A stretch of DNA of 40,315 nt, from assembly GCA_001642005.1 (NCBI GenBank), contig LWCA01000204.1:1-40315 (forward strand), read 5' to 3'. This document shows positions 1-40,315 of the stretch, piece after piece. Within the stretch, counting starts at the first letter, position 1. The number at the start of each line of letters is the position of its first letter. Source of the stretch: Intoshia linei. Taxonomy: Eukaryota; Animalia; Orthonectida. The position numbers and the translations under genes are program-made. The notes under the pieces were generated by a model, which was given only the letters and a program-made list of their open reading frames with translations, was not told the DNA's origin and did not search any database.

Positions 1-594
1 TTAATTTATTAGACAGAATGTGTGTATAATATTAAAAATAAAATAAAAACAGTCAAATCCTAAAAATTTTCATAAATAGCATAAATTCAAGCAAAATAAA
101 ATTATATAAAACCTATTTTATCATTTTCAATGTAATGATATATATTCAGAACCAATTTAATAAATACTTAAAAATACCAATTGTGTATCAATAATTAATA
201 GAATAATTAATTTTACCAATATTGCAAAGGATTGTAATATAAAAATGATTAATGTTAAAAATATGTCTATACTTTTGGCTTTTTTTCTTGTGAATGTTAC
301 TTTTCTTTTTATCATTTTCAAATTAAGTTAAATTAAGTTAGTATCAAAACTTTTATAAATTAGTTGCTATTTTTATATTTTTTGATTATATTTTGAACCG
401 CACATCGGGATATTATGAAGGTTTTACTTATAAAAACCTGAATTTTTCCTTCCTTGAATAAGGACACAATATTGAATCTTTTTTCGTCACTTATGCGCGT
501 CATTTACTAAAAAAATAATAATATTTCATTTATAGATCATTACATTTTAGTTTTTATTGAAATTTAATTTAGTTTAATTGAAATTATAAAGGCG

Positions 595-815
595 CCTAAG
601 ACTTATGTCGCTCAGAATTTTGCAATTTTAATTAAAAATACCTATATTTCATTAATTATTACATTTTTTTTATAGTTTCTATTTTTTTAGGGTTGTTAAA
701 TATTTTTTCTTGATCATACATCAGAGATATGATATAAGAAAATTTCTTAAATCATGAACCAGGAGTGTTTCAATTAATTACAATGGGGTACCTAAGACTT
801 ATGTCGCGCACTGTA
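595..815. mobile_element. Right end of a Tc1/mariner-like element with IR/DR structure
   Basis: Identical 17-mer CCTAAGACTTATGTCGC at 595-611 and 791-807, ending ...GCACTG|TA (reverse complement TA|CAGTG, Tc1-type terminus plus TA site). Partner end not seen in the window. Confidence 0.55.
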
Positions 816-1302
816 TATTACTATACATTTATGAATTCATTATTTAATTTTAAGTAAAGGAATTAGTTTTACCATTACTGATTTTCAATTTTTTTTATCG
901 GATGCCCAAAAGTAAAATTTAAAAAATATTTCAAATGCGTGGCCACTGGGTAAACGATTCATTTAAAATAAAACTGCGTACAACTAGCTAAAAAATGAGA
1001 TTGGTTAGGGTCAACTGATTTTTTTGGTCACGAAATTTGAAAAACTCTTTAACTATTATTTCTAAGATGTATTAATTTTTGATAGATCAATTGCAAACTG
1101 TAATGATCACTAAATTACTATCCTAGCCAAATCAGCCACGAATATTAAAAAGTAAGTGTTAAAAATGAAATATAATGTAATGTAGTAATATAATATAATC
1201 TCAAGTAATATAATGCATTACCAATCCAACACTGAATAAATATATCCTTAATATAAATAAACATTCATCTACAAAATGAAAACTATATAAACACAGAATA
1301 AA

Positions 1303-2528
1303 ATGAATTATGTTGATATCGGCGTGGTTCTAGATACATCTGATATAGATGTATGTATTCATAATACCTTTTTTAACACATGTGGCACACTAGGTGCATT
1401 AGAAAAATATTTATGACTTAAAAAAAATTATATTAAAATATTTTTAAATTTTCATTTTAATTATTTTTCAAATTAGGTAACTTGTATATGTGAATGGACA
1501 AATGGAATTGTATTTGGATGCAGTAATGGGTAAAGACTGTCTTTATTTATGTATAATATTTAATTCTAGACAAATCTACGTATATCGATTGCACGGTGAT
1601 AATATCAATTTTAAGTTAATATACACTATACCAGTAAATAAAAAGGTATACGTACAATACAAGTATTTACAAAATTTTTAGAAAAAAGCTAAAAAAATAA
1701 ATGCAATTTGTTATTCAAAAAATAAAAGATATTTCATTTTTTCCTATGATGGAGGGATACACATAGCTCCCTTGGATCTCAGAAATTGTCCTGATATTAT
1801 ATCTACCAAGTTTAAATGCATATTAGGTCTGTGTATAAGTTTCACTAATGTATATTTTATTTATTAGTGTATATATTGATATATAGATTTGTTTTTTATC
1901 AAAAAAACATGTCATCACTTTTTGCTTAACCTTATCAGATAAAAAAACCCCCTTATCAAAAAAAGCAAGCATTACATTAACTGAAGATGTCATCAATATT
2001 GTAATTTCATTTTTTACACTATTCCACAATACACATTACTAATTCCGATTAGTAATAATCATACTAAATTTCACAATTTTAGATGTTGAATGATAATATA
2101 GCATGTGTTGCAACAAAACAAGGAAGTTATTCGTTAGTGGTCTGTGAAACTGGTCAAGTAACAAAATTATTCAACTGTAAATTGTATATGGATCCCATGT
2201 CTCGATGTTTTACGTCAATTGGTTTAATGGGATCTGATTTTATTTTGTTGTCAGAGGATAATACAATTTTTTTTATGGACGCACTGGGTTCAATAGTGAG
2301 AACGCCAATTCGATATGAAGGAACAGAAAATATCAAAAATATAGTGGTTTTAGATAAACAATTGATTATCCTTGTTACAAGCAATTCAATTTTAGCAAAA
2401 AAGTATTTTTTCAAATTTAAATCACTATAATGCACAATATTCACAAATAGGGCAATTTTCGCAAAATCTGATGACGATTTACTTCTTCTAAACCCTCGAA
2501 TAGATGTACCACAAAATATCGTCAACTG
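1303..2528 (+). other. CNH-like repeat 1 (intron-rich)
   Basis: VTCICEWTNGIVFGCSNGQIYVY...KKINAICYSKNKRYFIFS...ICFLSK...NIACVATKQGSYSLV...FILLSEDNTIFFMDALG...LIILVTSNSI. Confidence 0.75.
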
Positions 2529-5500
2529 GCACGTTGCATACTCTTTTTATTTATTATTTATTCTGGTGGTTCTTTAAATCAGTCAATTTTTTCATAAAAG
2601 TACATTATTTCTTCTCATTAAATTAATTAATATAGGAATTAATTTTAATCAAAATTTTAAATATTTTATTTTTATCTAATAATTTGATTATTGGGAATCT
2701 AAATTTGGGATATTCCACTAAATTCAAAATTGATTCAGGGCTATAAAAATGCATCACAGCTGTGATGGCCACCATGTACCAATTTATAAATTGACTCTTA
2801 TCATTTAACAGTTAAATGGTCAACCCATATCAATATTTATCTATTTTTAAATATTTCTATTTTGAACTATTCTTAATATTACATAAATTAACAGATTGTG
2901 AACTAATCGTCCTTAAAATTATCAAATTTTGTAAAAAAAGTGTCACTGACTAAAAAAGACCCTAATTGGTAGCCATACCCTTTTTCAGTTTTACTCTTCG
3001 AAAAACGTTTTTAGGAAAAAATATTTTGTTATAATAAAATTCAGAATACAAATATAATGTAATATACTAAAAAAATTTCGATATTACCTGCGCCATCCAG
3101 TTTTGAAAAACTGATTTTACTTACATGAAATAATAATACATTTTAGTATAAATGAAGAAGAAAACATTTTCCAACAAATGCCAGTGGAGAATATTAACGA
3201 ATATTGTAGTTTCTGTACTTGTAAAGATGTGATTTTGTTACCAGTGAAAGGTTACATTGTATCCCTGTCTGAAATAAAACACCAAACAACATGTAACATC
3301 AATGAAAACAGCAATTATACTGTTAAAAAAAGTACACTTTCAAAATATGACAATTTTTCAACGGTTGATTCTAAAATAGAATCCTGCCAAGAAGATTCTC
3401 TCGGTTCAATCTCTAAAACCCCTATTAAAAAAAAACAACCAAAAACTCTGTGGAACGAAATAATGAGTGCAAAAGGTCAAGATCAAAAAATTGAAAGTTT
3501 AAACAATAAAACTGATAAATATTTAAATAAAATTGACTCATTAAGCGTATCTGACAGTACACTCGATGAATCTCATCCATACGGTAAACCAATTATGAAA
3601 TCCAGTATACATATTGAAGAAAAATTTGAATCAAAAGAGCAAATATATGATGATATAAGAAAATCATCAATGAACAGAAAAGAAAGCAAAGCAACGGTTA
3701 AAGAAAATATTTTCAAATTAAAAATTAAAGATGAAAGTGAAATCATGAACGTAGAAATGGATGAAAATAACGATTTTGTAAGAAATAATTCAATCAATAA
3801 AAATATTAAATCAAACCAAATTGATGTAGAATCCATAAACTATGAAACTATGATTATAACAAGTTCAGATGAATCCTTGAATAGGGAAAATAAGGTTGAA
3901 ACAAATAATCAACAAGGACAAGAACCAGAACCAGAGTGTACAACGAATTCCCAATATAAAAATGAAATTGAGATTACTAAATTAACGGAAACAGTGAACG
4001 TTGAATCCTATTCAAACCAGGTAGTCGAAGGTTTGGTCACAGACCAATATATAGATGTTGATGGGATTGATGAAAATAATTGCAAATGTGACGACCCCGA
4101 AAATTTACAAATTGAAAATGTGGGTCGATTCAGTAGTTCAAGTAAACTGGATATAAGCAATGATATGTGCTCAGAAAATGATCCATTTGACAAAATTACA
4201 AACAATGAGTGTCAACTTGATAGTGTTAAATCTGAAATTTCAACAAGAAAAAGAAAAAACTCTGAAACTGAAAATGAGGACAAAATATCTGTGAAAACAC
4301 CTAAAGATGATAGTGTTAGTGAAATTGACAGGTATTTTAAATATCCCCATTATTTCTCAGTGGTTTTCAATATTTATACATTTTTAGATGTCTACCAGAT
4401 GTACCATGTAAGGTCAACGTTTTCCATAAAGAAATTAACAATCAGATTAGTCGTCACCCTTCAAAATCTTCAAATCCACCGATTTTACCTAAAAAAAATA
4501 AAATTATCGTGGAAGATCTTCAAATTATGTATAATGTTATTTACATGCCAATTCAGAGATCTAAACCTATTTAAATTATTCTATAGTATTTACATCAAGG
4601 TTTCCTACACTTTTTTTAACAGCAGACTGGTAATAAATTACAAAATTCATCGCGGACCATTAAAGCGATGTTACTAGGCAAAATTTTAAAAATTTTTCCA
4701 CGGAACGGCATTTGGGTAGCGCTGATTTACATGATTGTATGTATTCAATAATATTTTTAATTACTTTACTTTGAGGTACGTTGGAAACAGATCGTTGTTT
4801 GGAACGACCAGATCCCAAGTACTGTACACAGACTTGGGTCCTGACGACAAGTTTGTAAATTGTGACTTCAAATTTTCATTTTTCCAATTTGAGCATTTTT
4901 GAAAGTTATATTTTTGTATATCACTATTTGGTGTATCAATTTGAAACTTTCAATTCAAGACCCGTGTAGAGGTGGATATGCACTTTTTTGTGCTTTTACT
5001 TATTATTTGAACTTATTCTTTAAATTTGAGTTGCGGATTTTTGGAATTTACCCAAAAGCCTAGACCAGGCATTCTCATCTCTTTTTCGCTGTGGACCCCC
5101 AAAAAAATTAATAATAATGACAATTTTTAATGAATCATTACATTTGGGTGAAACGAATGATGGTCAAAAGACATGGAGTACTTTATTTTTGCGAGGTGAT
5201 AAACTTGATGAACTATTAATATTTACCTTTAACCCGTCAATGTTCCCAAAATGGAGCATGTTTTTCAGGTATAGTTTACAGTACATTATTAATTGTTTAC
5301 TACATATTTTATCAAATCAATAAAAAGTCTATATTATTTATCTTCCCTGTGAAAAATTAATATTTTATATCCCTTGGTTGATGTTTCATAGAATTATGAA
5401 TATTGACTGATTTTTTGTCCCATTTTCAATTTGAAATTTAAAGCTTTTTTTTTATGATTAGAAACTTGGCTCGGTCATAAATTTTAATAAAATAATTAAA

Positions 5501-8500
5501 TAAAACCGCTGCTCCTAAAATAGAACAATGGAAGTTTCCCAATAAGTTTTTACACTTGTAAGTAATTTAATTTAACACCAAGTAATTTACTTTTACATGA
5601 TTTTCACGTTTTATATTAGTATTTCTGAGCCTCTATGTTTTAAAAACGACTTTATGTTACTGAAAATGTCTATAATATGTAATAAATGTATATAATTTTC
5701 ATAGACCCCCAAATAAGTGCTGTGGACCCCGTTGAGAATGGCTGACCTAAACGACCGCTACATTATTATTTCAAAAATCTCACTTTTATCCCACCATTTA
5801 TAAAATTTAATAGTATTTAATAAAAAATACCATTTGAAACCTTCAGGGTAAAATCAAATTTATCGATATTTTTTTGAAAAATCCGATTTTACCAAACCTG
5901 ATGAGAAAAATCCACTTAATCCAACTCCAAAATAAAAAATCTAATTTTACCAAGTTCTTCGAGCATCGCAGAACATACCTTACCTCATTCCGAGGGGAGG
6001 GCGTATCGAAATTTTTGTGTAAAATGGGTCTCATTTTTTAAAATTGAACATTAAAATAATTTATAAATATAATAAATAATAATATATTTTTATATTGGAA
6101 TTTTTATGTAATTGTTTGTGATGTAAAGTAAATTTTAACAAAATACTTTTTATTGAGTTTGAAAATTTAAAAAGTACTTAGTTGTACTGCACTTAGTTAA
6201 AAAAACTAAGTTGAAAAAACTACTAGGGACTATATCACATTCTGCATAGTTAAGAAAAAAATTTTAAACCCAATTTTGATTTTCGAAGAACTGACCCTAG
6301 CATGGTAGGTTCGACTCTGCACATGACTAATATACAATTTACAGTATACATATTTAATTATATTATAGAAGCAATTTACTTGAGAATCAAGACAGTAAAA
6401 GATCTAGCTTGGATTATTCAAGTAATTAATAACTACAATTATATTTTATATTCATATTATTTACTGAATATATAATCTTAGGCAGTGATTACCAATTTTT
6501 ACAATTGGAGGTCGCATAAGCTCGAATAAAAAAATAAATGCAGATTATTTAAAATTTTTAATGTGGGAATTAAGTAAGTAATATAAATTGTAATCTGTGA
6601 TAAATTATCACATATATATCACATAATATACATTTTTATAATTTTAAATTAATTTCATAAATGATGTGATTAATGAAACAATATTTTTTATTTTTTACTT
6701 AATTAATGAGCCGAATGTACTTTTTAAATCTAGTAAGCGAATCAGTGTATAGCTAAGTTTCCCGCCGGCTCTCATGAAATTAAGCGCCATTATTATAATA
6801 TTGTTTACTATTGGTTTAAATTTTTTTCACTGCTGTTCGTGAAAATCTGGAATCAACCAGTATTATCAAGGAATTAGTATTTCCACCAATAATTAATAAT
6901 AATTTTTTAATTTGATAATATTTGAAGGATATCGGTTGGACCACAGAATATCAGATTACATGTCATTTAAAAAATGGAGATTACGTAAAAAAAACATGTT
7001 TTTAAATTGGCTCATTTTAACTTGCCATCGGCTTTTGTATATTATTTTTCAAAGCGAGAATTTAAAAAATTATATATCATAACCATTTCGTGTATTAAAT
7101 TTGAAATGTCCTTTTTAGAGCCTTGGAGAGGTGACTAGGGTTATATGATACTACGCATCAAAATGACGTCTGCCAATTTTTTTAGAGGTCTCTTTTCATT
7201 TTGGGTAGCTTCGAGTTTGGTAGATTCGGATTTGCCTGATATATAATATATCATTTTAAAATGTATGTAACGTAACGTAAAACTATTCAATTATTCACTT
7301 TGTTATTGAATTCATTTTAGAAAAAAAGGTAATTAAAATTTGTCTTAAAAAATTCAATTAATATGTAAATTCAAATTTATTATTTAGAGAACTCAATCAA
7401 AATTAGAAGAAATTAAGCAGATTAAAGATAAAATAAAATTTAAAATTCAACATAAACAAAAACAAAAGGTAAAAACTGAAACTCTAGAAAGTCTTGACAA
7501 ATTTGAAACTGGTGAAATCAATATAAATCAAGAAGAAATTTCAGAGTTGAGAAATAAAGGGTATTGTATGATTATGAAAAAAATAAAATAAAATTCATTA
7601 TTTTTACTTTAATCTTTATTATAGCGAAAAATCCACAATATTAAGAAAAAGTCATCCAAAAGTTCGAAATGCTTTTAGCAACATTAAACGTAAAAGCATT
7701 CAAGTATTAAATAATTTGAATGAAGATTTAAAGTAATATTTCAAAATAGAAAATATAATAAAACAGTGTTTCTTAGCCTTTTTTCATTTTGGACTTATAC
7801 AGAACGTAGGCTACGTCACGTATCTATAGGTTAAAATTAAAATTTGTAACATAGTACGAAATTTTATAACATTTCATATTTTTGAAAATTTAGTATTAGT
7901 ATAACTTTCAATATAAAACCAACATGCATCATATTAGTCAAAATTAATCGTTTCTGAACCGATAAACAAAAGATTTGATGTAAGTGAGAAAAATACAATT
8001 TGATGTTATTTATATTTACAAAAAAAATTTTTAATTTTTTATATTGATTTTCGCTAATTCATATTTTCCTATATTTTTTCAGAAACTAGCATAATTTTTA
8101 CAAAAGTCGTACGCGCAAATTTCAAGTTTTATAAATGGTTTTGGCAATGAATTTAGATTCATGTTCATCATTATCATAAATATTGCTCGGTTGTAATTTT
8201 GTTTATATATTTTTCTATGACCTTACTAAGAGAATCGGTTGAGACACACTGAAAATTATGGTTGAGACATTATTGAATATAATATGAATTATATGTATAT
8301 TAAATATAAGGTATGCTAAGTGTCGATATTTTTTTTGTTTTTCATACGTATCTTGCCTTTATCATTCCAAAATATTATTTACCAATCTGGAATATCCAAT
8401 AAACAGTATCTATCCTAATTTGAACCTGATCGTACCAATTTTTTTAAATATTATCACGCATCATTAAAAATTAAAATTTTAAATACTAAAATACTAAAAA

Positions 8501-11500
8501 TAACTATACAAATTACTATATTATTATCAATAAAATGTGGTTGATTTTAGCTTTCTAATTCATTGATTATTTTTTCCATTTCATTTCATTATTATTCCCT
8601 TGAAATAAGGATACAGATAAAAGTAACGATTTGATGAATATAAATGTAAACAGGGTGAGATTATTCATGTGATAACAAATATATATTACCTGTTATTACA
8701 ACAAAAAGAACAATTTGCGCCTATTTTATAATATGTCACTACAGTACTAAAATATAGGGTAACCATTGGTTACTAACCAATTTATGATTTTATTTCAATT
8801 ATAAACGCATTTAAGCGATATTTATAATGACAATTTAAAATAATTTAATTAGTAAAATAATACAAAAACACTTGAAAATTTACAAAAAAATTTTTACATA
8901 CAATTCGAGTAAAGTTTCATGATACAAAAATATTTGATAAATATATTATAATATATATATTGATAATAAATATATTATAAACAATAATTTATTGGCGCAA
9001 TATTGAGAAAAACAACAACAGGTAATATCTTATCGTAATCAAAATTGTTTTATTGACAATTTCAAATTTGTTAATAATTTAATTTGCGTAATTGGTGGAA
9101 TTGGTCTTGATAATATATATTTAGTATTAATAATAATAATAATAATAATCTAAACTATTTTTTAGAAACAATGCTCAACAATTAAAGCAAGCTTTCGAGG
9201 TACGTGAAGAATCAATAAAAGAAGAAATTGACTTTGAAATAAAAGAAAACATTGAATCTGATAGTACTAAGCTGATTTTATCTAAAAACTTAAATGATGA
9301 AACTTATCAAGATTTTGAAGTATTTGCAGATATTTATGAATCTCGAAATATACAAATTAGTGAAAACAAACATAAAGATAATGAAAATGAATTAAACGCA
9401 TGTAAAAATGTTATTGGAGACACAAAAATTGATATGTATAATGAAAATGTAGAACATTTAAAAATATTAGACAAAGATGAAATTGAAAGTGACGAAAACG
9501 ACGAAGTTAGTTCTATTAATTCCAATAACGACAATAATCAAAACATAGAAAATTCGCTAAATGCGTCTTGTGACAATAAAAAAAAGTGTAAATACCAAAA
9601 AAGAGATTCATATACTTCAATTGATAAAAGTGTCAATGAAAACCTGGATAACAAAATTCATATCTTCGAAAATTATTCCAATCACCAATCATTAAGTCAT
9701 TCAATCACAGAAATAGAAATTGACGATAACTCAACAATATATAATTCACAACTCAATTTTAACAAACTATCCAATATTTGTACAAAAATTGTAAAAAACA
9801 TGGAAGCGAAAATAACGTCTTTGACGTGTTGGGACGAGGGAATTTGTCTCGGTTACGAAGATGGTACTATAGAATTGTATAAATCAACTGAAAATAAAAG
9901 CAGTTTAACATTATATGATTCAAAAAACATTTACCCTAAAAGCATTGATTGTATTTCATTTTCTTCTAGCTTAAAATTGTTTGCTTTTGTTATGGAGGAT
10001 CATATATATTGCTACCCGATTGAATTCAAGGTTAATGAGCGTAATGAAATTTACCCAAATTTTATCAAAACCCTAGAAAAATGCAAAATTAAAACAATCA
10101 GTAAAATTATTCTCAATAAAAATGGTACGGAACTAATTTTTATCAATAAACAAACAAAGTTTATAATTTGTTCAATTGAACTTGGTAGAAAAAACGTATT
10201 AAACAAAATTAAAGAAATTTCTATTCATAATTCTATCACTAATTTTAATATTTTGGGTGATATCATTTGTTTTTCAACTAATGAAAATTTATATTTTCTA
10301 CTCAATATTATTGATGAAACTATACGGCCAATGTTTAATTGCAAAACTCAGAGTCATGATAACGGCTGTAGGGAATTTAATTTAATTAATTATCATTCTA
10401 CCTTAATTGCTGTGGATAATTATAATATTTTTTTATTATCACCTGACAATATGATCATTTTAATGGATCAACTGGGAATGGTCAATAAACCTCCTGTACA
10501 ATTGGCTATTGATGATTTTATTGAAAATGTTCATATTTTGTATGAAAATGTCATTGTTGTTACTACTCTTAATTATATCTATTATGGAATGTAATTTTTT
10601 AATTTATTTTTTAATATTTGCGTTCATTTTGCGGTACCTCTAGGGGTAACTGTGTTGCATTGAATTTTAATATTATTTAATTTTTTCAATACAAAATAGT
10701 TTATAATATACCGTTAAGCGTTTGTTTAATTTATAGGGCACGTTTTGTCCAACACTTTATTCTGAAACGTCAGTTAATGTTTGATTGATTTTTTTTTAGT
10801 TTTTTATTTGACTGACTTTACTGATTAAAATGGGACTCGTTGAGATAGAACTTCACTATCTTTAATTAACATGTAAAGAAATTTATAATACTATTTTTTA
10901 ATAAAAATTATAATTATAGGTTGAACTCTGAATGGTGTGATTTTAATAAAATTTTAATTGTTAAAGAAAATTGTTCATATAATATTAAATGTAATTACAA
11001 CAACCAAATATTGTATGCTATAAATAATGCAATAATGCAAATCGGTTCAGAATATGAAGAAATTATGATAAATAATAATACAAATCAATTTATAAGCATT
11101 AAAGAATCGAAACCGACAATTAAAATTGAAGTAGAAAAAGTGACGGAGAATGAAAATGAAACTGAAAGTAAAATACGAGAAGACTTGAACATAAAATTGT
11201 TAAAAAATTTAAGGGATTACAAAATTAAAAGTTTCGCTATATGGGATGATGGAATACTTACTGGATCAGATAGTGGAATTTTAAAACTTTTTCAAAACGG
11301 AGATGAAACATTAGTATTATTGGATTCAGTGTTACTGTCCACTTACCGAAAAAAAGCAGCCAAAACAATCAGGCATATTTGTTACTCTAAATCTCGAAAA
11401 TATTTTATAATTTCATCCGGCACATATCTTCATATTTACCCTCTAAATGTACAATTGAAATCAAATCAAAACGTATTGTTTAATGAAGAAAAATGTGCAA

Positions 11501-14500
11501 ATTTTTCTCTGGATGATGAATCCATTAAAACTAAAATGAAATGTTTTGATTGTTTGAGATTATCTACCAATACTAAAACGTTATGTTTCCTTTCAAAACC
11601 CAATACGATTGTTCATTGTTCTCTGACTAATGATTTAAAAAACCCTATAAATAAGCTATCCATAATTGTATTGGATTATGATTTGTTAAATATGAAACTT
11701 TATCGAAAAATTGCATGTATCGCAACTTTAGCTGGATCTTATTCTTTGGTTTTTTTGGAAAAAAATAACCTTAAAAAATTGTTGAATTTCAAGACAGACA
11801 CCTCCAAAATAGTTATTCCACCGATAGGACAATGCTCTTCAAATTTTGTTTTGCTTTCCCCAGATAATACTATTAATATTTATGATATTAACGGCAAGTT
11901 GCAATACTCTCCAATCGAATTGGAGGAAACTAACATCAAAGAGTTGATTTTACTTGAATCAAATTTACTCATTGTTGTTGCTGCAAGCACTGTTCTTGTC
12001 AAAAGCATGTTGAAAGATAGTGACTTTCAGAAAACGAGTTTGGAAAATGAATCAGAGTGTGTTCTTGCTGGTGTTTCGGAGGATGTAACTTTTATGACTA
12101 GAGATAATGATATTTATCAGTTGTCCAATGTTTCTAATAAATGTCATGATGCTTCCAATTTAAGAATGCGACGTAGTTTAAAACTTTCCGCTAAATCTAG
12201 TATCAACAAAAGTCGACTGAGATCTGTTATTAATGAAGATTTTGTTACAATGAATTGTATTTATCAGTCTGAATCATTAGATATAACGGCGGTAGAAATT
12301 TGGAAAGTTGGGTTGTGTGTCGGGTTTAAGGATGGATCTTTAAAATTATGTTCTTATGAATTTCAAACAAATGATAAAATTTATCAATGTGATAGTAGGG
12401 AATTGTTCAATAAATTTGAGGTAATTTAATCTTTGATTTCATAATAATTGTATTAATACATTACATACCCGTTATGGACAATCTTGAGCGTAGCCACTTG
12501 TATTTGGGAAGTTTTTTGGTTATAAAATTTAGTAGGGGTTTAAGGGAATATTTTAAAAATATTTTGAATATAATTTTCGATCTAAAATATTGTAGGGTTT
12601 TAAGGGATCTTCAAAATTTTGATCGCAAAATTATCTTCAAAATCTTTAAAAATTTGCTTAAAGAAACCCACAAAAATTTCGTGAAAAAATCAATAATATG
12701 ATAAATTAGTAGGATCAATGATTATGTCGCTCTAAGACAGTGGTTTCCGATTGGGATCGCTGGACCCCATAGGTTACAAAACTATATGTTAGGTCCGTGA
12801 GATTCACATAAAATATTAAAAAACTTTTATTAAATTTTTATTATTTTTATAGGAGAATTTTTAATATTTATTACCGATTTGCCAAATGTTATGAATTTAT
12901 CCCAAAGCCTATACGACCGCTACATTCTTATTTCAAAAACCCACTTTTATGAAAATTTGCAGTGCCATAAGACTTATGGTATACACTTATGATAAGTGTT
13001 AATAAAAAATACCATTTCAAACACCCAAGGAATATTGACTTTAACCGATATTTTTTTGAAAAATCCACTTAATCTAATCTCAATATAAAAAATCCAATTT
13101 TATCAACCCTTAAAGAATAATGCTTTTTTCCAATATTTTTTTTTAAACGATTTTACCAAATCTTATGAGAAAAAACTGTTAATTTTTTCATAAATGTTTT
13201 GTATTTCATGTTTCCTTTTGAATCCAAAAAAATAATATTTTGAAATGCGGGTCCGTACACTATTTAATTGAGACCACTGCTCTAGAGAATTGACATCCCA
13301 TTGGTCATTTGTCAAATGTCAGTGTCAGTGTTAAATTACTAAATATGATTGTAATGTTGCATAATGATTATAAGTATAATCATTATTAATATAATAGAGA
13401 AAATCTTCTATTCGAAAAATAATATACGTAAATCGATTAAAATTGATGATTATTGCTGCAAAACAAAGATTATACATTTGGACAACTGTAAAAAAGTACA
13501 CTGAAAAAATGGAAAAATTTTTTGTTTTCAAAGATAATGCATACAAAACCAATTATGAATATCTCGATTTTTTAACCCTCTCATCTCAAGATGATTCGGT
13601 ATTTATTGATTAATTTGTCTTTTCAAAATTATTCTTATATTTAGATTACATTTTTGACCAATCGACGTTGTATTACTTATTGTAAATTGGTTAAGGGTGG
13701 AGATCGTTTGATTCACTTGGTACATAACATTCAATTGAAAACAAATGTTGTGAATATGAAAGTTAATGATAAATTTGCTTGTATTGCTACAGATGATGGG
13801 TTTTATTCTATTGTTTCCCTGGAAAATGCTACCATTAGTAGGCTTATCGCATCCAAATCATTTAAACCAGTTATTTTTAAATTAATATTAAAATAAAATT
13901 ATATGAGTCTATATCAGGGGTGTCAGACTTAATTTACGTGGCGGTCCAAATGTGAAAAAAATTATTACGCGGACCGATCGGACAAACGGACGCGGACGCG
14001 AACAAAAAATCTTTACTCAAACCATTATTAAACTAACATTTTTAATTAATTAATAAAATAAAATAAAATAAGACACAATAATAATGGAATAAGTATAAAT
14101 AATGTTAAAATTGTAATCAGGAATAAATAAATCATGAAAAATATATGAAAAAAAAAATATGTGTAAAAAATTTATATTATAATCAGGGCGCATAATTGAC
14201 ACCCTGATATAAAATTATATAATGATGTATATTTATGTTTTTTTATTATAGAACTCACCACCAATCGGAAACTATTCGTCTAATTTTATAACATTAACTA
14301 CAGAGTCAATGTTGGTTGTGGTAGATCATAATGGAAATGCAGTTTTTCCTCCTTTTGATGTTAAAGGTTCTAATATCAGTGATATAATTGTACTCCAAAA
14401 AAGTCTGATGATTATAGTAAATTTTAACTCAATTACGGTGAAACCTTTGACATATGAAACAAATGATTCTCAGAAGGTTATATTACACGGGAGTAAAAAT

Positions 14501-17500
14501 TATATTGTTTATCAAGACAATGCATTTATTTTTACGGTAGATCGTATTTATCGAACTATTGGTGTCAGTTTACAGGAAAGGACGAATAGATTAATCAAAT
14601 TAAATAGATTGAATGAAGCAATTAGTTCTTTGGAAAAAAGTTCATTATACAATACTTTATCAAATGATGAAATTATTATGTTTAAAAGAAAAATTGATTT
14701 CGAAAAGGCGATAAACTATAAAATTAATGGAGATTATGATACTTCTTTTAATTATTTCAAATTATCTAAAGAGGGTGTTATACCCATTATGGACCATTTT
14801 GTTTATTTGCTAAAAAATTATGAATTATGTGATATTGAACATCTTATTGATATACAGGAAGTTAAATCAGAAGCACAAATGCTGATTGATTTTATGAATA
14901 ATCAGTACAAGATTAATCACAAGGTACATTTTTAATGTTTACATGTATATAGTTTTTAATTACATTCAAAATGTTTGGCTAATTTGGATTAACGAGGTTG
15001 AGTGACTCAACCTTATATTGAGTCCTACCAACTGGTATGAGTTTGTCGCTTTAAAAACAAAAAACAATTACTTTATTATTTAAATAATAATAATAATTTA
15101 TTACACATTCATCTAAAATAAATCATAAGTTCACATTTAACAATTATAATTACTTAGGAAAAGGTCTAATTATATCATTTTATTACCAATCCATTTTGTA
15201 GAATTTAATATATCAAACCTTAAAGGTTTTCAATGCTATAATGACTTTTATGTTATTTATTTATCATTGTTTTAGTTTAAGGTCGATAAAATTTGCTTAG
15301 ATACGAGTATAACCACCCTAACCACGAATTTAAAAAATGTTTCTATACGATCCGAAACACGACGATATGACCATGTTCGGATCGTGCCGAATCATAGTTT
15401 GGAAGATACTGTCAACGGTACTGAAAAAATTTAAGATACTTGTATATATTGTTATAAAAAAGAGATTTACTCTTCCTTTTTTTAAAGTATATTTGAAATT
15501 TTTATGTTTGGTCTTTTTTAAAATTTTTGAGCTTATGCGGCTTCCAATCGAAAAGGATTGGCAGCCCTGGTTCGACATTTGATACATTTTTTTTAATTTT
15601 TATACATGTTATATTTTGAGATATTGCACCAATTTAATATTTATTTATTTTATAGAAACTCTGTCATGCTTTATCGATGATTTTGAATATTCTTTATGAT
15701 CCTATTACATTAGAAAAAATGTTGTTATCATTATTCAAATTTTCAAATTTAACTAAAAATAAGCGAATATCTACATCTCGAAATAGATTACTAAATACAA
15801 AATCTGGAGAATTTAGATTATATGATGTGAGTATAATCAATAAGTATAAAGAATTTTTGAACGATGAAGTGACAGATATTGACATGTATCTAACTTTAAA
15901 TAAGCGCTATTATGCCCTGGCCTTAGTAAAATTGCTTCAAATGGATAATCATACTGCAATGGATACGTTATTACATTTTATCGAACTTGGCGACGTTTAT
16001 GACTTGCATGGAATATTGCTTGAAAAACTGGACACTGAAATTTTTATATCTATATTTGAAAAATTTGATGATTATTACTTTTTTAGTAAATATGCAATTA
16101 AAATTATTAACTATATGAAAATGGATGTAATGAAATTATTAATTATGCAAAATTATTCTAAATATGTAAATAATGTACCTACATCTGAAAATTCTACACA
16201 TTGGGATTATGAAGGAATTATTCAATATTTAACAGATTATCCAGAAATACAATCAAAATTTATCATGTTTTTGTATGATTCCCGTAAAATAATGGTTAGT
16301 CATTTTAATTTACTAATTTAAAATTTGTTAATAAATATGTGCCGTATAAAGGGGCTGGATCTACTGGGATGCAAGTTAAAATAGGCAATTTCAAAGTGTT
16401 GCATTAGTTTTTGGGCCGATTTTCTAAATTTCATCATAATTTCCAATGAATTTAATTTTTTACTAATATTACTAATATACATTGTACAATGTATATTACA
16501 ATGGATTCGAGAAATGTTTGGAAGGATGATTGTATTTACTATTTGTATATATTAATTTTAAATTAGTTTCCTGAAATTGTCACAAAGTATATCTTGTTGC
16601 ATATTGAAAAAAATGAGGAAGTTTCAACTATTAGAATGAATTTGTTTCTATATTTTTGTTTATTTTAATATATATTTAGAAATAATCTCTTGACGAAATG
16701 CATATTTGACGAAGAGTTGGATAATTATGACTCTGAAGTAGTGATGGATGCTTTGGAAAAGTTTGATCAATTTTTTATTGAAAAAGCTACAATTTTAGCG
16801 AAAAGAGAACAATTTAGAAAATCGCTGGATTTGCTACTTGAAAATAATTTTCCTATTGATGTTATAGAATTATTTTGCAAATTTATACTTTATCGCAAAA
16901 AGTATGAAAATTTACAAAATAGCAAAAGTATGTATTCACATCTGATTAGTTTGATCAAAATAAGGTTAATATTTATATTTATACAAGTTCTTATGAAATT
17001 AAACTGTGTCACTTTACTGATTTCATTATAACAGGTTGAACCCACCTTTTTATTTCGTGTCCAATGTCTTGGCTAATTGCAATTTCATCATATTTTAAAA
17101 ATTGTCTTTCAGATTCTTGAAAAATAATAATTATTACATTATGTTATAACTTATCAGTTATAACAGTTTATTATATCCTTATATAAAACTGAATGTCTGT
17201 CTTTAATTATTTATAATAATCTAATTAATAGTAATATTCAAACTACAAATTTTTAATTTCTTTCCAGTTTTCACACTAGTATTTGAAATAATTTCTTAAC
17301 AAAATATATATAGAAAATGTACGTTGTACAATGTATATTACATAGGAATAATCAGGACTTTGATAATTAGATAAGAACATATGATGGGTAATCTACTAAA
17401 TCTTGGGGAAACTGTTTTTTTCAAGGTTTTATATTATATAGTTAGTAACATATCGTGTAGATTCAATAGTGGATCCGAACCAAAAGAAAATTGTAGAGCC

Positions 17501-20500
17501 TATATATCAGCTGTTTGACACGGCTCGTGTCAAACTTGCGGCACGTTTCAAATTTAAGTACAAAATGAAAAATTGCGTAGCAATAAAATAAAATCCGAAG
17601 GAATTAATTTATAAGATTTCTAACCATATCTCTTTATTGTAAATGTGTAGACGTTTAATGTACATTTTTTTGAAATTGTAGGATGAATATTTAATTTACA
17701 TTAATCAAAAACTTTGAAAAATATGGATTGGTATTATATTATTTTTCACCGGGAATGAGTAGATTTTTGGGGTTGAAATTTTGTATTTATATCAAATAGA
17801 ATAAGTTGTATAATCTTTTTTTAATTGTAGGACTGTTAATTATTTCAAATTTTTTGGTTTAATAAAATATTTTCGAAATTAAAAAAATATAAATACTAAA
17901 GTGCTTTTTTGACCATGAAGGCGTCACTTTATCAGATTGAATTTTTTTGTGTGTTTATTGGGTATAACTATCAACTGTATTTTTTTGAAATTCTAGGACT
18001 ATTTTCATTTTTTAAAAAAAAGGAAATCTGGGGTTTTGGTCGTTGAAAAAAATGTGCTTTTTTGAGGTTTTCATTTATTATAATGCTTATGATTTTAAAA
18101 ACTATCCTAGAATTTATGTTTTATAAGATTTTAAGACATGTTTCATTTTTAAAACAAAGAGTCGTTTGGGATTTGACCATGAAGGTGTGCGTTTCTGAGG
18201 CTGAGATTAACGACAATGTTAACGATTTTAATACGCGTCCTAGAATCTATGTTTTATTAAATTTTTGGATTGATTTTTTTTAAACAAAAGGAGAAATTGG
18301 GTTTTTGATCCTGAACAACTCAAATTCGGAAACTGAAAAATAGATTTAAACACGCTCTGGGAAAAAGTGCACTCTCTTGTCACACTCAGTGCACTGTTAT
18401 TTGATCATTGTTTTATCAAAAGTGAATCACACAATTTAGTTCATATTTGATATTTCTTATACATTTAAATTGTATTTTAGAGGATTTCCAAAGCCAATCT
18501 TATTGAATTTAATTAACAAGTACGGCCATTATCTAGACTTTTGCGAAACTGTTAACCATGTCGAAAATACTTGCAATATTTCCGATATGAATCATTTTAT
18601 CACATCTACAATTTCTCTTATAAGAGCCCAACAAACTCGACAAAAATTTATGAATCTTCTGGTCGATAAAAATTTAGATTTAAATATAAATTTTCTTTCT
18701 CAAAAGAAAAAGAGAAGTTTCAAAGTAAACAACCAAAGGTAATTATTGATACGTGATCTTGCTATATAAGTATATATCAGCGGTTCCCAACATAATTCAC
18801 AGTTAGTACCCCTACAGCAGCGGTTCTCAACATACTTCACAGTTGGTACCCCTAAACTAAAAAAAATATGATTTAGTACCCCATAATTATTTCTAAATAT
18901 TGTAACTATGATACCATTTGAAAAAAATCAAATAAAATAAATAGTTAGTTAAAGTTTAACTTAAACTACGTTATCAAAAATAGATACATAAATGTATTAT
19001 GAAATTTTAAAAATATTTATAATTTATGAATCATAAAGTGTGAGTCATAGGATGAGACGAACTGGTACCCCTAGGGGGTACCAGTACCCAATTTGAGAAC
19101 CGCTGCCCTGCACTGAAAAAAAAAACGATTTGATACCCATAATAATTTAAATTTAGTGTAACTATGATACTGTATAAATTAAAAAAAAATGAAAATTGTT
19201 AACTCACTTGACCAAAAATGGATATCTGAAAAATCGTTAATGGTTGAACTGACGATATAGTGACTGTAGTAAATATCCATAGATATTGACTATTTACTAA
19301 AGATATATTGATACTATATGTTACTATACTGTCCAAGAATCTTAATTATTATTGTATAATTAAACACCTACTCGAATAATCGACTTCTTTACAGTGACGT
19401 ACATATATTTAATATGCAACCTTAAAATTGCAGAGAGTATCATATCGACGTAAATACATAAGGAACTAAGTATATTGTTACGAATTAATTTTTATTTTCT
19501 ATTATTTTTGGCAATTTAAAAAATATCTATAATTTATGAGTCATAATATCAGACGAACGGTACCCCAAAATAATTTATGGTGTCCTTAGGGGTTCCATTA
19601 CCCCATTTGGGAACCGCTGGTATATATGAATACTAGACCAGATCATTGATATATGAATAATTGTAAGAAGTAAAATAACGGGAACTCTTTTACTACAATC
19701 ATGTTATTTTTAAATCTATGTAGAAATCAAATTAATTAATTTTAAAATGATTTCTATCTACTATACTAGGGCTGGGCACAATATGACCCACCGATCATTT
19801 GACAGCGAAAAATGGTGCCCACCCTGTATTACAGATAATTTTCCATTGGATAGTGTTGGTGACGTGTACGTACGAAACGCACTAAAACTTTAATAATTAT
19901 TATTAATAATAAAAACAATTATAATTACAATATTGAAATGTAATTTTTTTTAAAAATAAAATCTGAAATTTTGTCACGAATGGGTTTGGAGCAGAGCCGT
20001 TTTAAGGCATGGGCAATATGGGATGTAGCCAAGGGCACTCATTAAAAAAGGCCCCAAATTAATAAAAGTACTTTACACTTATATCTTAAAAAGACGCCCC
20101 CAATTTATTAAACAATACTTCACATTTATATCTTAAACAGTTTTTAAGTTTTGAAGTGTGGGAATTCAAATAGTTTAAAGAATCAAAGTTCTGGTAAATA
20201 TTCAATTTAAAATATATTTTACAATGTTCATCATATAATATGACATAAAAACTGTTTCAAATAATAATATTAAACATTAAAACCATTCTATTAAGTGAAT
20301 ATTAAAAAAAGAAAATAGGAAATTTTTGATTTTCTCTTATTAATTTACTGAAAAGGGCCCGAAATTTTTTTTATCGCTTCGCTCAAAACTTTAAAGGGCC
20401 TCCGGTTCTTTGCTTAGCCCAGGGCCATGAAGTGGCTTAAGACAACTCTGGTTTGGAGAAGTCTATATATCTACAATATTAGTTTATTAAAGCTCAGTTT

Positions 20501-20704
20501 AAGTTAAAGGGATGCCTCAGTTTCATATCACTAAATTTGTGAAGATTATGCAATGTAAATTTTATATAATAAACACTTTTTAGCAAGTGCAGTGTATGTA
20601 AAGAAGTCTTTTACGAACCAATATTTATTTCTCAGTACAATCAACGTAATAACGCGATAAATTTGAAGCATTTATATTGTAACAATCTTAATTTAACCAA
20701 ATAA
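1303..20704 (+). CDS. TGFBRAP1: Giant TGFBRAP1/Vps3 (Vps39-family) protein with four CNH-like beta-propeller repeats, long disordered linker, alpha-solenoid and C-terminal Vps39_2-type zinc finger (about 2,642 aa, 23 exons)
   Basis: Phase-compatible exon chain: 1303-1350, 1477-1529, 1570-1645, 1682-1849, 1887-2000, 2083-2402, 2451-2528, 3147-4331, 4388-4528, 6369-6421, 7321-7328, 7388-7560, 7625-7732, 9166-10590, 10920-12420, 13398-13598, 13645-13869, 14252-14923, 15656-16294, 16567-16643, 16680-16964, 18481-18738, 20584-20704 (7,929 nt, no internal stop). Last exon KCSVCKEVFYEPIFISQY...HLYC resembles the TGFBRAP1/Vps39 C-terminal CxxC...F.EP.F...H..C finger; SLQERTNRLIKLNRLNEAISSLE matches the helix after the CNH domain; FFIEKATILAKREQFRKSLDLL is clathrin-repeat-like. 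TGFBRAP1 rather than VPS39 rests on the C-terminal motif only. Confidence 0.8.
5066..5744. mobile_element. hAT MITE inserted into another repeat
   Basis: TIRs CAGGCATTCTCA / TGAGAATGGCTG, subterminal GCTGTGGACCCC at both ends, degenerate TSD gcctagac/acctaaac; empty site seen at about 12900-12930. Confidence 0.75.
5745..5970 (+). repeat. Dispersed repeat family B copy
   Basis: ACGACCGCTACATT.TTATTTCAAAAA...AATAAAAAATACCATT...GAAAAATCCACTTAATC shared with 12912-13110. Confidence 0.75.
7764..8251. mobile_element. hAT-like MITE
   Basis: Imperfect TIRs CAGTGTTTCTTAGCC / GGTTGAGACACACTG; no clear TSD. Confidence 0.5.
9790..11045 (+). other. CNH-like repeat 2
   Basis: ITSLTCWDEGICLGYEDGTIELY...DIICFSTNENLYFLL...FLLSPDNMIILMDQLG...VIVVTTLNYI; boundaries approximate. 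Confidence 0.75.
11190..12130 (+). other. CNH-like repeat 3 (intronless)
   Basis: IKSFAIWDDGILTGSDSGILKLF...KTIRHICYSKSRKYFIIS...LCFLSK...KIACIATLAGSYSLV...FVLLSPDNTINIYDING...LLIVVAASTV; boundaries approximate. Confidence 0.75.
12738..13279. mobile_element. hAT (Charlie/Buster-like) MITE carrying repeat family B
   Basis: TIRs CAGTGGTTTC / GAGACCACTG; TSD ctctaaga/ctctagag, close to the NTCTAGAN Charlie target preference. Confidence 0.7.
13915..14206. mobile_element. hAT-like MITE
   Basis: TIRs CAGGGGTGTCA / TGACACCCTG with GC-rich subterminal GCGGTCC/GCGGACC motifs; TSD degraded. Confidence 0.6.
17700..18370. repeat. Dispersed repeat family A (Helitron-like non-autonomous element), copy 1
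   Basis: Shares long blocks (CACCGGGAAT..., TTTTGACCATGAAGG, GCTGAGATTAACGACAAT, GAAACTGAAAAATAGA...ACACGCTC) with 32358-32850, 37025-37285 and 39700-40110. Confidence 0.8.
18778..19619. mobile_element. hAT MITE (outer) with a self-nested copy
   Basis: TIRs CAGCGGTTCCCAA / TTGGGAACCGCTG; perfect 8-bp TSD gtatatat. Confidence 0.88.
18818..19105. mobile_element. hAT MITE (inner), same family as its host element
   Basis: TIRs CAGCGGTTCTCAA / TTGAGAACCGCTG; TSD ccctacag/ccctgcac; first 37 nt nearly identical to the outer element. Confidence 0.85.
19992..20450. mobile_element. hAT MITE
   Basis: TIRs CAGAGCCGTTTTAAG / CTTAAGACAACTCTG; perfect 8-bp TSD gtttggag. Confidence 0.85.
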
Positions 20705-20812
20705 ATGTATTTACATGTTTAAATTCCGATAAATGTCATTAAATTGTATTGATTTGTTGAAAATGAATTGATCAATTCTGTAAATATTGGAGTTGAGGTA
20801 AGGTATTTTGAT

Positions 20813-21187
20813 TTAAAGGATTTTATTAACATTCTTGTTCAAACGACGCATTTGCATTTTGCGTACAAAAAAAATTATTATAAATAATAAAAGGTATATA
20901 AGACAAGTGAAAAAGCAATTATTGGCTACGCCTTTGTATTTTTCTTCAATATATTCAATGTTATAATTTTGTTTTTTCCAGTTTTCATAATTGATAGGTA
21001 AATCATCAAAAAGCGCCATTGATTTTATATTAAAAAATAAACCAAGGAACGCCTAAAATAAATGAAAATGAAAGTAAACTGTTGAAAATTTACATCTCTC
21101 TAATTAATAAATTACCATCATAACAAATCCCCATAAGCTTATGACTGTAACAGCTACGAATAATTTGGTACCTATTATAAACCTCAT
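20813..21187 (-). CDS. RNASEK: Ribonuclease kappa / V-ATPase Vo subunit f, two-TM protein, 103 aa, 2 exons
   Basis: Exons 21187-21116 and 21052-20813 joined by a GT-AG intron give MRFIIGTKLFVAVTVISLWGFVMMAFLGLFFNIKSMALFDDLP...KYKGVANNCFFTCLIYLLLFIIIF, matching the RNASEK pattern (G.KL...S.WG..M...LG.FF...S..L..D.P...Y..V..NCF....Y). Confidence 0.9.
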
Positions 21188-21687
21188 CAATTGTATATAA
21201 AATCAATATAAAGAAATAAACTATATCTTCCAAGCAATAATGTTATTAGTTTCAGTATTTAGTGCAATGTGTACACAAGTCAGCAAAAACTAAATCTATA
21301 TGAAATGTGCAAATTTACAAATAAACATAAAATATTAAGATTTATTCGATATTGATATCGATAGTGACAAATAAATGATTATTGATCAGTATTGAAATCT
21401 AAATAAAAATTATAATACTGGATATATGTATCTTGGATATCTTCGTATTAATGAGAATTTAAAATTTTCAGTTTGAATGACAAATTTTGATTATTTTCAA
21501 TTAAAGCAATTATAACTACATTATATAACAAGGTACCTTTTTTAAACTAACTATTGAAATTTATCCATCACGTATTTACATATTTAAAGTTTGTCAGAAA
21601 TTTAAAATATTATTTAATCGTATGTTTTTTTTACATTATAGTTGTCAGAAGTACGCTGAATATTTTATTTTTTAGACTGAAAAATTT
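21188..21687. promoter_or_regulatory. Putative bidirectional promoter between RNASEK and SMURF
   Basis: Head-to-head start codons 500 nt apart; a DRE-like palindrome TATCGATA at 21356-21363 is weak evidence in AT-rich DNA; probable SMURF 5' UTR intron (donor about 21533, acceptor 21675). Confidence 0.45.
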
Positions 21688-29234
<7,547 letters not shown>

Positions 29235-29347
29235 TACACCACCTTAGTTTATTATACATAATACCTTAATTTGTACAAAAGTATCATAAATTTAATTAAT
29301 TGTTTATTTTTTTTATTGTACATTATTTTCAATTAATACGCCATAAT

Positions 29348-31774
<2,427 letters not shown>

Positions 31775-32169
31775 TTTTATTTTATTTCATTTTTTATTAT
31801 TATAGGTTAATATATTATAATTAAATATTTGTCATTATATTGTGTATAATTTTAATTGTTACTATAAACAGTGTCATTTATCCATTGTGGTTACCATTCC
31901 TATTTATTTTTTTAATAACTACATTTTTTAAGAGATATCTCTTGTCAATATGGTTCAGAAGAGAGCCATGAAAGGTTTATATTTTCCAACTTGAACTTAT
32001 CATTGATAAGTGCTCGCGTATATGATTGAAAACAGAGACATGTATATTAGTCACGATTCAAAGCATATATAAATCAATAATGTTCAAAATAATCTAATTT
32101 GTGCAGGACCATGGACTCCATGACATGGAGTGTCAGTTAGATGAAATTAAAATAGTCATCAATATAGAA

Positions 32170-33113
32170 CAGTGATTCATGATTCAAATAGTGTATTTCA
32201 AAACCCAATTTCAAAATATTTTTTATTTTTGGACCCCAATGGAAACATGAAATATAAAACATTTATGAAAAAATTATAGGTTTTTTCTCATACTATTTAG
32301 TAAAATCGTGTTTTTCAACAAAATATTGGAAAAAAGGGGACTTTTCTATTAAGGGTTGGTAACTGTACCATCTGTAATTTTTTTTTAAATTCTAGGGTTG
32401 TTTTCATTTAAAAAAAAATGGTAATGTGGGGTTTTGATCGTAAACATTATTTTTTTGTAAGGTTTCTATTTATAACAATGTTTATGATCTTAAAAACTAT
32501 CCCAGAATTTATGTTTAAAAAAAATTTAGGATATCTTTCATTTTTAACACAAAGGGTAATTTGGAGTTTTGACCAAGAAGGTATGCGTTTCTAAGGCTGA
32601 GATTAACGACAATCTTAATGCTTTTAAAACGTGTTCCAGAATGTATGTTTTATTTAATTTTTGTGTAGATTATGGGCTGATTGTTTTTTTAAACAAAAGG
32701 GGAAATTGGGTTTTAGACCATGAAAAACTCAAATTCTGAAACTGAAAAATAGATAAAAACACGCTCAGGTAAAAACTGTATTAGAAATTTAGTTTTTTTT
32801 AATAAATGGTTACACACACACAAACATTCATTTTTATATAAGTAAAGGATTTGTATGAATCGTTAGGTTCAGTGATATCATTAATTCTATAAAATAAATT
32901 TATGATTAGCTCGACTTTCGACAATAAAAGTTGTCGATTTGTAATTTATGAGAAAGTTATAGTTTTTAGTATAAAATCATCACTGAACTAATAAAAATTC
33001 TTTTTTGATTGAACGTTTATATATTTTATATATTTTGAAGTGAGGCCCGGAATTTCTTAAGTGTGCTCTTAAGTAAAAATGGGCCTAACATAAAAAAAAG
33101 TTGGGAAACACTG
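32170..33113. mobile_element. Composite hAT-bounded element containing family B (inverted) and family A sequence
   Basis: Ends CAGTGATTC / GGAAACACTG, TSD atatagaa/atatacaa; 32205-32358 is the reverse complement of about 13100-13245; 32358-32850 matches 17965-18370. Confidence 0.6.
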
Positions 33114-33658
33114 ATATACAACATGTAACGGTTTTGTGAGTATTTCTCAAAGTATTTCTAACGGGTTCCCATTTTCTGTTAACAAATAAGATTTTTGATT
33201 TTTTTAAAATACAATTCAATGTAATTGTATGAAAACTAATATTTCCTTGATCTTAATGTCATCTTCCCATCTGGATAAAGACCTATCTGATAAGGATTCG
33301 ACATTCAACAAGTCGGAATCATGAAATAAAATATTATCAATTAAAATGATCGCGACACCGTAAAAATCTTATGGTAGCCAGTCACGCGTTCCACGTAAAG
33401 TGTTCTTTGGGACGCCGTTCATGGACTGTCACTTAACAAACACAGAATCTGAATCGTTTTAATTCAAAATTTTACCCGTGAACATAAAAAATTAATTTAA
33501 ATGTACCTTTAATTTATTTATTTTAATTACAAATTACAAAACAGTAGAATAAATTTAACTTTATCAAATTTACAAAAGAATTTATTTTTTTAATTATATA
33601 TTACAGTTCTGTGGTTGAATTGATTTGCATAGTTAAATTTGGAATTGTGATTATAATT

Positions 33659-36600
33659 ATGTCTACAATTGATGAGCTGAATAATGAACACAACGAAACA
33701 GTTAAAAAATTAAACGAAACGATTAAAAACTTGACTATAAAAGTTAAAAATTTGGAAAAAGAAGAGAATGTAATAACCAGATCCAAAATTGATAAAATGA
33801 GTGACACTGTTATAGATTCCAACCCATATAGGTATTTTTATAATTATAGTGAAAATGATAGGTATATTTTCTTATTTGTATCTTTTTAATGCTTTTTGAT
33901 TATCTTTAGCTAACCTTTTCATTAGGATAGCCGAGAGGGCTAGGTATCATATGACGGGACCTGATCATTACGGTATATCAGTGTTTCTCAACCTTTTTTA
34001 CTGCGCGGAACCTTTATGAAATTTCAAAAAATCGCAGCACCTAAAAGCATGATCAAATTTTTTTTTCGCATGTCGCATATATAAAACAATTGGATTTTTA
34101 ATTAAAAAATTACGCTTCTAATATTGAAAACAAATTTTTTAATAAAGAAATTTATTTTTCTTTCTCAATGAGAAATTTGGGCCTGATATTTTATACAGAG
34201 GTTTTTAATTATTGGACGAGTTTTTGAGAGACATACACGAAGTTCTTCTTCTACCGACAGTTGCTTTGTCCGTTTCTTATGCTTAATTGCTGTCAATGCA
34301 GAAAATCCAAATTCACAAAAGTAGGATGTTGGATATGGAGGAAAATTGCATTAGAATTTTTAAGGTTTTCTCTGCAATTATGGGATATTCCTTTTCAACT
34401 AATAACCAAAATTCATCAAAATTTAAGTTACCATGTTTCAATTTTAAAGTTTTGTCACTTGAAATACTAGAAAGTTCTCATTTGATAATGAGATGATTTA
34501 ATAATTTTCTTATAACTTTCTAATTAAAAAAAATCTATTTTATTTATACTTGGAAAGCTTCTTCGCCACCAAAATTCACATACTCATAATTTCCCGGAAA
34601 CCCCTAATCATACCATTCTAGAGGTTTGATTATCAGTGGTGGATGCTACTCTTATAAGTAACATCCTAAATTTTTTCAAGTCCTTTTTTTGAAGAGTTAA
34701 TAACGCTCCTTGCCAAGATCCACCATCTTCCCACAAGGAGTAAGGAACACACGGAATTTATCCGGTAAAACCAGTTGCCTCCCTCACACTACAAAGAAGC
34801 ATCCAGGCTCGTGGGAGATAAATTTTTAGTTAAATATCATTATAAAAAGGTAAGTAACTTATTTAAATTATTTCAAGAGAGTAAAAACCCACCTTCTTTA
34901 CAATATTTCTCATAAAGATAATCGTAATTATTATTACTTTAACATCATTTTTTAGGTTCCCATACTCACAACGTATAATACTTTTATTAAAACTTATTTG
35001 ATTTAAATTTGAGAAATGATGTTGTTTCATTGCATTAAATTGAAAAATATCGCATTTATACTTCACGGAACCCCAATTAAATTTAGCGGAACACGGGTTT
35101 AGAACCACTGCGGTATACTATTCTAAGATAATGGATGATGTAGGGAAAATTTGATTTTTTATAAATTTTGGTTTTAACCTTAAATATAGGGCCCTATAAT
35201 TTGAATTTGACCAAGCCACTGTTGAATCTATACGGCCTTTCTTTCATATACAATAATGCCATTTGAAGTGATACATGTATTATATTTTAATTAATTAATA
35301 TTAGCATTGTCCCTGACAAGACATTTAATATAAATTTTATTATTTTTACATTTTAATTTATCTGATTGAACAATTTTGATTAAATCTAAAATAGTGAAAA
35401 AGATTACTTCCAAAGTTATTAAAATTCAAATTTTTCATGTGTTTAAAGGAAGTTAAAGGTGAAAATAACTCTTAAAATTTAAACCCACTTTATACTTATT
35501 GGAAAGTTTTTAGTAAAAATTAAGTATGAATGTATTATGCGTGTCAAATTAATTTTTTCTAAATTTTAACCTTTTAAGTCAACGATATTACTGTATAGTT
35601 AATTTACGACTGCAGTATCCGAGATGATCATTTCGCGTTCGCGCACCCCTTTATTAATTAATAATAGATTTTATTATATATTCAATTAGTAGCTAGCTCT
35701 GCGGAGGGCGACGTTTCCAGATATATATTTTTATTTTTAAATATATCAACATTTTTTATATTAAAACTTAATTATATATCAAATAGTAAAGGGTTTTATG
35801 ACCGTGAAGAATTAATTTTGCAAATTGACATTTTTTCTGTATATTAATATATAAAAATTGTATTAGCTATACTTTCTTCCAAATTATGGGTAATTTGGGG
35901 AAATCTCTTGGAGAAATTGAATTTTTATCCATGAAGCTGCAAATTTCTGACAATAAAATTTGATAATTTTCTACGTCGAAAAAATCTGACTCCTAACTTG
36001 TGTTTTTTAAATTTCTGGAAATATCAGTTGTCTAAATAAATAGTTATAAATAAATAAATAATTGAACTTAAATTAATTTTAGCCGGTTAATGGCATTAAA
36101 AAGAATGGGAATTGTCGAAAATTATGGTGTAATTTTATATATAATTATTAACATGTAAATGCGTTTATTTTCTTTGTAGAAAATTAAAGAATTTTGTATC
36201 ATGATAGTTGGTTTGGGTGGTACTGGTAGTGTGACTGCCGAAATGCTTACTCGCTGTGGAATCGGGAAATTAATTTTGATTGATTATGATACGGTAGAAA
36301 TGGCCAATATGAATAGACTTTTTTATACTCCAAATCAATGCAACATGAAAAAGGTTGATGCTGCAGCAAAAACTTTGACGTATTATTTGTATCTCATACA
36401 TCTAGCATAGTTTTTTAGTATTATTAGAAATTTTTATTGTTTTGGGAATTATATGTTTTGATTAGATCAATCAATCCTGACGTTGAAATACAGGTCTTGG
36501 ATATGAATATTACAACTTGTGAAAATTATGTGATATTGCTGGAGAGTGTAAAGTAATTTTTATTATCAACATGTAATTGAATTAGCATTTGATTTAAAAT

Positions 36601-39593
36601 TGATTCAGATACATGTATGTAGGAACCAAGGGTTGAATGGTAAAAGAGTGGATTTAATTATAAGCTGTGTCGATAATTATGAAGCACGTATGACTATAAA
36701 TCATGTAATTATTCTATATATCATTCCTGTCAATATTGGCTTAATGTTATTAAGTACTAGCTTGACTGTTATGTACTTCGTACAAACAGCATCCTAGCTT
36801 TGCCGAGGGGGACATTTTTATTCTACCAGAAAAATAAATTAATAAGAAACCTTTAACCTAAAAATGCTACTATTCACTATTATAAATAATTTAAAAGAGT
36901 GGTTCCAAACTTGTTACACATGGACTCGTCATATCACATTACCTTATAATTTAATTCCACGTTAAATTTATTTTGTTAATATTTGTGTAAAGAATTTTAA
37001 AAAAAATTGTTATCCCATTTTTTTAATTTCCTGGGGTTGAAATTTTGTATTTATATCAAATGGAATAAGCTCTATCAGAATAATCTTTTTTTAATTGTAG
37101 GTCCATTAATTATTTTAAATTTTTGGTTTTAATAAAATAAAATGCATATTAAAGTACTTTTTTGACCATGAAGGCATCACTTATTCAGATTGAAATTTTT
37201 TATGTGTCTTAACAGAACACAACTGTACCATCTGTAATTTTTTTTAAATTCTAGGGTTGTTTTCATTATACAAAAAAATAGTAATTGTGATAAGTGAAAT
37301 TTAGATGTGCAATGAAATTAATATGAATTGGTTTGAAACTGGAGTAAGTGAAAATGCTGTTTCAGGTTTTTAATTTTGATAAATTACAATTATGTTATTA
37401 TACTATATTATTATTATAAACTCAATGTATATGATAGGTTTATTTTAGGTCACATTCAATTTATTAAACCTGGAGAAACGGCTTGCTACAATGTAATTTT
37501 TTTTAATGTACATTTTTTATTTCTGTTTAGTGTGCCCCTCCATTGATTGTTTCCCTTGGAGAAGACGAAAAAAATTTGAAAAAAGAAGGAGTTTGTAGTG
37601 CTAGTTTACCAACCACAATGGTTTTTTAAATTTTTTATCTAATTCAATATTATAAATGTAGGGTATTGTTGCTGGTCTAGTTGTTCAAAATGTGTTAAAG
37701 TATGATTTATGTATGATAGATTTATTCAACTGATGTACAAAATATTATTTTGGTTAGTCTTTGGAACAGTTTTTCAAACTGAGTTTTTTTATAAAAATAT
37801 CCTAACTTATATAATAAAGTCTCTAACCTGACAATATGTATTATTGATGGTCAATATTTATCAAATGTGCAGTACACATTAGAGCTATTCCATTTTTCTA
37901 GTATAAAAATGACATATATAGAAAATGAGCCCGCTTAATTACTATATTAATATAATCATTATAAACATAGTAATATTATCTTAATAGTATATTATTTTAT
38001 TTCAGATATATAATGGACTTTGGTTATGTTTCAAACTACGTTGGATATAATGCATTACAAGATTTTTTTCCTAAAATGTCGTTATCACCAAATCCAGATT
38101 GTAATGATAGATTCTGTATTAAAGCTCAAAATAAGTATACATTGGTATTTTATTATATATTATTTGATTCATCTACGCGATGACCCATATCTGTCTCGAT
38201 CTGATATGAATTGTACTTTTTAAACTCTGGTTTAAATTTAATTCAACATTAAAAATTTATATTATACAAATAGTCTAACCCAGTGCTTCAACATCTCTTT
38301 AAATTTACGATCCCTACATATTTTCAGGAGTGTATTCATTATTATTAGCCCATTTGCCGTTGCTCGCTGAGAAACAGTGAAAATATAATAACAGATAAAA
38401 CAGTGGGTCGCCTTCTTTTATTCCACCATTTTTGTATTAAAATTTCAATTATCGGCTTTTTCATTCGATCAATTTAATCGCCAAGTTTTTCTAATTGAAA
38501 ATTTTAGCAATTATGTATATATTTTCACAGGTTTTGAGCCAAAATAGGTATATAATGAAAACTCCCATGTCACCAATGATTAATGAATAATTTATGCAAT
38601 ACTTCATGGTAATCAACAGACCGCGGTTTCATTGTGTCATCTATTAATTTTCAAATTATAATTTATTTTAAGTTTTACATAATCATCAAATTTGATGACT
38701 AATTAGTTTGAAATACAATAACATAATATGCAAATTTACTTGATAAAACAAAAAATACCAAGAATGCTTATTTCTAATCATTCTAAATTATTGAAAAGTA
38801 TAAAAAATATTTACACAGTAAATAAATTTAATTATGTGCATTTTCAATTAAACGAACGTCGTATACCAGCGGTTATTTACCTTTTTAAACCAACGCATTC
38901 ATTCCACCATAATTCATAAATTTCTAAATCAGCGCCCCATCGTAAAATGAACTATAATTTTTATACAGTCAATATTAATAGGAAAAAAAGGTAAATGATT
39001 ATATTTATTTCCATGTGATCTTTTATTTTGGTGAGTTATTAGGAATTTTTTTTGAACCAAACTTTAAGGTTATCTTAAAGTTTGGTTCAAAAAAAATCTT
39101 AAAAACCTTTCTTGAAAGTTTGGTATAAAAAAAATTTTCTAAAGACCCCTTGAAAGTATGGTACAAATAAAATCCTAAAAACCCTCCCATAAAGTTTGGT
39201 TCAAAACAAATTTAAAACCCAAAATTAAAATATAAATGAAAATTTTACACATTCTACGACTTGCCTATAGAATGTGTACATATCACAGTTTGACACATTT
39301 TATACGACATACATATTTTTATCTTAAAAATACTTCATTTCATGCAGAAAGTTTTTTTAAAGATGATTTTAGTTAATAAATTCATAATCTTTACTTAGAT
39401 CACTGAAAAACTAAAAAGCGAATTCAAAACCAGTATAAATGATATTATTGAACTTGCCGTATCTACCGAAAATGAATGGGGTATGTAATTTATTTATTAA
39501 CGTGCATTTATAATATTAGGTATTAAACTTGTCGAACATGGAAACTGTAATGATGATAAAATTGATAATTCTACATTTAAATATGGATATTAA
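33659..39593 (+). CDS. UBA5: UFM1-activating enzyme (E1) UBA5
   Basis: Exons 33659-33831, 36083-36128, 36180-36379, 36466-36552, 36623-36704, 37305-37365, 37449-37492, 37531-37620, 37662-37699, 38006-38144, 39399-39480, 39520-39593. Motifs [94 protein letters not shown], catalytic [27 protein letters not shown]. The 3' end could continue outside the window via a donor at 39547. Confidence 0.95.
33979..35110 (-). mobile_element. Buster/Charlie-type hAT element, internally deleted, in UBA5 intron 1
   Basis: TIRs CAGTGTTTCT / AGAACCACTG, TSD cggtatat/cggtatac, subterminal GCGGAACC motifs. Confidence 0.85.
34165..34500 (-). pseudogene. hAT (Buster/Charlie-like) transposase C-terminal remnant with frameshifts
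   Basis: Minus-strand translation [25 protein letters not shown] / [45 protein letters not shown] / QAQISH*, the typical Buster-family C-terminus. Confidence 0.85.
37025..37285. repeat. Dispersed repeat family A fragment
   Basis: GGGGTTGAAATTTTGTATTTATATCAAAT...TTTTGACCATGAAGGC...AACTGTACCATCTGTAATTTTTTT..AAATTCTAGGGTTG shared with the other copies. Confidence 0.8.
39045..39225. repeat. Perfect 24-bp hairpin followed by about four tandem ~38-bp units
   Basis: 39045-39068 and 39074-39097 are exact reverse complements with a 5-nt loop; the unit AAAGT(T/A)TGGT...AAAA...CC recurs near 39077, 39115, 39153 and 39191. Confidence 0.8.
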
Positions 39594-39699
39594 TTTATTT
39601 ATTTTATTAAAAATTTAATTTTTTGTTAAAAAGCTTACATGTTGCATGTTACATTGTAGGATCAATATTTACATTTTCAATTTTTGATTTTAATCGAAA

Positions 39700-40110
39700 T
39701 ATTTGAAAAATATTGGTTGAATATTTTAAAAATTATTTTGCACCGGGAATACGTAGATTTCTTGGGTTAAAATATTTATATCAACTGGAATAAGCTCTAT
39801 CAGAATAATTATTTTGTTTAATTTTCGGACCGTTAATTATTTTACAATTTTTGTTGTAATAAAATATTTTGGAAAAAAAATATATAATTATTAAAATGTT
39901 TTTTTGACCGTGAAGTTGTCACTTATTCGGATTGAAATTTTAAGTGTGTGTTAACAGGATACAACTGTACAACCGTTAAATTTTTTAAAATTTTAGGGCT
40001 GTTTTCACTAAAAAAAGAAAAATAATTAGTAGTTTTAGCCCTGAAGATATAATTTTTTTAAATATAAATTTTAGATAATGTTCATGATTTTAAAATTCAC
40101 ATCAGCGTAT
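39700..40110. repeat. Dispersed repeat family A fragment
   Basis: CACCGGGAATACGTAGATT...GGAATAAGCTCTATCAGAATAAT...TTTTGACCGTGAAG...AACTGTAC shared with the other copies. Confidence 0.8.
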
Positions 40111-40315
40111 ATATTTTTTTAAATTCTCCAACTCGTTTAAAGCCGAAAAACTTTTAAAAAAGTCAGAGCAGTTTCTATTACAAGACAGACACCATCTGAC
40201 TCTATCGGTTCTTATTTGACAGTTTATTCATTGAATGGGTGGTCTCTGTTTTTTAAGGTATTAAATCCTGTCGTCTAATTAGCAAATATTTTATTTTCAC
40301 CCTTGCGTAAACTTT

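What the first reader, a model, noticed from the sequence alone, without database searches (positions are those of the whole stretch)
1303..20704. Giant TGFBRAP1/Vps3-like tethering subunit with four tandem CNH beta-propellers
Seen: four mutually similar ~300-aa blocks share the ordered motifs I/V-x-x-x-x-x-W-x-x-G-x-x-x-G-x-x-x-G, IxY/F, CFLSK/TFLTN, IACI/VATxxGxYSL/IV, FxLLSxDN..MD/YD..G...P and LIIV. They lie in one open, phase-compatible 23-exon frame ending in a Vps39/TGFBRAP1 solenoid and zinc finger. Established: Vps39 and Vps3/TGFBRAP1 are roughly 850-1,050 aa with a single N-terminal CNH propeller and are the Rab-binding arms of HOPS and CORVET. Inference: a ~2,640-aa four-propeller version could be a lineage-specific multivalent or long-reach endosomal tether engaging several small GTPases. 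I know of no described protein with this architecture.
Basis: partly seen in the sequence, partly recalled or inferred. Interest (0 to 1): 0.85.

Follow-up and report, generated by a model that had tools for sequence, protein, structure and literature searches.

The report
Giant four-propeller Vps39-like tether gene
In the tiny parasitic animal Intoshia linei, one expressed gene encodes a 2,595-residue relative of the endosome/lysosome tethering subunit Vps39/Vps3 that has four beta-propellers instead of one, an arrangement I found described nowhere and which the public annotation hides inside a wrongly fused gene model.

Summary
Window 1303-20704 (+) is one gene of Intoshia linei. My model has 22 GT..AG exons, a 7,788-nt CDS and 2,595 aa with no stop. 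Stop-free runs in this DNA average 12 codons.

One spliced 8,456-nt transcript contig joins the block-1 exon (ends 4331) to block 2 (starts 9166).

The four ~300-aa blocks are clearly homologous (alignment z 21-55, 19-34% identity). They share intron positions, so the propeller was duplicated inside the gene.

Block 3 folds as a seven-bladed propeller. Its best structural match is the Vps39 N-terminal domain (Z 25.0), but this is tied with generic WD40 propellers. Pfam and profile comparisons do not recognise CNH, Vps39_1 or CHCR.

Family assignment rests on three things:
- the architecture;
- a collinear alignment of the ~555-aa helical tail with the genome's canonical 876-aa Vps39-type paralog (z about 6);
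- a strong match of the last ~105 residues, including CxxC...HxxC (z 10.7).

Whether it is orthologous to VPS39 or TGFBRAP1/Vps3, and whether it acts as a multivalent tether, remains untested. Verdict: a new variant of a known kind.

The parts
1303..20704 (+). Whole coding gene: 22 exons, CDS 7,788 nt, 2,595 aa. Exons: 1303-1350, 1477-1529, 1570-1645, 1682-1849, 1887-2000, 2083-2402, 3147-4331, 4388-4528, 6369-6421, 7321-7328, 7388-7560, 7625-7732, 9166-10590, 10920-12420, 13398-13598, 13645-13869, 14252-14923, 15656-16294, 16567-16643, 16680-16901, 18481-18738, 20584-20704.
   Evidence: The spliced translation has no internal stop, and all 21 introns are GT..AG with GTA/GTT donors and TAG acceptors. 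Seven junctions, the two of the 8-nt micro-exon among them, are read directly in RNA contigs. The 8,456-nt contig equals 33 nt 5'UTR + 7,788 nt CDS + 635 nt 3'UTR.
1303..3282 (+). Propeller block 1 (aa 1-305). It is encoded by six small exons plus the first 136 nt of exon 3147-4331. Introns are tiny: 126, 40, 36, 37, 82 and 744 nt.
   Evidence: Homology to blocks 2-4 gives z 25.8, 54.9 and 30.3. It carries the only Pfam CNH hint (E 0.072, profile positions 138-230, exon 2083-2427). Its last blade lies in the same exon as the linker.
3283..9790 (+). Coding span for a ~720-aa polar linker (aa 306-1024), probably disordered, between propellers 1 and 2.
   Evidence: N+K+E+S+D+Q make up 59% of residues. 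The hydrophobic fraction is 0.20-0.35, against 0.42-0.55 in the blocks. No Pfam family was found. It stays in frame through RNA-confirmed exons.
4388..7732 (+).
   Evidence: Joints seen in read laying: 4331>4388, 4528>6369, 6421>(6 extra A)>7386, 7560>7625 and 7732>9166, all in the one 8,456-nt contig of run X1 and partly in X2 and X3. The micro-exon is flanked by TTTTAG and GTAATT.
9791..11067 (+). Propeller block 2 (aa 1025-1340). It has one intron (10591-10919), in the same position and phase as the last intron of block 1.
   Evidence: The A2 profile matches it at E 1.7e-111, by construction.
11200..12147 (+). Propeller block 3 (aa 1385-1700), intronless. It lies in the same 1,501-nt exon as the linker and the first blade of block 4.
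   Evidence: AlphaFold2 model: pLDDT 76.1, pTM 0.74, all-beta, about 27 strands. Best structural hit is 7zty_A, the Vps39 N-terminal domain: Z 25.0, rmsd 2.6 over 273 residues. Foldseek returns WD40 propellers at E 1e-11.
12265..14572 (+). Propeller block 4 (aa 1740-2040), directly followed by the solenoid. It has three introns, two of them at block-1 positions.
14573..18738 (+). Coding span for the alpha-helical solenoid (aa 2041-2555).
   Evidence: The tail including the finger (aa 2041-2595) aligns near-globally and collinearly with residues 301-876 of the canonical paralog: score 126; full shuffle 61.6 +/- 10.4, window shuffle 67.5 +/- 11.0, 0 of 1,000 of each kind reach it; unrelated controls score 45-73. 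Exon 15656-16294 is predicted all-helical, but at pLDDT 42.
20584..20704 (+). Last exon: C-terminal zinc-finger-like motif (C-x2-C ... H-x2-C) and stop codon.
   Evidence: The acceptor is CTTTTTAG and the phase is compatible with donor 18738|GTAATT. The last 125 aa against the paralog's last 125 aa score 100, versus 33.8 +/- 6.2 (z 10.7, 0 of 2,000 shuffles). This alignment runs across the 18738|20584 junction.
20705..21339 (+). Inferred 3'UTR, with three contig ends near 20720, 21241 and 21339.
   Evidence: Contig lengths downstream of 9750 (4,772, 5,293 and 5,391 nt) minus the 4,756 exonic nt. Each inferred end lies 15-26 nt after an AATAAA. These are inferred, not read directly.

Best explanation
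Window 1303-20704 is one expressed, single-copy gene of the orthonectid Intoshia linei. It encodes a 2,595-aa member of the Vps39/Vps3 (TGFBRAP1) group of HOPS/CORVET subunits. Its N-terminal seven-bladed propeller has been multiplied to four copies by duplication inside the gene. The layout is: propeller 1, a ~720-aa polar (probably disordered) linker, propellers 2, 3 and 4 separated by 45-55-aa linkers, a ~515-aa alpha-solenoid, and a terminal CxxC...HxxC finger.

Shown: one spliced transcript, one open frame, homology among the four blocks, shared intron positions, the propeller fold of block 3, and homology of the C-terminal ~105 aa and collinearity of the tail with the genome's canonical Vps39-type protein.

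Inferred: the C-terminal helix and finger dock on Vps11 of the HOPS/CORVET core, as in Vps39 and Vps3. The propeller array at the distal tip contacts membranes, small GTPases or adaptors. The extra propellers would give more contact sites, and propeller 1 on its long linker would give extended reach.
For: RNA: one 8,456-nt contig (run X1) is spliced at six places in the laid stretch and runs from 3850 to 9750. A further 1,515 nt lie upstream and 5,391 nt downstream, matching 33 + 7,788 + 635 nt of the model.

Copy number: the locus is single copy with no retrocopy.

ORF: 2,595 codons without a stop, where stop-free runs average 12 codons.

Repeats: z 21.6-54.9 between blocks. Intron positions are shared between blocks 1 and 4 (two positions, phase 0) and between blocks 1 and 2 (one position, phase 2).

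Fold: pLDDT 76, pTM 0.74. The top hit of 48,161 chains is the Vps39 N-terminal domain 7zty_A, Z 25.0, rmsd 2.6. The nearest language-model clusters are all propellers, including VPS11_N and Vps41.

Tail: score 126 against the paralog tail, with 0 of 1,000 shuffles of either kind reaching it. The last 125 aa give z 10.7.

Paralog: it is a Pfam-verified Vps39-type protein, with CNH 2.5e-15, Vps39_1 1.1e-11 and Clathrin 2.7e-9.

Genome context: a Vps8 TPR match above cut-off shows that a CORVET-specific subunit is retained. The other CNH loci are not Vps39-like; one carries C1 + CNH.

Literature: Vps39 and Vps3 sit at the distal end of HOPS/CORVET and anchor by a C-terminal helix to Vps11, plus a RING-like domain in Vps39 (PMC11187117, PMC9592082).
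Against: No Pfam CNH, Vps39_1, Clathrin or zf-Vps39_C hit passes threshold, on single exons or on the joined public protein.

Profile-profile comparison of the blocks with the paralog or with the genome's CNH domains gives nothing.

The structural match to Vps39 is within 1 Z unit of many WD40 propellers. The block profile's best PDB sequence hit is RACK1, E 2.6e-4.

Exons upstream of 3850 and downstream of 9750 were not read in RNA directly; only contig lengths support them.

The contig of run X3 lacks the 8-nt micro-exon. That would break the frame at about aa 720, so some transcripts may not encode the full protein.

The runs are not labelled as RNA on record.

No orthologue exists to test for selection on the extra propellers.
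Confidence: 0.72

Rival explanations
1. The locus is two or more adjacent genes: a block-1 gene ending near 4331, and a three-propeller gene starting after it. They are merged only on paper.
For: The public model P0001 starts at 5117 and omits block 1. Run X3's long contig starts exactly at 9166. A Met lies just before block 2.
Against: One contig crosses all joints from 3850 to 9750 with GT..AG introns, and the frame stays open. P0001's first exon lies in a high-copy repeat with at least 1,440 first-look candidates in the genome. The last blade of block 1 and the linker share one exon.
Confidence: 0.05
2. It is a real single gene but not a Vps39/Vps3 relative. It would be a lineage-specific multi-WD40 protein whose helical tail and terminal finger resemble Vps39 only superficially, or a relative of another class C Vps-type subunit such as Vps8, Vps41, Vps11 or Vps18.
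For: There are no significant Pfam or profile-profile hits to CNH or Vps39 domains. WD40 proteins tie with Vps39 in fold search and lead in sequence-profile search. The only finger hits are weak RING-type ones, E about 0.09.
Against: The terminal 105 aa match the canonical paralog at z 10.7, at the same position and across the finger. The whole tail is collinear with the paralog tail, and controls score 45-73 against 126. The tail lengths are almost equal (~555 against ~576 aa). The single best structural hit is the Vps39 N-terminal domain.
Confidence: 0.18
3. It is a genuine Vps39/Vps3 homologue, but the extra propellers and the long linker are neutral or only structural baggage of a fast-evolving genome. 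The protein would act like an ordinary single-propeller subunit, or the added parts would serve an unrelated lineage-specific role.
For: The blocks have diverged to 19-34% identity. Intoshia sequences are extremely divergent: the only significant hit in 1.84 billion representatives is the gene's own public model. Predicted Rab5 sites of Vps3 and Vps8 lie on the solenoids, not the propellers (PMC11187117).
Against: About 6 kb of extra coding sequence is kept open and spliced in frame, where random stops fall every ~12 codons. Core strand motifs are kept in all four blocks. Introns have been lost in blocks 2 and 3 without damage to the frame.
Confidence: 0.3

Closest known systems
VPS39 (Vam6), the HOPS-specific subunit
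   Same: The order is N-terminal seven-bladed propeller, ~550-aa alpha-solenoid, C-terminal helix plus zinc-finger-like domain. The best structural hit of block 3 is the C. thermophilum Vps39 N-terminal domain. The finger is retained, as in Vps39.
   Different: There are four propellers instead of one, a ~720-aa polar linker, and 2,595 aa against roughly 850-1,050. The sequence lies below all Pfam thresholds. Orthology was not tested.
TGFBRAP1 / Vps3, the CORVET-specific subunit
   Same: It shares the same overall architecture. A CORVET-specific Vps8 match is present in the genome, so a Vps3-type partner could be expected.
   Different: Yeast Vps3 lacks any extension after the long C-terminal helix (PMC11187117), whereas this protein has a finger. 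Drosophila has Vps8 without Vps3 (PMC4935465), so the presence of Vps8 does not prove a Vps3. Nothing here separates a Vps3-like from a Vps39-like origin.
Intoshia linei canonical paralog (G000:C3125 1467-4097 minus strand, 876 aa; part of public protein A3Q56_06656 = P0003)
   Same: The tails are collinear and the C-terminal ~105 aa are significantly similar. They come from the same genome.
   Different: The paralog is intronless, has a single propeller, and is recognised by Pfam. The blocks of the giant gene show no significant similarity to its propeller.
Proteins with tandem WD40-type propellers (for example Aip1 and the EML proteins, seen among fold hits)
   Same: Several seven-bladed propellers sit in one chain. 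A WD40-like W..G...G..DG..L[YF] first-blade motif matches RACK1 at E 2.6e-4.
   Different: Those proteins have no Vps39-type solenoid or finger. Here the propellers are beads on linkers attached to a tether-subunit tail.

Membership tests
Vps39/Vps3 (TGFBRAP1) family of HOPS/CORVET subunits | N-terminal CNH-type domain recognised by sequence (Pfam PF00780) | tested here: not met
   The best hit is E 0.072, 13.4 bits, against a cut-off of 26, for exon 2083-2427 only. There is no hit on the joined public protein or in the whole-genome scan. hhalign against the genome's own CNH domains gives probability 0.2%.
Vps39/Vps3 (TGFBRAP1) family of HOPS/CORVET subunits | N-terminal seven-bladed beta-propeller fold like the Vps39 N-terminal domain | tested here: met
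   The AF2 model of block 3 has pLDDT 76.1 and pTM 0.74. 7zty_A ranks first of 48,161 chains, with Z 25.0 and rmsd 2.6 over 273 aa, but is tied within 1 Z unit with WD40 propellers.
Vps39/Vps3 (TGFBRAP1) family of HOPS/CORVET subunits | Alpha-solenoid carrying Vps39_1 (PF10366) and a CHCR/Clathrin repeat (PF00637) | tested here: inconclusive
   Pfam gives no hit. The tail is helical but was predicted only at pLDDT 42. A collinear alignment with the Pfam-positive paralog tail scores 126, reached by 0 of 1,000 shuffles of either kind.
Vps39/Vps3 (TGFBRAP1) family of HOPS/CORVET subunits | C-terminal Vps39-type zinc finger at the very end (PF10367) | tested here: inconclusive
   PF10367 gives no hit. 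The motif C-x2-C...H-x2-C is present in the last 39 aa. It aligns with the paralog's finger inside a z 10.7 alignment of the last 125 aa.
Vps39/Vps3 (TGFBRAP1) family of HOPS/CORVET subunits | Assembly with Vps11 into HOPS or CORVET, and binding of Rab/Arl GTPases | not testable with these tools
   This needs co-purification or binding assays. No complex prediction was run, because the joined tail cannot be given by reference.
Canonical WD40-repeat proteins | Significant Pfam WD40 repeats | tested here: not met
   Only sub-threshold hits were found: WD40_2 E 0.01-0.028 and Beta-prop_EML_2 E 0.0017, all far below cut-offs. The PDB profile hit to RACK1 (E 2.6e-4) covers two blades only.

The most novel reading that the evidence does not exclude
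All four propellers are working contact modules, for small GTPases, lipids or adaptors. The protein would then be a HOPS/CORVET arm with multivalent capture: one propeller cast out on a ~720-residue flexible line and three stacked next to the core. This long-reach, high-avidity endosomal tether design is unknown in any other eukaryote, and it evolved in an animal with one of the smallest metazoan genomes.
Probability: 0.3. Interest if true: 0.75.

Novelty: new variant of a known kind. Interest (0 to 1): 0.55.

Why it matters
HOPS and CORVET subunits are conserved across eukaryotes, and to my knowledge their architecture is rigid: one propeller, one solenoid, one finger. A version with four propellers and a very long flexible linker would be a natural experiment on how reach and valency at the tip of a tether affect membrane capture. 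It arose in a drastically reduced parasite genome, where added coding length is unexpected.

There is also a practical point. The public record hides this gene. Its model A3Q56_02278 starts in a repeat, omits propeller 1, skips the zinc-finger exon and is fused to the neighbouring NEDD4-like ligase. UniRef therefore names it a HECT-type E3. Comparative surveys of trafficking genes in orthonectids would miss it.

Tried and rejected
1. An extra exon at 2451-2532 was rejected. It had looked similar to other blocks, but no phase-compatible donor leads to the good acceptor at 3146. Joining 2402 directly to 3147 is in phase, aligns better with block 3, and fits the contig length.

2. The public exon 19770-19869 and the read-through into 21676 were rejected. 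Using that exon puts the last exon out of frame (QVQCM-stop). Exon 21676 follows an in-frame TAG and carries its own ATG at 21688. The X1 contig ends near 21339. That exon was not matched by the repeat family found at 19992-20450, so its nature is unexplained.

3. phmmer of window:10870-12426 against 1.84 billion representatives gave only the gene's own public model, plus one chance hit at E 2e-4.

4. Word-indexed searches with the paralog and with two regions of P0001 returned only the query proteins themselves.

5. tblastn and BLASTP of the paralog against the window or P0001 gave nothing significant, although weak HSPs fall in concordant positions.

6. hhalign of the blocks against the paralog or against the CNH alignment A3 gave nothing.

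7. The PDB sequence search with the paralog found only Vps18 at E 0.36. P0003 hits Rae1 through a fused N-terminus.

8. The atlas search of the solenoid exon gave ankyrin-like noise at 0.85.

9. The single-sequence fold of exon 15656-16294 had pLDDT 42, so no fold search was run on it.

10. The joined spliced protein was sent to no search or fold tool. Searches were made exon by exon by reference, or through the public protein P0001. The joined model was built only inside local scripts, to check the frame and to align the blocks and the tail.

Full report
**Source and context.** The window is the whole 40,315-bp contig C429 of a 41.6-Mb, 3,520-contig assembly with about 25% G+C. Two database proteins encoded in the assembly are named 'Intoshia linei' by NCBI: A3Q56_02278 (P0001) and A3Q56_06656 (P0003). 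The organism is therefore the orthonectid Intoshia linei.

**The observation.** I built a spliced model from three kinds of evidence: splice consensus, similarity between blocks, and RNA contigs.

- Block 1 is split by very small introns (126, 40, 36, 37 and 82 nt) with clean GTA..TAG ends.
- After exon 2083-2402, the only phase-compatible route to the strong acceptor at 3146 is a direct join to 3147. This join also aligns well with block 3.

The final model has 22 exons, 7,788 coding nt and 2,595 aa, with no internal stop and GT..AG at all 21 introns. In this window, stop-free runs average 12 codons (95th percentile 38). The three longest runs (481, 519 and 520 codons) are exons of this gene.

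**One transcript.** The look-up of sequencing runs returned three runs of one 2024 study that hold 88% of the sampled words of 9167-12420. The missing share equals the 329-nt intron. Laid on 3850-9750, their contigs are spliced.

In run X1, a single 8,456-nt contig covers these segments in order:
- 3850-4331
- 4388-4528
- 6369-6421
- six extra A followed by 7386-7560
- 7625-7732
- 9166-9750

It has 1,515 nt further upstream and 5,391 nt further downstream. The 'six extra A plus AG' is an 8-nt micro-exon at 7321-7328, flanked by TTTTAG and GTAATT, and it restores the frame.

The model predicts 1,482 exonic nt from the ATG to 3849 and 4,756 nt from 9751 to the stop. That leaves a 33-nt 5'UTR and a 635-nt 3'UTR.

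The three contigs end at inferred positions 20720, 21241 and 21339. Each lies 15-26 nt after an AATAAA. This is modest support that no exon is missing or extra downstream.

The locus is single copy with no retrocopy, so the spliced contigs derive from RNA even though the runs carry no library label.

Limits of this evidence:
- Exons outside 3850-9750 were not read directly.
- Run X3's contig joins 6421 to 7388 without the micro-exon. If real, that breaks the frame near aa 720.

**The repeats.** The four blocks are aa 1-310, 1025-1340, 1385-1700 and 1740-2040.

- They align over their full length, with z-scores of 21.6-54.9 against shuffles and identities of 18.6-34.1%.
- Blocks 1 and 4 share two phase-0 intron positions.
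- Blocks 1 and 2 share one phase-2 position.
- Block 3 has no intron.

It means the propeller was copied as genomic DNA inside the gene, and introns were lost later in the middle copies.

A profile of the blocks finds nothing else in the genome at E <= 1.

Between blocks 1 and 2 lies a ~720-aa stretch with 59% N/K/E/S/D/Q and low hydrophobicity.

**What the blocks are.** By sequence they are almost orphans.

- phmmer against 1.84 billion representatives finds only the gene's own public model, plus one chance hit at E 2e-4.
- Pfam gives CNH at E 0.072 for one exon and sub-threshold WD40-type hits.
- hhalign against the paralog and against the genome's Pfam-positive CNH domains is negative.

By structure, block 3 is an all-beta seven-bladed propeller. 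It was folded with the other blocks as a shallow alignment and gave pLDDT 76.1 and pTM 0.74.

- Foldseek returns hundreds of WD40 propellers.
- An exhaustive comparison with 48,161 representative chains ranks the C. thermophilum Vps39 N-terminal domain first (7zty_A, Z 25.0, rmsd 2.6 A, 273 residues).
- Language-model neighbours are all propellers, including VPS11_N and Vps41.

**What the tail is.** Pfam sees nothing in the tail, on single exons or in the joined public protein. The genome contains one canonical family member: an intronless 876-aa ORF on contig C3125, with CNH 2.5e-15, Vps39_1 1.1e-11, Clathrin 2.7e-9 and zf-Vps39_C 0.021.

- The giant protein's tail (aa 2041-2595) aligns with the paralog's residues 301-876 almost end to end. 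The score is 126, against 61.6 +/- 10.4 for full shuffles and 67.5 +/- 11.0 for window shuffles. None of 1,000 shuffles of either kind reaches it. Unrelated controls and the reversed sequence score 45-73.
- The last 125 residues score 100, against 33.8 +/- 6.2 (z 10.7; 0 of 2,000 shuffles).
- That alignment runs through the 18738|20584 splice junction and pairs the two CxxC...HxxC fingers.

This is the strongest evidence for family membership, and it also validates the last junction.

The other CNH-positive loci in the genome are not Vps39-like; one carries C1 + CNH. A Vps8 TPR match above cut-off shows that a CORVET-specific subunit is retained.

**Public annotation.** P0001 (2,809 aa) maps to 5117-29231. 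It has four faults:
- Its first exon lies in a ~680-bp interspersed repeat with at least 1,440 first-look candidates.
- It omits propeller 1.
- It replaces the finger exon by 19771-19869.
- It runs on into a C2-WW-HECT (NEDD4-like) gene, whose first mapped exon follows an in-frame TAG and holds an ATG at 21688.

**Mechanism.** In HOPS and CORVET, Vps39 and Vps3 sit at one distal end. They anchor through a long C-terminal helix to Vps11, plus a RING-like domain in Vps39, and they carry the N-terminal propeller at the flexible tip. The complex-specific subunits set Rab specificity (PMC9592082, PMC11187117).

By analogy, the tail of this protein would dock on Vps11, and the propeller array would face the target membrane. 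Extra valency and reach are an inference only. AlphaFold modelling in the CORVET paper places the predicted Rab5 sites on the solenoids.

Whether the giant gene is the VPS39 or the TGFBRAP1/Vps3 counterpart could not be decided. Drosophila shows that Vps8 can exist without Vps3 (PMC4935465).

**Novelty.** No paper in the library mentions two, three, multiple or tandem CNH domains. No giant relative was detectable. An InterPro-type architecture census could not be run. I rate this a new variant of a known kind: real, expressed and unusual, but with function untested.

Noticed in passing
window 5032-6016: A high-copy interspersed repeat of about 680 bp: at least 1,440 first-look candidates in the genome, the 40 scored at 84-95% identity. 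It sits in the 4529-6368 intron and has very high, polymorphic RNA contig depth. The public gene model starts inside it.
   Followed up: partly
window 19992-20450: A second repeat family (336 first-look candidates, 77-90% identity) in the last intron.
   Followed up: partly
window 19714-19890: A unique, G+C-richer open stretch used as an exon (19771-19869) by the public model. It is incompatible with the finger exon's frame and was not matched by the repeat family found beside it. Its nature is unknown.
   Followed up: partly
window 21676-29231: A neighbouring NEDD4-like E3 ligase gene with C2, WW and HECT domains (HECT E 2.4e-88). The public protein A3Q56_02278 fuses it to the tether gene. 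Its first mapped exon follows an in-frame TAG and has an ATG at 21688.
   Followed up: partly
window 7321-7328: An 8-nt micro-exon (AAAAAAAG) needed for the frame. It is present in run X1's contig but absent from run X3's contig, which would truncate the protein near aa 720. This may be alternative splicing or an assembly artefact in an A-rich stretch.
   Followed up: partly
G000:C3125 (L007 1467-4097, minus strand): The public model of the canonical Vps39-type paralog (P0003, 1,034 aa) carries an N-terminal piece matching mRNA export factor Rae1 (E 7e-26, residues 20-153). This is probably another fused annotation.
   Followed up: no
G000 contigs C1491/C2709, C62/C2511, C3149/C1457: Clathrin heavy-chain repeats occur on pairs of contigs with near-equal coordinates and scores. 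This suggests uncollapsed haplotypes or duplicated contigs in the assembly.
   Followed up: no
window 1351-2082 and 16644-16679: Introns of only 36-40 nt (1530-1569, 1646-1681, 1850-1886, 16644-16679) sit beside introns of 0.9-1.8 kb, at least two of which hold repeats.
   Followed up: no
window 20700-21339: The three inferred transcript-contig ends each fall 15-26 nt after an AATAAA, which suggests alternative polyadenylation. The 3'UTRs would be about 16, 537 and 635 nt.
   Followed up: partly
G000:C1831 (L005 1417-2550, minus strand): An open frame with a C1 domain followed by a weak CNH match, resembling a citron/MRCK-type kinase tail. It is not related to the tether gene.
   Followed up: partly
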